A stretch of DNA of 64,000 nucleotides from a virus (lineage: Duplodnaviria; Heunggongvirae; Uroviricota; Caudoviricetes): positions 207,223 through 271,222 of IMG/VR virus record IMGVR_UViG_3300000976_000008; one strand, 5' to 3'. The translations under genes and the position numbers were made by a program. Within the stretch, counting starts at the first letter, position 1, and every line of letters starts with the position of its first letter. The notes beneath the pieces were generated by a model. It did no database searches. It saw only the letters and a program-made list of their open reading frames with translations, and was not told where the DNA came from. Below, piece after piece: positions 1 through 64,000 of this stretch.

Positions 1-8459: not shown

Positions 8460-8728
8460 TTACTCATCCTGTCGAGTTGTCGATTTACTAGGGCGATCCA
8501 TCGTCCCACTGGAACCTTTTCCATCTTCTCGAATTGCTCCGGTTCAAGATGGCTAGCAATGATCGCTTCAAATTGTGGCAAGTAGACCAGTTTGGCTTTC
8601 CAGTCTCTGTTAGGAAGCGACGCTGCTTTTTCGTGTGCTATTCTCTTGCGTCGAAACCATTCTTTCTGGCCCCATTTCTCCGCCATTTCAGTATCGCGTG
8701 ATGCTTCGGACTTGATTGTGAAGGCCAT
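8456..8728 (-). CDS. Hypothetical protein
   Basis: 90-aa ORF, AGGA RBS, long structured leader. Confidence 0.65.
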   Translation of the reverse strand: MAFTIKSEASRDTEMAEKWGQKEWFRRKRIAHEKAASLPNRDWKAKLVYLPQFEAIIASHLEPEQFEKMEKVPVGRWIALVNRQLDRMSK

Positions 8729-8745
8729 CGTTCATTCCTGGATTG

Positions 8746-8854
8746 GGGGACAGTGTTAGCAGACTTGCGGATATTCGGGATGACTTTGCGTTTCATCAGT
8801 GCCCGCCGCTTCTAAAGCAACAAGCCGCCTGCCAGAACCTTTCAGGGTATCCCC
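8746..8854 (-). ncRNA. Candidate structured leader RNA
   Basis: Nested stems GGGGATA/TGTCCCC, TGGCAGGC/GTCTGCTA, GCGG/CCGC, GATGA/TCATC between the promoter motif and the RBS. Confidence 0.45.
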
Positions 8855-8870
8855 TTAGTTGTGTGCCTAT

Positions 8871-8897
8871 TTGTTACGAAACAACACCCTCAGTTAA
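8871..8897 (-). promoter_or_regulatory. Conserved promoter-like element
   Basis: TTAAC-N13-TCGTAACAA-N5-CA. Confidence 0.7.
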
Positions 8898-9161
8898 TTT
8901 CTCTCTCTTCTTTCTCAGAAGTCTATTGAGTTCTCCTTCGATACGCATCACAACTCCCTCAGCATCGTCGGGATCTATGATATAGAACCCCCAATTCCCA
9001 TTAATTCCAGCGTGTGTAGGATGCAAACGAGAATCCGTGTTCGAAGCAGGATCTGTGATTCTTTCGATAACGCTCTTGACCTGTTCAGGAGTGATCCCAG
9101 CGTTCATGTATTTTTCGGCACTAAGAACAACCTTAGTCCACAGATCATAGCTGAGCATCAC
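8874..9161 (-). CDS. Hypothetical protein
   Basis: Coupled ORF. Confidence 0.6.
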   Translation of the reverse strand: MMLSYDLWTKVVLSAEKYMNAGITPEQVKSVIERITDPASNTDSRLHPTHAGINGNWGFYIIDPDDAEGVVMRIEGELNRLLRKKREKLTEGVVS

Positions 9162-9358
9162 ACAAAATCCTCAGGATCTTTACCGCGACGACAAATCTGC
9201 CTGTCAGCTTCGTTCACGATCTTTATAGCTGTCTGGACTGAGGATCTAACCAATGCTACATTGCAGTTTCGACCATCACCAATCAAAGATGCAGCTATTA
9301 GTGAAACCATCTGCACTTTCGCAAGATGTTGTAATGGGTCGTGATCATCTCGCGACAT
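9158..9358 (-). CDS. Hypothetical protein
   Basis: Coupled ORF. Confidence 0.55.
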   Translation of the reverse strand: MSRDDHDPLQHLAKVQMVSLIAASLIGDGRNCNVALVRSSVQTAIKIVNEADRQICRRGKDPEDFV

Positions 9359-9809
9359 GTGGGTGGCCTTTTAGAAGATCATCGAGCATCGAAAGATGCA
9401 AAACGAGTTGTTTCATTTGTGGGAGTGCCCAATCTTGTGGTCGGATATAAGTCGTCTGTTGGACATTGCCAGTAACATCTAGGCGAGGTCTATCGGACAA
9501 TACGACTGTCATGTCAGTTTTCTCAAGCTCTGGAAGAATGCAAGCGGTCTTAGTGTCGCCACCACCCAGAGTCAAATCAATCGTATCCTCGATAGGATGA
9601 TTCGGTCCGAATGGTCGAGTCAACAGAATCGCTTCATCGTAGTAGAAAACTCTACCAACAGCATATCTGTCGAAAAGTCCTAGAAGAAGCTCACCACGAT
9701 TACCTCGTTCATAAAGACGACGACAAGATCCGCTAAAATCAACACAAAGAATCACGTCTTCATCTCCAAAATGAGAAACCCCGGCCCAGCACAACCTTCC
9801 ACCCAACAT
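9345..9809 (-). CDS. Degenerate vWA-like protein
   Basis: ILCVDFSGS (DxSxS), GGGDT and VVLSD resemble the vWA half of 56156..57589. Confidence 0.55.
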   Translation of the reverse strand: MLGGRLCWAGVSHFGDEDVILCVDFSGSCRRLYERGNRGELLLGLFDRYAVGRVFYYDEAILLTRPFGPNHPIEDTIDLTLGGGDTKTACILPELEKTDMTVVLSDRPRLDVTGNVQQTTYIRPQDWALPQMKQLVLHLSMLDDLLKGHPHVAR

Positions 9810-9897
9810 CAGTTAGCACGTCAGCTTTGACGCACAGGTCGTGTTACTCGGACCGATCATCGGGAACGTCGGGGTAACCCCGATCAATTGTACTTTC

Positions 9898-9924
9898 TTA
9901 TTGCGAGAGCCAACTTGCCGTTAA
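9898..9924 (-). promoter_or_regulatory. Conserved promoter-like element
   Basis: TTAAC-N13-TCGCAATAA-N5-TACAAT, followed by a TCGGGG/CCCCGA hairpin. Confidence 0.7.
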
Positions 9925-10247
9925 ATTCGACCCATTGGCAACGGTGGTTCGTTCGCCATTCTACCAACCAATGCTTCAACTGGTTCAGGGTTAGAAATGC
10001 AAGCCAAGTCTGTCTCATACTGGCTAGCCATCTTCACCCATTCATCAGCGACGCATGGTGTCATGTGTTCGCAGAGGTAAGAATGGACCTCATTGAAATC
10101 GACGAGTCTGCTCACGACACCTTCAACAGAAATCGTAAAAACCGGATCGTCACCTTCAAAGATTGAAATCAATCCACAATGTTCACTAGCAGACCAATGA
10201 CTTGGTAAGATTGTGTTCGCAGCAGCTTCGATTTCAGAGAGAATCAT
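9921..10247 (-). CDS. Hypothetical protein, paralogue of 3382..3900
   Basis: Shared N-terminal domain; stop lies in the TTAAC box. Confidence 0.7.
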   Translation of the reverse strand: MILSEIEAAANTILPSHWSASEHCGLISIFEGDDPVFTISVEGVVSRLVDFNEVHSYLCEHMTPCVADEWVKMASQYETDLACISNPEPVEALVGRMANEPPLPMGRI

Positions 10248-10343
10248 AATCTTGTCCCAAGAAGCCACTCGACCCAATCACAACAAGGTAATAACCTTGA
10301 GATATCAAGCCGAGTGGAGCAGGCTTCTGAATTGTCTATCCCT

Positions 10344-10370
10344 CTGTTACAAGACAAGGCATCCAGTTAA
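10344..10370 (-). promoter_or_regulatory. Conserved promoter-like element
   Basis: TTAAC-N13-TTGTAACAG-N5-TAGACAATTC. Confidence 0.72.
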
Positions 10371-10663
10371 ATGAAGTCCTTCCTAGGGGCTGGATATGTC
10401 TCGATTTCTAAAGAATCGCCAGCAAACTGGATCATGCTTATACGATAATCAGTGTCCATGTAAATCAATGTATCACTCTTAGTAATCTGTTCGGATTCAC
10501 TCAAACTAATTATGACCCAACATTTTGGGGGAGTCTCTGGAGTGATCTCGACTTCTTTGCAAAACCAAGTGATTCCGCCATCTTTCCGAAACTTTCTCTT
10601 TTCAAGTTGATGGTAAGATAGACGTTTAGGCACGTGCGTTTCCAATTTGGAAATCCTCTTCAA
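10367..10663 (-). CDS. Paralogue family A protein
   Basis: ITWFCKEVEITPETPPKCWVII. Confidence 0.65.
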   Translation of the reverse strand: MKRISKLETHVPKRLSYHQLEKRKFRKDGGITWFCKEVEITPETPPKCWVIISLSESEQITKSDTLIYMDTDYRISMIQFAGDSLEIETYPAPRKDFI

Positions 10664-11255
10664 ATTTGAGTATTTCTCTCAGTATCTCATTGTGAACATC
10701 ATTATCGCCGAGATAATAATTCATATGATGGATTCGTGGTGCGGGTGCATCTTCTTTTCTTGGAATATCGAGCCTATCTTCCAAGATTAGTAACACAGTC
10801 GGTGGTTTTACGTCATATGTCATCGAGAGGATTATGGAGCTAGTTCGAGTTTGATAACATAAGTCATCGTTGCGGCGGTGAACGTTAGGACCTGGTTTGA
10901 GGCCAAGAATTTTTCTCTTTAGATGAGAAGTAAGCATGAAACGAGCATAAGTTCGATCCATTGCAATCTCATGTAATTTGTTCGCAACATTGTGTTCGAA
11001 ATTCGGTTCAGAAATCAAGAATTTATAGGTCGTCTGTGTATACTCACCATCTATTACAAGTTCTGCGACTTCTCCTTCTACGTCGATAAAATAGGTCGTA
11101 GATCCAAATGGTGTTTTAATTCCACCTTTGTGAAAATCTCCTCTGCTTGTGTCAAGATATTTAGCAGCAGCGATCACGTGATATGGACATATTCGCATGA
11201 TCGCCTCTATGATCAACGCTTTAGCAACTTTTTCGATATCTCTACTTTGGGTCAT
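10626..11255 (-). CDS. Paralogue family B protein (two repeats)
   Basis: KALIIEAI..., YKFLISEPNF, YYLGDND; similar along its length to 11242..11847. Confidence 0.7.
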   Translation of the reverse strand: MTQSRDIEKVAKALIIEAIMRICPYHVIAAAKYLDTSRGDFHKGGIKTPFGSTTYFIDVEGEVAELVIDGEYTQTTYKFLISEPNFEHNVANKLHEIAMDRTYARFMLTSHLKRKILGLKPGPNVHRRNDDLCYQTRTSSIILSMTYDVKPPTVLLILEDRLDIPRKEDAPAPRIHHMNYYLGDNDVHNEILREILKFEEDFQIGNARA

Positions 11256-11847
11256 GTTCTCGTATTAATCTTACGATTTTCTGTTTCAGCTCTGGATCAG
11301 ACAATTTGTAAGTTTCAATATGTGAGTATATCCGAGCGTTATCTCTTCGGTTGACTATAAAAACTTGCACTTCATCCCTATCATAATTAATATTAATATG
11401 AATGTATTTGTGAAGAGTCTTTAGTTGGATGTCACACGGATTCGCTATAATATCCTCTCTTTCAGAGAGGTATTCAACCCGATTGATCAAGTAAGAAGTT
11501 ATCCTCGATTGTCTTCTCGGTCGATTGATGGCTAATATGTAGAGTTTTTTCGCCAAAGCCACATGAAAGTCAGGGTCGGATAGGTAGAATTTATTCTGGG
11601 CATTTCTACTCCCGATACTTAGATAGATAGTGTCATCTGGATCATTGCAACCTTTCGGCTGCATATAATCGATGAAATAATTCTCAGATCTCGCGTGATC
11701 TCCCACACATCCTTGTATGTAATGACCATGGTCGACGATCGCGTGTTCCGGCAACCTATCTCTAATCGCTTCCATAATTATCGCACTGGAAGCCTTCCAT
11801 AATGTGTTCGATATTATGTCAGTGTCGTTATCATGACGTCCGTCCAT
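11242..11847 (-). CDS. Paralogue family B protein (two repeats)
   Basis: FYLSDPDF and YKLSDPEL motifs. Confidence 0.7.
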   Translation of the reverse strand: MDGRHDNDTDIISNTLWKASSAIIMEAIRDRLPEHAIVDHGHYIQGCVGDHARSENYFIDYMQPKGCNDPDDTIYLSIGSRNAQNKFYLSDPDFHVALAKKLYILAINRPRRQSRITSYLINRVEYLSEREDIIANPCDIQLKTLHKYIHININYDRDEVQVFIVNRRDNARIYSHIETYKLSDPELKQKIVRLIREHDPK

Positions 11848-12137
11848 TTGGTGTTTACGCTTTCAGTCGTTATGACTCTTTTTCGCTTTTTGTTCTTAGC
11901 TAATCTCTTACTAATTCTATGAGGTACTCCCTGTGGTAGAGTGCCAATTCTAGTGTGAAGGATCATGAACTCTTGATCTTGATGAACCAGGACTTTTTGC
12001 TTATGTCCACTTCCAAATGTCACAACTAGATCATCAGATTCCGTCTCTGGAGTTATTTCATCCTTGAATAGAAGCCAACAGATATTGCCATCCATGACCC
12101 ATCTGTCGAATAATTTGTAAGCCTTATAATCTTTCAC
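11814..12137 (-). CDS. Paralogue family A protein
   Basis: YKL...ICWLLFKDEITPETESDDLVV. Confidence 0.65.
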   Translation of the reverse strand: MKDYKAYKLFDRWVMDGNICWLLFKDEITPETESDDLVVTFGSGHKQKVLVHQDQEFMILHTRIGTLPQGVPHRISKRLAKNKKRKRVITTESVNTKWTDVMITTLT

Positions 12138-12322
12138 CGATTATTGCAACCTTCTCCGTTGCAAGAGATGCATTTGACCCAGAAATAACTCATCCACTCA
12201 CATCGTTCACAACCGGATTCACAACACCGTTGTTGGATCTCTCCATATGAACAATTTGGGTCAGGTTCAATTTCTTTTCTCTTAGACATTACGACAATAC
12301 TCCAACACAGCATCGATAGCAT
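12134..12322 (-). CDS. Small Cys-rich protein (start probably 12289)
   Basis: Multiple CxxC/CxxGC; GGAG RBS before MSKRKE. Confidence 0.5.
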   Translation of the reverse strand: MLSMLCWSIVVMSKRKEIEPDPNCSYGEIQQRCCESGCERCEWMSYFWVKCISCNGEGCNNR

Positions 12323-12362
12323 TTTGAGGAAACTTCGGGTCCGCTATATCGTCGTCAGTCAA
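12282..12362 (-). pseudogene. Remnant C-terminus of a family B gene (LTDDDIADPKFPQNAIDAVLEYCRNV)
   Basis: Translated by hand; matches AADPEFPQNVV of 54942..55427; in-frame stop just upstream. Confidence 0.45.
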
Positions 12363-12646
12363 GGGATCGTCATCTCATTCACGAAGGTTTGGGCGAAAAT
12401 CTGCGTCTTGATGGATAGATGCTTAGCACCTTTTATAACACCAAGAACATCATAATTCATGATCCTATAGAACAAGTGTGGATTAGACATCGTGCTAAGT
12501 GTTCTATTTTCAAGATCTACAAAGATCACTCTTCGAGAGTCGAGATCAGGATCTTCAAGACCACTGTCTGTAAGACGCCAAGAGAGTTGTGTATTACCTG
12601 ATCTGTCTTTCAGGTTCTGCACATCTATAGCAAGTCTATAAATCAT
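12359..12646 (-). CDS. Paralogue family A protein
   Basis: IYRL...LSWRLTDSGLEDPDLDSRRVIFV. Confidence 0.75.
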   Translation of the reverse strand: MIYRLAIDVQNLKDRSGNTQLSWRLTDSGLEDPDLDSRRVIFVDLENRTLSTMSNPHLFYRIMNYDVLGVIKGAKHLSIKTQIFAQTFVNEMTIP

Positions 12647-12930
12647 TGTGGGAATGGTCTCATAAGCTGGGTTGGTTGCAATTCAGTTTTGACATAAGCT
12701 GGATAGTTATCACCAGCTACAATATGTTCGAAGATTTTGAAACCCAAATCCCCCCGCCACAACACGCCGTTCTTCGTTACAACCATCTCACTGGGATCTG
12801 CATCAGGATCATCAATTCCAATTGAACTAAGATTCCAATGGAGCATTGATCGCGGCTCATTCTCGTAAGGGCTGGTAACCCTCAGGATCTTCTTGCTGGT
12901 AACCAAGTAAATTCTAGTGACAACGTCCAT
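12643..12930 (-). CDS. Paralogue family A protein
   Basis: LHWNLSSIGIDDPDADPSEMVV. Confidence 0.7.
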   Translation of the reverse strand: MDVVTRIYLVTSKKILRVTSPYENEPRSMLHWNLSSIGIDDPDADPSEMVVTKNGVLWRGDLGFKIFEHIVAGDNYPAYVKTELQPTQLMRPFPQ

Positions 12931-13283
12931 TATGATGCACTAGCAAGGATTAATGCGGCGATCCCGGCTATAGATGACACGATCAGTAGAGAAATGAACC
13001 AGCATTCGATGATCTCTCCAACAAAAGTGTTTTTATCTTTACTGAGAAGTTCTTTGAGGCGAAGAATCGCATGGTTTAGACTATTGGGGTGAGTCAGATC
13101 GTAAATCTCATCCTCTGCACCATCGATAAACGCAGCAATGATCAAAGAGCGACCTTTGATATTGATCATCGCAGATTTATCTGCCCGTTTCAGTAGAGCA
13201 GAGTTTTTGCCATACTTTTCAACTACAGTGCTTTGCGTGGCTATAGCAATCTCAGAGATCACAGCTTTCGATATATCAGTCAT
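12930..13283 (-). CDS. Paralogue family B protein with C-terminal TM helix
   Basis: IYDLTHPNSL; hydrophobic tail. Confidence 0.65.
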   Translation of the reverse strand: MTDISKAVISEIAIATQSTVVEKYGKNSALLKRADKSAMINIKGRSLIIAAFIDGAEDEIYDLTHPNSLNHAILRLKELLSKDKNTFVGEIIECWFISLLIVSSIAGIAALILASAS

Positions 13284-13524
13284 TTTGCGAAAAAGCTTTC
13301 CTAGTCACTACAAATCTGTCACTCGCTCCAGATCTTAAATCAGAGACAATCTCATATACACAATCATTATGAGTTAACATACCTCTTTCAGTATACGGAT
13401 TGTCTTCTATGGTGACGAACTCGGCTTTGGGAGATTCCAAGCCATTTTGACTTATCAGCCAAGTGTACTGTTTACTCTTTGGAGACGTTGTCGTAGGGCC
13501 TTTCTTAATTCTGTAGATTCTCAC
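13276..13524 (-). CDS. Paralogue family A protein
   Basis: IYRI...YTWLISQNGLESPKAEFVTI. Confidence 0.7.
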   Translation of the reverse strand: MRIYRIKKGPTTTSPKSKQYTWLISQNGLESPKAEFVTIEDNPYTERGMLTHNDCVYEIVSDLRSGASDRFVVTRKAFSQND

Positions 13525-13817
13525 ATGAACTCCGGGAATCTGTCATGTTTGTGATATTCGAATCGCTTTCGTTCTTTCTTGCGATACTTGAAGTAATCCT
13601 GAGATTCTACAGATGACCAGGTCGTGATCGTCCCGATATCGGAATTAATGTTGACAATGTAAAACTTCTCACCTTCATAAGTGAGTATGTTATTACCGCC
13701 AGATAACGCTATGATCCCTAGATGATCTATGTCGGGATTTGCGAGATCTTCGTTATATTCCCATTTGATTACACACCCATTTGTGTTCGGCAAGCTTTTT
13801 AACGTGAAGTATTGCAT
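13521..13817 (-). CDS. Paralogue family A protein
   Basis: IKWEYNEDLANPDIDHLGII...LTYEGEKFYI. Confidence 0.7.
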   Translation of the reverse strand: MQYFTLKSLPNTNGCVIKWEYNEDLANPDIDHLGIIALSGGNNILTYEGEKFYIVNINSDIGTITTWSSVESQDYFKYRKKERKRFEYHKHDRFPEFM

Positions 13818-14128
13818 TCCCGATTTGCCGTTGCGTGTGAGTAAAGAGTAAAGTGTGTCGTGCTGCTATGGTCAAGATAGATTAGCTTAAAATCCACGTC
13901 TTCATGCGTTATGAGATCTGGTAAAGCCGCTTCTTCAGGATTTTCAGTATCTTGTAGCGTGACAAGTATCAACTCTCTAGACGGCGTTGTAGGAACAATA
14001 TCAAAGGTCAGATCCACCAACCAAACAAAACGATCATTGATTCTAGTTGGCGGTTCAGCCAGTCTATAGAACTCTTGAGTAGCCATTTGATTCAACCAAG
14101 TAGAAAGTGTGCATCTTTTTCGGGTCAA
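13799..14128 (-). CDS. Paralogue family A protein (true start probably internal, MATQEF)
   Basis: FYRL...FVWLVDLTFDIVPTTPSRELILV. Confidence 0.6.
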   Translation of the reverse strand: MTRKRCTLSTWLNQMATQEFYRLAEPPTRINDRFVWLVDLTFDIVPTTPSRELILVTLQDTENPEEAALPDLITHEDVDFKLIYLDHSSTTHFTLYSHATANRECNTSR

Positions 14129-14705
14129 TCATAGCCAGATCGCCTTTCTTACCATCACGAAAGTCTTCAAGAAGCTCGACTAACCATATGTTATTCCTAC
14201 TTTCTGAATCATAATGGTAGTCAGAAACAATACCCGTATAGAGCTTCTCGGTGAGCTTAAAGCCATATTGGTCAGTAGAAGGTGAATTTTCGTCTAGTTT
14301 GTAGCAAAAGGCTACTCTATCACGATGGTCCCAGACAATTTCTCCATCTCTAGTGAAGTGTGTCACTTCGAGAGGATCAACATAATCATGTTCACCAATT
14401 ATATCAGTTTTACAACAAATCCGTTCGCCACGCACATGATGAACTCTATATCCCTTCCGCTGTGTGAAATACTGGAATCCAGTGCGGGAATATTGCCTCT
14501 GCTTAATGCCGTAAACAAGATCTCCTGTGCGTATTGTGGCTAATACGCATCTTTCTCGTTCTGCGATCTCTTTGAGAATTTGGTCGACTTCATCGAGAGC
14601 AGGATCTGAGCAATTCATTTCTCGACTGATGAGAGGTCGGGCGTATCTTTTCTTCTCATCGTATTTTCTTCTCTTCTCGTCCTCAGTCATCTTTCGCAAC
14701 TCCAA
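14064..14705 (-). CDS. Hypothetical protein
   Basis: 213-aa ORF in a coupled run. Confidence 0.65.
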   Translation of the reverse strand: MELRKMTEDEKRRKYDEKKRYARPLISREMNCSDPALDEVDQILKEIAERERCVLATIRTGDLVYGIKQRQYSRTGFQYFTQRKGYRVHHVRGERICCKTDIIGEHDYVDPLEVTHFTRDGEIVWDHRDRVAFCYKLDENSPSTDQYGFKLTEKLYTGIVSDYHYDSESRNNIWLVELLEDFRDGKKGDLAMIDPKKMHTFYLVESNGYSRVL

Positions 14706-14910
14706 CAGTCATCACCCTGAAAGTGGCTTTTTGGGGTGGAGCATCAGCTGCTACGTATACGACGTCCTTGAAGAACAAGCGATTGCCTTCTATCCCGACT
14801 ATCTGATCTTCTCGGGTTTCAGGATTTTCGATACCAATCTCAGTTAGATTCCACAATATACGATCCATGAATGTACCGCTGACCCGATTTATCAATCTCA
14901 CGAATCTCAT
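14683..14910 (-). CDS. Paralogue family A protein
   Basis: ILWNLTEIGIENPETREDQIVGI. Confidence 0.7.
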   Translation of the reverse strand: MRFVRLINRVSGTFMDRILWNLTEIGIENPETREDQIVGIEGNRLFFKDVVYVAADAPPQKATFRVMTVGVAKDD

Positions 14911-14916
14911 GGTTTG

Positions 14917-14944
14917 ATGTTACGGAATGAGAATGCCAGGTTAA
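14917..14944 (-). promoter_or_regulatory. Conserved promoter-like element
   Basis: TTAAC-N14-CCGTAACAT, 6 nt from the ATG at 14910 (possibly leaderless). Confidence 0.55.
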
Positions 14945-15288
14945 TAAGGATCTACAGGAGTCTTCACAACCATCATGTTTCTTGGGATGTCCGTTTGATA
15001 CACGATAGGTTGCACGCCACTTTGAAGGATCTTGTATCTGAACTTGTTCCCATCAGAGTAAAGATGATCACCATCTATCAACACGAAGTTTGTGGTATTC
15101 TTGGGATCTTCTAACCCGTCATGCATTAGAAACCACAACAGAGAATTCTCAAGGTCCAACCCTTTTATTTGTCTATCAAGCATAGTCTTGACGATTGAAT
15201 AGGCTTCAGCCATATTAGATCTCTTATCGTGAGTGCTATCTTCTCTGGATGCTCTGGATCGGCGATATCGTAGAAAGTATATCTGCAA
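14941..15288 (-). CDS. Paralogue family A protein (start probably 15213)
   Basis: LLWFLMHDGLEDPKNTTNFVLI...LYSDGNKF. Confidence 0.7.
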   Translation of the reverse strand: MQIYFLRYRRSRASREDSTHDKRSNMAEAYSIVKTMLDRQIKGLDLENSLLWFLMHDGLEDPKNTTNFVLIDGDHLYSDGNKFRYKILQSGVQPIVYQTDIPRNMMVVKTPVDPY

Positions 15289-15515
15289 CCATCTATACTT
15301 ACAGCAAGTCTATCATCCTTGGGATCGATATACATTGTTAGAACATGTACGCCATCTCGGAAAAATGACCAGTTGTTGTACTTGGGTGATCTGCGGCATT
15401 TGACGTCTTGATCAAACTCTTTAGCGTAATTTACTATTCGAGATTCAACAGCCTCGTAAATCACATTATAAATCGCCGCATAAAAAGCGGGATTTTCACT
15501 TTCTTGCTTGTTCAC
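15165..15515 (-). CDS. Paralogue family B protein
   Basis: AAIYNVIYEAV...FYDIADPEHPEKI. Confidence 0.7.
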   Translation of the reverse strand: MNKQESENPAFYAAIYNVIYEAVESRIVNYAKEFDQDVKCRRSPKYNNWSFFRDGVHVLTMYIDPKDDRLAVSIDGCRYTFYDIADPEHPEKIALTIRDLIWLKPIQSSRLCLIDK

Positions 15516-15765
15516 TCGAAAATCCTTGTGGCTTGCAGTGATAAATCCAATCTTTGCTAGTAGTTTTATACCTACCCGTTATCCTATAAGAAATGCCTTT
15601 GTGAAACAGGATCATATCTGTGAGGTTGACCAGAATTAATCGATTCTCCGACGTACTGGGATCAGATATTAAATGTTGATCATTTTCATCAACAAAAACT
15701 GTCAAGTTGAGAGAAGCGTAAGTCACTGTATTGGCGACAATTGGAACGAATTTGCTAGATATCAT
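15496..15765 (-). CDS. Paralogue family A protein (divergent)
   Basis: LISDPSTSENRLILV...LFHKGISYRI. Confidence 0.6.
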   Translation of the reverse strand: MISSKFVPIVANTVTYASLNLTVFVDENDQHLISDPSTSENRLILVNLTDMILFHKGISYRITGRYKTTSKDWIYHCKPQGFSSEQARK

Positions 15766-16039
15766 AATATGTGGATTCCAGCCATTCTGATTTTATTTCG
15801 GCAACCGGTTTTCCCTCTATTATCCTCAAATTGCCATGAACGTAACCAGTGCATCGATAAGCTCGATCACAATAATAAAAGACTTCTCCTTGAACTAGAA
15901 GTATCTTATTATAAGGGATTGCAGGATAATCGATACCTTCGGAAGTCACTGATAATGCCACTGATCCGTCAGTATGTTCGATCGCTTCTAGTATTATGAA
16001 TGCTTTTTCTACCACCAAGTATTTTTCGTAACAATGCAA
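15755..16039 (-). CDS. Paralogue family A protein (divergent)
   Basis: LSVTSEGIDYPAIPYNKILLV. Confidence 0.55.
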   Translation of the reverse strand: MHCYEKYLVVEKAFIILEAIEHTDGSVALSVTSEGIDYPAIPYNKILLVQGEVFYYCDRAYRCTGYVHGNLRIIEGKPVAEIKSEWLESTYYDI

Positions 16040-16527
16040 GCAGATCCGTCATCACTAGTATTTGTTCTCAACACTCTGTAGAGTCTATTATGATACTTGA
16101 GTGTATTCTGATCTTCGCCTTCAATCACTATTGCGGTATCTGGTCCAATTTTGGAATCTTCTATCGAAACTGTCCAATAAACTTCTTCTAGACCATTGGA
16201 TAATTGAGTGCTAGCAACGTTATAGACTCCTATTATTCTGTGATGGGGATCGCGTTGAGTCCAAATCGTCAGAACATCATGACCACGCACATTCATAACA
16301 GATGACTTAGTAATCCTCCAATCCCTATCTCCGTGAGATAGAGTATTAGTATTGATTATCACTAAATCAGAATCTTTAAGATCTGGACTTTCTAAACCTC
16401 GTTCATCTAGAGTCCAATATGTCGTTGTTGATTGTTTTCTTTTGTTTCGCAACTTGAAGACTTGATTCTTGCTTTGGTCAAGAAATCTACGTCCGAGCCA
16501 ATCATCCATCTCTGCATTCCTTGACAT
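16009..16527 (-). CDS. Paralogue family A protein, two tandem domains
   Basis: TYWTLDERGLESPDLKDSDLVII and VYWTVSIEDSKIGPDTAIVI. Confidence 0.75.
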   Translation of the reverse strand: MSRNAEMDDWLGRRFLDQSKNQVFKLRNKRKQSTTTYWTLDERGLESPDLKDSDLVIINTNTLSHGDRDWRITKSSVMNVRGHDVLTIWTQRDPHHRIIGVYNVASTQLSNGLEEVYWTVSIEDSKIGPDTAIVIEGEDQNTLKYHNRLYRVLRTNTSDDGSACIVTKNTWW

Positions 16528-16590
16528 CAGTGACTGTCCAGATTATGTAAGATTGAGCTTGCATCATGCACTTTGAGACTTGATAAAAGT

Positions 16591-16893
16591 TCATGTGTCT
16601 ATTGAAGCCCTTATTTCAGTATAACAACCGACGTCATTCTTTTGACTGCGTTCCTTGCGGAAGAACTTGATTTGAAATTTCAATCCACAATGGAGAACGA
16701 ATCGTTTATCGACAACAGCTATATCAGTCTCTTTCAAGTCAGGATCGTTCAATCCTTCCTCATTCAACAACCAAAAACGATAGCCATGTGCTTTATCGAT
16801 TGATACTTGAATCACCTTATAGACTTCCACGCTCAAATCGTTATGTCCATATTGCGAACAACGAAAGACATTGTTCCGTCGTCTTTTTCCCAA
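16591..16893 (-). CDS. Paralogue family A protein (true start internal)
   Basis: VYKV...FWLLNEEGLNDPDLKETDIAVV. Confidence 0.7.
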   Translation of the reverse strand: MGKRRRNNVFRCSQYGHNDLSVEVYKVIQVSIDKAHGYRFWLLNEEGLNDPDLKETDIAVVDKRFVLHCGLKFQIKFFRKERSQKNDVGCYTEIRASIDT

Positions 16894-17075
16894 GTTAGAT
16901 CGGCGATGAAGAATTTCCCACTCGTATGGTTAAGTGTTCGATCTTCTTCAATCATCACAAGATCTTCTTCAGAGAGATCAGGATCTTCTAGACCATGAGG
17001 ACACACTGTCCATTGTGAATATGTGCCACTTGATGTCTTTGAAATCAAACGGTACAAACCAGCTTTACCGTACAT
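16833..17075 (-). CDS. Paralogue family A protein
   Basis: LYRL...QWTVCPHGLEDPDLSEEDLVMI. Confidence 0.75.
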   Translation of the reverse strand: MYGKAGLYRLISKTSSGTYSQWTVCPHGLEDPDLSEEDLVMIEEDRTLNHTSGKFFIADLTWEKDDGTMSFVVRNMDITI

Positions 17076-17283
17076 CGGTTCCAGTCATTGCGACGTAACA
17101 ATTCTTGGAGACACGCAACTTACCGATAGAGGTTATGTCGTAAATGCCTCCGTTATGATGTAATTCTTTCTGGTCAATGATCACAAGATCAGAACAAGAA
17201 TCAGGATTTTCCAAATCTTCAGTAGTCACAAACCACGAACGAGTTTGACTACTCTCAGACATATGAACGAGTTTGAATATCAT
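17065..17283 (-). CDS. Paralogue family A protein
   Basis: IFKL...SWFVTTEDLENPDSCSDLVII...LHHNGGIYDI. Confidence 0.75.
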   Translation of the reverse strand: MIFKLVHMSESSQTRSWFVTTEDLENPDSCSDLVIIDQKELHHNGGIYDITSIGKLRVSKNCYVAMTGTDVR

Positions 17284-17666
17284 GATGATAAAATTCTCAT
17301 GATTGCTGCTTGAGCTAGAAAAGTAATCGCGATAAGAACGACTATTCTCTTAGCGAAGTGGTCGAAAGTCGTCTCAGTGTCAACATAGGTGAGACCCATG
17401 CATTCTTTACCGTCTTCTTCATCGAAATGCTGGACATGAGATAAGACATTCCACTTTCTTTTGAACCATTTGAAATGCCGTGGTTCTCTATAGAGGTGAT
17501 CCTTGAACACCGTCACTATTTCGCAATTTGGCTTCGCCAGATCTTGTTCCAAATCGCTCAACACCCACTTCCACGAGTTACCAAGTTTTCTGATTTCCAA
17601 AAGTGAGAAATGGTGTGGTTCTGCACATTCTACGAGTTTCATCCTGTTGATAACTGACATAGTCAT
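17280..17666 (-). CDS. Paralogue family A protein with C-terminal TM helix
   Basis: KWVLSDLEQDLAKPNCEIVTV; IVVLIAITFLAQAAIM. Confidence 0.65.
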   Translation of the reverse strand: MTMSVINRMKLVECAEPHHFSLLEIRKLGNSWKWVLSDLEQDLAKPNCEIVTVFKDHLYREPRHFKWFKRKWNVLSHVQHFDEEDGKECMGLTYVDTETTFDHFAKRIVVLIAITFLAQAAIMRILSS

Positions 17667-17960
17667 TTATTGCGAGTCCTGAGTATGCGTAAATTCGTCA
17701 TCAATTAGGAATCCATTTACGACTTCGATAAACTGTTCAAGCGAATGTGGATTAGTAATATCGAAGATTTCAAGACATCTATTGACCAATAGTATTCCCT
17801 CATCTGGGATATATGTTAATACGACTCTAGAATTATCTATTCTCGTTTGAAAGACCTCCTTATTATTCCCATCAGTATACTGATGATTGATGGTTATAGA
17901 ATTGGGTGCGACCTCTGCGACGACCATTTCTAAAGTCGGATGGGTTGACGGGATACTCAC
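17667..17960 (-). CDS. Paralogue family B protein
   Basis: IFDITNPHSLEQF. Confidence 0.65.
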   Translation of the reverse strand: MSIPSTHPTLEMVVAEVAPNSITINHQYTDGNNKEVFQTRIDNSRVVLTYIPDEGILLVNRCLEIFDITNPHSLEQFIEVVNGFLIDDEFTHTQDSQ

Positions 17961-18316
17961 GAAAGCCCCTCCTTTTGCTTTTCTTGATCTCTGGTCATAT
18001 CGAGAATAGTCTGGGCCGCATCGAGAGAGAAACCCTTCCGTGATATGTCAAAAGCATTCGTGGTAGGCCACACTGTAAAGCCCTGGGTGAGATCATTACT
18101 GTACATGCCTATATGGAGTTTTGATCCGTTGGTCGTCAAAACGAAACCGATCTGAGCATTCTCACCAGAAACATTAACTTGCACCTGGTACAAATCAAGG
18201 TTTGGGCCTCCACGTTCAGTAGAGATTATTGTCTCGAACTTAGTAGTACCAAAAAGTTGGTTGACATCTCTCATTACTAATCTGAGTGCCGCCTCCCTCA
18301 CAGATATTGTCATCAA
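17957..18316 (-). CDS. Probable family B protein
   Basis: EAALRLVMRDV...AFDISRKGF. Confidence 0.55.
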   Translation of the reverse strand: MMTISVREAALRLVMRDVNQLFGTTKFETIISTERGGPNLDLYQVQVNVSGENAQIGFVLTTNGSKLHIGMYSNDLTQGFTVWPTTNAFDISRKGFSLDAAQTILDMTRDQEKQKEGLS

Positions 18317-18627
18317 GACTCACCCATTATCCGGCCATAGACATAAGCAGCAATTATGTCTGGATAATTCTTATCGACGAGAGCATATTGCTTCTCTTCT
18401 ATTATCGAAGCTGAATCAAGGCTGAATCTTTGGAGCAACTGTTGAATCTTTATCGTCTCTCCATCAACGAAAATCCTAAAAGCGGTTGATAGTTTAGTCG
18501 TTAATCCTCCAATTCTATGAATAGTCCACATATTGTTCCTAGAATAAACACGGAAGTCCGTTTTGTGGAATGCTACATCAACCATGTCTTTAGCTATTTT
18601 AATAGCCGCTTCTTCGAGATCATCCAT
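18313..18627 (-). CDS. Probable family B protein
   Basis: EEAAIKIAKDMV...YALVDKNYPDII. Confidence 0.6.
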   Translation of the reverse strand: MDDLEEAAIKIAKDMVDVAFHKTDFRVYSRNNMWTIHRIGGLTTKLSTAFRIFVDGETIKIQQLLQRFSLDSASIIEEKQYALVDKNYPDIIAAYVYGRIMGES

Positions 18628-18628
18628 T

Positions 18629-18946
18629 CTACCATTTTTCGATATAGGATGAAAGAGTCAAGATTACAATTGCCATCACCACAACCACACAACCTATTAT
18701 GAAAGTATGCTTATACTTGCCCCAAAAAGTGGGTGCAGTTTCGATCATTTTGATTTCGCCATTGCCAAAGATCATATCTTTATCGATTTTGATCTTCTCA
18801 TCTCTGTAGATGAGATAAGTGAAATCTTCGGCAACAAATACTAAATCATCGGGACCTAGATTTGGATCATCAAGATCATTGGTTGTCAACATCCATGATC
18901 GTGCATTCACGAGATCGTATATCTTATCAACTCTGTATATGGGCAT
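18629..18946 (-). CDS. Paralogue family A protein with C-terminal TM helix
   Basis: IYRV...SWMLTTNDLDDPNLGPDDLVFV; FIIGCVVVVMAIVILTL. Confidence 0.75.
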   Translation of the reverse strand: MPIYRVDKIYDLVNARSWMLTTNDLDDPNLGPDDLVFVAEDFTYLIYRDEKIKIDKDMIFGNGEIKMIETAPTFWGKYKHTFIIGCVVVVMAIVILTLSSYIEKW

Positions 18947-19487
18947 ATGGCTGGTTCTGAGTCTTGAATATGCAACCTAAAGATGTTGACTTTGTCTGTA
19001 TCAAATACCTATCTGTTTCGTGGATAAGATGAAATCCCTTCTCTACCACAATTATTGGTAACTCACTATGGGGATTATCTAACTCGGCTGTCGTCACATT
19101 CCACATGAAAGATGTAGGTGTAATTCGCCGATGGACGAGAGAAAAATATTCTTGATGGGATCTTGAAGAATAAGGATGTAGACTCGTAACGACTCGCAAT
19201 AAGCCAATACGCCTATTAGTTTCAATTATTCGGTACACTTGGCAACAATTAGTCAAATCCTTGCCACATATGGAAACTACGTCGTATTCACCAGCTTCAC
19301 TCGGGATCTCTTTAAGGGACCATGTGACGATGGGTTCACTACCGTCATGTCCCACCTTCCTAGATTTAATCTGAAAGTTTCTGATCACGAACTCGTCCCA
19401 TACATGTGAAACAAAGGCGAACAGAGCAACGGTTTCCATCAAGTTGAAAGATTGGATCACATGGATCTTCGCAGAAATTACAATCAC
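18927..19487 (-). CDS. Paralogue family A protein, two domains
   Basis: VTWSLKEIP... and FMWNVTTAELDNPHSELPIIVV. Confidence 0.6.
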   Translation of the reverse strand: MIVISAKIHVIQSFNLMETVALFAFVSHVWDEFVIRNFQIKSRKVGHDGSEPIVTWSLKEIPSEAGEYDVVSICGKDLTNCCQVYRIIETNRRIGLLRVVTSLHPYSSRSHQEYFSLVHRRITPTSFMWNVTTAELDNPHSELPIIVVEKGFHLIHETDRYLIQTKSTSLGCIFKTQNQPYAHIQS

Positions 19488-19577
19488 CGATAGTGTCGAT
19501 TCTACCTTTGGTGATCTGAAATTTCAATCTCCTAGCTGGCGGGAGATCATTCCCTCTGCTACCCATAGCATCTCGCA

Positions 19578-19904
19578 TCATAATTCCGCCAACGCCTTTC
19601 GAATAACAGCAATTACTTGATCTCGATTGGTGAAATCAATAGGCCAGCCAACTTTCCCATTCGGCCTTTTAGTGAATTCTTCTGTCTCAGGGTTGAAGAA
19701 GGCATGCCGTGATCCTCTTCTACCCTTCGTCGTCGAGTTTATCGTTTGGATATCGCAACGCACCTTTATGTAAGGTTTCGTGTTAGGAGTTGCCAAATCA
19801 CCAACTAAGAATACCTCAATATTCTTAGCTATCACGAATCCATTCTCACCTTTAAGGAAGTCGTCCCGCAATATGCTAATTTCTTCGAGTTGTGGCTTAG
19901 GCAT
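19578..19904 (-). CDS. Hypothetical protein
   Basis: 108-aa coupled ORF. Confidence 0.6.
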   Translation of the reverse strand: MPKPQLEEISILRDDFLKGENGFVIAKNIEVFLVGDLATPNTKPYIKVRCDIQTINSTTKGRRGSRHAFFNPETEEFTKRPNGKVGWPIDFTNRDQVIAVIRKALAEL

Positions 19905-20454
19905 GATCTCTTTCTAAAGATTCGTGGCAATAACGATTGAACTCGAATTGCTGCCTTTTCGAAACCACGAAATTGATCCTGCGAAATTGCTTCAGGATCT
20001 TCGGTAGAAATTCTGGGTCGGCTATCTCAATAGCGACATCTCCGGATAAGTTAGTTTCAGTCGTTATCTCCGTAGAGACTCGAACATCATCCACTAACAT
20101 CCATTTTATCCTGACATTGGCTACAGCATTATTAGGCCATTGTATTGTATCGGCATCGATAGCATGAGTTTCTATGCCATTATCGAGCAAGAATTGTTGA
20201 AGACCTTGCATGGCTGGATTCAAATGATGCGAAACCTCTTGCTTAGTCCCTGGTATAATCAGTCTACGACGACCAACCTGAATCCATTGTGCGATGAACA
20301 TTGGAACAATATAGTCCGCATACTGTTCGACACATTCTTTAAAGGCTCCCTGGGGGTTATCTGATTCGTATACAGGATACCAATGACGCTCATATTCGAT
20401 AGGATTATCAGTTTCTATGCCGTAACCCCAACCCATCTTACTCATTGGTATCAC
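19897..20454 (-). CDS. Protein with a C-terminal family B domain
   Basis: IEIADPEFLPKI. Confidence 0.65.
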   Translation of the reverse strand: MIPMSKMGWGYGIETDNPIEYERHWYPVYESDNPQGAFKECVEQYADYIVPMFIAQWIQVGRRRLIIPGTKQEVSHHLNPAMQGLQQFLLDNGIETHAIDADTIQWPNNAVANVRIKWMLVDDVRVSTEITTETNLSGDVAIEIADPEFLPKILKQFRRINFVVSKRQQFEFNRYCHESLERDHA

Positions 20455-20765
20455 CCCTGCTGGAGTATTCTGTGGTACTTATCTGGTTTGCGGCGGGTTC
20501 GAACAATTGTAGAACCCTCACCGTCATCGCTAACACGCAAGACAGTATACTCGGAGTTTTTGTGGATCAGAGTCCCATGTTCAGGAGAAAGAATAACCAA
20601 ATCATCCTTGATCTCACGATTAGGATCAGTCATCCCATTGACAGTAACTCTCCATTCGATAACGTTCTGTCCTAAAATCAAGCTAGTTTTCTCTTCGGCT
20701 AGCAAGTAATACTCAAGAATTATTTGAACGCTGCTTCGTGGAACTTTAGTGTCGTTTTCCGCCAT
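20451..20765 (-). CDS. Paralogue family A protein
   Basis: YYLL...IEWRVTVNGMTDPNREIKDDLVIL...LIHKNSEYTV. Confidence 0.7.
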   Translation of the reverse strand: MAENDTKVPRSSVQIILEYYLLAEEKTSLILGQNVIEWRVTVNGMTDPNREIKDDLVILSPEHGTLIHKNSEYTVLRVSDDGEGSTIVRTRRKPDKYHRILQQG

Positions 20766-21025
20766 CCTTCCAATGTGTCCTTATCTTCCGCTTCGTCGAA
20801 TTTGCCAGCATCTATCTCCGCTTGCAGTTCCTTGCCGATCTCCATGAACCTATCGACGTCTCGATCTTCCACCATCTCCATTAAAAGCCACTGACCTGAT
20901 ATCCGACGAAAGCGGCCTGAATCGAAGATCACATGCTCTAGAACGGACTCACTGTCTGACTGACACAACGGCAATCGGCCAACGCAGTGTTTCACATCGT
21001 CTGCTGACTCACGGTCAACAATCAC
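20720..21025 (-). CDS. Hypothetical protein
   Basis: ORF track; co-oriented. Confidence 0.45.
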   Translation of the reverse strand: MIVDRESADDVKHCVGRLPLCQSDSESVLEHVIFDSGRFRRISGQWLLMEMVEDRDVDRFMEIGKELQAEIDAGKFDEAEDKDTLEGWRKTTLKFHEAAFK

Positions 21026-21056
21026 AGCTTGAGTTGCTCAGAATATCACGAAACGT

Positions 21057-21416
21057 TTAGTTTTCATCACTTCCCCAAATGAGTATGTTACAAAACTTTC
21101 GTTTTGTTACAACAAAGATTGAATCGTCTGGCAAATGGGGAAGCCAACTCGCTTTTTTGATCTCTAACCCTGAAGTTGGGCTGCCAATTATCTCGTATTC
21201 TTCTTCGCTCTCACAATGGACCAGAGTCTTGTAATGTCGCGAGACCATCACAATTTCTGATTTTGCAGCATCAGACTCGATATCAGTTGTCAGATACCAA
21301 TTGGTGAGGTCTGCACCAACATTCTTCTGATTAATCCGATAGCATTTGAATTTTGCTGGATCTACGAACATGATTGAGAAAATTACTCGAAGAACGGAGA
21401 ATCTTCGACGATGCAA
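21057..21416 (-). CDS. Paralogue family A protein (start probably 21371)
   Basis: CYRI...NWYLTTDIESDAAKSEIVMV. Confidence 0.6.
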   Translation of the reverse strand: MHRRRFSVLRVIFSIMFVDPAKFKCYRINQKNVGADLTNWYLTTDIESDAAKSEIVMVSRHYKTLVHCESEEEYEIIGSPTSGLEIKKASWLPHLPDDSIFVVTKRKFCNILIWGSDEN

Positions 21417-21637
21417 TCAACTTGAAATTCGACTTCGTCGTAGATGTAAGTGATGTTGTCGGCTAAGTTCCCATAGACTTCGACTTGAGCCACACCCTCT
21501 GTATGGTTCATTTCTGTAACAATACAATCGCCGACTTGGGGACCACTCCTAGCAACAGCTTCTCGAATGTTGTCGACAGCATCTTCTTCGCTTGTGGCGT
21601 TCTTGAAATCGACTTGGTAGATTGTGGGATTATTCAT
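21383..21637 (-). CDS. Acidic hypothetical protein
   Basis: First ORF after motif 21680. Confidence 0.65.
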   Translation of the reverse strand: MNNPTIYQVDFKNATSEEDAVDNIREAVARSGPQVGDCIVTEMNHTEGVAQVEVYGNLADNITYIYDEVEFQVDCIVEDSPFFE

Positions 21638-21679
21638 TGTTCTCTCAGTTCTCTCAGTGGGGGTTAGGATTATACCTAT

Positions 21680-21707
21680 ATGTTGCGGGCAAAGATTCCC
21701 TAGTTAA
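21680..21707 (-). promoter_or_regulatory. Conserved promoter-like element
   Basis: TTAAC-N14-CCGCAACAT-N5-TATAAT. Confidence 0.7.
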
Positions 21708-21710
21708 TAC

Positions 21711-21746
21711 GTTTGAAGGGGTCTAGTAGTTCTAGCCCCTTCAAAC
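21711..21746 (-). terminator. Hairpin, probable terminator of the DUF932 gene
   Basis: GTTTGAAGGGG...CCCCTTCAAAC inverted repeat 21 nt after the stop. Confidence 0.6.
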
Positions 21747-21767
21747 TCCACGTTTGGAGAACGTGTG

Positions 21768-23048
21768 TTACTTCTCCATGTCGGTGTGGAAGTCAGCGAA
21801 CTCACCGAATCGTTCCTTCGTGCCTTCCATGTCGAATTCACCACTGATCAGAGTTCCGACCATGCCGTTCAGTTTTCTGGCACCAGCAGTTGTAGCGTAG
21901 TGAGTGGCCACCTCGGTTGCGAAGTTGATCATATCGTAGACGGTGCACTTGACGGGTAGTGCTCTCTGACGCTTTGCAGAGAGAGCATCGATGTTTGCCA
22001 GACCATATGTGTGATTGACGTCTCCAGTCATCCGGTGGAAGGCAGAGACGATCGGGCTTCCGATTCCATCAGATTCTTCTTCCATTTCGGTGTGTGAAGC
22101 TGTTTGATCAAGTCCCGACAGTCGCTTCAAGTCGACACCGCGAGCCAAGCGAGAATCTGCCTTGCGGAGGCCGTTGCTGTTGTGCAGTTTGATTAGAAGC
22201 TTGTATAGAATCTGTGATTCGTGGACACTTGCCCAACTTGTCGAAGCTGATGCCATTCGCTGCCGAAGTGCTGTGAATCCCTCGTCGTTGTTGAACCCGT
22301 CCAGTGCACGAGTGATTGTCGGCATCACATCGTCTGATGCCTTTCCGAGATTCAACGAACTTCGGAAGACTTTGGCGTAACCCACAAGACCGTTCTGGCA
22401 AATGTGACGCAAGAGTGACAGGTAGAAACTTGGTGCACCATAGCCGTCAATCGGAGTCGTCATCAAGAATCGATTCGAGAACATGTCTCCAGCGACCTTG
22501 AAATCTGCACCACCGATTCGCGGTGAGTGAGTCGAGTAGACCTCACCATTATTATAGGCGATATCCTGCCCATTGTACTTTTCAAGTGCACCGACTAGGT
22601 CTTCGTGCTGGACGATCGGCTTCGTTGGATTGCTGACAGCCATCAGAGTGCTGGTGACCTTACCGTTTTCGTCCGTGTGACGTTCAACGCACAATCGCAT
22701 TTGATCTGCTGACTCTCGCTGAGCAATTCGCTGGAAGACCTCGGCGTGGTCGAAATACTTGAAGAATGCCTTGTTGAACCCGTAGCGAGCGTAAAGGCTT
22801 GTCCAGAACCGCTGTGAAGGCTTGATTGGCTCGTCTTTGACGAGCATAGCATCCACGATTGGCTTCCCATTCTGGGTGTTCGTGCCCATCTTCACTTCGA
22901 GATCGCCGATTGGTGCGAACTGGTACTCGAATCGAGTGGTTCCCGGCTTACCTGCTGGCACCACAATTGTCTGTTGAGATGTTGGAATCATTGTCATTGG
23001 GGGTGTTGCTGCTGGGGCTGCTGGGGCTGCTGGGGATACTGTAGTCAT
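21768..23048 (-). CDS. DUF932-family protein
   Basis: IDGYG....LSLLRHICQNGLV matches the DUF932 DG/RxxCxNG signature; start moved to ATG 23048 (GGAG RBS). Confidence 0.7.
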   Translation of the reverse strand: MTTVSPAAPAAPAATPPMTMIPTSQQTIVVPAGKPGTTRFEYQFAPIGDLEVKMGTNTQNGKPIVDAMLVKDEPIKPSQRFWTSLYARYGFNKAFFKYFDHAEVFQRIAQRESADQMRLCVERHTDENGKVTSTLMAVSNPTKPIVQHEDLVGALEKYNGQDIAYNNGEVYSTHSPRIGGADFKVAGDMFSNRFLMTTPIDGYGAPSFYLSLLRHICQNGLVGYAKVFRSSLNLGKASDDVMPTITRALDGFNNDEGFTALRQRMASASTSWASVHESQILYKLLIKLHNSNGLRKADSRLARGVDLKRLSGLDQTASHTEMEEESDGIGSPIVSAFHRMTGDVNHTYGLANIDALSAKRQRALPVKCTVYDMINFATEVATHYATTAGARKLNGMVGTLISGEFDMEGTKERFGEFADFHTDMEK

Positions 23049-23097
23049 GTCGTCTCCAAGATTGTTGTTTCGGAGGACCAAATTCCCCCATATTATC

Positions 23098-23124
23098 CTG
23101 TTGCGAGAAAATATAGTATGTTAA
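23098..23124 (-). promoter_or_regulatory. Conserved promoter-like element
   Basis: TTAAC-N13-TCGCAACAG-N5-TA. Confidence 0.72.
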
Positions 23125-23174
23125 TACTGGGGATTATCCTGAAAGATACGATTCCATGTTTTTGAGCAGTCGAA

Positions 23175-23786
23175 ATGATCCTATTCGTTGAGTATTACGA
23201 CTCTGGTGATGATCAGAGACAAGAAGAAATCTTAAAATGCCTCAAGATCAATATAGAAAATCCTGCTTTCTCCAAGGTGGTTGTGTTCTCAGAACAAAAA
23301 GAAGGCATCGATTCCTTAGACGTCGAAATCGTTTTTTCTAAGAGATTAAAATTCTCCGATGTTCTTAGAAAGGGGTCCGAATCATCAGAGACGCTTGTTC
23401 TGGCTAATTCTGATATCGCGTTTGATGATTCCGCGAGTCTGCTTGATGAAGTTCCAAATAATGTTGCCTATTGTGTGAGCAGAATTGATATTCTCGCGGA
23501 CGGTGGATCTCAACCATTCTTCAGACCAGACAGTCAAGATGTTTGGGCTTTCAAACTGAATGGTGAGACTGACTTCGAAGCAGTTGACTTCTATCTAGGT
23601 GTACCAGGTTGTGATAATTCCTTCGCTTTTCACTTGAGCGAGAGTTTCGGATTTGAGTTGGCGAATCCTTGTCTTTCAATAAACTGCTTTCACCACCATT
23701 TGAGCAACTTTAGATCTTACGATATTGACAACGTTGACAGAGTGCCACCACCTTATCTGCACGTTTATCCAAGTAAAGTGATATAA
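23175..23786 (+). CDS. Glycosyltransferase-like (GT-A) conserved protein
   Basis: VLANSDI (DxD-like), SQDVWAF, LGVPGCDN, HHH motifs. Confidence 0.6.
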   Translation: MILFVEYYDSGDDQRQEEILKCLKINIENPAFSKVVVFSEQKEGIDSLDVEIVFSKRLKFSDVLRKGSESSETLVLANSDIAFDDSASLLDEVPNNVAYCVSRIDILADGGSQPFFRPDSQDVWAFKLNGETDFEAVDFYLGVPGCDNSFAFHLSESFGFELANPCLSINCFHHHLSNFRSYDIDNVDRVPPPYLHVYPSKVI

Positions 23787-23791
23787 AAGAA

Positions 23792-23826
23792 AGGGTGGCC
23801 ACCGTTTCGACAGTAATGGCCACCCT
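23792..23826 (-). terminator. Intrinsic terminator between convergent genes
   Basis: AGGGTGGCCA...TGGCCACCCT stem followed by TTCTTTT on the minus strand. Confidence 0.65.
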
Positions 23827-23843
23827 CTCGGCACAGAGATCTC

Positions 23844-25082
23844 TTAGAAACGAATTTGACGTGCCCTCTTACCTTTAGCATTCTTGGTGATGAAGTCAGG
23901 CATTGAGACTTCAGTAGTCGCGATTGCTTGCCTTGCTCGACCATTGATTTCGGCCAAGTAAGGATTGACAGTCAGAGAACGCCATTCTTGACCCTTCCAA
24001 AGGTACTGCTGCTCTGGAAGGGCAGTCTTGAGCATGGGGTGCTTGGTCATCTTCGATTGGATGATGTTCTTCACTGGAAGACTTGCGAACTTTCGAAACG
24101 CACGGCCAGCCATTTGCATCGTTGGACCACGACCTGAATCTCGAACCCAAGCACTTTGAAGACTTGGATCATCGAAGCCTTCTGTCAGAACCATGCAATT
24201 GATCAGCTTGTCAGTGTCATTGTTCAAGTAAGCTTCAAGTTGAGCTTCTCGGTTGCTAGATCCGGTAATCACTGGATCGAGTGCATCCATGCCCTTCTTA
24301 TCGCCATCTCTGCAGGCTTTCTGCCATCGTGCGAAGTGCCCACGTTTGCAAAGAATATCTCGTTGGGCGATGCAATCTACATGGGTCAACCAGTAGAAGA
24401 TCGATCGTCCCCAACGTTCAGGGTCTGCACAGTATTGGTCAGAGACTGTCTGAGGGTCCCACTTCGGGATCGTGTAGTGATCATATCGGCTCAAGTAGCC
24501 GTCTTGAATCAACTGGTGGATTCCAGCATCCTTGACGACCTTGTCGAAGCACAATTTGACTCGATCCGTTCGGAAAGGTGTCGCTGTGAGTCCGAGAATC
24601 TTGTCTGGTTCGATGATATTGTGCAAGTGGGCCATCGAATTGGCTGCATCGTGCTGTGCCTCATCGACCACCAAGAGAATATCGCGACCGTCTTTACGAG
24701 CTTGGACAAGTCCCTCTGGATTCTTGTCAAACATGCTGACGTACTCGATATCAGGTACATTCAGGCCAAGTTCTTTATTGGCTTTGGCCGCTTGACGGAG
24801 TAGGTCACGACGCATCGCACACCATCCGATGGCCAGATTTGGATTCTCCTTCTTGAGAATGGCTGCAGTCATGAAGCCCATGACAGTCTTCCCACTGCCT
24901 GTGGGGCTCTCGACCATAACACTGCGTGCGGCGGTTTCGCGGTCACCACCACCGTTTACGTAGTCTCCATTGAACATGTTGACCGACTTGCCAACGATCG
25001 TGCGTTGGTAAGGTCGTGGCTCGATTATCGAACCCTTGATGATCTCGTCGATACGGGCTGTAGCATCTGGTGTAGCAATCAT
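23844..25082 (-). CDS. Superfamily 2 DExH helicase (SSL2/UvsW/IRC3-like)
   Basis: PRPYQ, SPTGSGKT, VDEAQH, GLTATP, LTEGFD, QMAGRAFR. Confidence 0.92.
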   Translation of the reverse strand: MIATPDATARIDEIIKGSIIEPRPYQRTIVGKSVNMFNGDYVNGGGDRETAARSVMVESPTGSGKTVMGFMTAAILKKENPNLAIGWCAMRRDLLRQAAKANKELGLNVPDIEYVSMFDKNPEGLVQARKDGRDILLVVDEAQHDAANSMAHLHNIIEPDKILGLTATPFRTDRVKLCFDKVVKDAGIHQLIQDGYLSRYDHYTIPKWDPQTVSDQYCADPERWGRSIFYWLTHVDCIAQRDILCKRGHFARWQKACRDGDKKGMDALDPVITGSSNREAQLEAYLNNDTDKLINCMVLTEGFDDPSLQSAWVRDSGRGPTMQMAGRAFRKFASLPVKNIIQSKMTKHPMLKTALPEQQYLWKGQEWRSLTVNPYLAEINGRARQAIATTEVSMPDFITKNAKGKRARQIRF

Positions 25083-25134
25083 AATTACCTCTGTGCTAGG
25101 TGTTCAGGAGGGGCTGTCGTCCCCTCATACCTCC

Positions 25135-25161
25135 TTGTTGCGAACATATGGGATGGGTTAA
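25135..25161 (-). promoter_or_regulatory. Conserved promoter-like element
   Basis: TTAAC-N13-TCGCAACAA-N5-TA, followed by a GAGGGG/CCCCTC hairpin. Confidence 0.75.
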
Positions 25162-25200
25162 ATCTACTATCCGGATTCCGCTTTCTTCCTAGGCGAATCT

Positions 25201-25419
25201 CTAAAATCCTGCCCGCATCAGGTAATGAATTGTGTGAAGCCCAGGATGTACTGGATCTGCCCAACCATCCCTGAAACTGTTGGCTAGTTTAGAACAAATG
25301 AAACGCATTTCTTCATCAGTAGAAGGTGATGCGACGAATGGAACTTTTGGACCATCTTTTCCATAAGTAGCAATTTGGATTCCTTCATCTACGAAAGGTT
25401 CAGGGTCCATCATAACCAT
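25201..25419 (-). CDS. Hypothetical protein
   Basis: 72-aa ORF. Confidence 0.5.
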   Translation of the reverse strand: MVMMDPEPFVDEGIQIATYGKDGPKVPFVASPSTDEEMRFICSKLANSFRDGWADPVHPGLHTIHYLMRAGF

Positions 25420-25434
25420 ATCTTTCCAATACAG

Positions 25435-26004
25435 TCAAGGGGATTGTGCGGACGATTTAGCTTCTGTTACATCGATACCTAACTCATTCTTGACCTTCCG
25501 TTGCAACATTGGATCGCCTAGAGGGCCATCGAAGCTATTAGGATCATCCATGTCCGCACTTTTAGGCCCCAAGACAATATCCTCCAAAGGATTATTCTTG
25601 AAGAATTCGGCAACGTCGAATTGAGCTTGTGCACGTGCCTGACTATTTAATTGGCTCCTGAGTTCTCTCTTGTAGATTTCGAGAGCCTCATCTTGCATGC
25701 CTTTATGGATGGGTTCGTATTGCGAAAGAGTGGGGATATAGGCTTTCACTACTGATTCGATTTGTTTTTTCGCACTATCCGTGACATTTTCACGAATCAA
25801 TTCACCAATTAAACCTCTGTTACCGTTACAATGATCGATTCGAACTCTATGACCTTCGTCAGACAACCCGATAATCCCAGCAACACCTTTGTTGAGTAAC
25901 TTGCTGACTTTGCAAGGCAAATCTGCGATGAATTGAGCGACCGCGTTATCAATAGCATTCTTGATTTCGGTCCGTTGCGTGTCTGTTAGATCTTCTGGTT
26001 TCAT
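25435..26004 (-). CDS. Hypothetical protein, paralogue of 3966..4526
   Basis: GIIG and DPNSFDG motifs; start moved to ATG 26004 (overlaps the upstream stop). Confidence 0.7.
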   Translation of the reverse strand: MKPEDLTDTQRTEIKNAIDNAVAQFIADLPCKVSKLLNKGVAGIIGLSDEGHRVRIDHCNGNRGLIGELIRENVTDSAKKQIESVVKAYIPTLSQYEPIHKGMQDEALEIYKRELRSQLNSQARAQAQFDVAEFFKNNPLEDIVLGPKSADMDDPNSFDGPLGDPMLQRKVKNELGIDVTEAKSSAQSP

Positions 26005-26279
26005 GGTTGTACTCTGATGAATCCTGGAGGGATTATTGCGGACATTTTCTTCTCTGTTTCGGTGATGCAAGATTCATGACGTTCTGCGAAAACTTCGCCA
26101 ACGTCTATACCGTTCAATCTGGCTTCATGCATCGCCGAATTACCAATCCTCTTGATCGTAATTTCACCAAGAACATTGGAGACCTCATATAGACCTTCTT
26201 CAAGACTTCCATCTATGGGCAAGAACAGGCCAGCTATCTTACCTTTACGAACTAGAATTCTACCAACTGGTCTCATCAT
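26001..26279 (-). CDS. Hypothetical protein
   Basis: Coupled ORF. Confidence 0.6.
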   Translation of the reverse strand: MMRPVGRILVRKGKIAGLFLPIDGSLEEGLYEVSNVLGEITIKRIGNSAMHEARLNGIDVGEVFAERHESCITETEKKMSAIIPPGFIRVQP

Positions 26280-26842
26280 GCAACCAACTCATCGAAAATC
26301 GGGACTTCCAGTTTGAAGGTACCATCGTACGTCTCGTATTCAACGAACTGATCTTCGATCTCAAGAGTTTTAACAGATTCTAGTAGGAACCATAACTTGT
26401 AGACTCCTCGCAAATCGTCGATTGGTTGATCACTTACGATCATTGCGGTAGTGCCGTCAGCGTATTTGCTCCCATCGGTTGATGCAGTGAAAAATTCCAC
26501 GTGCAATTGAGCCATCTTCAAGTGTTGTTTCAAACCTTCGAGAAGACTGCTCTCTTCATAAGTGCCAACGGTTTGGAAGTCACCATGTTCAGAAGCGATC
26601 AAGGTGATACCAAATTCCTTGACAACCGCGTTGTATCCCTCTTGGTACCATGGTTTGGCAACAAGTTGAGTCCATTCTTGCCAAGTGAGAACTCGCAAAC
26701 CTTCTTCGGTCGCTGCCATCGTCTTCTGATCGGCGGATTTTTCGACAGTGTAATTGTCATAATCCGCAGTAGGGAGTGCGACGATTTTGACTGGAACCAT
26801 GCTCTTGGTGAACATGACGATTTGGCCTTCGGAGTATTTCAT
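26276..26842 (-). CDS. Hypothetical protein
   Basis: 188-aa coupled ORF. Confidence 0.7.
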   Translation of the reverse strand: MKYSEGQIVMFTKSMVPVKIVALPTADYDNYTVEKSADQKTMAATEEGLRVLTWQEWTQLVAKPWYQEGYNAVVKEFGITLIASEHGDFQTVGTYEESSLLEGLKQHLKMAQLHVEFFTASTDGSKYADGTTAMIVSDQPIDDLRGVYKLWFLLESVKTLEIEDQFVEYETYDGTFKLEVPIFDELVA

Positions 26843-27243
26843 TGTTCCTGCGATTCCTTGAAGTGTTTCGAGTTGATGAGGGCTTGGTGAATCTTGTCGG
26901 CGAATTTCGGAACTGTTGCTTCGAGGAATTCGCGGTGTGTTTCGGCTGACGCTCCGACACTGAATCCCGCTGTCATTAATTCCAGAGCATAACGAGTTCT
27001 AATTGTTGGTGCACCTGGTTCTGTGGCATAATCGCCCAAAATATCTGTTACCCAACCTGCTATACTGGGTAAATCTGTGAGGAAAGCATTCGCAAGTCTT
27101 GGTTTACCAGTCCTGATAGTTGTATGTCGCCAATGGATGAAAATAACGTCATCAACAGCAACAGCGACCGTTCCTGGAAGTATCGGACAAATCGGCACCC
27201 CCGTTTGACAGGCAATCAAGAAAGTCTCATTTGGGTGGTGCAT
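26839..27243 (-). CDS. Hypothetical protein
   Basis: Start moved to ATG 27243 (GAGG RBS, downstream of motif 27261). Confidence 0.65.
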   Translation of the reverse strand: MHHPNETFLIACQTGVPICPILPGTVAVAVDDVIFIHWRHTTIRTGKPRLANAFLTDLPSIAGWVTDILGDYATEPGAPTIRTRYALELMTAGFSVGASAETHREFLEATVPKFADKIHQALINSKHFKESQEQ

Positions 27244-27260
27244 CAAAATCCTCTGCCTAT

Positions 27261-27288
27261 ATGTTGCGAGCCTAAGTAATATCGTTAA
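27261..27288 (-). promoter_or_regulatory. Conserved promoter-like element
   Basis: TTAAC-N14-TCGCAACAT-N5-CA. Confidence 0.7.
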
Positions 27289-27493
27289 CTGTGTATTTGG
27301 GATTGCCAAGCTTGATTTTAGCGTGCCATGCTTTCATCCACACTTGATTACCAGCTTTCAAGAAAGCGATTGCTTTATCCCTGCGAGCAGAAGGTTCACA
27401 ACTCTGTAAGAAATAGAGGGTGTCTGAATAATCATTGAAGTAATCAAAATTCTCCAACAATTTGAAATCACTCAAAACTGCTCGGACAATCAC
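27272..27493 (-). CDS. Hypothetical protein
   Basis: Coupled ORF. Confidence 0.55.
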   Translation of the reverse strand: MIVRAVLSDFKLLENFDYFNDYSDTLYFLQSCEPSARRDKAIAFLKAGNQVWMKAWHAKIKLGNPKYTVNDIT

Positions 27494-27921
27494 TTGTCGC
27501 TCCCCGACAAGTCGTCAGCGATCATCGTAATATGATCCATGAATGCGAGAGCAGAAATATCGCCAGGTAGTCGTGGCATGTCTTCGTCAAGATAAGCCAA
27601 GGCAATCGCAGTAGTTCCGCCTTTGATTTCGGGATCACTCTCTATCGCGTCAAAGGCTCGCCTCCAGCCATCCACTTTAGAGCGAATCCATGCAACTGTG
27701 ATTTCATTCAGTTCTCTTGCTCTAGAAGGGCTGTAAACTGGATGACGCTTGTTGAAATCCCTCAGACGGTCTGGGATATCATCCTGATCGATTCCCACTT
27801 CCAACGTAGCCCCATCGGATCGTTGGAACGTGACGAGATCAGGATTGATGCTGACCGCAGTCCACTGTGGTGTGATCTCTTCACAAAATCGATTTGCTCT
27901 ATTTTGCAACACTTCGTTCAT
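27490..27921 (-). CDS. Hypothetical protein
   Basis: Coupled ORF. Confidence 0.65.
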   Translation of the reverse strand: MNEVLQNRANRFCEEITPQWTAVSINPDLVTFQRSDGATLEVGIDQDDIPDRLRDFNKRHPVYSPSRARELNEITVAWIRSKVDGWRRAFDAIESDPEIKGGTTAIALAYLDEDMPRLPGDISALAFMDHITMIADDLSGSDK

Positions 27922-28292
27922 TTCGAATCTCTCACGTACAAGACCATATCACGAGCAGTCGTGTGGTCACCATGTGGTTTGGTCATCTCTCTGATCATTT
28001 CATCAAAATTCTGTCTGTGATTAACTCTTGTGTTCCGTTTTTCTCTTTTAGAGAAGGCTCTCACAATCGCCTCAACGATATAGATCCTATCACCGTGTAA
28101 GACCTTCCCAGGTCCCCACCATTTTCCAATCATCTGGTATTCGGTCAATACGACAATATCGCTATCTGGATCATCAAGACATCTACTATTGAGAGTCATC
28201 TCATAATTAGAGATCCCATTTGATGCACCGGTTCGAACATTCTCGATTAGGCACATCAAATAGGAAGCAGCCTTAGCCATTATTTCCAGCAC
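27918..28292 (-). CDS. Paralogue family A protein
   Basis: YEMTLNSRCLDDPDSDIVVL...VLHGDRIYIV. Confidence 0.6.
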   Translation of the reverse strand: MLEIMAKAASYLMCLIENVRTGASNGISNYEMTLNSRCLDDPDSDIVVLTEYQMIGKWWGPGKVLHGDRIYIVEAIVRAFSKREKRNTRVNHRQNFDEMIREMTKPHGDHTTARDMVLYVRDSK

Positions 28293-29812
28293 CAGTTGAA
28301 GTCTTTACGGCGATCAAGGACCTTAGAGAGCATGTCGGTCAACTTTCCGGCATACTCTTCGTCGTGGATATCGTAACCGAGACCGTGGACGAATTCGTGG
28401 AGTGCGAGAGAAAGCATTCGATTCCGGTCAGTTAGCTTGAACCTCTTCTTCCAAGACTTGCTGTAAGTCCCTCTCTGTTCAACCACTTCCGCCGCAGCAA
28501 GGTAATAGATCTTCCCATAGTCCCCTTCCTCATATTCGGCCACAGTATCATCGGAGAAGATGAATCCAATAGCGAATGAGGCTTCATGTTCGAACGTGCG
28601 GTGCAGTTGGAGCATAAGACGCCCCCAAATCCTCGCTAGTTTCTTGCTGTAAGTTGAGAATTCTTCACTGTCCGGTTTGTAGTATTCCGGAACGACAAGA
28701 TCCGTTTCGTTCTTGATGACGAATTCTTCGTTGATCGCAACATCGACGTACTCTACATGTGGTGCAGAACCATGAGACGGTGCTTTTGCTGATGGTCGAG
28801 TAAGAGTGGCTACACTCTCCCCATTTTCAGCATGACCTCCATCGTACCCACCTTGAACAATTGACGTCAGTATTGGACGTTCTGCAATGATTGTTTCACC
28901 GTCTGTTGCATCAGAATCAGGAACAGTTGCTGTAGTCGTAGCAGTATTCCCCATGATGGTACTAGTAGTAGCTGATACCTTCGAATGAGATATTTTCTGA
29001 CCAGCATAGTGAATGTACCGTTCCTGTCGAGGCTTCAAAGCCGAACGCTTGTCAACTGAGATTTCAGTAACGAACGTTGACAATTCTTGGCGGTATTGCC
29101 AAGCGAGACCGTCACGATTTGCTGTCAGAACATCGATGGAAGCACCATCCAATTCGAGGACGACGCATCGATCAAGACCACAACTTTGGATGAACATCGG
29201 TTGACCATTGATGCGAACAACCAGTTTGTATTCTGTGGATTTGTTCGTATAAACCTGGCCGAACCCAAGGTGTCGTCGTGGAGTTCCCTTACGCATGTTT
29301 GCGTAACATTCTTCCCCATTGTACGAGAAGACACCCTTCCACTGTGCGTAAAAGCAAAACTCGTTGAATTGATGCTTCAGAGAGCTACGAACATCGCCTT
29401 TCATGACGACTGTTGTCTTTGTGCCATCGAGAAATTCGGCGTGTTCGTCAAGTTCGTAACTTCCGCCAGAGCCTTCCGCGACGTAATTGGCTGTGTGAAC
29501 ACGCCATGATAGATGCGTGAACAGAAGCAATTCTTTGGCTTTTCCGAAACCGCCGACCGAACCTTCACAGTTCTTGCCAGAAGAACCAAGTGATAGTAAC
29601 TTGTTGACGAGGATATCGCGAGTCATTGGCGATCCATCATTCGTCACTTCTACGAGCGTGTTTCCTTGATCGTTCAAGGATACCACGTAATCGATGCTCC
29701 CGGAACCGGCGTCCATCGAGTTCTGATTAATTTCGCGAATCCACGCCCACTGCCAGTTGTTGTAATCGTTGATTGCTTTGGAAAAGAACTCGGGACCAAT
29801 TGCGACCTGCAT
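28280..29812 (-). CDS. GHKL (HATPase_c) ATPase with a C-terminal zincin-like HExxH domain
   Basis: REINQNSMDAG (N box), NDGSPM (G1), GGFGKAK (G2), GTKTTV; C-terminal LHEFVHGLG..IHD. Confidence 0.8.
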   Translation of the reverse strand: MQVAIGPEFFSKAINDYNNWQWAWIREINQNSMDAGSGSIDYVVSLNDQGNTLVEVTNDGSPMTRDILVNKLLSLGSSGKNCEGSVGGFGKAKELLLFTHLSWRVHTANYVAEGSGGSYELDEHAEFLDGTKTTVVMKGDVRSSLKHQFNEFCFYAQWKGVFSYNGEECYANMRKGTPRRHLGFGQVYTNKSTEYKLVVRINGQPMFIQSCGLDRCVVLELDGASIDVLTANRDGLAWQYRQELSTFVTEISVDKRSALKPRQERYIHYAGQKISHSKVSATTSTIMGNTATTTATVPDSDATDGETIIAERPILTSIVQGGYDGGHAENGESVATLTRPSAKAPSHGSAPHVEYVDVAINEEFVIKNETDLVVPEYYKPDSEEFSTYSKKLARIWGRLMLQLHRTFEHEASFAIGFIFSDDTVAEYEEGDYGKIYYLAAAEVVEQRGTYSKSWKKRFKLTDRNRMLSLALHEFVHGLGYDIHDEEYAGKLTDMLSKVLDRRKDFNWCWK

Positions 29813-29927
29813 GGCAAACTCCTGGGGATAGAGGAGAGACTATCGAGCATTGGCTGATGTTACCACTTCAGTGACTCGATTGCGGGTGCTGAGCAACTTA
29901 ATTGCACCCTATCTCTCTGACCCTATT

Positions 29928-29955
29928 ATGTTGCGAATTACCCTGTATTAGTTAA
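29928..29955 (-). promoter_or_regulatory. Conserved promoter-like element
   Basis: TTAAC-N14-TCGCAACAT. Confidence 0.7.
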
Positions 29956-29966
29956 TTTCGAGGGTA

Positions 29967-30452
29967 TTATTTCTTCAGTGCTGTTATCTCTTTTTCGAGT
30001 CTCTTCTGTTCTTTCTTACAAGACTTCAGCTCAGAAGATAACTCTGAAACGAGATTATCTATGGCTTCTTGTTCAGTAGCCCACCCGACACAATGTTCAT
30101 CTGTGACATACTTATCATCCCAAGTCTTACCAACGATTCTCGCCACTTGTTGACTACTGGATTCGACTTTGCATCGGACACTCCATAAATTGGCGGCTAT
30201 GCATCCCGCACAATCACACGCATCAACAGGCTTGACTCCTGCTGGCTTCAGAAGCTCCGCATCAATTACAGTGATTTTCACGACAGCTTGCTTGCAAGTC
30301 TGCCAGAACGATTGACCAACCAGGTCGGTATCAGGCGAAAATTTGAAGGTGAAGGGCTGCATGATGTTCCTTGAGAAGGGTGGGCCAATAGTTGTTGCAA
30401 ACCTGACCTGGGTCATAAATGGCCGACCCTTCTCGCGGTTCCTTTGTTTCAA
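29967..30452 (-). CDS. Hypothetical protein (start possibly 30362)
   Basis: CxCxxC motif, coiled-coil tail. Confidence 0.6.
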   Translation of the reverse strand: MKQRNREKGRPFMTQVRFATTIGPPFSRNIMQPFTFKFSPDTDLVGQSFWQTCKQAVVKITVIDAELLKPAGVKPVDACDCAGCIAANLWSVRCKVESSSQQVARIVGKTWDDKYVTDEHCVGWATEQEAIDNLVSELSSELKSCKKEQKRLEKEITALKK

Positions 30453-30640
30453 ACAGATGGGAGTAGTGAACTGATGAACTCTAATAAGAATCCGATCACA
30501 ATAAGCAGCAAGTGTAATCCGTAGTAGAGAGCCGTTGAGAAAACCACAATTCCAAGAGACAGTTTCACCTTATCCTTTCGATAAGGTGATTCCAACATAT
30601 CCTTGATCCAAATGGCTATTTTCGAAGTGTACTTTACCAT
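30449..30640 (-). CDS. Small membrane protein
   Basis: Hydrophobic C-terminal half. Confidence 0.55.
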   Translation of the reverse strand: MVKYTSKIAIWIKDMLESPYRKDKVKLSLGIVVFSTALYYGLHLLLIVIGFLLEFISSLLPSV

Positions 30641-31032
30641 TCGAACTTAGCATCCTTTTCGCCTTGGGCACGCCTCTGACCAAGCTTTCTAGCCTCCAAC
30701 ACACCTTCTCTGAAAATTTCACCAATCTCTCTGGTCAAGTTTGGTTTATTGGGTTCGTTTGCGATGTATCTCATAATTCCGAACACATGGAGTTCGATAG
30801 TGCCGACAGAAACCAAAACGATGCACGATAGCATCCCGCCAGCAACATTGCTAGGTATGCAAGTCTTAATCCGAATGGAGTCACGATCGAATGAAGCCTC
30901 AATTGCTCGACTAGTTCTGAAACGACCAATAGTGGCCTCGAATATGTCCGTAGCTTGAGCTAAGAGAACATCAGAGCCAACTTTTTCGGCAATAAAAGAA
31001 AGTGTATCCATCAGTATGAATCCAACAAGCAA
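30634..31032 (-). CDS. Hypothetical protein
   Basis: Coupled ORF. Confidence 0.6.
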   Translation of the reverse strand: MLVGFILMDTLSFIAEKVGSDVLLAQATDIFEATIGRFRTSRAIEASFDRDSIRIKTCIPSNVAGGMLSCIVLVSVGTIELHVFGIMRYIANEPNKPNLTREIGEIFREGVLEARKLGQRRAQGEKDAKFEW

Positions 31033-31244
31033 AGTTTGCGAACCTCATCCCGAAAAGGACGATAAGACGCTGCCCAAATTTCGACACGTCCACGACCAGT
31101 TGTTAATTGGTCTATGATCCATTGGTTTATGCGATGGAAGCTGGAACGATGGAAGAATTCCAATTGTCCACCCACAGAGACAAGTTTTCCAGTGACCCAA
31201 AAGGATCGTCGATTCTTCGGAGGACGTTTGGTTACTATCCTCAT
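31011..31244 (-). CDS. Hypothetical basic protein
   Basis: Coupled ORF. Confidence 0.55.
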   Translation of the reverse strand: MRIVTKRPPKNRRSFWVTGKLVSVGGQLEFFHRSSFHRINQWIIDQLTTGRGRVEIWAASYRPFRDEVRKLCLLDSY

Positions 31245-31726
31245 TTGGAGATCCCAGGGGCTGTAGCAGCGGGGTCTGACATGTATGCGATCTCAGCAGA
31301 TCGATCAGCTAGACGTCCAAAGATTTCTCTGACTTCATCTTCGCTCAAACGGTTCAGAAGCTCAAGGTAACTCGGACCCTCTCCCATTCGTTCATCGTGC
31401 GTCGTTTCAGATGCGAGAGCATCCCAAAGTGTTTGGAGATCTCCCTCAACTCGTTCGAGAGCTTTAGCGGCTTCTGACTTTTCAGCGGGTTCCTTGGCTT
31501 CTGGAAGATCTGGAGACCACCATCCGCCACCATTGTTTTCGAGTTCTTCGTCTGAGATCTCGAATACTTCTGGACCCTCCCAAGCGACCAGAACAGCACG
31601 GAGAATAAATTCATCCCCCCGCAAATCCTGGAGTGGTTCGTCATCATTCGTCCAAATTGCAGAGTGAGTAAAACCGTCTCGGACGACGGTAACAGTGTGA
31701 TCGGCGACGTTGATTGTTACTTTCAT
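31241..31726 (-). CDS. Acidic hypothetical protein
   Basis: Coupled ORF. Confidence 0.7.
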   Translation of the reverse strand: MKVTINVADHTVTVVRDGFTHSAIWTNDDEPLQDLRGDEFILRAVLVAWEGPEVFEISDEELENNGGGWWSPDLPEAKEPAEKSEAAKALERVEGDLQTLWDALASETTHDERMGEGPSYLELLNRLSEDEVREIFGRLADRSAEIAYMSDPAATAPGISK

Positions 31727-32187
31727 GCTGCTACACCCAACTGTTCAAGTTTACCATCCCAGAGAAGACCCAACTCAGTGTGCCACTGATCTTGGAGCTT
31801 GCAGAAAACGTCATCGCATCTATCAGCGATATTGCTACCCATTGATTCTTGGTACTCTTCGTCCCAATCCCAGCCATCTTCTTCGATGTACTCGGCGAAT
31901 TTAGCGATCAGGGCAACGATCTGCTTGCCTGTCTCGGTGCGGTCAAGAGCAGTGACAATTGTCTCCAACAGTTTTGGAGTGCAGTAGCCATTATCGACCC
32001 ATTGACAGAATCCGCCATTTTCAATCTGTTGGTTCATCTTACCAAGCAGAACAACTTCTCTCATCAACTGAGAATCGCAATTCAGAACCATCTCTTCGAA
32101 GTTCCAATTCTGATTTTCAGGTTTTTGCCATTCAGCGTAGGCAACATTTAGGGCCGCTTGCCATGCCTTTTCGAGTCCGGGATTCAT
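31723..32187 (-). CDS. DMP19/DUF4375-like acidic protein (putative DNA mimic)
   Basis: QQIENGGFCQWVDNGY matches the family's NGGFxQ(F/W)xxN signature; very acidic C-terminus. Confidence 0.7.
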   Translation of the reverse strand: MNPGLEKAWQAALNVAYAEWQKPENQNWNFEEMVLNCDSQLMREVVLLGKMNQQIENGGFCQWVDNGYCTPKLLETIVTALDRTETGKQIVALIAKFAEYIEEDGWDWDEEYQESMGSNIADRCDDVFCKLQDQWHTELGLLWDGKLEQLGVAA

Positions 32188-32221
32188 GTCCTGCTCCGAG
32201 GGGTTGGGGGAATTGTCTACT

Positions 32222-32253
32222 TATTTGTTGCAAGAGGATATTCCCCGTTAATA
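32222..32253. repeat. 32-bp direct repeat, copy 1 (contains promoter motif 32225-32251)
   Basis: tatttgttgcaagaggatattccccgttaata, identical to 32543-32574. Confidence 0.9.
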
Positions 32254-32274
32254 TCACTACCGCGTGGTCTATTG

Positions 32275-32511
32275 CTACCTAGCACCGGCAACGGTCATTT
32301 TACATAATTGTACGAATGCATCATGCTTGCACAATGACGTTACAGGTATATTGGTGAGCAGGTCATATGTAAACTCAACAGCAGTGTCGGCATGCATTGT
32401 TTTGATGTTGCCATCAACATTGATGGCAACATGATCTGTTGTAATTTTGTCACCTTTGATAGGACGTTGGATTGAGATGCCTGCGTGTCGTGCGAGTTCG
32501 AATGTTTGCAT
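32275..32511 (-). CDS. Hypothetical protein flanked by the direct repeats
   Basis: 78-aa ORF between two identical promoter copies. Confidence 0.65.
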   Translation of the reverse strand: MQTFELARHAGISIQRPIKGDKITTDHVAINVDGNIKTMHADTAVEFTYDLLTNIPVTSLCKHDAFVQLCKMTVAGAR

Positions 32512-32542
32512 ATTCTTCTTTCAAGTTTGGTGAATAAACACC

Positions 32543-32574
32543 TATTTGTTGCAAGAGGATATTCCCCGTTAATA
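32543..32574. repeat. 32-bp direct repeat, copy 2 (contains promoter motif 32546-32572)
   Basis: Identical to 32222-32253. Confidence 0.9.
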
Positions 32575-32575
32575 C

Positions 32576-32609
32576 AACGATGGCCCATCCTGAATGATGA
32601 GCCATCGTT
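32576..32609 (-). terminator. Hairpin, probable terminator
   Basis: AACGATGGC..CATC / GATG..GCCATCGTT inverted repeat after the stop of 32631..33296. Confidence 0.55.
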
Positions 32610-32630
32610 CCCCGAGTCGCCAAAGACGTC

Positions 32631-33296
32631 TTACTTGACGTATTGGACGCATCCGCTCCCCATCGCCTCACAGACTTGTGCCATCTTCGTCGTATCATTT
32701 CCGCAGATTGCAGCGAGTCGCTGCATGACGCCAGGACGATAAGACCGCTTCTCTTTCGCAGTGAGAAGATCTTCGACCGCTTCGCCGTCCAGAGTTTCAG
32801 TCTCAACCATTTCAGCCATCGCGGCTTCGATATGCTTGCCGAGAATGTCCATGACTCCATCGCGAGCCAGAATTCCCCGATCGAATCCGAAGACAGTCTC
32901 TTCGTAGACCATGTCGTCAACACCGTCTTCGCCGAGAATCTGGGTCAAAGCTTCAACCGAATCGTCCGAGACACCGTACTGGTTCCGTTCTTGAACAACA
33001 AGAGTTGCTGACGCACCATCGGGATTCACGACCTTCATTGGTGTGTCTGGGAAAACGCTATTCGCAGCGTAAGTCTGGCAGAACTGCGTCTTTGCATGAC
33101 GTAGTACGACTGCTTTGTGAGCCGTGAGCTTGGTTTCAGTCTTCTTTTTCTCTGCGTTGAGAACAGCGATCTGTCCAATGGCCTTGGCAACAGGTCCCGT
33201 GGCTTCATCGGAGCCGACTGACCACGTGGTGCCTTTGCTCTTCTTTGCTTTTGGCTTGTTTGATGTTTTGCTTGCTGCTTTTGCGAAAACTGACAC
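32631..33296 (-). CDS. Hypothetical protein
   Basis: 221-aa ORF, AGGAG RBS, GTG start, Lys-rich N-terminus. Confidence 0.75.
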   Translation of the reverse strand: MSVFAKAASKTSNKPKAKKSKGTTWSVGSDEATGPVAKAIGQIAVLNAEKKKTETKLTAHKAVVLRHAKTQFCQTYAANSVFPDTPMKVVNPDGASATLVVQERNQYGVSDDSVEALTQILGEDGVDDMVYEETVFGFDRGILARDGVMDILGKHIEAAMAEMVETETLDGEAVEDLLTAKEKRSYRPGVMQRLAAICGNDTTKMAQVCEAMGSGCVQYVK

Positions 33297-33353
33297 TTGA
33301 AATCTCCTGGGTTAACAATGCTGTCGCTGCGGCTGATTTGCCGTGATATCAAT

Positions 33354-33380
33354 ATTTTGCAGTCAGGAAGACCCTGTTAA
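33354..33380 (-). promoter_or_regulatory. Conserved promoter-like element (variant)
   Basis: TTAAC-N13-CTGCAAAAT-N5-TA. Confidence 0.55.
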
Positions 33381-33670
33381 ATCGGGTCTGAGTAATAGCA
33401 AACGATATCGCTGGCTTCTTCTCCGCGTTCGTTCTTCCTAATACAACAGGATATTACGCCAGGTATTATTCTAGAAGAGGGTTTCAAAAAGATCGTCTCC
33501 GCTAGTTCACCAACTGTCTTGCATTTTGGGTATCCAACAGCAAGTTTGGTTATTATCTCTCGCGGTTCGTAGAAGTCATCGAATACCGCTTCGATGGTTA
33601 ATGTCTCTGGACCACCCTTGACGAATATTTTAGGATGGTAAGAAACGACCTGTTTTCCGAATTCTGGCAT
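33377..33670 (-). CDS. Hypothetical protein spanning the gap between two divergent motifs
   Basis: ATG abuts the plus-strand TTAAC; stop lies in the minus-strand TTAAC. Confidence 0.55.
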   Translation of the reverse strand: MPEFGKQVVSYHPKIFVKGGPETLTIEAVFDDFYEPREIITKLAVGYPKCKTVGELAETIFLKPSSRIIPGVISCCIRKNERGEEASDIVCYYSDPI

Positions 33671-33696
33671 TAACAGTCCCTATTCTCTTGCAACAA
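33670..33696 (+). promoter_or_regulatory. Conserved promoter-like element, plus orientation
   Basis: TTAAC-N13-TTGCAACAA-N5-CA, directly upstream of the plus-strand operon. Confidence 0.78.
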
Positions 33697-33726
33697 AAAC
33701 GCATAATCACGAGTGGAGTAAATGAC

Positions 33727-34458
33727 ATGATGCTAGAAGTTACAGAAGATCAGTACATTTACCCGCCACGACCGAAAACGGCAATGCCCTTCGAAGACGT
33801 CGAGTTCTTCGCAGAAATCGGGTGGGGCTGGCAGTACAAGGTCAACGATTCAAGATGCCTGATCAAGTATCTACCAGATGGTAGCGTTGAATTGTGGAAC
33901 AGGCACGCTGAACGGTTCCGTTCCTACAATCTCCCCGATTGGCTCGAAGACCAATTGGTGGCTACGAAGAAAGCTCTGGGACTTGTTGATGGCGAATTGC
34001 ACATCTTAGATGGTGGCCTTCTCGACCAAAAGCACGCAGCAATCAAGGATACAATTGTAATCTGGGATATTCTTGTCCGAAGTGGGAAGCACCTACTAGG
34101 GACGACATGCCTAGAACGATTCAACTCTATCGCTGTCGGAACGACAGATTTCAAATTCTCACATGAATCCTACGAAGCACCAATTAAGTTTGGTAGGAAT
34201 TATGATGGTAGTCCGAATGTGTTTCACCTAGAGTGGAATCCGGATGGAGATCTTGCTTCCGCATGGCAGACCGTTCAAAACGTCAATAAGCCATATACAA
34301 ATGGAAAGCCTGGATGTAGTGATTATTCGATCAAACCTATCCTAGAAGGGCTTGTCTTAAAAGATGGACAAGGCCCACTTGAAATGGGTATGGTGGAGAG
34401 AAATAATGGATCTTGGATGTGTCGAAGCCGTGTCACAACAGGACGTCACCAATTCTGA
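33727..34458 (+). CDS. Stand-alone ATP-dependent ligase / capping-enzyme-type nucleotidyltransferase domain
   Basis: Motif I QYKVNDSR, WNRH, motif III ILDGGL, IIIa IWDIL, IV EGLVLK; no OB domain; GGAG RBS before ATG 33727. Confidence 0.75.
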   Translation: MMLEVTEDQYIYPPRPKTAMPFEDVEFFAEIGWGWQYKVNDSRCLIKYLPDGSVELWNRHAERFRSYNLPDWLEDQLVATKKALGLVDGELHILDGGLLDQKHAAIKDTIVIWDILVRSGKHLLGTTCLERFNSIAVGTTDFKFSHESYEAPIKFGRNYDGSPNVFHLEWNPDGDLASAWQTVQNVNKPYTNGKPGCSDYSIKPILEGLVLKDGQGPLEMGMVERNNGSWMCRSRVTTGRHQF

Positions 34459-34993
34459 ATGCAGAATTTGTGAGAAATGCCAAAAATTGCGACCAATCAC
34501 GAATTTCGCAGGCAAAGGATCTCATACAAGCAAGGATGGCACGAAGACCAAGTATCGATCCAAGATGTGTCGGAGATGTGAAAAAGCACAGAAAATTGCG
34601 TCTGGGATATGCAAAATGTGTTGCTCTCCGGCAGAGTCAGGCAAACATCACTGTCAGAAACATTTGAATTTGTTAAAAGACAGTAATAAACGCTTAAGAG
34701 AAAAGGACAAATTGGCAGCGTTTGAATATTATGGTTCGCTTTGCCAATTTTGTGGCGAATCAATCGAATTGTTCTTAACAATCGACCACAAAAACAATGA
34801 TGGAGCAGAGCATAGACGAAAACTACGATCAGGAAACAATCGTGGGCATGACATCTATGCTTGGCTTCGAAAGAATCAATATCCTGAGGGGTTCCAAACG
34901 CTTTGTTTCAATTGTAATGCGGCGAAACATATTTATGGCGAAAAGCCGCTTCTAGAAGAATTAACAAAACACTCAAGGTGTGTTGTTCAATAA
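34364..34993 (+). CDS. HNH-type endonuclease with zinc fingers
   Basis: CxxC...LTIDHKNNDG...YPEGFQTLCFNCN..K plus several N-terminal CxxC; start uncertain. Confidence 0.75.
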   Translation: MDKAHLKWVWWREIMDLGCVEAVSQQDVTNSECRICEKCQKLRPITNFAGKGSHTSKDGTKTKYRSKMCRRCEKAQKIASGICKMCCSPAESGKHHCQKHLNLLKDSNKRLREKDKLAAFEYYGSLCQFCGESIELFLTIDHKNNDGAEHRRKLRSGNNRGHDIYAWLRKNQYPEGFQTLCFNCNAAKHIYGEKPLLEELTKHSRCVVQ

Positions 34994-35024
34994 GAACTAT
35001 TTTTATTTCGAGGCAAATCAACAG

Positions 35025-35468
35025 ATGGCAGCAACGAAGCAAGCACAAGCAATGAGACTCTCTTGGGATCGAGCAAACAAGCTCGCCAAGCTAACTGGGA
35101 AAGAACCAAGAGATTGTCGATCTTTCCTTTCAGGAATGAATGGTGAAGCCGCGATCCTTGACAAGCAAGGCGTCGATGGTCGAAACAAAGGAGTCAAGAA
35201 ACTCATCAAAGGGATGAGCACTTGGGTCAGACCACCCAAGAAGAAAGCCACCAAGAAGAGGACCTACACCAAACGAACTCCGGCAACACCGACCGAGAGC
35301 CGAGTTAACATGGGGCAAGCACTGCAAGACGTCCGCAGTGCACAGTTGAAGAACGACATGACATTCGAAGAGACGGTCGAAATGGCCTACGTTCTGTCAG
35401 TTCTATCCGAGAAGCCATTGGATCTGGCGAAGATGGACAAGCAACTGAAGACGAAGTACAAAGAGTAA
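35025..35468 (+). CDS. Basic hypothetical protein
   Basis: ORF 34980..35468; GAGG before ATG 35025. Confidence 0.7.
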   Translation: MAATKQAQAMRLSWDRANKLAKLTGKEPRDCRSFLSGMNGEAAILDKQGVDGRNKGVKKLIKGMSTWVRPPKKKATKKRTYTKRTPATPTESRVNMGQALQDVRSAQLKNDMTFEETVEMAYVLSVLSEKPLDLAKMDKQLKTKYKE

Positions 35469-35494
35469 GTCTCTCCTTGAGACCGACTGATACT

Positions 35495-35524
35495 GGGGGC
35501 GACTGGTGAGAATCAGTCGCCCTC
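35495..35524. terminator. Hairpin between convergent genes
   Basis: GGGGGCGACTGG-tgagaa-TCAGTCGCCCTC. Confidence 0.6.
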
Positions 35525-35544
35525 ATGTATTTCCTGGCAGGAAA

Positions 35545-35763
35545 TCAGGAATTCTCTATAAGGTCAACGACCAATTCTAGCAGCTTTGGGTTTGCCAAAT
35601 CGTATGAATATTCGGTGCCCGGAATAATATCACCATCTACCACCTTGAACTTGCCTGGCTTTTCTATTCGCACCAGGACAAGGTCATCAAATAAGATACG
35701 ATACCTTACTTTACCATCGTAGCTGGTGTAAATCCCCATAATCTCCCAACCACTATGTGTCAT
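35545..35763 (-). CDS. Paralogue family B protein (short)
   Basis: SYDLANPKLLELV. Confidence 0.55.
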   Translation of the reverse strand: MTHSGWEIMGIYTSYDGKVRYRILFDDLVLVRIEKPGKFKVVDGDIIPGTEYSYDLANPKLLELVVDLIENS

Positions 35764-35849
35764 AAAGACACTACATTTTTCATGGTCGTCGCGATTAGAG
35801 AGAAGGTCGCCAAAACTAGCTGAGAGTAATCGATTGAGATGTAAGTCGA

Positions 35850-36221
35850 TTATTTCATCCTAGTATCGATATAATATTCGGATGTTAGAACGTGGCCGAA
35901 ATCAAACAGATCGTCGAAATCTGTGATAGAGTCTTCTTCAGTTTTGCGTAGGGCACCGCGATCGATCAATTCAAAGATAGCGAATCCGAAGTCATCGGTA
36001 GTATAGTAACCCCATTGGTTAAAAACTGTTTCAGTTAGAAGACCAAAGAAGCGATGGCCTAAGCCAACAACTCCCCTCATCATCTCCATAGCATTTATGT
36101 GCCGAATCTCACCTTCACATTGATCCTGAGCGTAATTTAAAGCACTCATGATGAACCTGTAAGATTCGGGATGAAATTTGAGAGGCTTCACTTCTTGTTG
36201 AGATTCATTTCGCATCATCAA
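35850..36221 (-). CDS. Planctomycete/Verrucomicrobia conserved protein (Minf_1886 / TIGR04138-like)
   Basis: YRFI..AL...RHI...E...G......FGLL...VF.QWG...TDDFG..IF.LI..G.L.KTE.DS..DF pattern. Confidence 0.75.
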   Translation of the reverse strand: MMMRNESQQEVKPLKFHPESYRFIMSALNYAQDQCEGEIRHINAMEMMRGVVGLGHRFFGLLTETVFNQWGYYTTDDFGFAIFELIDRGALRKTEEDSITDFDDLFDFGHVLTSEYYIDTRMK

Positions 36222-36652
36222 ATACCAATCAAAGTTCTATCGTCTAGCCCATAGTGATAGCAGGCAACATTCAAAGCAACATCTTTCAAATCAGATGAAA
36301 AGCTGTTCTTAGCGAGAATAACACACGATTCGTGTGATACGATCTGCCAATCTATCATTGTAGACCCTCTCTCTTCCCAAAGAATTGGGAGAAGATGAAG
36401 AAATCCAAATTCCCCACCAACTTCAGCAGGGCAAATCGGAAAATCACCTAAGAATCCGATTGGGGGCTGCAATTTGACGAGGTCAGAATTCTCAGTATAT
36501 CCTCTCAGATCTGAAGGATCGACATCCCACCCTGCATGGTCGCAAATCAAATCGCCAGTAGTTCCGAATAATTCTAGAAATACTAACCGAAGCGTCTCAA
36601 AGTCAGTTTGCTTTGGATAATGTGCTGGCATCCCGCATCCAAGAATATACAA
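36218..36652 (-). CDS. Hypothetical protein
   Basis: Coupled ORF. Confidence 0.6.
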   Translation of the reverse strand: MYILGCGMPAHYPKQTDFETLRLVFLELFGTTGDLICDHAGWDVDPSDLRGYTENSDLVKLQPPIGFLGDFPICPAEVGGEFGFLHLLPILWEERGSTMIDWQIVSHESCVILAKNSFSSDLKDVALNVACYHYGLDDRTLIGI

Positions 36653-36998
36653 TTGTAATGTGGTCTAGTGTTCGTTTGGAACAATCAGCACGCCGTCCAG
36701 AATAGATTATATCCCCATTCACTGTGTATGTCAGAATGGAATCCTCATCATAGAACCCATTCCCCTTTACGTGAATACTGGTATTGCTTGGTTTGTCACA
36801 CAGTACCTCTTCGAGTTCTTCCTTTGCCTCTCCTGAGCCTTCTGTTGGGAAGAAGGTGGAGATAAGGGTAAAGGCTAAAAGGGTCATCGTGAGACCCCAA
36901 AGAGTGCCTTCATTAGTTTTCAACGTAACAATCGCGGAACCGAATGTCGCTAAAGCTAAAAAGACACGGTTAACAACCATCTTCGATAGATTCATCAC
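36603..36998 (-). CDS. Membrane protein (two N-terminal TM helices)
   Basis: Two hydrophobic segments. Confidence 0.6.
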   Translation of the reverse strand: MMNLSKMVVNRVFLALATFGSAIVTLKTNEGTLWGLTMTLLAFTLISTFFPTEGSGEAKEELEEVLCDKPSNTSIHVKGNGFYDEDSILTYTVNGDIIYSGRRADCSKRTLDHITIVYSWMRDASTLSKAN

Positions 36999-37291
36999 AC
37001 GCTCGCTTCCTTTGCGGCTGCTCTACTCCATTCCACAAACTCAGAGGAACAATTGATAATGTATTTTTTCCACTTGATTCGGAAAAATACTCCCCTAGTC
37101 TGTGAACTATCTGCTTCGCCTTCTCTAAGACCCTCATTGTAACACTTGAGGGCGATATCGAGGCTTTTGAGATCTGACGCAAATACAACCCAAGTGTCTG
37201 TCATTCCAGAAAATTCGAAGTATTTACGCAATTCCTCCAAAAATTCGCTGAATCTGACTCTGTCGTAGATTTTGGGTTTGTATTCGCTCAT
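36995..37291 (-). CDS. Hypothetical protein
   Basis: Coupled ORF. Confidence 0.6.
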   Translation of the reverse strand: MSEYKPKIYDRVRFSEFLEELRKYFEFSGMTDTWVVFASDLKSLDIALKCYNEGLREGEADSSQTRGVFFRIKWKKYIINCSSEFVEWSRAAAKEASV

Positions 37292-37292
37292 G

Positions 37293-37994
37293 TTATCGCA
37301 TCCCTGGCCAATATCCCGGCATCATCATACGATTGGTATTCCTGTCTGACACAGATCCGTTGATGCTGATAGTGACTGGAACACCAAGATGCTGACAGTA
37401 ATCATCCGTCAGTTCTGTAAGCCGTGTCCGAAGATTTTGTGCCTCTGACTTTGAGCCACTCGGTTGTTCTGCCCGAGCTTTAAACGAAGCGACTTTCATG
37501 TTCTCGTGGTAAAATCTCTGTGCCAGCACTAGGATTGGCTCGTAGAAATCGGCATTGAGAACGATCCGCTCCAGATACCTAACCGGATCTTCGATCATCA
37601 CGTCGAGAAACCGTTGAAGTTGACAGTAATCAAGGGCTTGAGAGAGTGCATCTCGTTCTGCCTTTTCGATCAACGATTTGTGATCGTCTGTTAGCCTGAC
37701 TTCTTTCATCTTTGATGGTTTCTCTTTGAGAACCTCGTTCCAAGGAACACGGCAAACACCAACCACCTTGTGGTCTTTGCTTCCGATCTGATGCTTATCA
37801 ATGAAACACTTCGATCGAACGTAAGTAACGGTACAAGAGACTGTGAATTCGACCACGTCTTGTTCTGAATCAGTGCGTTTCGGGAGAAACTTTGCGGACG
37901 GATGCCCCCATCGGACACAATCGCTCTTAGAAAGCTCGTCGATCAATTTGTTACGTTCGCAAGCACCTTCAACTACTGGACTAGCATTCGTCAT
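37293..37994 (-). CDS. Hypothetical protein
   Basis: 233-aa coupled ORF. Confidence 0.7.
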   Translation of the reverse strand: MTNASPVVEGACERNKLIDELSKSDCVRWGHPSAKFLPKRTDSEQDVVEFTVSCTVTYVRSKCFIDKHQIGSKDHKVVGVCRVPWNEVLKEKPSKMKEVRLTDDHKSLIEKAERDALSQALDYCQLQRFLDVMIEDPVRYLERIVLNADFYEPILVLAQRFYHENMKVASFKARAEQPSGSKSEAQNLRTRLTELTDDYCQHLGVPVTISINGSVSDRNTNRMMMPGYWPGMR

Positions 37995-38269
37995 TTCTTC
38001 GCTTTCTTCAGGGCTTCTAGGTATTTTTCGGAAGATCGGATTCGGGCTTCTGTCACTCTGACTTCACTCACCAGCCATTCTTCAGATGGTTGTGCATCTA
38101 AAGAGTAATCGAATCCTCGGTATTTATCTGACCATCGATGTTCGCTGGCTATATCCTCCTTAATATGTTCAGGCAATTTATCGCCTTCAATTTCAGGATC
38201 TTGACCAAGCCATTGAAATTCTGGCTTTGATGGTCCACTAGCCCATTTGTGAGTGATTTTGACGAACAT
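37991..38269 (-). CDS. Hypothetical protein
   Basis: Coupled ORF, downstream of motif 38287. Confidence 0.65.
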   Translation of the reverse strand: MFVKITHKWASGPSKPEFQWLGQDPEIEGDKLPEHIKEDIASEHRWSDKYRGFDYSLDAQPSEEWLVSEVRVTEARIRSSEKYLEALKKAKK

Positions 38270-38871
38270 TATTGGCCTTCTATTAATTGTTGCAAAGCGT
38301 CATTGATTGTTAATATTGGGCTAGCATCTGACATATCAAGAACCCCAAATATCTGGCCAGCAGAGTTGCTATAGACACCACCTGCTATGAGGTAGTCCTT
38401 ATCCCAAGGTCCATCGCTAATTCTGATGCGACATAGACCCTTATAACCAATGCAAGAAGCGTTTTTGTATCCTAATTCTTTTAGAATATTTAAGATGGCC
38501 GATTCAACCATACTGGGATCACACTGCCGTAGTCTCAATAATTCAGTGTCCCGAGTGTTACTAGCATTGTCTGTTTGGCGTTTTAGAATCACTGCTAATG
38601 AAACTAACTCATCAATTATCGTCTCAGGATCACTTGCTGGTGACTCAAGAGGACCATACTCGAAATCCAAAAATTCATAGCTAGAAAGGTCCTTATGGGT
38701 ACTGTATTCGACGAACCCAAATTTAATCACGCCAGGAATGATAACTATTCTTGGTCTACCAATCAGGCCCAACTGAATAGAACCATTCATAGCGAACCAT
38801 ATAACACCATGACTGTCTAATTTAGAAGTCAAAACATTGTAAAGCAATCTGACTTCATCACTATTCCTCAT
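38269..38871 (-). CDS. Hypothetical protein
   Basis: 200-aa coupled ORF. Confidence 0.65.
   Translation of the reverse strand: MRNSDEVRLLYNVLTSKLDSHGVIWFAMNGSIQLGLIGRPRIVIIPGVIKFGFVEYSTHKDLSSYEFLDFEYGPLESPASDPETIIDELVSLAVILKRQTDNASNTRDTELLRLRQCDPSMVESAILNILKELGYKNASCIGYKGLCRIRISDGPWDKDYLIAGGVYSNSAGQIFGVLDMSDASPILTINDALQQLIEGQ
38287..38313 (-). promoter_or_regulatory. Conserved promoter-like element inside the 3' end of the upstream ORF
   Basis: TTAAC-N13-TTGCAACAA, 17 nt before ATG 38269. Confidence 0.65.
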
Positions 38872-39175
38872 AGGATTGAATTTTTTCTCTCAATTTGGTG
38901 ACAAGTTGTGGATCGCTATATGCAAAGTTTAAGGAATCATCATCCTTGCCAGTAATAGTTCCTAATATCATCAGAACGTTAAGATGGTCTTCATGAGTTC
39001 TAATGACGAATGGTTTGCCGAGATATTCACCAGATAATACAAACTGGCGATATCTTTCAGGAGCAGGCTTTCTTGTGTAAGAATGGCGAGCAGTTGATAT
39101 CGTCTCGATTTTGTAGCCTGGTCGCTTCGTTAATTCGGAAGCCACACCATGGATTATAGCTTCTTGAATATTCAT
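38861..39175 (-). CDS. Paralogue family B protein
   Basis: QEAIIHGVASEL...FAYSDPQLVTKL. Confidence 0.7.
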   Translation of the reverse strand: MNIQEAIIHGVASELTKRPGYKIETISTARHSYTRKPAPERYRQFVLSGEYLGKPFVIRTHEDHLNVLMILGTITGKDDDSLNFAYSDPQLVTKLREKIQSYEE

Positions 39176-39570
39176 CTCATGACCGACTTATAATCGATTT
39201 CATCTACGAGAATTACTGAAACATTTTTCGTAGAACGAGTTTCGTATTCATTGATAGCTGTTGTGAGTCTGTCGATTATGTCTTTATGATCGTCTGACTC
39301 CCACACACTTCTCAGCACGTGTAGTTCATTGCCTCTTTTCAAAGAAGCAAACATTGAAGAATAATCTGGCCACATTAGGCAGAAAAATTTTACAAGCCAA
39401 TGTCTATTATCTTCTGGTGGGAAATCTAACATGATTCCATGCCCGCAATAGAAATCACCATTTCCAAGAGCACACCATGCATGATCTTTCAGATGATCAC
39501 AGATACAATCCCATAGATCCAAATTTTTATCTTTCTCATCTTGAACTAGCATCTGGCTCTCGTTTCTCAA
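39172..39570 (-). CDS. Hypothetical protein
   Basis: Coupled ORF. Confidence 0.6.
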   Translation of the reverse strand: MRNESQMLVQDEKDKNLDLWDCICDHLKDHAWCALGNGDFYCGHGIMLDFPPEDNRHWLVKFFCLMWPDYSSMFASLKRGNELHVLRSVWESDDHKDIIDRLTTAINEYETRSTKNVSVILVDEIDYKSVMR

Positions 39571-40355
39571 CTATGATGACTTTCATCAACTGCATCGTAT
39601 TCTTTCCATTCCTCATCGATTATGATTCTGGTATTATTTTCTAATTCGATGGGATCTATGTTCCGAATTGCCGTTACAGTATTTTGCATGTGCAATAACT
39701 CTTCATCACTGCAACGAAAATGCCTCTGGACAGCCGTCTTCCACAACTTAGCTTCATCATCATACATCTTGTCCACATTTATATCGAAGAATTTTCTTAG
39801 GACGAAAGAGATGATTGTTTGTACGAAAGTTTCTTCTTTCTCTGGTGGCATGACTCCTGGTAAATCAGGTATAAAGACTACCTCTTGATCAGTATCTCGA
39901 TACAAGTTTTTCCATTTGCTTGGACGTTTGTTTCTGTCTGCAATATACTTATCTAGGAAAGTGCCTAATATATCGCAAAAATCTGGCCTATTGAAGCCTA
40001 AGAACATATGTTCATAATTGAAATCTTGAGTTGTTTTCTCATGAGCAAGTGCATTGACTTTAGGGTTGAATATGACAGTAGGATGCCATAAAGAGATAAC
40101 AACTGGATTATATCCAGCATATGCGATAGCCTCAATGGCTTGTTTTTCTTCGTCATATCGTATAAAGATAGGACCTTGATACTCAACGCATCGAAGCGAT
40201 TGCTCAGCGTAACAAACAGTGTTTACGAACTTATCATTGCTGCTATGCCGGATACCTCTTTCCCGCATAACAACTCTAACTAATTCTCGAACACCAGTTC
40301 TAACTGAAGTCATAATATAAAGTCTTCCGCTTCCGTTTTTTCTTCGTGAGGCCAA
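39567..40355 (-). CDS. Hypothetical protein, possible family B domain
   Basis: FLGFNRPDFCDIL. Confidence 0.6.
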   Translation of the reverse strand: MASRRKNGSGRLYIMTSVRTGVRELVRVVMRERGIRHSSNDKFVNTVCYAEQSLRCVEYQGPIFIRYDEEKQAIEAIAYAGYNPVVISLWHPTVIFNPKVNALAHEKTTQDFNYEHMFLGFNRPDFCDILGTFLDKYIADRNKRPSKWKNLYRDTDQEVVFIPDLPGVMPPEKEETFVQTIISFVLRKFFDINVDKMYDDEAKLWKTAVQRHFRCSDEELLHMQNTVTAIRNIDPIELENNTRIIIDEEWKEYDAVDESHHS

Positions 40356-40672
40356 TCTTTGAACATGAAGGTTTTGAGATCACAGAAGAATTCAGGATCA
40401 GACAATTCAAAAGTGAATACCTCACCTAAATCGTTTTCTAGATCTTGAAGTTTCAACACGCCATCTCCAAAATTGTAAGCCCAAGCTGGTGCTCTTATAT
40501 CTATTTGATTTTCAACACGAACAAGAATAGGAAGTGGACTCATGTAAATCCAATCGAACAACCTATCGTGACCAAGATGGAGGTTCAACTCTTTAGCTAT
40601 CTTAGTTAGCAAGAAGGCATCCTCAGAATTGTCCAGATCAAATCTGACCCTCTTAAACGGCTTCGCCGACAT
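40310..40672 (-). CDS. Paralogue family B protein
   Basis: FTFELSDPEFFCDL. Confidence 0.7.
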   Translation of the reverse strand: MSAKPFKRVRFDLDNSEDAFLLTKIAKELNLHLGHDRLFDWIYMSPLPILVRVENQIDIRAPAWAYNFGDGVLKLQDLENDLGEVFTFELSDPEFFCDLKTFMFKDWPHEEKTEAEDFIL

Positions 40673-41351
40673 ATTGCAATGCCCCTTCTAGGAGCATCGT
40701 GTCGATTTTGCTCAATTGTACTTGATATTTCAGAAGATAATAATAATCAATACCATCATCCACTTCTTCGCAAAGATCTGAATCTTTCGAACGAGGGATT
40801 ACTTCTTGATACCTCAATTCGCCATCATCGATATCGACGATAAAATCCCGAGCTTGGTACCAAGACAAATCATTAGGTGGATTCCTACTGCACTTTAACA
40901 AGGGATAAGAATCGGGCGATATAGGGCTTGTTTCGAACAGCAAAGAATCTTTGAAGGTTACGAACTTCGAAACCTGGGCAGTATAAATCTGTTGCTGGAG
41001 AGTCACTGATCCTAATCCGCGAAACTTAATAAAGTTATTGGTAGGACTCATCCATTTTGGCTTCTTAATGCGTGATAAGATATATCGCTGTGATCGAGCC
41101 ATCTTAGTGCCTCTACATGCCACGCATGGAGATCCACGTTTCTTTTTCTTCGCTTTGCCTCTTTCTGAAACACCAAGATCTGATTTCTTAATGGCTAAAG
41201 TGTGTTCAGCACCAAACCACTTCCCACACAATGATTTATGTGAAGGATCATCACCCACTGGAGCTTTGGGATGGTCAGCGTCATCTGGGCACCTGTCTGT
41301 AAGATGCCTGGTAATACCAGATTTATGACTTACGATCAGATCGTGTATCAC
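40653..41351 (-). CDS. Hypothetical protein with a possible Zn site
   Basis: H...SLCG...CxxC. Confidence 0.6.
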   Translation of the reverse strand: MIHDLIVSHKSGITRHLTDRCPDDADHPKAPVGDDPSHKSLCGKWFGAEHTLAIKKSDLGVSERGKAKKKKRGSPCVACRGTKMARSQRYILSRIKKPKWMSPTNNFIKFRGLGSVTLQQQIYTAQVSKFVTFKDSLLFETSPISPDSYPLLKCSRNPPNDLSWYQARDFIVDIDDGELRYQEVIPRSKDSDLCEEVDDGIDYYYLLKYQVQLSKIDTMLLEGALQYVGEAV

Positions 41352-41779
41352 GGTTTTTGACCGTTATAGAACATTGAGACAGCATATTGAATCTGCTCAA
41401 ATAGTTCTGGGTTGACATAATCAACTTCGTACGTCCAACCACTAGCAGAAATGGTAACTTTCTCTTTACCAAATGAAACAGTAGCGGTAGCGGATTTCCT
41501 ACCACGATAAGATTGATCGTCTCGGAAGTTAGAATCCTTATTGATGGCCAAATAATCCCCGTTGCGTCTGATACTCATCGTATTCAGCATCATTTGTGAC
41601 AGGTTTTCATTGAGCCAACCGACTATCGCATCGACGAAGCCAGGAGGGGCTGTGCCAGTAAGAAAAGATCCATAGTCAAAATCTGCATATGACTTCCTAG
41701 CGAATGGTCTAACACTTCTTCCAGATCTCTGGTGCATTCTAGTGTAGTCGAGACGTCTCTTTCCGTGATATTGTGTCAT
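41348..41779 (-). CDS. Paralogue family B protein
   Basis: YEVDYVNPELFEQI. Confidence 0.65.
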   Translation of the reverse strand: MTQYHGKRRLDYTRMHQRSGRSVRPFARKSYADFDYGSFLTGTAPPGFVDAIVGWLNENLSQMMLNTMSIRRNGDYLAINKDSNFRDDQSYRGRKSATATVSFGKEKVTISASGWTYEVDYVNPELFEQIQYAVSMFYNGQKP

Positions 41780-43893
41780 GCTTCCACCAGTGCGGGGAGT
41801 TCCGCTTGTCCGTCCAAAACCTTCTTTAAAAAGTCCAAAGAAATGATCTGGGTGAAGCCGTTCGCGTCAGCATTTTTGGCTTTCGTAGTCATCTGCAGCG
41901 GATCTTTTTGAATTAGAAAGTGTACTGATTTCTTCGACTTCGGAACACTGCTGGCGAAAACTCCACCACGTTCTTCAACATCCGCCATGAACGCTCTTGT
42001 GCCAGTGATGCAGAAAATAAGCCCACTAAAGGGCTTGTCAGCGTCGTCGCCATCCTCAGAAACTATGGGATATGAGATTGTCACTCCGTTACTCATCAGT
42101 TTGTTGATGAGTAGTGACATTTCCTTCATCCCATTGATCACAGCTTCGCGAATTGCATCCCCGAAGCCTTCCATCTTGATTTCTCCCAGTTTCTTGAAAT
42201 CCAACCAGTCGGCTAGGGTATCAAGTTCACCATTGGCGTTCTCGCGGAGGATAATGACCCTTCGGCGACCGAGAAGATCGATTCCGAGTGACCCCAAGAA
42301 TACTTCGAGAGGGAGATGTTTCTTGCCTTGGATATTAGCCACGATTTTGTTGGCTCGTGACTCACCAATTCTCCCGCCGCCTTCGAGTTCCAAGTCTTTG
42401 AGATCATCTGGTTTCAACGTGTAGAGATCAGCAGCATCGCCAATTACTTCGTTGTCCCACATTGCTTTCAGAATGCCATCACCGATGTTGAGGATGCCAA
42501 CGCCTTTCTTTGACGATCCGATCCACTTGTCGATTTTTCCGAGCTTACAATCTGGGCAATTTTGAGGGTCAGTACAGTAGACTACAGCACCTTCTTTGCC
42601 TCTGTAGATCCGCGTTGTAGGTTTACTACAGCTTGGACACGTTTTCGGTTCTTCAATCGGCGTTCTGTTGGTTCCCTTGTTGACGACTCGGATGATCTTG
42701 GGAATGATATCGCCAGCCAAAATCACTTCGACTTCATCTCCAAGTTGCACACCGAGACGCCCAATTTCATCCCAATTGTTCAGAAGACAATTGGAGACAT
42801 TCACCCCACCAATTCGAACTTCTTGCAACCTAGCTGTTGGGATAATTCCTCCCGTGTGGCCAACTGAAATCGCAACACTTTCAAGGATTGTTGTATTAGA
42901 CTTGTGAGGAAATTTGATCGCCCTGGCGTACTTTGGTCGCAGTTTCGTTTTGACGTCATCAGTGATAAACTCTGATTGCAGTTCGAGATCATCGAGGACC
43001 ACTACTAGTCCATCAATCTCAAAGGGTAGATCATCACGACCCGCAACAGTGCTGTCGTAGAATGATTTCAATTGTTCAACTGTGTCGCACATAATATGCG
43101 GAACAGGAAGGAAGCCCATGCTCTTCAGGAACTTCATCTTCTGCTCTTCAGTGTTTGCGAACGTCGGACCGATGACGTCAACATTGAAGGATATGAATGT
43201 CATCTTTTCTGAGTCGACACCATCATCGCGACTAAAAACGCCGTTTCCAACGTTTCGTGGATTGCTTTGACTTTCTTTGGGGATCTTATCAAAGGGCATG
43301 CCAGCATCGCGAGATCGAACGGCCTTGTACTCTTCGATGTACATGACGGCTTCCCCGCGAACATCCATTGTTAATGGTTCGTTCAATTCGAGGGGGAGAT
43401 TTTTGAAGTTAATTCCGTTGACAGTGATATCTTGACCAACGGCACCGTTGCCGCGAGTAGCGACTCGGACCAATTTCCCCTCTTTGTAGGTCGCACAGAT
43501 GCTCCCGCCGTCAACTTTGAGAGAAGCGAAGACACGAGTTGTGGGAGTGGCTACCTGGCTCAACCATGGAGCGTAGCCTGCGATACCGTCATCCGTGTTG
43601 TCGAGAGAACCCATGGGGATTCTATGTTCGACCTTGTTTCGGAGATCTGCGAGATCAAACGGAATTCCTACACGATCTATACGTTCATCGTTTGGAGCGA
43701 GATTCTTCAGTGCTGGACGAAGAAGGTCATATTCAGCATCTGTCAGAATCGGTTCTGAACCAGATCGATAGTAAGCCATGTCGGCTTTGTCGATTAGTTG
43801 GCGAAGTTCATCGATCTTCAGGCGAATTACTGCGTTACCAAATCCATCGTCGTCTTTTCGGAGGGATCGGATTGTTGTGCTGACGTTTGACAT
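41776..43893 (-). CDS. ligA: NAD-dependent DNA ligase
   Basis: YY..D.EYD, H..PMGSLDN, KVDG, TRGNG..G.DIT, RGE, NPRN, IDGLVV, AIKF, AGDIIPKI, C4 zinc finger, HhH repeats, BRCT (FCITG). Confidence 0.96.
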   Translation of the reverse strand: MSNVSTTIRSLRKDDDGFGNAVIRLKIDELRQLIDKADMAYYRSGSEPILTDAEYDLLRPALKNLAPNDERIDRVGIPFDLADLRNKVEHRIPMGSLDNTDDGIAGYAPWLSQVATPTTRVFASLKVDGGSICATYKEGKLVRVATRGNGAVGQDITVNGINFKNLPLELNEPLTMDVRGEAVMYIEEYKAVRSRDAGMPFDKIPKESQSNPRNVGNGVFSRDDGVDSEKMTFISFNVDVIGPTFANTEEQKMKFLKSMGFLPVPHIMCDTVEQLKSFYDSTVAGRDDLPFEIDGLVVVLDDLELQSEFITDDVKTKLRPKYARAIKFPHKSNTTILESVAISVGHTGGIIPTARLQEVRIGGVNVSNCLLNNWDEIGRLGVQLGDEVEVILAGDIIPKIIRVVNKGTNRTPIEEPKTCPSCSKPTTRIYRGKEGAVVYCTDPQNCPDCKLGKIDKWIGSSKKGVGILNIGDGILKAMWDNEVIGDAADLYTLKPDDLKDLELEGGGRIGESRANKIVANIQGKKHLPLEVFLGSLGIDLLGRRRVIILRENANGELDTLADWLDFKKLGEIKMEGFGDAIREAVINGMKEMSLLINKLMSNGVTISYPIVSEDGDDADKPFSGLIFCITGTRAFMADVEERGGVFASSVPKSKKSVHFLIQKDPLQMTTKAKNADANGFTQIISLDFLKKVLDGQAELPALVEA

Positions 43894-44429
43894 GATTCGA
43901 CCTTTGAGAGTGCGACGATGTACTTTGTTGTGGGAAAACGATCTGCGTATGCTTCGCCAAACGCTGGGTGTCTCAGGCTATTTCCTCTAGCACGCTTGCC
44001 ATCGAGTGTCAAATGATCCGGAGGAAAAGAAGTGATCATTTGGTAGACAGTGTCTCCAATATCCATAAGTTGCACGAGACCATCGTCGGTCTGTTCTGAG
44101 ACACGAAAGCCAGCGATTTCTGCACCGAAAAGTCCTAGATCCTCATCTGTTACAAGGATGATTCGATCCAATGTATCTATGAAGCAATTCTCTTTATGAT
44201 TGTAGAACCAACGTGGAGAAATTCTCTCAGCTACACGACCTCGTTCTTTTTCGAGTTCGGTCCTTCTCGGAATCTTTTCAGTGTTAGGATTCCAAGCGTC
44301 AGTAGCTTCTCTGTACTGCTCAGAGAGTCTAATTGGTCGCTTAGGAACGTCAAATTCGATGCTGTATAGCACACGAACGATTTGTTCCTCTTCCCATTTC
44401 CTGAAGTTGTCCATAATATACTGTTGCAA
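43827..44429 (-). CDS. Hypothetical protein (start probably 44414)
   Basis: ORF directly after motif 44421. Confidence 0.65.
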   Translation of the reverse strand: MQQYIMDNFRKWEEEQIVRVLYSIEFDVPKRPIRLSEQYREATDAWNPNTEKIPRRTELEKERGRVAERISPRWFYNHKENCFIDTLDRIILVTDEDLGLFGAEIAGFRVSEQTDDGLVQLMDIGDTVYQMITSFPPDHLTLDGKRARGNSLRHPAFGEAYADRFPTTKYIVALSKVESCQTSAQQSDPSEKTTMDLVTQ

Positions 44430-44447
44430 ATGGGGTTGATCTGTTAA
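44421..44447 (-). promoter_or_regulatory. Conserved promoter-like element
   Basis: TTAAC-N13-TTGCAACAG-N5-TATG; the A of the TA is the A of ATG 44414 (possibly leaderless). Confidence 0.72.
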
Positions 44448-44800
44448 ATCTGCTTTGCCTTATCTTCAAGCCTCTTCGCTTCTTCGCGAAGTTCTTTAAC
44501 TCTCTTGGTGAGTGCAGCCTTCTTCGTGTCCTTCACAAATTCTTGAACACTGCTCAAGGTTTCGAAAACGCCCTGAGCTTCCCAGTTGGTTGTCGTAAGA
44601 TCCATGTCGGTCATACGATCCTGGACCATTTGCTTTAGTTCGTTACCGTCAATCGGTTCAGTAACAGTTATTCCTAATGCATTGAGCAACTCAGCAGGTT
44701 TGGGAGTCTTCCCCCAATACACTTGTTTATCATCGAGAAATACGAGTGTCCAACCTTGGACTTCGATGACAGTGACATTTTTGCTTTTGCTTTTGGCCAT
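44444..44800 (-). CDS. Hypothetical protein with coiled-coil tail
   Basis: 118-aa ORF; stop lies in the TTAAC box. Confidence 0.7.
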   Translation of the reverse strand: MAKSKSKNVTVIEVQGWTLVFLDDKQVYWGKTPKPAELLNALGITVTEPIDGNELKQMVQDRMTDMDLTTTNWEAQGVFETLSSVQEFVKDTKKAALTKRVKELREEAKRLEDKAKQI

Positions 44801-44839
44801 GGAAAGTACACTTTCTCAATACATTCGAATAATGAAAGT

Positions 44840-45304
44840 TTAGTTGTTCACAAACAAACTGAAAAGATTATCTGCTGCTTGTTTATCTTCAGGAGATAAA
44901 CAATTCGGGCAGACATATCCATACTTAGTATGATGGTCATGGTCTTGAAAATTTGTGCCACAATCAAAACAAGGTATACCAGGCAACTGGTTCGGTTTGA
45001 AATTAGGTGTAGTCAGGTGTATCTCTTCAGATGTAATCTTCACTTGAAAAGATTGTATGATTGATAATCGATTTCCGACCTGAGTGTAACCCACAGCGTG
45101 AAGTTGTTTAGATGACACATAAGGTGCACCATTATGGCCTTGTGTCAGAATTCTAGGTCCGTACTTCTCAGCGTTGCTCTTTTTCTTGTAGACAGTCGCC
45201 CCCACCAGATCTGTTGAACCTTCATAAGGTGCCCCATTTTTCCGAAAGAATCTCTTTCGACCATCGGAGAAGCCAATTTCAATCACAAATCCAATTTGTT
45301 TCAT
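44840..45304 (-). CDS. Hypothetical protein with a C-terminal zinc finger
   Basis: CxxC...CxxC. Confidence 0.6.
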   Translation of the reverse strand: MKQIGFVIEIGFSDGRKRFFRKNGAPYEGSTDLVGATVYKKKSNAEKYGPRILTQGHNGAPYVSSKQLHAVGYTQVGNRLSIIQSFQVKITSEEIHLTTPNFKPNQLPGIPCFDCGTNFQDHDHHTKYGYVCPNCLSPEDKQAADNLFSLFVNN

Positions 45305-45308
45305 TTTG

Positions 45309-45671
45309 TTACTTGCTGCTTAGATGCCAATCGAGATAAGCGTAGATTTTATCTAAGAAGTCAGGGTCGGTATATTCGAAGTCTTTCTCGTTGTCGTAAT
45401 CAACGAGAAAAATCTTCAATGTTGGTATACTCGGAACGGCTACAACACAAGCAAAATCATAAGTAGATCTCTTCAAGATCCTGCAATGTTCTAATTCATC
45501 TATTCCCAACCATCGTCTAACTACATATGAAGGCGGTGATGATTCTACTCTTCTGCACCAACTGAGACGGTAATCAGGGAGATTCTCAACGATTTCGTCG
45601 CAAATCGTCTCAACCAGAAACGTTTGCATTGGTTGTCCACCAATCGATAGCTGCGAGAACCAATCTCTCAT
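45309..45671 (-). CDS. Paralogue family B protein
   Basis: LVETICDEIVENL...FEYTDPDFLDKI. Confidence 0.7.
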   Translation of the reverse strand: MRDWFSQLSIGGQPMQTFLVETICDEIVENLPDYRLSWCRRVESSPPSYVVRRWLGIDELEHCRILKRSTYDFACVVAVPSIPTLKIFLVDYDNEKDFEYTDPDFLDKIYAYLDWHLSSK

Positions 45672-46491
45672 CGGACTTCGTCATGGTATCGAAGTCATAT
45701 TTGAACCGTCTTTTATTGAAACCGCGATCAATCCTAGTTGCAGACCCACCACTTCGCAAAAGCGGATACCATACTAATGTGCCGTCTTCAATCGGTTTAA
45801 CCAAGATGGCACACGTTGAACTTGATTCTTTGTTTGCGGCTTCCCCTTCAATGAGGAACCAGATATCAGCCTCAGGATTAGAGATATCCTTCTCAGAAGA
45901 ATCGATGCGATTATCTTTACCGATGACACCAATACCGATAACTTTAGCAGTCAAGAAAAAATCCAACCGCCTAAAGACTCCAGCATAATCAAGGTAAGAT
46001 CTCCTGTGAGGATAATCTTCCATTTTTATGATGGAGTCTTTTTCGAAGATGCGTGGTGGTGGCAATTTCTGTATGTGTGAATAATCGCCAAGGGTATTGC
46101 TAACCCACACTTGGACTTGTTCGAACGATTCTGTTGTGCAATACATCAGATCTTCGTTCGCCATCCCTTTTTGCATTTTGCCATCGATTTTGATCTCGAC
46201 GGAACAATTTATGGAAAAGCCTACTTCTTTTACTTCCACAGCAGATACACCGAGATGTTTTAATCTACCGGGTGGGCGATGGGTCCAGTACATCGTAGAA
46301 ACGGAGATTCTGACTCCCCGAGCTTTATCGGAGGCGAACCATCTGGTATCACTACTTGGCGATTTAGCCACTTTGTAGTGTTCCTTTAGAAGATCTAGCA
46401 CTGGTTGTGCCGCTTTTACCTCTGCTGAGATCGCATCAGGGACGTCTGGACTGAACTCATCGACTTTTTCATTCATGATTTCGGAGACCAT
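45610..46491 (-). CDS. Hypothetical protein (start probably 46476)
   Basis: 293-aa ORF. Confidence 0.7.
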   Translation of the reverse strand: MVSEIMNEKVDEFSPDVPDAISAEVKAAQPVLDLLKEHYKVAKSPSSDTRWFASDKARGVRISVSTMYWTHRPPGRLKHLGVSAVEVKEVGFSINCSVEIKIDGKMQKGMANEDLMYCTTESFEQVQVWVSNTLGDYSHIQKLPPPRIFEKDSIIKMEDYPHRRSYLDYAGVFRRLDFFLTAKVIGIGVIGKDNRIDSSEKDISNPEADIWFLIEGEAANKESSSTCAILVKPIEDGTLVWYPLLRSGGSATRIDRGFNKRRFKYDFDTMTKSDERLVLAAIDWWTTNANVSG

Positions 46492-46649
46492 CCATTAGCA
46501 CCACTCGGCGATGCTTTTGCACACAATTCGTCTGGATCATGGACGACTTTGGGGGGATTACCAACTGAGCAATCGACGCATAGAGTCGTCGATGGGATGG
46601 CATCAAGTCGTTCCGCTGGGATTTCTCCCTTGCATATTCTACAATTCAT
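46473..46649 (-). CDS. TraR/DksA C4-type zinc finger protein (58 aa)
   Basis: Translated by hand: MNCRICKGEIPAERLDAIPSTTLCVDC...; matches CxxCxxxIPxxRLxAxPxxxxCxxC; AGGAG RBS; absent from the ORF track. Confidence 0.8.
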   Translation of the reverse strand: MNCRICKGEIPAERLDAIPSTTLCVDCSVGNPPKVVHDPDELCAKASPSGANGWSPKS

Positions 46650-46658
46650 GTCTTGCTC

Positions 46659-46862
46659 CTAGCCAACGCTGATGAAACGATCCCAACGTTTGAGTAATCG
46701 CCTGCCCTCTGCAGTAAGGGCGTGTTCTACATATTTGCGTTCTTCCTGGTAGTAACGCCGCTTAAGAAGCTTGCGAGCAACTAGCCGTGAAGTGTAATTG
46801 CGGAGTGAAGGCATCGGATGTTCGATTCCTTCGGATAGCAATTCCTCTTGCAGATCTGCCAT
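46659..46862 (-). CDS. Winged-helix DNA-binding protein (PadR/MarR-like); start may lie further upstream
   Basis: SRLVARKLL...HALTAEGRRLL wing/helix signature. Confidence 0.55.
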   Translation of the reverse strand: MADLQEELLSEGIEHPMPSLRNYTSRLVARKLLKRRYYQEERKYVEHALTAEGRRLLKRWDRFISVG

Positions 46863-46941
46863 CCCACACCAATCGAATCTGTTAACGACAGATAATACGC
46901 ATACAGCGTTGAAATCAGCTTTACGCAGTGGTTTTGATGTT

Positions 46942-47298
46942 CTAGGGATTTCGGTCTCCTTTGTCTTCTCTATCTCTTTGTTGCAAAAGAGGAATCTTCG
47001 TTAATAGTGCCTCGCAGAAAACGCAGAAATTCTTTGACTGCCCTATATAGTCCTCTGGATCTGCACAATTGAGGCAAAGATCGGCATCATTTACGTAACA
47101 ACCAAATTCAATTTCTGTATCTGTCACAAAATGTGCTTTGATTTCATCATCACTCCAACCTTTTTTGATCAAATCAGCAACAACTTGCTGACAAGAGAAG
47201 ATATCGGAAGCAACATTCTCAGATCGTGCCTTCATGTAATCGTCGTCGCCCAACATCTCAACGGCGAATTTAAGACATTTTAATTCTTCAACACTCAT
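46942..47298 (-). CDS. Hypothetical protein with CxxC pairs
   Basis: 118-aa ORF. Confidence 0.6.
   Translation of the reverse strand: MSVEELKCLKFAVEMLGDDDYMKARSENVASDIFSCQQVVADLIKKGWSDDEIKAHFVTDTEIEFGCYVNDADLCLNCADPEDYIGQSKNFCVFCEALLTKIPLLQQRDREDKGDRNP
46978..47004 (-). promoter_or_regulatory. Conserved promoter-like element inside the 3' end of the upstream ORF
   Basis: TTAAC-N13-TTGCAACAA-N5-TA. Confidence 0.7.
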
Positions 47299-47385
47299 CG
47301 ATTAATGTGGATGAAAAAGTAAATGCAAATACCAACCATGATCACGTTGAATATGACCCTAACAATTAGCAGAAATATCCTTTCA

Positions 47386-48033
47386 TTACGTGTCACTTGG
47401 ACTATACTCCATCATTGTAGGAAGTATCGAAATCTGACTAACTAATTTGGGGGCATTCACACCCACAGCATCTAAGAATAGGCTGATTCTAGATTGCCCA
47501 AAGAAATCAACTAATCTGACTTGGTCGCTTATCTGAGTAAAAACTATGCCTCTAAGGTGGAATTCAGCCAAGTCTGTTGGCCACCGCATACCATATCGCA
47601 ATAGTATATCGATGACATCTTTATCGAATTTGTCTTTCCAAGCATGATCGAAATCTAATGCAAGATCTCGTACTGCCATGTCGAAACAATTTGGCTCAAT
47701 ATACGCATATCGCCTACGATCTATCAATCGAATTTTCGCACCTTCTTTAAGGTGTATCTTTTTCCCATCTTGAAATCTAGTGCTAAAAGCGTGAGGAGAT
47801 ATTAAGAATCCTTCTTCTTCAAAGTCCAAGATCCATAATCGACCATCTGGATCTTGCTGTTCTTGTTTATTCTCATAGAAATCATATTTGTGTTTGAGAA
47901 CCCAAATACTATGATTTCTAGTATTGCCCATAGCCATCTTGAATCGACCAGAATCGAACAATCCAGAAATTAGAGGATTATCTTCTAAAACCGAATTCAA
48001 AGCATCAATTGTGGCAACTTGAAATCTGTTCAT
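47386..48033 (-). CDS. Hypothetical protein, probable family B domain
   Basis: QVATIDALNSVL...YAYIEPNCF. Confidence 0.6.
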   Translation of the reverse strand: MNRFQVATIDALNSVLEDNPLISGLFDSGRFKMAMGNTRNHSIWVLKHKYDFYENKQEQQDPDGRLWILDFEEEGFLISPHAFSTRFQDGKKIHLKEGAKIRLIDRRRYAYIEPNCFDMAVRDLALDFDHAWKDKFDKDVIDILLRYGMRWPTDLAEFHLRGIVFTQISDQVRLVDFFGQSRISLFLDAVGVNAPKLVSQISILPTMMEYSPSDT

Positions 48034-49613
48034 GGAATAATCATCTTTCCCATGAACAAACGTGATGCAGTTAGACGATAACCCCTATCCATGAAAACAT
48101 CGTCAATAGTCGGATTGAATCGAGCATATCCCCGATGCAAGAGACGGTATTGTAAAAGGTCTCTCTCCATCTTCCAAAGCCAAGTGTCGTCATTTCTTCT
48201 TGAATCAGAAAGATAGGGCTTTACGAGCTTCTCTCCCAAATATTCGATCTGATTATAATCACCAAACCAAACCCCATTTAGCAAGATATGGCAATCAAGA
48301 CTGCTTCTCACATAGGATGGTGAATTATCAGTGTCAACAATACGAATTTCATCATCAACCATTTCTGTATGAAACTCTATTACTTGATCGCCAAATTTCT
48401 CGGACATAATCGGGCTTGATTTTACACCTGGTTTCAAGAAAACAGCGATATCAAGATCAGAATCGGGTTTGGAGTATCCTTTGAGTTTTGACCCAAAAGA
48501 GACAGCAACTGGATAAATGAGATTATGAAGATCTGGATCTGTGACAAGTTCTCGGATCTTTTTGTGATCAGATGCTTCAAAATTCTTGGAGAAATCACCG
48601 CTTAGATCTGGGTATCTTAATCCGAAAGACCCAAGAATCCTCTTGCTGATAAGTCCCAAACTGTGTGCGACAAATAATGCTCGCGATGATTCTTCTCTTG
48701 CTTCTGGAATGGAAGCAAGCCGAAACAAAGGAACTGCTGTCTTTTGAAAAGCTTGCAATACTGAGTAATTGGATTGACGACTAGTAAATTCCAAGTATTG
48801 TCGAATGCCTGAAGCATAGACTCTCGCAGCATTAGTAGTAGTATGCTTTGGTGTATAATCACCACGCAGCGGTTCTACAAGTTTGCTACCTAAAGACTCA
48901 ACTATCTTAGCATCGTTGTCTCGTCTCAACCATTTGAGCCTATTTTGAGACCCTGAATGGCGATGCTCTTTGAAAGCTCGCAAATTGAATTCTAACGCCG
49001 CCCACACATCCAAGTTATCATTTGGATATGAGCGGTTCCGTCTTCTTGGGTTTTTAAATGGTGGTGGATTCTTAGTAGTAATGTGTCTCCTACTATCTGC
49101 GACAACTCCATCATGATCTTGATAATAAGCTAATCGACTAGAGAACCCCTTATTCTTTAGAGTTTCCATCATCATTACCACTTGGCAGATCTTCTCAGGC
49201 ACACACTGTTCAGGAATATCACCATCAATAAAATCTGCTCTAAGGTCTCGATGGTCAAGAAGATTGAAATAAGCTTCGATAACAGCTTCACAAAATGCAA
49301 TCGTTTGGTCGCTACTATCGTGGTACTGTGTAGCATCTGGAATAAGATGCATCGGAAGATATAATAGTAGTCTATTATACCGAATAAGGAATGGTGTCAA
49401 TGCCTCATAAAGTTCATCCATAGCCTTCTTGAATTCCTTGTCTGATGAGAATTCAAGAGGATTTATGTGGAAGTTGACTTTATCAAAACGCCTGAGTAAT
49501 TCACGTCTTTCAGCGAATGTTTCATTATTCTCTTGCGTTTTAAGCATATCCCATATGCCGGTGGAGCCTCTAAAAAGAGACTCCACCGGAGATGCAACAC
49601 TGACGAAGGACAT
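48030..49613 (-). CDS. Pol-beta-superfamily nucleotidyltransferase with a long N-terminal helical region
   Basis: SFGSKLKGYSKPDSDLDIAVFL = hG[GS]x9-13DhD motif. Confidence 0.8.
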   Translation of the reverse strand: MSFVSVASPVESLFRGSTGIWDMLKTQENNETFAERRELLRRFDKVNFHINPLEFSSDKEFKKAMDELYEALTPFLIRYNRLLLYLPMHLIPDATQYHDSSDQTIAFCEAVIEAYFNLLDHRDLRADFIDGDIPEQCVPEKICQVVMMMETLKNKGFSSRLAYYQDHDGVVADSRRHITTKNPPPFKNPRRRNRSYPNDNLDVWAALEFNLRAFKEHRHSGSQNRLKWLRRDNDAKIVESLGSKLVEPLRGDYTPKHTTTNAARVYASGIRQYLEFTSRQSNYSVLQAFQKTAVPLFRLASIPEAREESSRALFVAHSLGLISKRILGSFGLRYPDLSGDFSKNFEASDHKKIRELVTDPDLHNLIYPVAVSFGSKLKGYSKPDSDLDIAVFLKPGVKSSPIMSEKFGDQVIEFHTEMVDDEIRIVDTDNSPSYVRSSLDCHILLNGVWFGDYNQIEYLGEKLVKPYLSDSRRNDDTWLWKMERDLLQYRLLHRGYARFNPTIDDVFMDRGYRLTASRLFMGKMIIP

Positions 49614-49616
49614 GGA

Positions 49617-51101
49617 CTAGTCGTCCACTTCTTCGTCGTAGTCTTCGCCGATCCCTTTGAGACGACGTCCGTGAAGTCGAGCGTTGACGTCTTTCTCAAT
49701 ATCTCTCAACTTCTTCGTTCCTTTCGTGCGTCTCACTTTCCCACCGGTAGGAAGATCACCCCATGGGATCTGGCGACCGAGTGCGAAGAGTGTTCCGAAG
49801 TACCGAAGCTCTTCTTCACCCCCTGGAATGTCGTTGGTGCTCATGATGGCCATCAGGAACCTGGTGAGATTCAATTCGAGTCTCTTGTAGGTAGCTGGGA
49901 CATCGAGCTTCAACTTCTTCAGAAGGAGGTCACGAGTTGTGACACCACAGAGCGTCGGAATCCGAGGATTCTGCAGTACCTTCTGGATCGTGTTGGCCTC
50001 GAAAGCGAGAGCCGATGCGACCTGGACTCCTGTCCCACGAAACAGCTTATTGAGCTTATCGTTGACAGATTCAGCCGCATCGCGGAGAATCCCGCAATCT
50101 GGTGGCTGCATCATACCAGGAGGCATCATTCCTCCACCACCAGCACCACCGAGAATCATCGCCATCATTCCGGCAGGATTCCCAGCACCAGCCATCCACG
50201 TCTCCTGCCAACCAGTCAATGCATCGTTGAAGGTCTTGATAGCTGGCCAGAGAGTCTCGCGGATTCGTGAGAGTAGTTCATTGCGACGAGCGTTGGTGAT
50301 GAAAGAACCATCGAGTCCATCAATCGCTTCAAACAAGTCACCGTAGGATCGTCGTTTGAGTTGCTTTCGCAACGCGAAGAATTCTTTGGAAGCGAGTTCT
50401 TCCGTGACCTCAATGTGTGCTTCCATCGCCGCGACAATCGTCTCAGGAACGTCGTACAAACCGACGCTATCAGCTAATGCAGCCTTGACCGCAGTGACAA
50501 CGATTGAATGCCCGATCTGAGGGTTCAGAACTCCACCAGTGCGAAGAGAATCCAACCAAGAACTGTCATCCGGAACATTTGGGAGCAAACTCCCAAAGTC
50601 TAACGCCGCTGTTGCATTGGTCGCCGCTGTCGCTGCAGTTGCCGTAACTGCATCTGCACGTTCAGAAGCACCATTGAGATCTTTGACGATACGTCTCGCT
50701 TTGAGAACCGGAATTTCCATCCCGGTCAGATCAGATTCAGTCAGTGAACTGAGATCTGCAACAGTCTCAGCACCGAGAGCCTTAATCTTCTCAATCTTAT
50801 CCGCACCAAGACCAAGCCCTGTGAGCTTTTCTGTGATCTCGCACACCATAGTAGCCGTACCTCCTGACCCTTCTCCTGTAACGACAGCACCGCTCGCACC
50901 GTCTCCTGTAACGACGGCACCACTCGTGCTGCCAACCAAATCGATGATGTCTTCCCCACCACCGCCAGTTCCGAAGAAGTCTGGCAAGCCATCTTCACCA
51001 GTTGGAATCTTCGCTGCTTCGGTGGATGTGGGTTCTTCTGACTCAGGAGCCGACTCTACAACTTCGGGCTTCTCTTCGTCGTCTTTCTTCTCTTCAGCCA
51101 T
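49617..51101 (-). CDS. Hypothetical protein with an acidic disordered N-terminus and a SAM-like domain
   Basis: KLTGLGL....IEKIKALGAETVADLSSLTESDLTGMEIPVLKARRIV resembles a sterile alpha motif; GAGG RBS. Confidence 0.65.
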   Translation of the reverse strand: MAEEKKDDEEKPEVVESAPESEEPTSTEAAKIPTGEDGLPDFFGTGGGGEDIIDLVGSTSGAVVTGDGASGAVVTGEGSGGTATMVCEITEKLTGLGLGADKIEKIKALGAETVADLSSLTESDLTGMEIPVLKARRIVKDLNGASERADAVTATAATAATNATAALDFGSLLPNVPDDSSWLDSLRTGGVLNPQIGHSIVVTAVKAALADSVGLYDVPETIVAAMEAHIEVTEELASKEFFALRKQLKRRSYGDLFEAIDGLDGSFITNARRNELLSRIRETLWPAIKTFNDALTGWQETWMAGAGNPAGMMAMILGGAGGGGMMPPGMMQPPDCGILRDAAESVNDKLNKLFRGTGVQVASALAFEANTIQKVLQNPRIPTLCGVTTRDLLLKKLKLDVPATYKRLELNLTRFLMAIMSTNDIPGGEEELRYFGTLFALGRQIPWGDLPTGGKVRRTKGTKKLRDIEKDVNARLHGRRLKGIGEDYDEEVDD

Positions 51102-51103
51102 GG

Positions 51104-52519
51104 TTACCTCGCAAATTGAGTTTCTTGTTCGGTAGGCCCGAACGAAATTAAGTGGATTGGGATATCTAGACGACTAAGCATTTCCCGATTGCATAATCGC
51201 AACAATTCATCTGTCGAGGTATGTGCCATATCAATTGTTTTAAATTCTGGCACACATTTCTCTAAGAAAGAACCCAATTCTTGTTGGTACTTTCTTCTCC
51301 GAACATTCTCTGCTGGATCAATTGAAAGCAATTTTCCATCAGATATGAAACGGTGTGATTTTTCAAGCTGTGAAGGCTCGTTAAATTTGTATTTTTCGCA
51401 AATTTCCCATTTGCCAGTCTCATGAATATCGTCGCACCAAGTTAGAGCAATCCCATCAATATCAACTCCACAATTCTCTACTGCATAACGGAGTAGCATA
51501 AAATCTAAAGGGCCGACTCTCACCTTACCCTGATAGCGATTCTCATTCTTATGACTGCCAGGTGCTAACTTCTCCGTCATATCTTCACAATGAGTAGGCA
51601 TTGGGCCAGCACCATGACGAACACTATATGCCCTATGTACCCCAATGTTGACAATTTCACCATTATAATCAAATTGGCGAAGATAATCGGTTACAAATGT
51701 AGGCAATGTACGAATAGCACTCACATGGGGATGAAATCCAAGTGCATTATCTGTCAAAATGCCGTGTGAACTCTCAATTACAACATCGCCATCTTGGGCA
51801 AGAATCTGGCGAATATGATCGCCTTCTACCACGTTTAATTTCTCACCAACTTCTCTGAATCGTTCAATGTTGTGCTTCAAAAAACCCGGATCGTAAAGCA
51901 GGTTCAATTCGATTTGAATCAACTCCCGATCTTCATCAGTAATATCAACGACAAGTTCTTGGCCCAATTTAGAGGTTTTGGCAATGTAGTAGTCCCGAAG
52001 TCTACTCAATTTATTGCTGAGATTATGGAACTTCGAACCATCTCTCAAATCAGAGGCTCTAATTGTCAGATCTGGTTGAACATTTCGAATTCTATGAGCA
52101 ACACCAACTCCAGTCCCAACAGTGCCTCTAGGAGTAGTCCTAGTTAATTCTGTAATCCTTGAGAATATGCCATGGTAGGGGGTGGCACATAATGCTGATT
52201 CATCTACAGTCAACAAATCGAAAGCATTAGTGATACCTATATATCTCAAGCAATCAGCTTCTTTTAACATCCCTGTGGGACTAATTATCATCAGGGGTGT
52301 TATGTGTGTTTTGATTCCCTCAAGTGTTCCGCAACCCCATTGGCTGAAGCAGAACTTTGTTCGCTTATTCTGTGCACCGTGTTGACCCTGTGCACCACCG
52401 ATTTTTACAACGGTGTGGGGATGATGGCGGCAACAGAGTGCATGTATAGCACCCCCTTTGCCGCCATCGCCTGGCCCCAAATCGAAAATTGAAAAGACTC
52501 GATCAGTCATCAGATCCAA
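51104..52519 (-). CDS. Divergent adenylosuccinate synthetase (PurA)-like enzyme
   Basis: DLGPGDGGKG, GGAQGQH, FSQWGCGT, GTVGTGVG, ESSHG, RHGAGP, RVGPLD, TWCD, SFGP. Confidence 0.88.
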   Translation of the reverse strand: MDLMTDRVFSIFDLGPGDGGKGGAIHALCCRHHPHTVVKIGGAQGQHGAQNKRTKFCFSQWGCGTLEGIKTHITPLMIISPTGMLKEADCLRYIGITNAFDLLTVDESALCATPYHGIFSRITELTRTTPRGTVGTGVGVAHRIRNVQPDLTIRASDLRDGSKFHNLSNKLSRLRDYYIAKTSKLGQELVVDITDEDRELIQIELNLLYDPGFLKHNIERFREVGEKLNVVEGDHIRQILAQDGDVVIESSHGILTDNALGFHPHVSAIRTLPTFVTDYLRQFDYNGEIVNIGVHRAYSVRHGAGPMPTHCEDMTEKLAPGSHKNENRYQGKVRVGPLDFMLLRYAVENCGVDIDGIALTWCDDIHETGKWEICEKYKFNEPSQLEKSHRFISDGKLLSIDPAENVRRRKYQQELGSFLEKCVPEFKTIDMAHTSTDELLRLCNREMLSRLDIPIHLISFGPTEQETQFAR

Positions 52520-53670
52520 GTATCTCGCTCTTCGTCGTCATCCTCATCTTCGCCATCTTCTTCAGCTTCTTCGACGCTTGAACTTGAGATTGGCCAAATG
52601 TTGGTATCTTCCCAAACATCTGGTTTCTCTGCGAAGAAATCGCCCTTCATCGGTCGCCGATCAAAGTTCGGCAACTGAGCCTGTGCACCAAGAGGAATAT
52701 CGACCAGAGCCTCCATGATGGTTTCGGCTGCTGCTTCGTCAACATTCATCCTTGTCAGGAATGTTACCACTTCTTGCGGTTCGATGACTCCTTCAGTCAG
52801 ACCAATTATTGCGGCCTGAGTCTGAGGAATCCATTTGGCGTGAGGAATCGGCACGACACGTTCTTTGCCGCAGTGTTCATTCCAGAAACGTTTCGCAGAA
52901 CTACTGTTCCTAACGACAATGATGAAAGCATGTGCTTCTTCGAGAAGATCGTTCCAGATCGTCTCAAGTTCCATGCTGCCACCATTGTGCTTGATTTGGT
53001 GGCCGTTTTCACTGACTTTGGTGAAAACTTCATCGCCGAAGGTCCGTTTCAAAGTCTTGTCATCAACTCGCCCACGGCCAGGTGCATCCGTGACTGTGAA
53101 GTCATAACGCTTGAGGCCGATTCGATTAATGTAAGATCTAACCAAGTACGCACCACCGAAGATCCCCACATCAGGATCTTCAGCAGGATCTCCGCCGCCT
53201 CGCTCTGGTACCATCTGTGTGAGTTGGTTGACAATCTTATCAGCAACCATTTCAAATGGTGGTCTGCAAAGAACGAAATCATCGACGACGTCACCGAAGA
53301 TTCCTGTGGAAGCTTGGATATCGTAGTCTTCGAGAACTTCTTTCCAGTATTCGAAGGCATTTGGAAGCACTTCCAAGGCAGTATCGACACTGTCACCCAT
53401 ACTGCTCGTCGAATCGAAGCGTGTTTCGATTGGAATAGGAGTACCAACCAGCAACTTCCAGCCACCATCTTCCTTACCAACTCGTGGAAGTGATAGCCGA
53501 GTTACTCCGAATTCTGCAGGGTCAACGATAGGCTGCAGCTTACCAGTCTTCTTGGCTTGCTGTTCAGCCTTTTTTGTTACCCCTTTCGATCCGCGAGTTA
53601 CACCAACGCTCGCCAAAGCGGCAGTGTATGTCTCTTTTGTTAAAAAACTGTCACCCATCCTAAACCTCAT
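52510..53670 (-). CDS. vWA-domain protein (start probably 53658)
   Basis: MIDAS-like FDSTSSMG, GGGDPAED, TVTDAP; acidic tail. Confidence 0.7.
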   Translation of the reverse strand: MRFRMGDSFLTKETYTAALASVGVTRGSKGVTKKAEQQAKKTGKLQPIVDPAEFGVTRLSLPRVGKEDGGWKLLVGTPIPIETRFDSTSSMGDSVDTALEVLPNAFEYWKEVLEDYDIQASTGIFGDVVDDFVLCRPPFEMVADKIVNQLTQMVPERGGGDPAEDPDVGIFGGAYLVRSYINRIGLKRYDFTVTDAPGRGRVDDKTLKRTFGDEVFTKVSENGHQIKHNGGSMELETIWNDLLEEAHAFIIVVRNSSSAKRFWNEHCGKERVVPIPHAKWIPQTQAAIIGLTEGVIEPQEVVTFLTRMNVDEAAAETIMEALVDIPLGAQAQLPNFDRRPMKGDFFAEKPDVWEDTNIWPISSSSVEEAEEDGEDEDDDEERDTWI

Positions 53671-54556
53671 GCGTCTTGAAAGGATAAAAACCTGGCTCCC
53701 AGACAGAGGCTGGGTTTGATTGCAAGGCTCTTACCGTTTGGTAGAAATTAGTATGTGCCCTCTGTGCGTCATCTTCTCTGCCTCTTGCCAAATAGCTTAT
53801 GTATTCAGTATAAGAGTTATCGTGCGGCGTTTCGTGGGCGAATGCCAGATTATGTCCATTATCTGCACCACCAACCACCTTAATAATACATCTGGCGGCT
53901 TTGCTTATATCCCCCTTCTTATTCTTAGAGGATAGATTAGTATGAACCTCGGCTTCGGACCAGTTGAACAACATGACGAAATGTTGATCGCGTTCGATCA
54001 AGACATTGTTGCCGAAAACGTTGTTAACTTGGATATTTTGCATGTGAGCGAAGTGAATCAGTTTCAGCAGCTTCCCAAAAATCCAAGCACTAGTTCTTAA
54101 ATCAACTCTAAGACCAGCTTTTGGGATCTTGATCAAAGGAACCATTGTAGAAACATCATCGACTGCTTTGAAAGCGATGACACTGACTTGTCGTCGATCG
54201 GACAACACAATGGTCTCTACGATTTCTGGGAACATGAAATCGTAATTGTATGGGACGTCGTGGTCACCGCTATCGATCTTATCAGAAAACATATGCATCT
54301 TGCGAAGAATAATTTCTTGCTTCGCAATTTCAGCGTTGTAGCTAGGATCGAGAGCCACTAACAGGAGAAGATTTCTTCCCGAACTATCTGTGCACTTCCG
54401 AATGCGATAGCTCTTTGTTTCAGCTACTACTTTCCCAATATTGTATTCATCAATGCGTCGCGATCGGCGATCCGCTTTGACAGATCCTTTTGATCCTTTT
54501 CGAGATCTTTTTTGCATTTCTTCAATTCTCGCCGTGTTTGGTTGATCTTTAGCCAT
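53660..54556 (-). CDS. Ser/Thr kinase-fold protein, probably a pseudokinase
   Basis: AWIFGKLLKLIHFAH..., NNVFGNNVLI, MLFNWS; catalytic-loop Asp and DFG Asp apparently replaced. Confidence 0.65.
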   Translation of the reverse strand: MAKDQPNTARIEEMQKRSRKGSKGSVKADRRSRRIDEYNIGKVVAETKSYRIRKCTDSSGRNLLLLVALDPSYNAEIAKQEIILRKMHMFSDKIDSGDHDVPYNYDFMFPEIVETIVLSDRRQVSVIAFKAVDDVSTMVPLIKIPKAGLRVDLRTSAWIFGKLLKLIHFAHMQNIQVNNVFGNNVLIERDQHFVMLFNWSEAEVHTNLSSKNKKGDISKAARCIIKVVGGADNGHNLAFAHETPHDNSYTEYISYLARGREDDAQRAHTNFYQTVRALQSNPASVWEPGFYPFKTHEV

Positions 54557-54954
54557 GTTCGTCTTTGCCGAATCTTGTTAGCTCTATCGGCGTTGAATGC
54601 TACCTTTTTTGCGAAATCTAGAACATTATTCGGGTAATCGGGATTGCATATATCGAATATGAATTGTTCTTCTGGACTTTTACCACCGAACACCATACTC
54701 TCAACAGTTCTCGCTCCCATTGTTACAGAACTGACATCGACTTTTAATTGACCGAAATAAACCCAAGCTCCACCAGATGCTCTTGCAATGAACATATTTT
54801 TAGTATGTTGAATAGTAGTAGGATTATTATTATTTCCGTATCCCTGAAATGGAGCAATACGCAAATAAAGGTCATCCCAAGAGGCTTCACTTTTTCTGAG
54901 AGCCATCGAATCGATATTCAAACTTCTGGCTATTTCGTCTCTTAAGTCGAGCAT
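54427..54954 (-). CDS. Paralogue family B protein
   Basis: FIFDICNPDYPNNV. Confidence 0.65.
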   Translation of the reverse strand: MLDLRDEIARSLNIDSMALRKSEASWDDLYLRIAPFQGYGNNNNPTTIQHTKNMFIARASGGAWVYFGQLKVDVSSVTMGARTVESMVFGGKSPEEQFIFDICNPDYPNNVLDFAKKVAFNADRANKIRQRRTWLKINQTRRELKKCKKDLEKDQKDLSKRIADRDALMNTILGK

Positions 54955-55427
54955 TTTGTTTTTGCGAAATTTCTCATTGTTCGTTTGATCTTAAGATCTT
55001 TGACTTTCTTAGCAACTCTCGATGCCTCTCCTATGAAATTCACGACATTTTGCGGAAATTCCGGGTCAGCCGCTGGAAAATCGAAAACGTCATAATAACA
55101 TTGTGATCTAAGAACACTCAGAACTGTTTTGATATCAAGCTTAATACCGTTAGATCGTATGGTAAGGACACCTAAGAATTCCCATGGATATCCTCTGTCG
55201 TATTGCACCATAATATTCAAACGATATTGGTCGCTAAAAACTCCGCCTCTGTTATCCGTCCTAATCGCAAAACCATAATATCTGGTTCGCAACGATCTGA
55301 AGTAGTCGAAGAGGACAGTTTGTAGATCATTCTTCGAAGTAAGCATACTCACCGAGATCCCAAATAACCAAGCACTTTCGCCCTGATTTCCATGGAAACC
55401 ATCCGATTCTACCAACATCGTCGGCAT
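54942..55427 (-). CDS. Paralogue family B protein
   Basis: FDFPAADPEFPQNV. Confidence 0.65.
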   Translation of the reverse strand: MPTMLVESDGFHGNQGESAWLFGISVSMLTSKNDLQTVLFDYFRSLRTRYYGFAIRTDNRGGVFSDQYRLNIMVQYDRGYPWEFLGVLTIRSNGIKLDIKTVLSVLRSQCYYDVFDFPAADPEFPQNVVNFIGEASRVAKKVKDLKIKRTMRNFAKTKCST

Positions 55428-55668
55428 CGGTGACTACTACTTCATCCCAACCACGTTTTGGTCCAAAACCGGTTGCAACCTTTTCTCGGCCAGTTGGCTC
55501 TATCATCAGGAGAACCGGATCATCAAGATCCTTGTAATCCTTGGTCAACTGGAGACCATTTTGTTTCTTGGCAAGAATCGCCATTTTCGTAGGCTTCATC
55601 TTTTTGCGTGTCGCCATCATTGAATCCCATATTGGTTGAGATTGGTTTATTGCAGAGGTTGCCAACAA
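55327..55668 (-). CDS. Hypothetical protein
   Basis: ORF track; co-oriented. Confidence 0.5.
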   Translation of the reverse strand: MLATSAINQSQPIWDSMMATRKKMKPTKMAILAKKQNGLQLTKDYKDLDDPVLLMIEPTGREKVATGFGPKRGWDEVVVTDADDVGRIGWFPWKSGRKCLVIWDLGEYAYFEE

Positions 55669-55829
55669 GTGAAATCATTCATTGTGGCGTCGAAGTATCG
55701 AACTGTTAGAGTATGACCCTTATCCAGTAAGGCTTTAGTTGCTTGAAATATCTCACGGATGCTTCCTTTTAAAGAAAGTGTATCACCGTTTTCAATTCTG
55801 ACTTCCAATGTCTCGCTCGCCTTCATGGC

Positions 55830-56192
55830 TTATCCCCGGTTTTTTATTTGTGCCCTCAAAGAGCAGGTGATGCAAGAGACCGAGTGGGCCGGTCCCATGC
55901 AAGAGTTACATTCGCTGCATTTCGCAAGATGGGGTCTGTTGCACTTTCCTTGGCAGATTCCGCATCTTCCTGTGTCTGTTTCATCAAAACCAAGCTTCTC
56001 TAAGAGAACTGCTTTGACGATTTCTGATGTTGTAGTGTGGTCGTAATCTTCGACAGACCCACCACGAACTTGGTGACTGCGGAATCTCACCGCTTCGGCG
56101 AGATCCCGCTTTGCCACTTCGTCAGCAATCTCTTGAATTGCTTCTTCGAGATTCATTACTGGTTGACCTTCATCCGCACTGTGTGACCCCAA
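55830..56192 (-). CDS. Hypothetical protein with a C-terminal Cys-rich zinc finger (start probably 56156)
   Basis: Three CxxC motifs; TAATG coupling to the upstream gene. Confidence 0.6.
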   Translation of the reverse strand: MGSHSADEGQPVMNLEEAIQEIADEVAKRDLAEAVRFRSHQVRGGSVEDYDHTTTSEIVKAVLLEKLGFDETDTGRCGICQGKCNRPHLAKCSECNSCMGPAHSVSCITCSLRAQIKNRG

Positions 56193-57589
56193 CCAGGACC
56201 ATCGGTCTGACCTTCAGGAGTCGTGATGACAGTAATCAGAGGGAACCCACATGGCTTATGCCATCCAGTGTAACCGTCTGTCAGCATCACCGTACAGTCT
56301 GGGACCTGCTTGTTTTCCATCAACCAGTCGATTGGACCGACCATGTCAGTTCCGCCACGTCCATTGACAGTCAACCGCTTCCAATCGCCGCGACGGTACT
56401 TTTCGAATCCTTGGAAGGCAGCATCCCATTGGAGGATGGTGATCTTGGCCTTACTACTCAAAGACTCAATCTCTGCGAAGAATTGCTCAAGCTCACGCTT
56501 ACCAATTGATCCGGAAGTGTCGATGATGACGCAAACTGTGGCTGCTGCATGATGAGAGACGCCAGCAATTCCAAAGTGACGTCGACGTCGGTTGCGACGG
56601 CTGTAAGTCTTGCGACTATTGCCGACATGCTTGCCAAGGTATTGTCGGATCAACTCACGCCATCGGATGATTGGCTTGCCAAGTTCGGCGATTGCTTCTT
56701 CTAGGTGTGAGGGGACATGGCCTTGACACTTTTCAGTAGCTTGATCGACGATATCCTTGACGAGTTGTCGTGCTTCGTCTTCGGAGACGTCGGACATGTT
56801 CCAAGTCGAATGGTCGTCGATGACCTTTCCGGAGACACCGCCAAATGAATAGGAGTCACCACCAGATTGGCCACATGCTCCACACTGGGATTCGTCACCA
56901 CCGCCGCCACTGCCATCCTGTTCTTCTTCACCTTGACCGCTACCACTGCCGCCACTGCTGCCCTGGCCGTCATCATCCTCTTCTTCCCCTTTGCCCTTTC
57001 CGCCTTTTCCTTTGCCTTTCATGGGTCGTCCGCACTGTCCGCAGCACTTACCACCCTGCGACTTTTCGAGCTTGTCGTAGTACCATTCCGTGGTTTGGTC
57101 GTGTGGCCAATCCTCAGGAATCCAGATGATATTCCCCTTCAGAGGGACTACCATTTCACTGGATTGTGGTTCGTGGTACCCGATTCGTGGGTTTTGCTTG
57201 GTACCGTTGACGCACATATCGGCGGCAATATTCCAAGCTTCTGGGTTTCGGTGACTGTTGCGAATGCAGTGGCAGCGAACAATGTGTTCGATTTCGTGCT
57301 GGATGACCGCGAACAATTCTTTGAGATTCAGTTTGTCAACGAATGGGGGGTAGTAAATACATTGCACGTCGTGTCCGTTGACGATTCGAACGCCCATTGT
57401 TCGCTGTTGTTCTGGCAACCAAGGCATATTGGATGGAACCCAAGTCATACCCATGGCGACGTGCCCGTACCATGGTTCTCGTGTCATCAGACGACACCGG
57501 GCATTCATCAAACGCTCCGATTGTTCGGCTGTGACCTTTGCTCTGGATGATTTGCGTGCAACCATGTTCGTCGTCTTTGTACCTACCAC
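56156..57589 (-). CDS. DUF2201-type metallopeptidase plus vWA domain protein
   Basis: HEIEH, WNIAADMCVN, DDHSTW, IIDTSGSI, GRGGTD, MLTDG. Confidence 0.88.
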   Translation of the reverse strand: MVGTKTTNMVARKSSRAKVTAEQSERLMNARCRLMTREPWYGHVAMGMTWVPSNMPWLPEQQRTMGVRIVNGHDVQCIYYPPFVDKLNLKELFAVIQHEIEHIVRCHCIRNSHRNPEAWNIAADMCVNGTKQNPRIGYHEPQSSEMVVPLKGNIIWIPEDWPHDQTTEWYYDKLEKSQGGKCCGQCGRPMKGKGKGGKGKGEEEDDDGQGSSGGSGSGQGEEEQDGSGGGGDESQCGACGQSGGDSYSFGGVSGKVIDDHSTWNMSDVSEDEARQLVKDIVDQATEKCQGHVPSHLEEAIAELGKPIIRWRELIRQYLGKHVGNSRKTYSRRNRRRRHFGIAGVSHHAAATVCVIIDTSGSIGKRELEQFFAEIESLSSKAKITILQWDAAFQGFEKYRRGDWKRLTVNGRGGTDMVGPIDWLMENKQVPDCTVMLTDGYTGWHKPCGFPLITVITTPEGQTDGPGWGHTVRMKVNQ

Positions 57590-57634
57590 GGGATTTCTGC
57601 CTTCTTCGAGTAAAATACGTGTTCCGTTAATCTT

Positions 57635-57661
57635 ATGTTACAAGACTATATTGTTCGTTAA
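57635..57661 (-). promoter_or_regulatory. Conserved promoter-like element
   Basis: TTAAC-N13-TTGTAACAT-N5-TA. Confidence 0.72.
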
Positions 57662-57663
57662 AT

Positions 57664-58089
57664 CTATCCAATAAATGGATCAGTAATACCACTAGATTTC
57701 ACGAGTTGCTTTGTAGCAACAATGATTCCTTCTTCCATCCTGAAGAATCCATCCGGATCGCCAGTCTCTATAACTATAACAGTCTCATTACCAGGATTGA
57801 TGGATACCGCAATTGGCTGCGAATCAACAGTATGACTAACTGTTTCCATTGTCTGGATTACTGCAGTTAGATAATCATTTTCTAATGTGAAAATTATCCG
57901 AACCCAATATCCAGAATTACATTTAATGCGGTAAGTTCGAGTATCAGGGTTATCACTAGGATAGATCCGATCAACTCTAAATTGATGAGCAAGTTTAGTT
58001 CTTATGAACTTTTCCAAACTATCACAGATAGAAGGGAAAATGTCTTGATCAAATTTCATGCTAATTCCTAGTATACAGGAGTGGCCCAT
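57664..58089 (-). CDS. Probable family B protein lying between the AAA+ and vWA genes
   Basis: FPSICDSLEKFI...IETGDPDGF; AT-rich. Confidence 0.6.
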   Translation of the reverse strand: MGHSCILGISMKFDQDIFPSICDSLEKFIRTKLAHQFRVDRIYPSDNPDTRTYRIKCNSGYWVRIIFTLENDYLTAVIQTMETVSHTVDSQPIAVSINPGNETVIVIETGDPDGFFRMEEGIIVATKQLVKSSGITDPFIG

Positions 58090-58105
58090 CTAGGATGGGC
58101 CACTC
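58079..58105 (-). terminator. Perfect hairpin downstream of the MoxR gene
   Basis: GAGTGGCCCATC-tag-GATGGGCCACTC. Confidence 0.65.
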
Positions 58106-58130
58106 AATCGCCGAACGGGAGATCAGACGA

Positions 58131-59486
58131 TTATTCGTCGCTTGACGTTCCCCAAGAGACTCGGGAAAGTGCGTCTTGCAGTTCAGGTCGTTCAGTCAGA
58201 CGATCGATGAACGTCTTCTTGGTGTTACCGGACCGCTTGTTGAACTTCGAGATCATCTTGGCGAGTCGAGGATTCGAGATCACCGCTGCTCGTGCCTTCT
58301 CCTGTTGATCTCCAGGGTTATCACCGCTGACCAAGGCTCGGCAGAATGCGACAACCACATCCTTATCGTTGGCGTGGTCCACCATGAAACTGGCGAAGTC
58401 GAGGCAGACTTCTGCTGTCTTATCGTCTTCGGTCTTGTTCTTGGCGAAACTGACCAGACCCCACATGAGACCAGTCAACTGGTTTCGGTTCAGCTTCTTC
58501 AGCTTCCCTTCGAAAGGCTTGACACCACGGTTGATCAACTCACGAGGCTTGACCGGGCAAGAATGTCGTGAGTAAGATCGGGCAAGCTCTCGACCGACCA
58601 GACCACCGATAACCTCTTCTTTCGCCAGGTCTGAAAAACCCTTGTTGGCAGCAGTCGCGGCTTCCACCTTCGTCACGGATTCCCATGATCGCCGGGAAGG
58701 TTGGACCGAGAATCCGAGTTCACCAGCAATGTCGCCATCAAGGTGCTTCACATTCTGTGAGGCGAATTCGATGACTCCTGCAGCGTCTCCACCGTGCTTG
58801 TCGGCCATGAAGTTGACCCACTCTTCGAGAGTCGTTTCGCCACCGGAAAGTGTCAGGTGGACGAATCGGTCGAGGAATGCCGCATCGTTGAAGCCGGAAA
58901 CTTGGTAGCCTTCCATGTAGTTACCGGCAGCAACAACTTGCCAGCCTGGTGGCAAGACGTACTGACCAACTCGTCGGTCGAGAACCAACTGGAAGATCGC
59001 CTGCAGAACATCGTCCTGGGCACGGTTCACTTCGTCGATGAAGAGGATACCGTTCTGGAATCGCGGCTGGATTTTCTGCAGCTTCTCGTAGTACAACCGT
59101 TCGGTTTCGAGATCTGCCTTCTCCAGAGCCTTTGCGATGGCGACTGGTGCATCCTTGACCTTCTTCGCATCGATGTCGAGAAGTTCGCAGAGTTCCGCTG
59201 TCACGTCTTCGGTCGTCATGTCACCAACTGGCATGTCGGCTGGCGGCAAGTAGTGAGTGCGATAATCGTCTTCGATGCCGAGATTGACACCGGTCTCAGG
59301 GAGACCTCGAACATCGGATGCTTCCAACTGAGAACATCGTAGGTCCAAGAAACCCATGCCGTTTTCGGCGGCGAGTTGTTGGACGAGACTTGACTTACCA
59401 AGCCCTCGGTGGCCCCAAATGAACGGTGTGATTCCCGCAAGACCACAAATCTGAACTGCTTCTTTGAGGATCGAAATCTTCGCCAT
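58131..59486 (-). CDS. MoxR-like AAA+ ATPase
   Basis: Walker A GHRGLGKS, D.RG.P, Walker B LFIDEVNRA, AAGN, AFLDRF, PSRRSW. Confidence 0.9.
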   Translation of the reverse strand: MAKISILKEAVQICGLAGITPFIWGHRGLGKSSLVQQLAAENGMGFLDLRCSQLEASDVRGLPETGVNLGIEDDYRTHYLPPADMPVGDMTTEDVTAELCELLDIDAKKVKDAPVAIAKALEKADLETERLYYEKLQKIQPRFQNGILFIDEVNRAQDDVLQAIFQLVLDRRVGQYVLPPGWQVVAAGNYMEGYQVSGFNDAAFLDRFVHLTLSGGETTLEEWVNFMADKHGGDAAGVIEFASQNVKHLDGDIAGELGFSVQPSRRSWESVTKVEAATAANKGFSDLAKEEVIGGLVGRELARSYSRHSCPVKPRELINRGVKPFEGKLKKLNRNQLTGLMWGLVSFAKNKTEDDKTAEVCLDFASFMVDHANDKDVVVAFCRALVSGDNPGDQQEKARAAVISNPRLAKMISKFNKRSGNTKKTFIDRLTERPELQDALSRVSWGTSSDE

Positions 59487-59547
59487 TTTCCGTGTACTCC
59501 CGTTTCGGATTGTTGAAAAGGTGGGGTGGCAACCCCGTCATATCATA

Positions 59548-59574
59548 TTGTTGCGAGCCAGAAAGGGTGGTTAA
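59548..59574 (-). promoter_or_regulatory. Conserved promoter-like element
   Basis: TTAAC-N13-TCGCAACAA-N5-TA, followed by a GGGG/CCCC mini hairpin. Confidence 0.75.
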
Positions 59575-59576
59575 TT

Positions 59577-60056
59577 TCAATCATCCCACCGCCAAGCACC
59601 AGTCCCAGAAAGAATATCCAATATATCTGGGATCGTATCAACTTGAACCCTATACAATACATCTAGCTTCTTATAGGGATCTCCATATCCGAAAGCTTCA
59701 GCCATATCCGTTCTATCCGGCTTACAAGAAATGATGGGTACCCAGCATTCTCCACGCCAAAGGATCATCGGTATGCGGAGCATTGATTCATACTTCCCCA
59801 CGCCAACTTGTGGAGGGAAACAGAGCAACGGGTCAGAATCTGGATTCAAGAAACCATCAAATCTGGTCTTATTAGTAACAACCCCAATGAATTCAGGGTC
59901 TTCAGCACCAGGTGGTTTGTTCAGAACTTTGTACTCTTCACATGTCACATCAAAAGCTTCCTCGACGAGATAGAATTCGACGAGATTTGATGGAAAACTG
60001 ACAGCCTTAGAGAAGAATTTATAATGAATTCCTTTGAATCCAAAAGTGCGTGTCAT
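59577..60056 (-). CDS. Hypothetical protein, remote family A-like
   Basis: DGFLNPDSDPLLCF...ILWRG. Confidence 0.55.
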   Translation of the reverse strand: MTRTFGFKGIHYKFFSKAVSFPSNLVEFYLVEEAFDVTCEEYKVLNKPPGAEDPEFIGVVTNKTRFDGFLNPDSDPLLCFPPQVGVGKYESMLRIPMILWRGECWVPIISCKPDRTDMAEAFGYGDPYKKLDVLYRVQVDTIPDILDILSGTGAWRWDD

Positions 60057-60466
60057 TTGAAAACTAAATCTAGGCTAGCGATGATTTCTGGATTAGCAAG
60101 CTCAACTTCGTAAAGAAGATATCGCTTCTTGTTGTAATAAGGCAATCCGTCAGAATTGAGTGCCTTAACCCAGAATTTATCATCATAGAGGTAAATCTCA
60201 ACTCCACTTGAGTTGTAACCGACAAATAGTATTAGGTCGGTACTAGGAGCAGCAAGATCCGGGAGACGTTTGTTGATATGGCAGCAAAGCATTTCGCCAT
60301 CTGGAGTCTCGACAGGACCTAAAGAGACGAAAGAATAGATGACGAATCGCTCAGTTGGGTTAGGAGTGCAAACGGTTTCATCGTTAGAAGCACGTTTTCG
60401 CTTTCTCGCAACAAGTTTCTTCTTCATCTTAATCTCCCACTCCATATTACAACAAGGGATACTCAA
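60053..60466 (-). CDS. Hypothetical protein, remote family A-like (start probably 60427)
   Basis: IYSF...DLAAPSTDLILFV...ELANPEII. Confidence 0.55.
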   Translation of the reverse strand: MSIPCCNMEWEIKMKKKLVARKRKRASNDETVCTPNPTERFVIYSFVSLGPVETPDGEMLCCHINKRLPDLAAPSTDLILFVGYNSSGVEIYLYDDKFWVKALNSDGLPYYNKKRYLLYEVELANPEIIASLDLVFK

Positions 60467-60509
60467 ATTAAATCTAGAGTATATCCCACATGGTATAGGA
60501 GATTGCAGA

Positions 60510-61064
60510 ATGGAAGGTCAATTATGGCCAATCGAACGGCAGACATTAAAAGATCTCGTTCTAAAAAATAAACCAAAGGTCACCTTAGAAATAGGAACCT
60601 GGAAGGGCGGAGGATCAACTTACCAAATCGCCACAGCCCTACATGAACTAGGAGAAGGTCATCTTTACACTTGCGAACCAGACACTTCTCTATTCACAAT
60701 AGCGAATGCACTCTACTCTGAAGAACAACAACACCTTCCGGTGACCTGTTTAAATTCTTACAGCAATGAAGTGATTTCTGCGATGCTCCAAAGAAAAGAA
60801 ATACCAGATTTCGTTCTAATGGATGGACCAGAAGATCCAGATGTCTGTCTTGATGATTTAATACAGTTGGAACCCAATATGAAAACAGGCTCTATAGTGG
60901 CCTTCCACGATTGGGAAATAGGAGTTAGACTAGACGGCTTAGTGTCAACAAAGAGCCATAAAGTCAGGCCCTATATCGAACAATCTAAGCTTTGGCAAGA
61001 AGTATTAGTATTATCTCAAGACAGTTACAGGACTGTCGGATTTGCAGCATACAAGAGAAATTAA
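60510..61064 (+). CDS. Class I SAM-dependent methyltransferase (Methyltransf_24-like)
   Basis: LEIGTWKGGGST, DFVLMDG, IVAFHD; AGGAG RBS before ATG 60510. Confidence 0.85.
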   Translation: MEGQLWPIERQTLKDLVLKNKPKVTLEIGTWKGGGSTYQIATALHELGEGHLYTCEPDTSLFTIANALYSEEQQHLPVTCLNSYSNEVISAMLQRKEIPDFVLMDGPEDPDVCLDDLIQLEPNMKTGSIVAFHDWEIGVRLDGLVSTKSHKVRPYIEQSKLWQEVLVLSQDSYRTVGFAAYKRN

Positions 61065-61474
61065 TCAACCTCATAAACAGCACTAATATTGACATTAGTT
61101 TTCAAAGTCAGATTGTAATAGTTTGGATAACAACTTGCGACCTGGCGTATTCTGGCAAAATGAGTAACTTGTTTCGTGGTTGAAGATTTTAATATCAATT
61201 CAACACTACGATTGAAAATATATTTCCGATCAAGATCATATTCGCTCCAAACTCTATCTCTCCACAGATACCTTTTAATACCCGCGTAATGGTAGACGCA
61301 TAATGGATCGGATTGTGGAGCTTCTAATTCCAAATGCAAATAGGAAAGTAAGATTATCCTATTCTTAAACGGACGACCAGGGATACGGTCATAATCAGTC
61401 GTATTTATGACATTGTGTTCAATTACCGAATAATAATTTGGGTCTCCCCACATATCCGGAACATCAGGTGCCAT
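61061..61474 (-). CDS. Hypothetical protein, remote family A-like
   Basis: YYSV...LELEAPQSDPLCV...YLWRD; resembles 59577 and 60053. Confidence 0.55.
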   Translation of the reverse strand: MAPDVPDMWGDPNYYSVIEHNVINTTDYDRIPGRPFKNRIILLSYLHLELEAPQSDPLCVYHYAGIKRYLWRDRVWSEYDLDRKYIFNRSVELILKSSTTKQVTHFARIRQVASCYPNYYNLTLKTNVNISAVYEVD

Positions 61475-61670
61475 GCGGATTCCCCTTTAGGAAATCCGCA
61501 TCACTAACCAAATCATTGGCCTCGACTCGAATCATTGTTTTCTTTTCAATGCTTCGTCTCAATGTGGTCCAATTTTTTGAGATATCTCTACCCCAAGTCA
61601 CCGTTCTCATGATGACGCATATTTGTTTCCAATCGTCCTCGTCAAGCTCTATAAGCAATTTAGCCATCAA
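61464..61670 (-). CDS. Hypothetical protein
   Basis: Coupled ORF. Confidence 0.55.
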   Translation of the reverse strand: MMAKLLIELDEDDWKQICVIMRTVTWGRDISKNWTTLRRSIEKKTMIRVEANDLVSDADFLKGNPHGT

Positions 61671-62533
61671 CTTTTAGCTTCTAGAGATCTTTGGGCTATT
61701 AGGTCGCCAATTGATTGTTGGGCTACTTCTAAGCTGCTTGGCAAGCTGAGATCGACGGAAAACCATTCTTTATGTTCGCCATAATGCATTTCGTCGATGA
61801 CTAATTTATTGTCCAGTATCGACATCATCATGACTGTTTGTGGGGCGGCAAGAATCGGAACAGAAATCACTACTTTTTCTGATTCAACAGTGGTAGTTGT
61901 TGTTCCTACTCCACCATTAAATTTGTTCAACAATTCTTTGCAGATGAATGTGTCTTTTGAGCCGGTATATTTAGCGAATTTCTCTACGCTAAATTTCGCG
62001 ATAGTCTCAATTGTGCTGCTTCTGCTGAGATATAGGCCAATGTAGCCGAAAATGTTGGCTAAAAAGAGAATGATTCCCCAAACCACCATCCCACTCATAA
62101 TGACCATGATGATCGCGGCGAATTCGAACAATGGAACTGAAATCCAATGTATGATTCGCATGATTTTATGGATGGTGGATTGTGGCTGTACGATCATAGA
62201 TCGCCAGGTTTTTACGATCTGATATCGTTTTTCTTCCAACTCATCCTTATTAGCGTCACTCGGAGTGAAATTAAGAGTAAGTTTATAGCTCCACACAGTT
62301 ATGTTGACGATGAGCATCCAGATACCGAATAGAACAGTGCTAGATAGCACTAGATTCGATGCCCAATTACCTAATGGCTCTCCAAACATTTCTTGGTACA
62401 GGACATAGATACAAGCTGCCGACACAGATACTATTACTGTGGGTGCGGTCAATCGACGATACCAGGGTATTTCAGATCGTACTGAATTTACCCAACGCCA
62501 TTGAGCATCTGTAAGTTCTTTTTTAACTTCCAC
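61667..62533 (-). CDS. Multi-pass membrane protein with a family B-like C-terminus
   Basis: About four hydrophobic segments; VDLSLPSSL tail. Confidence 0.7.
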   Translation of the reverse strand: MEVKKELTDAQWRWVNSVRSEIPWYRRLTAPTVIVSVSAACIYVLYQEMFGEPLGNWASNLVLSSTVLFGIWMLIVNITVWSYKLTLNFTPSDANKDELEEKRYQIVKTWRSMIVQPQSTIHKIMRIIHWISVPLFEFAAIIMVIMSGMVVWGIILFLANIFGYIGLYLSRSSTIETIAKFSVEKFAKYTGSKDTFICKELLNKFNGGVGTTTTTVESEKVVISVPILAAPQTVMMMSILDNKLVIDEMHYGEHKEWFSVDLSLPSSLEVAQQSIGDLIAQRSLEAKS

Positions 62534-63101
62534 TGAGCAGATCTCCTATCCCTTTTACCACTTCTCTTTGATTCAAGAAAGTGACTCTTTTTTCTTTACC
62601 AATTTTGACAATGAATTCATCGGTCTCGGAGTCGTATCTTGCTAGCCGAGTATAGTTATTTCCATTTAGGAAAAACCTCAATTTTACACGCAACTGTACG
62701 TTACTGTCAGGACTCTCTATCTCATTGACAGTTGCTGCAATTGGTGTCGCCGAGACACAGATTGCAGGTCGGAAGGTTACTGTGCCATAATTGATTGTCG
62801 ATTTCCGTTTTATTGCTACTCGTCTATCAATTTCAGCTTTTAATAGCTTTCCGACCTTTGTGCATTTCTTACCATTTCGAGATTGTAAAAATTGCTCCCA
62901 ATAGACCTGTACCGGTGAATCATAATAAGTTCCAAGATCTCGAATTCTCACTGCTATACATTGAGGCATTTTGCCTTTGACAGCTTTTGCTACAACAGCA
63001 TTGACTGCAGCGATACTAACCGTCACAGTGTGAAGTTTCCCAAGTGTCATAGCTTGAGTGATTAAAGGGAATTTGATTGTGTCTGTATCATTCTGGGGCA
63101 T
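62523..63101 (-). CDS. Basic hypothetical protein
   Basis: 192-aa coupled ORF. Confidence 0.65.
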   Translation of the reverse strand: MPQNDTDTIKFPLITQAMTLGKLHTVTVSIAAVNAVVAKAVKGKMPQCIAVRIRDLGTYYDSPVQVYWEQFLQSRNGKKCTKVGKLLKAEIDRRVAIKRKSTINYGTVTFRPAICVSATPIAATVNEIESPDSNVQLRVKLRFFLNGNNYTRLARYDSETDEFIVKIGKEKRVTFLNQREVVKGIGDLLSGS

Positions 63102-63528
63102 TTTTACCTGATTCCTGCATCAATTTGTTTAAATGCATCGAACGGATACCATTCTGCAAAGATGCTCTAAGGTTCTTGAAAAAATCAGGATCAGCAATTT
63201 TCAAGTGTGAATCTGGATTATCCAGCATAAGACTAGCCCAATCGGTTATGACTAGTTCATCTTCTTCAACCCTCAATTCAATTGTCAGTTTCTGAGGGGA
63301 TTGTAAGAAGATTCGAAAACCTGTAGCAGCTTCTTCCGTTAGAATAGCTGTAGTGATAGATGAGTGTAAACTCTTCTGCCTCTTGAACCAGACAATCACG
63401 CTTTTCAATATTGAGTGGTCAAAAGCATCTGACTCATCAGTTTCATCCCGAACGATGAGAGGCATGAAAGTCTTTCGATAGTAAGAAGAATATGTCTGGG
63501 TCTGAAATATGATACTCAGCCCCCTCAT
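63088..63528 (-). CDS. Paralogue family B protein (start probably 63465)
   Basis: HLKIADPDFFKNL. Confidence 0.65.
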   Translation of the reverse strand: MRGLSIIFQTQTYSSYYRKTFMPLIVRDETDESDAFDHSILKSVIVWFKRQKSLHSSITTAILTEEAATGFRIFLQSPQKLTIELRVEEDELVITDWASLMLDNPDSHLKIADPDFFKNLRASLQNGIRSMHLNKLMQESGKNAPE

Positions 63529-63940
63529 GTTTCAACACATCCTTAACCATTGTAAACTTCGCGTATCCTTCTACGGAACCATCAAAGGTCCAATATATCT
63601 GCCACCAGGTGCTAGTAAAGATTTTGCAGTTAAAATGGCCACCTACCCTTTGCCAGAGCAATGATAAGATCGACAGGTAAAGCGGATTCTCTGATGGGCC
63701 AATAACATCTTCGAAGCTTCCAATAATTGGACCACGAATGGTTAAGTCTTCCCACTTGCCATTATCCTCGAAAGGCGACTGAGTAACGGCACTGGTCGAT
63801 ACGAGATTGCAATCTGAAAGAAGATACGATTGCAACTTAAACAGCGGAGTGCGATTGGGATCACCAAGACGGCCCATACGACTCCGCATGTTGGCTATCG
63901 TATCTTCCATCTTTTGAGATATGATTGCATACTTAATCAC
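63443..63940 (-). CDS. Paralogue family B protein
   Basis: EYHISDPDIFFLL. Confidence 0.65.
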   Translation of the reverse strand: MIKYAIISQKMEDTIANMRSRMGRLGDPNRTPLFKLQSYLLSDCNLVSTSAVTQSPFEDNGKWEDLTIRGPIIGSFEDVIGPSENPLYLSILSLLWQRVGGHFNCKIFTSTWWQIYWTFDGSVEGYAKFTMVKDVLKHEGAEYHISDPDIFFLLSKDFHASHRSG

Positions 63941-64000
63941 TTCAACAGATCCTCAATCGTTGGGAATTCCAGGCTGTCGAGCCATGCGACCACTTTTGCC

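What the first reader, a model, noticed from the sequence alone, without database searches (positions are those of the whole stretch)
48030..54556. Five-gene module built around a non-PurZ, non-canonical PurA-like enzyme: pseudokinase, vWA, PurA-like, SAM-like protein, nucleotidyltransferase
Seen: five large genes that overlap or sit 2-3 nt apart, among tiny hypothetical ORFs (53660..54556 kinase fold, 52510..53670 vWA, 51104..52519 PurA fold, 49617..51101 SAM-like, 48030..49613 Pol-beta NTase). No PurB, DatZ or MazZ partner is recognisable in the window. Known: PurA phosphorylates O6 of IMP with GTP and displaces it with an amine; PurZ does the same on dGMP for Z-DNA; kinase+vWA pairings occur in stress and conflict loci such as TerY-P. 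Inference: this is not housekeeping AMP synthesis but a self-contained nucleotide-modification or tagging system. One model is that the NTase attaches or makes a purine nucleotide and the PurA-like enzyme couples it to an unusual amine (small molecule or protein), with vWA, pseudokinase and SAM protein as scaffold or sensor. It could act in counter-defence, inter-phage conflict or signalling. I recall similar uncharacterised kinase/vWA/PurA-like triads in bacteria but cannot verify that here. This is the best candidate for an undescribed system in the window.
Basis: partly seen in the sequence, partly recalled or inferred. Interest (0 to 1): 0.88.

Follow-up and report, generated by a model that had tools for sequence, protein, structure and literature searches.

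The report
Phage pseudokinase-vWA-PurA-like five-gene module
A 408-kb phage carries a complete copy of a five-gene set for which I found no published description; it is built around a rewired relative of the purine enzyme PurA that is predicted to bind a vWA partner, it otherwise occurs in ultra-small (CPR) bacteria under NAD-salvage control, and its chemistry is unknown.

Summary
Five tightly coupled minus-strand genes lie at 48030-54556: pseudokinase K, vWA-like V, PurA-like P, SAM/HhH protein S and Pol-beta nucleotidyltransferase N.

All five recur in the same order in about 80 genome loci, almost all Patescibacteria, and in three other phage-like contigs. The flanking genes are not shared, so K-V-P-S-N is one unit.

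P keeps the PurA catalytic Asp, Lys and His and the guanine-specifying Asp. It has lost the aspartate loop and changed the IMP contacts. It coexists with a canonical PurA in two of five host-type genomes. The whole phage has no PurB, MazG or HD match, so P is neither PurA nor PurZ.

A complex prediction supports P binding V (score 0.84, best control 0.00).

In CPR relatives the module shares a palindromic operator with nrtR, pncA and nadE. The phage copy lacks that operator. The K-V-P core also occurs in about 200 Bixzunavirus mycobacteriophages.

My best reading is a heteromeric GTP-dependent nucleotide ligase tied to NAD/ADP-ribose economy. The product is unknown.

This scan has already met the same module on other DNA, in at least nine notes. 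New here are the complete five-gene phage copy and the P-V prediction. I found no paper describing it.

The parts
53660..54556 (-). K: protein-kinase-like protein without the catalytic residues (pseudokinase); 298 aa as the listed ORF, of which roughly the first 40 aa are a basic extension absent from relatives
   Evidence: It matches phrog_3043 'kinase' at 6.5e-7. BLASTP to Bixzunavirus gp260 'serine/threonine kinase' gives 3e-9. Three of 26 family members hit Pkinase, best 7.6e-4. Alignment A5 shows no conserved VAIK Lys or HRD Asp, and the DFG Asp is variable. Homologues precede V in about 80 loci.
52510..53658 (-). V: vWA-like protein with a DxTxS MIDAS-type motif (D86, T88, S90); predicted binding partner of P. 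The listed ORF starts at 53670; the likely start is 53658.
   Evidence: Invariant residues appear in alignment A3. The Atlas's own model has TM 0.68 to a cluster named putative VWA, and named vWA clusters score 0.83 by features; both are leads only. hhalign to Bixzunavirus gp261 gives 95% probability over the MIDAS region. The complex prediction with P scores 0.84 against a best control of 0.00. Pfam VWA matches are weak: 1 of 28 members at 0.038.
51104..52510 (-). P: diverged adenylosuccinate-synthetase-fold enzyme. It keeps the equivalents of E. coli D13, K16, H41 and D333. It has changed N38 to Q, T129 to V/I, Q224 to H, V273 to H, K331 to W, and rebuilt the aspartate loop (T300 to Y, T301 to Q, R303 deleted, R305 to V).
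   Evidence: PF00709 at 1.4e-33. NCBIfam purA equivalogs score 80 bits or less against cut-offs of 368-700. The residue map comes from the alignment to 1ade and the family invariants in A1. On the tree the clade is separate from canonical PurA with SH-aLRT 100.
49617..51101 (-). S: an N-terminal low-confidence stretch (1-85), a SAM/(HhH)2-like domain (about 84-156) and a conserved all-helical core (about 170-450) with no recognised fold
   Evidence: AlphaFold2 model: mean pLDDT 72, core 85-95. VIA-align gives SAM, NusA-AR and Hef HhH hits at Z 6-8 over residues 84-156 only. Foldseek PDB and the Atlas gave nothing for the core. The family has 236 clusters, all unnamed, with PF22931 SAM_TNK as the only Pfam match.
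48030..49613 (-). N: a large helical N-terminal and middle region followed by a minimal (MNT-type) Pol-beta nucleotidyltransferase domain at about 330-490, with G374, S375, D386 and D388 invariant
   Evidence: Polbeta 1.4e-4 and NTP_transf_2 4e-3, both below the curated cut-offs. MntA at 5.8e-6. Motif conservation in A4. Model pLDDT 81, pTM 0.82. The middle region gives HEAT-like hits at Z under 7 only. Atlas rows are NTP_transf_2/Polbeta.

Best explanation
The five genes encode one functional unit whose catalytic heart is a heteromeric, GTP-dependent PurA-type ligase.

Shown here:
- The genes are translationally coupled and inherited together.
- P keeps the residues that in PurA abstract the proton, bind the GTP phosphates and guanine, and stabilise the phosphorylated intermediate.
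- P has lost the aspartate pocket and changed the IMP base and phosphate contacts.
- P is predicted to bind the conserved N-terminal segment of V.
- N has an intact nucleotidyl-transfer motif.
- K lacks kinase catalytic residues.

Inferred:
- P, held in a complex with V (and probably K as a second non-catalytic subunit), uses GTP to phosphorylate an oxygen on a nucleotide-type substrate that is not IMP.
- The phosphate is then displaced by a nitrogen nucleophile that is not aspartate.
- N nucleotidylates the precursor or the product.
- S is an accessory SAM/HhH adaptor that some lineages do without.
- In Patescibacteria the module shares an operator with nrtR, pncA, nadE and ADP-ribosylglycohydrolase genes, so the substrate or product most likely belongs to NAD/ADP-ribose economy.
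- In the phage the module has shed that operator. It would act as an auxiliary metabolic module that keeps such a nucleotide pool available during infection.
For: Unit:
- Junctions of -1 to +3 nt.
- All five families in the same order in the loci.
- The window's flanking genes have no homologues in those loci.

Enzyme:
- PF00709 fold.
- D18, K21, H47 and D363 invariant; Q44, H252, H302 and the rebuilt loop also invariant.
- Far below the purA equivalog cut-offs.
- A canonical PurA (379-408 bits) coexists with P (105-120 bits) in 2 of 5 host-type genomes, and ADSL_C is found in only 1 of 5.

Complex:
- ipSAE 0.84 (median of three runs), best of 3 controls 0.00.
- That mark was reached by 58 of 80 solved complexes and 2 of 110 mismatched pairs. 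These counts hold only roughly because my own alignments were used.
- The runs agree in at least 69% of contacts and the partner's pLDDT is at least 79.
- The interface is P 53-55, 89-101, 207-216 with V 15-16, 54-66, 138, 145.

NAD link:
- The commonest neighbours are NrtR (16 loci), NadE (7), PncA (7), NAPRTase (6) and ADP-ribosylglycohydrolase (6).
- The palindrome AGTGT-N7-ACACT occurs at 0.69 per kb upstream of K against 0.04 per kb elsewhere.
- The same site precedes pncA (10), nrtR (6), nadE (4) and ARG (3).
- Phage-clade member L002 has NUDIX and NAMPT flanking the module.

Phage use:
- The K-V-P core is present in Bixzunavirus gp260-261-263 and other viral contigs.
Against: - No substrate, product or activity is known, so the chemistry is analogy only.
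- The NAD link comes from bacterial relatives. The phage copy has no such operator.
- The phage genome has no homologue of NrtR, NadE, PncA, NAPRTase, ARG, NAMPT or PRPP synthetase by tblastn. Its only NUDIX lies about 80 kb away.
- Neighbours of the distant viral triads that I sampled carry no NAD genes.
- The module is sporadic: 1 of 300 sampled Patescibacteria besides the reference. It sometimes lies next to an integrase. Both features would equally fit a mobile conflict system.
- The P-V interface is a prediction, and it does not involve the MIDAS site or the active site.
- The roles of K, S and N are guesses.
Confidence: 0.42

Rival explanations
1. It is a conflict system, acting as defence in bacteria and counter-defence or inter-phage weapon in phages. 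In this reading P and N make a modified nucleotide that serves as signal, decoy or chain terminator. V and K would be the sensor or scaffold, as in vWA-kinase conflict triads.
For: The distribution in the phylum is sporadic: 1 of 300 genomes sampled. One locus lies next to an integrase. The module is present in several unrelated large phage lineages. The N core resembles MntA-type NTases of toxin-antitoxin systems and gives weak PDC-S09 hits. The window holds a second vWA-type pair (AAA plus DUF2201) nearby.
Against: No PADLOC system matched. No recognisable effector (nuclease, NADase, pore former) is present in or next to the module. In bacteria the module is co-regulated with NAD-salvage genes rather than placed in defence islands. 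K is catalytically dead. Order and sequence are conserved at 45-58% identity across classes, which looks more like an enzyme complex than a fast-evolving immune system.
Confidence: 0.22
2. It is a nucleic-acid end-modification or repair module. N would add nucleotides to an RNA or DNA 3' end, S would hold the nucleic acid through its HhH/SAM domain, and P would aminate or otherwise convert a 6-oxopurine on the polymer or on the added nucleotide.
For: S has an (HhH)2/SAM-like domain resembling NusA-AR, Hef and DisA HhH domains, at Z 6-8. N is a Pol-beta NTase with a large helical arm. In Bixzunavirus the triad lies three genes downstream of a polynucleotide kinase. An NAD-dependent DNA ligase lies 4 kb downstream in the window.
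Against: S is absent from several lineages that keep K-V-P-N, and S and N are absent from the distant phage triads. SAM-type folds are as often protein-protein modules. No ligase, phosphatase or nuclease is conserved with the module. PurA-family enzymes are known only on free mononucleotides (established knowledge).
Confidence: 0.13
3. It is a protein-tagging system. P or N would attach a nucleotide to a protein amine or hydroxyl, for example on V, K or a host target, with V's MIDAS site presenting the target.
For: P has lost the small-molecule amine (aspartate) pocket. It is predicted to bind a protein partner. vWA domains bind acidic peptide ligands (established knowledge). MntA-like NTases AMPylate proteins (the family name appears; the activity is established knowledge).
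Against: The predicted P-V interface lies away from the P active-site motifs and from the V MIDAS residues (one search compared). No PurA-family enzyme is known to modify proteins. Nothing here points to a target.
Confidence: 0.08
4. It is an ordinary adenylosuccinate synthetase (AMP synthesis), or a PurZ-type enzyme for 2-aminoadenine DNA, that merely lies beside unrelated genes.
For: The PF00709 match stands, and source pipelines name relatives 'adenylosuccinate synthase'. The PHROG annotation reads '2-aminooxy adenylosuccinate synthetase'.
Against: The aspartate loop and IMP contacts are not conserved. The score is 80 bits against equivalog cut-offs of 368-700. A canonical PurA is present alongside P in 2 of 5 genomes. 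The whole phage has no Lyase_1, MazG or HD match. The guanine-specifying Asp is retained, whereas PurZ is reported to use (d)ATP (my recollection, not checked here). The four neighbours are strictly conserved with P.
Confidence: 0.04

Closest known systems
Adenylosuccinate synthetase PurA (EC 6.3.4.4; PF00709, TIGR00184; E. coli structures such as 1ade)
   Same: The fold is the same. The P-loop GDxGKG with the catalytic Asp and Lys, the catalytic His of the GG..G.H motif, the guanine-specifying Asp and the SxGP motif are all kept. The likely chemistry is the same type: GTP-driven phosphorylation of an oxygen followed by displacement by a nitrogen nucleophile.
   Different: The aspartate loop is rebuilt: T300 to Y, T301 to Q, R303 deleted, R305 to V. 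The IMP contacts are changed: N38 to Q, T129 to V/I, Q224 to H. The score is far below the equivalog cut-offs. P forms a separate clade. It coexists with a real PurA. It is always next to V and K and is predicted to bind V. The phage has no PurB.
PurZ / PurZ0 of 2-aminoadenine (Z-genome) phages
   Same: It is a phage-borne paralogue of PurA with altered substrate specificity.
   Different: No DatZ-type HD, MazZ-type MazG or PurB partner exists anywhere in the genome. The guanine-specifying Asp is kept. The partners are a pseudokinase, a vWA protein, a SAM/HhH protein and an NTase instead.
TerY-P-type triads (vWA protein + Ser/Thr kinase + PP2C phosphatase), known from comparative genomics
   Same: A kinase-fold gene and a vWA gene lie side by side in an accessory, mobile locus.
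   Different: The kinase here lacks its catalytic residues. No PP2C was found among the neighbours scanned. The third member is a PurA-fold enzyme.
Phage NAD reconstitution pathways NARP1, NARP2 and NARP3 (PMC13464706 for NARP3 and a summary of NARP1/2)
   Same: These are phage-carried small gene sets tied to NAD/ADP-ribose economy. Bacterial relatives of this module are co-regulated with NAD salvage.
   Different: None of the NARP enzyme families was found in the module or the phage: PRPP-synthetase-like Adps and NAMPT-like Namat/NAMPT by tblastn, and NadR-like and PnuC by Pfam on the module proteins. That this module rebuilds NAD is a hypothesis only.
MntA-type minimal nucleotidyltransferases (type VII toxin-antitoxin antitoxins)
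   Same: The N core carries the G-S...D-x-D Pol-beta motif, and its best curated HMM match is MntA at 5.8e-6.
   Different: The score of 26 bits is below the 60-bit cut-off. N is 4-6 times larger, with a conserved helical N-terminal half. No HepT/HEPN partner is present.

Membership tests
Adenylosuccinate synthetase PurA (EC 6.3.4.4) | PF00709 fold with catalytic Asp13, Lys16 and His41 (E. coli numbering) | tested here: met
   PF00709 at 1.4e-33. D18, K21 and H47 align to D13, K16 and H41 and are invariant in 27 family members.
Adenylosuccinate synthetase PurA (EC 6.3.4.4) | Aspartate-binding loop G-x-T-T-G-R-x-R-R and IMP contacts N38, T129, Q224 | tested here: not met
   The loop reads N-R-Y-Q-G-K-V-R-V with R303 deleted. 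N38 is Q, T129 is V/I and Q224 is H, and all are fixed in the family.
Adenylosuccinate synthetase PurA (EC 6.3.4.4) | Scores above the curated equivalog cut-off (TIGR00184, NF002223 and others) | tested here: not met
   Best score is 80 bits against a cut-off of 445. TIGR00184 scores 65.5 against 395.55.
Adenylosuccinate synthetase PurA (EC 6.3.4.4) | It is the cell's only PurA and works with adenylosuccinate lyase PurB | tested here: not met
   A canonical PurA is present as well in 2 of 5 module-bearing genomes. ADSL_C is found in 1 of 5. The phage has no Lyase_1 match. Incomplete genomes limit the negative results.
PurZ (2-aminoadenine pathway) | Accompanied by DatZ (HD dATPase), MazZ (MazG) and/or PurB in the phage genome | tested here: not met
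   No PF01966, PF03819 or PF00206 match in the 408-kb record.
PurZ (2-aminoadenine pathway) | Groups with known PurZ sequences on a PurA/PurZ tree | not tested
The tree holds canonical PurA and PurA-like proteins only.
TerY-P vWA-kinase-PP2C triad | Active Ser/Thr kinase (VAIK Lys, HRD Asp, DFG Asp) | tested here: not met
   None of the three is conserved in 26 K sequences.
TerY-P vWA-kinase-PP2C triad | PP2C phosphatase gene in the locus | tested here: not met
   No PP2C family appeared among the window neighbours or the frequent neighbours in relatives.
von Willebrand factor A (vWA) domain | MIDAS motif D-x-S-x-S after a hydrophobic beta-strand | tested here: met
   D86, T88 and S90 are invariant as D-T-T-G-S, a D-x-T-x-S variant. 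The motif lines up with the D-T-S-G-S of the DUF2201 VWA-like domain.
von Willebrand factor A (vWA) domain | Significant match to a vWA profile or a solved vWA structure | tested here: inconclusive
   Pfam VWA_4 matched in 1 of 28 members at 0.038. The PDB profile search gave nothing. The Atlas gave leads only: TM 0.68 to a cluster named putative VWA and a feature score of 0.83.
Pol-beta superfamily nucleotidyltransferase (MNT type) | hG[GS] ... D-x-[DE] catalytic motif | tested here: met
   G374, S375, D386 and D388 are invariant in 27 sequences.
Pol-beta superfamily nucleotidyltransferase (MNT type) | Score above the Pfam or NCBIfam cut-off | tested here: not met
   Polbeta 22.4 bits against 26.9; NTP_transf_2 17.9 against 21; MntA 26.1 against 60.
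NrtR regulon (NAD metabolism) | The shared palindromic operator that precedes nrtR and NAD-salvage genes also lies upstream of the module | tested here: not met
   For the phage copy there is no site upstream of K and only 4 sites in 408 kb. For the bacterial relatives the feature is met: 23 of 81 loci have a site, 0.69 per kb against 0.04 per kb elsewhere, and the same site precedes pncA, nrtR, nadE and ARG. That NrtR binds this palindrome is inferred, not shown.
NARP1/2/3 NAD reconstitution pathways | Adps/Namat, NAMPT plus NMNAT, or PnuC plus NadR-like enzymes | tested here: not met
   tblastn found no NAMPT, NAPRTase or PRPP-synthetase homologue in the phage genome. The module proteins match none of these families.

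The most novel reading that the evidence does not exclude
P bound to V is a new kind of nucleotide ligase that uses GTP to activate an oxygen on an ADP-ribose- or pyridine-nucleotide-type substrate and joins it to a nitrogen nucleophile other than aspartate. One example would be re-forming NAD+ or an NAD-like dinucleotide in one step from breakdown products, with N supplying the adenylyl transfer. CPR bacteria would use this route under NrtR control. Large phages would carry it to keep that pool up during infection, which would make it a fourth, mechanistically unrelated NAD-type reconstitution pathway.
Probability: 0.12. Interest if true: 0.92.

Novelty: new variant of a known kind. Interest (0 to 1): 0.76.

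Why it matters
PurA-fold enzymes are known for only two reactions, those of PurA and PurZ, and the second one rewrote what we know about phage DNA chemistry. Here a third, deeply separated branch keeps the catalytic machinery but has a new pocket and an apparently obligate vWA partner. It is fixed in a five-gene unit that moves between ultra-small bacteria and very large phages. Its core is present in about 200 cultivable mycobacteriophages, so it can be tested at the bench now. If the NAD/ADP-ribose link holds, it would add a new step to nucleotide or NAD salvage in organisms that lack most biosynthesis. It could also add a new phage strategy against nucleotide depletion. If the link does not hold, the module is still a widespread enzyme complex with unknown chemistry.

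Tried and rejected
- **Phage DNA similarity.** Megablast of the module against 50,697 phage records gave no match.
- **Single-sequence scan of viral contigs** found nothing. The alignment-based scan was needed.
- **PADLOC** gave no system, only weak NTase-core hits.
- **PDB profile searches** with the S and V alignments gave nothing below E = 0.2.
- **Fold searches for the S helical core.** Foldseek PDB and the Atlas shape search gave no credible match. VIA-align explained only the SAM/HhH domain.
- **Fold searches for full-length N.** Foldseek PDB gave nothing. VIA-align gave only HEAT-like rows at Z under 7. These blanks do not show that the folds are new.
- **N as the missing NaMN adenylyltransferase.** I considered and dropped this, because CTP_transf_like genes are present in 4 of 5 module-bearing genomes.
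- **Housekeeping PurA and PurZ readings** were rejected (see rivals).
- **Sigma-70 promoter and terminator scan.** Counts did not exceed the shuffles, so no operon boundary could be set from it.
- **Direct repeats near the module** showed no promoter-like family.
- **Sequencing runs.** There was one DNA holder, an algae metagenome that may be the source sample, and no RNA holder was listed.
- **Literature.** Six full-text searches found no description of the module. The NAD-ADPr survey PMC9503650 mentions neither PurA nor adenylosuccinate.
- **Neighbours of distant viral triads** that I sampled carried no NAD genes.
- **hhalign of V against the window's DUF2201 VWA-like domain** aligned only the MIDAS strand, at 1% probability.

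Full report
**What is there.** The window is part of a 408,349-bp IMG/VR virus record rated complete. On the minus strand, 48030-54556 holds five ORFs of 298, 386, 471, 494 and 527 codons. I read the junctions directly. The K stop is followed after one base by the likely V start at 53658. The V stop and the P ATG at 52510 overlap by one base. P and S are 2 nt apart, and S and N are 3 nt apart. N ends in an ATGA overlap with the next small gene. K also carries a roughly 40-residue basic N-terminal extension that relatives lack.

**The parts.**
- **P** matches Pfam Adenylsucc_synt at 1.4e-33 and phrog_1211. It scores only 80 bits or less against purA equivalog models, whose cut-offs are 368-700 bits.
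  - Aligned to E. coli PurA and judged against 27 family members, the equivalents of D13, K16 and H41 and of the guanine-specifying D333 are invariant.
  - In contrast, N38 is Q, T129 is V/I, Q224 is H, V273 is H and K331 is W.
  - The aspartate loop is rebuilt: T300 is Y, T301 is Q, R303 is deleted and R305 is V. These replacements are themselves fixed across the family.
- **K** hits a PHROG 'kinase' family and the Bixzunavirus 'serine/threonine kinase'. The VAIK Lys, HRD Asp and DFG Asp are not conserved, so it is a pseudokinase.
- **V** has an invariant D-T-T-G-S MIDAS-type motif and only weak vWA leads otherwise.
- **S** has a SAM/(HhH)2-like domain at residues 84-156 (Z 6-8). Its well-modelled helical core matched nothing. 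Its family of 236 clusters is entirely unnamed.
- **N** has an invariant G-S...D-x-D Pol-beta motif. It gave sub-threshold Polbeta and MntA matches and Atlas rows of NTP_transf_2/Polbeta. Its large helical N-terminal half is unexplained.

**It is one unit.** Homologues of P at 45-54% identity are numerous. Every long contig I opened had the same neighbours, and BLASTP confirmed homology for all five genes. An alignment-based scan of one genome per GTDB species returned 80 loci, nearly all Patescibacteria. Profile searches found K, V, P, S and N in the same order in almost all loci that were long enough.
- In bacteria N is convergent. In the window, L002 and L004 it is co-directional.
- A few lineages have K-V-P-N without S.
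- The genes flanking the module in the window have no homologues in any other locus, which sets the unit's borders.

**Where it occurs.** The module is sporadic. A V profile hit 1 of 300 sampled genomes of the phylum besides the reference.
- On a tree rooted with two canonical CPR PurA sequences, the five-gene-type P proteins form one clade (SH-aLRT 100).
- The window groups with three phage-like contigs (SH-aLRT 100), nested among Patescibacteria.
- Distant viral PurA-like proteins, including Bixzunavirus, branch below that clade. Long branches make the deep order unsure.
- Those distant viral loci also carry K- and V-like genes.
- 201 mycobacteriophage records hold the PurA-like gene. In FoxtrotP1 it follows a kinase gene and a 594-aa protein whose N-terminal part matches the V profile at 95% hhalign probability.

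**What it is not.**
- Two of five module-bearing genomes also have a canonical PurA (379 and 408 bits against 105-120 bits for P). Only one of the five shows ADSL_C.
- The phage has no Lyase_1, MazG or HD match anywhere.
- With the lost aspartate pocket, this excludes housekeeping AMP synthesis and a PurZ-type Z-base pathway as likely readings.
- PADLOC recognises no defence system.

**Link to NAD.** Clustering all other neighbours in the loci showed which families recur most often: NrtR-type Nudix regulators (16 loci), glutamine-dependent NAD synthetase (7), nicotinamidase-type isochorismatase (7), NAPRTase (6) and ADP-ribosylglycohydrolase (6).
- A palindrome, AGTGT-N7-ACACT, lies upstream of K in 23 of 81 loci (at most 1 mismatch). 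Its density there is 0.69 per kb against 0.04 per kb elsewhere in those loci.
- The same site precedes pncA (10 sites), nrtR (6), nadE (4) and ARG (3). That this is the NrtR operator is my inference from its GT-N7-AC core and its position before nrtR.
- The phage copy has no such site.
- By tblastn the phage has no homologue of these NAD genes. It has one distant NUDIX and an NAD-dependent DNA ligase 4 kb downstream of the module.
- One phage-clade relative (L002) has NUDIX and NAMPT flanking the module.

**A predicted complex.** P and V were folded together with their alignments.
- The score was 0.84 (median of three runs) and the best of 3 controls was 0.00.
- That mark was reached by 58 of 80 solved complexes and 2 of 110 mismatched pairs. 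The counts hold only roughly because my own alignments were used.
- The runs agree in at least 69% of contacts and the partner's pLDDT is at least 79.
- The interface joins P residues 53-55, 89-101 and 207-216 to V residues 15-16, 54-66, 138 and 145. It lies away from the P catalytic motifs and the V MIDAS residues.
- I know of no solved PurA-vWA complex (own knowledge), so a pass from memory seems unlikely. This supports binding; it does not show it.

**Best explanation and rivals.** I read the module as a heteromeric PurA-type ligase. P, bound to V and probably K, would use GTP to activate an oxygen on a nucleotide other than IMP and couple it to a nitrogen nucleophile other than aspartate. 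N would perform a nucleotidyl transfer on the precursor or product, and S would be a dispensable adaptor. From the bacterial regulon, the substrate is probably part of NAD/ADP-ribose economy. In the phage the module would be an auxiliary metabolic unit freed from host control. I hold this at 0.42. The rivals are:
- a conflict system making a modified nucleotide (0.22);
- a nucleic-acid end-modification module (0.13);
- protein tagging (0.08);
- ordinary PurA or PurZ (0.04).

**Novelty and earlier notes.** Six full-text searches found no description of the module. The survey of viral NAD-ADPr systems does not mention PurA. This scan has met the module before on other DNA, in at least nine follow-up notes. 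They reached the same general reading: an undescribed module, linked to NAD and NrtR, with its core in large phages. I had reached those points independently before looking, and I re-tested the operator and the mycobacteriophage link afterwards. This window adds three things: a complete five-gene copy in a very large phage, its place in a small phage clade nested among Patescibacteria, and the P-V complex prediction.

Noticed in passing
window 56156-57589 (-) and 58131-59486 (-): A DUF2201 protein (putative metallopeptidase plus VWA-like domain; PHROG labels it 'HNH endonuclease') lies next to an AAA/MoxR-like ATPase, 1.6 kb upstream of the module. This is a second vWA-type pair in the same gene run.
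   Followed up: partly
window 41776-43893 (-): An NAD-dependent DNA ligase (adenylation and OB domains) lies 4 kb downstream of the module. It is an NAD consumer in a phage that has no recognisable NAD-salvage genes.
   Followed up: partly
window 51104-52510 (-), family alignment A1: The P family has invariant Cys and His residues that canonical PurA lacks (C63, C111, H26, H116, H252, H265, H302). This suggests a metal site or new substrate contacts.
   Followed up: no
window 50869-50926: Two tandem 28-nt copies with 30-nt spacing sit inside the low-confidence N-terminal extension of S, a stretch that bacterial S proteins lack.
   Followed up: no
L094:4802-5953 and L002:12345-12671: J-domain links appear twice. 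In a distant viral triad the kinase-like gene upstream of V carries a DnaJ domain (1.7e-5) plus a weak Pkinase match. In phage-clade contig L002 a small DnaJ protein directly follows N.
   Followed up: no
L035, L060, L063, L071 (about 9300-9600 in locus coordinates): In these loci N follows P directly and no S gene is present. In L008 S is short and diverged. S is therefore dispensable in some lineages.
   Followed up: partly
window 54427-54954 (-) against 53660-54556 (-): The upstream 175-codon ORF overlaps the listed start of K by 130 nt. No ATG, GTG or TTG lies where relatives of K begin, so either K really has the basic extension or the upstream ORF is shorter than listed.
   Followed up: partly
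genome G000:C1:339923-340273 (+), outside the window: This is the only NUDIX domain gene in the phage (66.9 bits), about 80 kb from the module.
   Followed up: no
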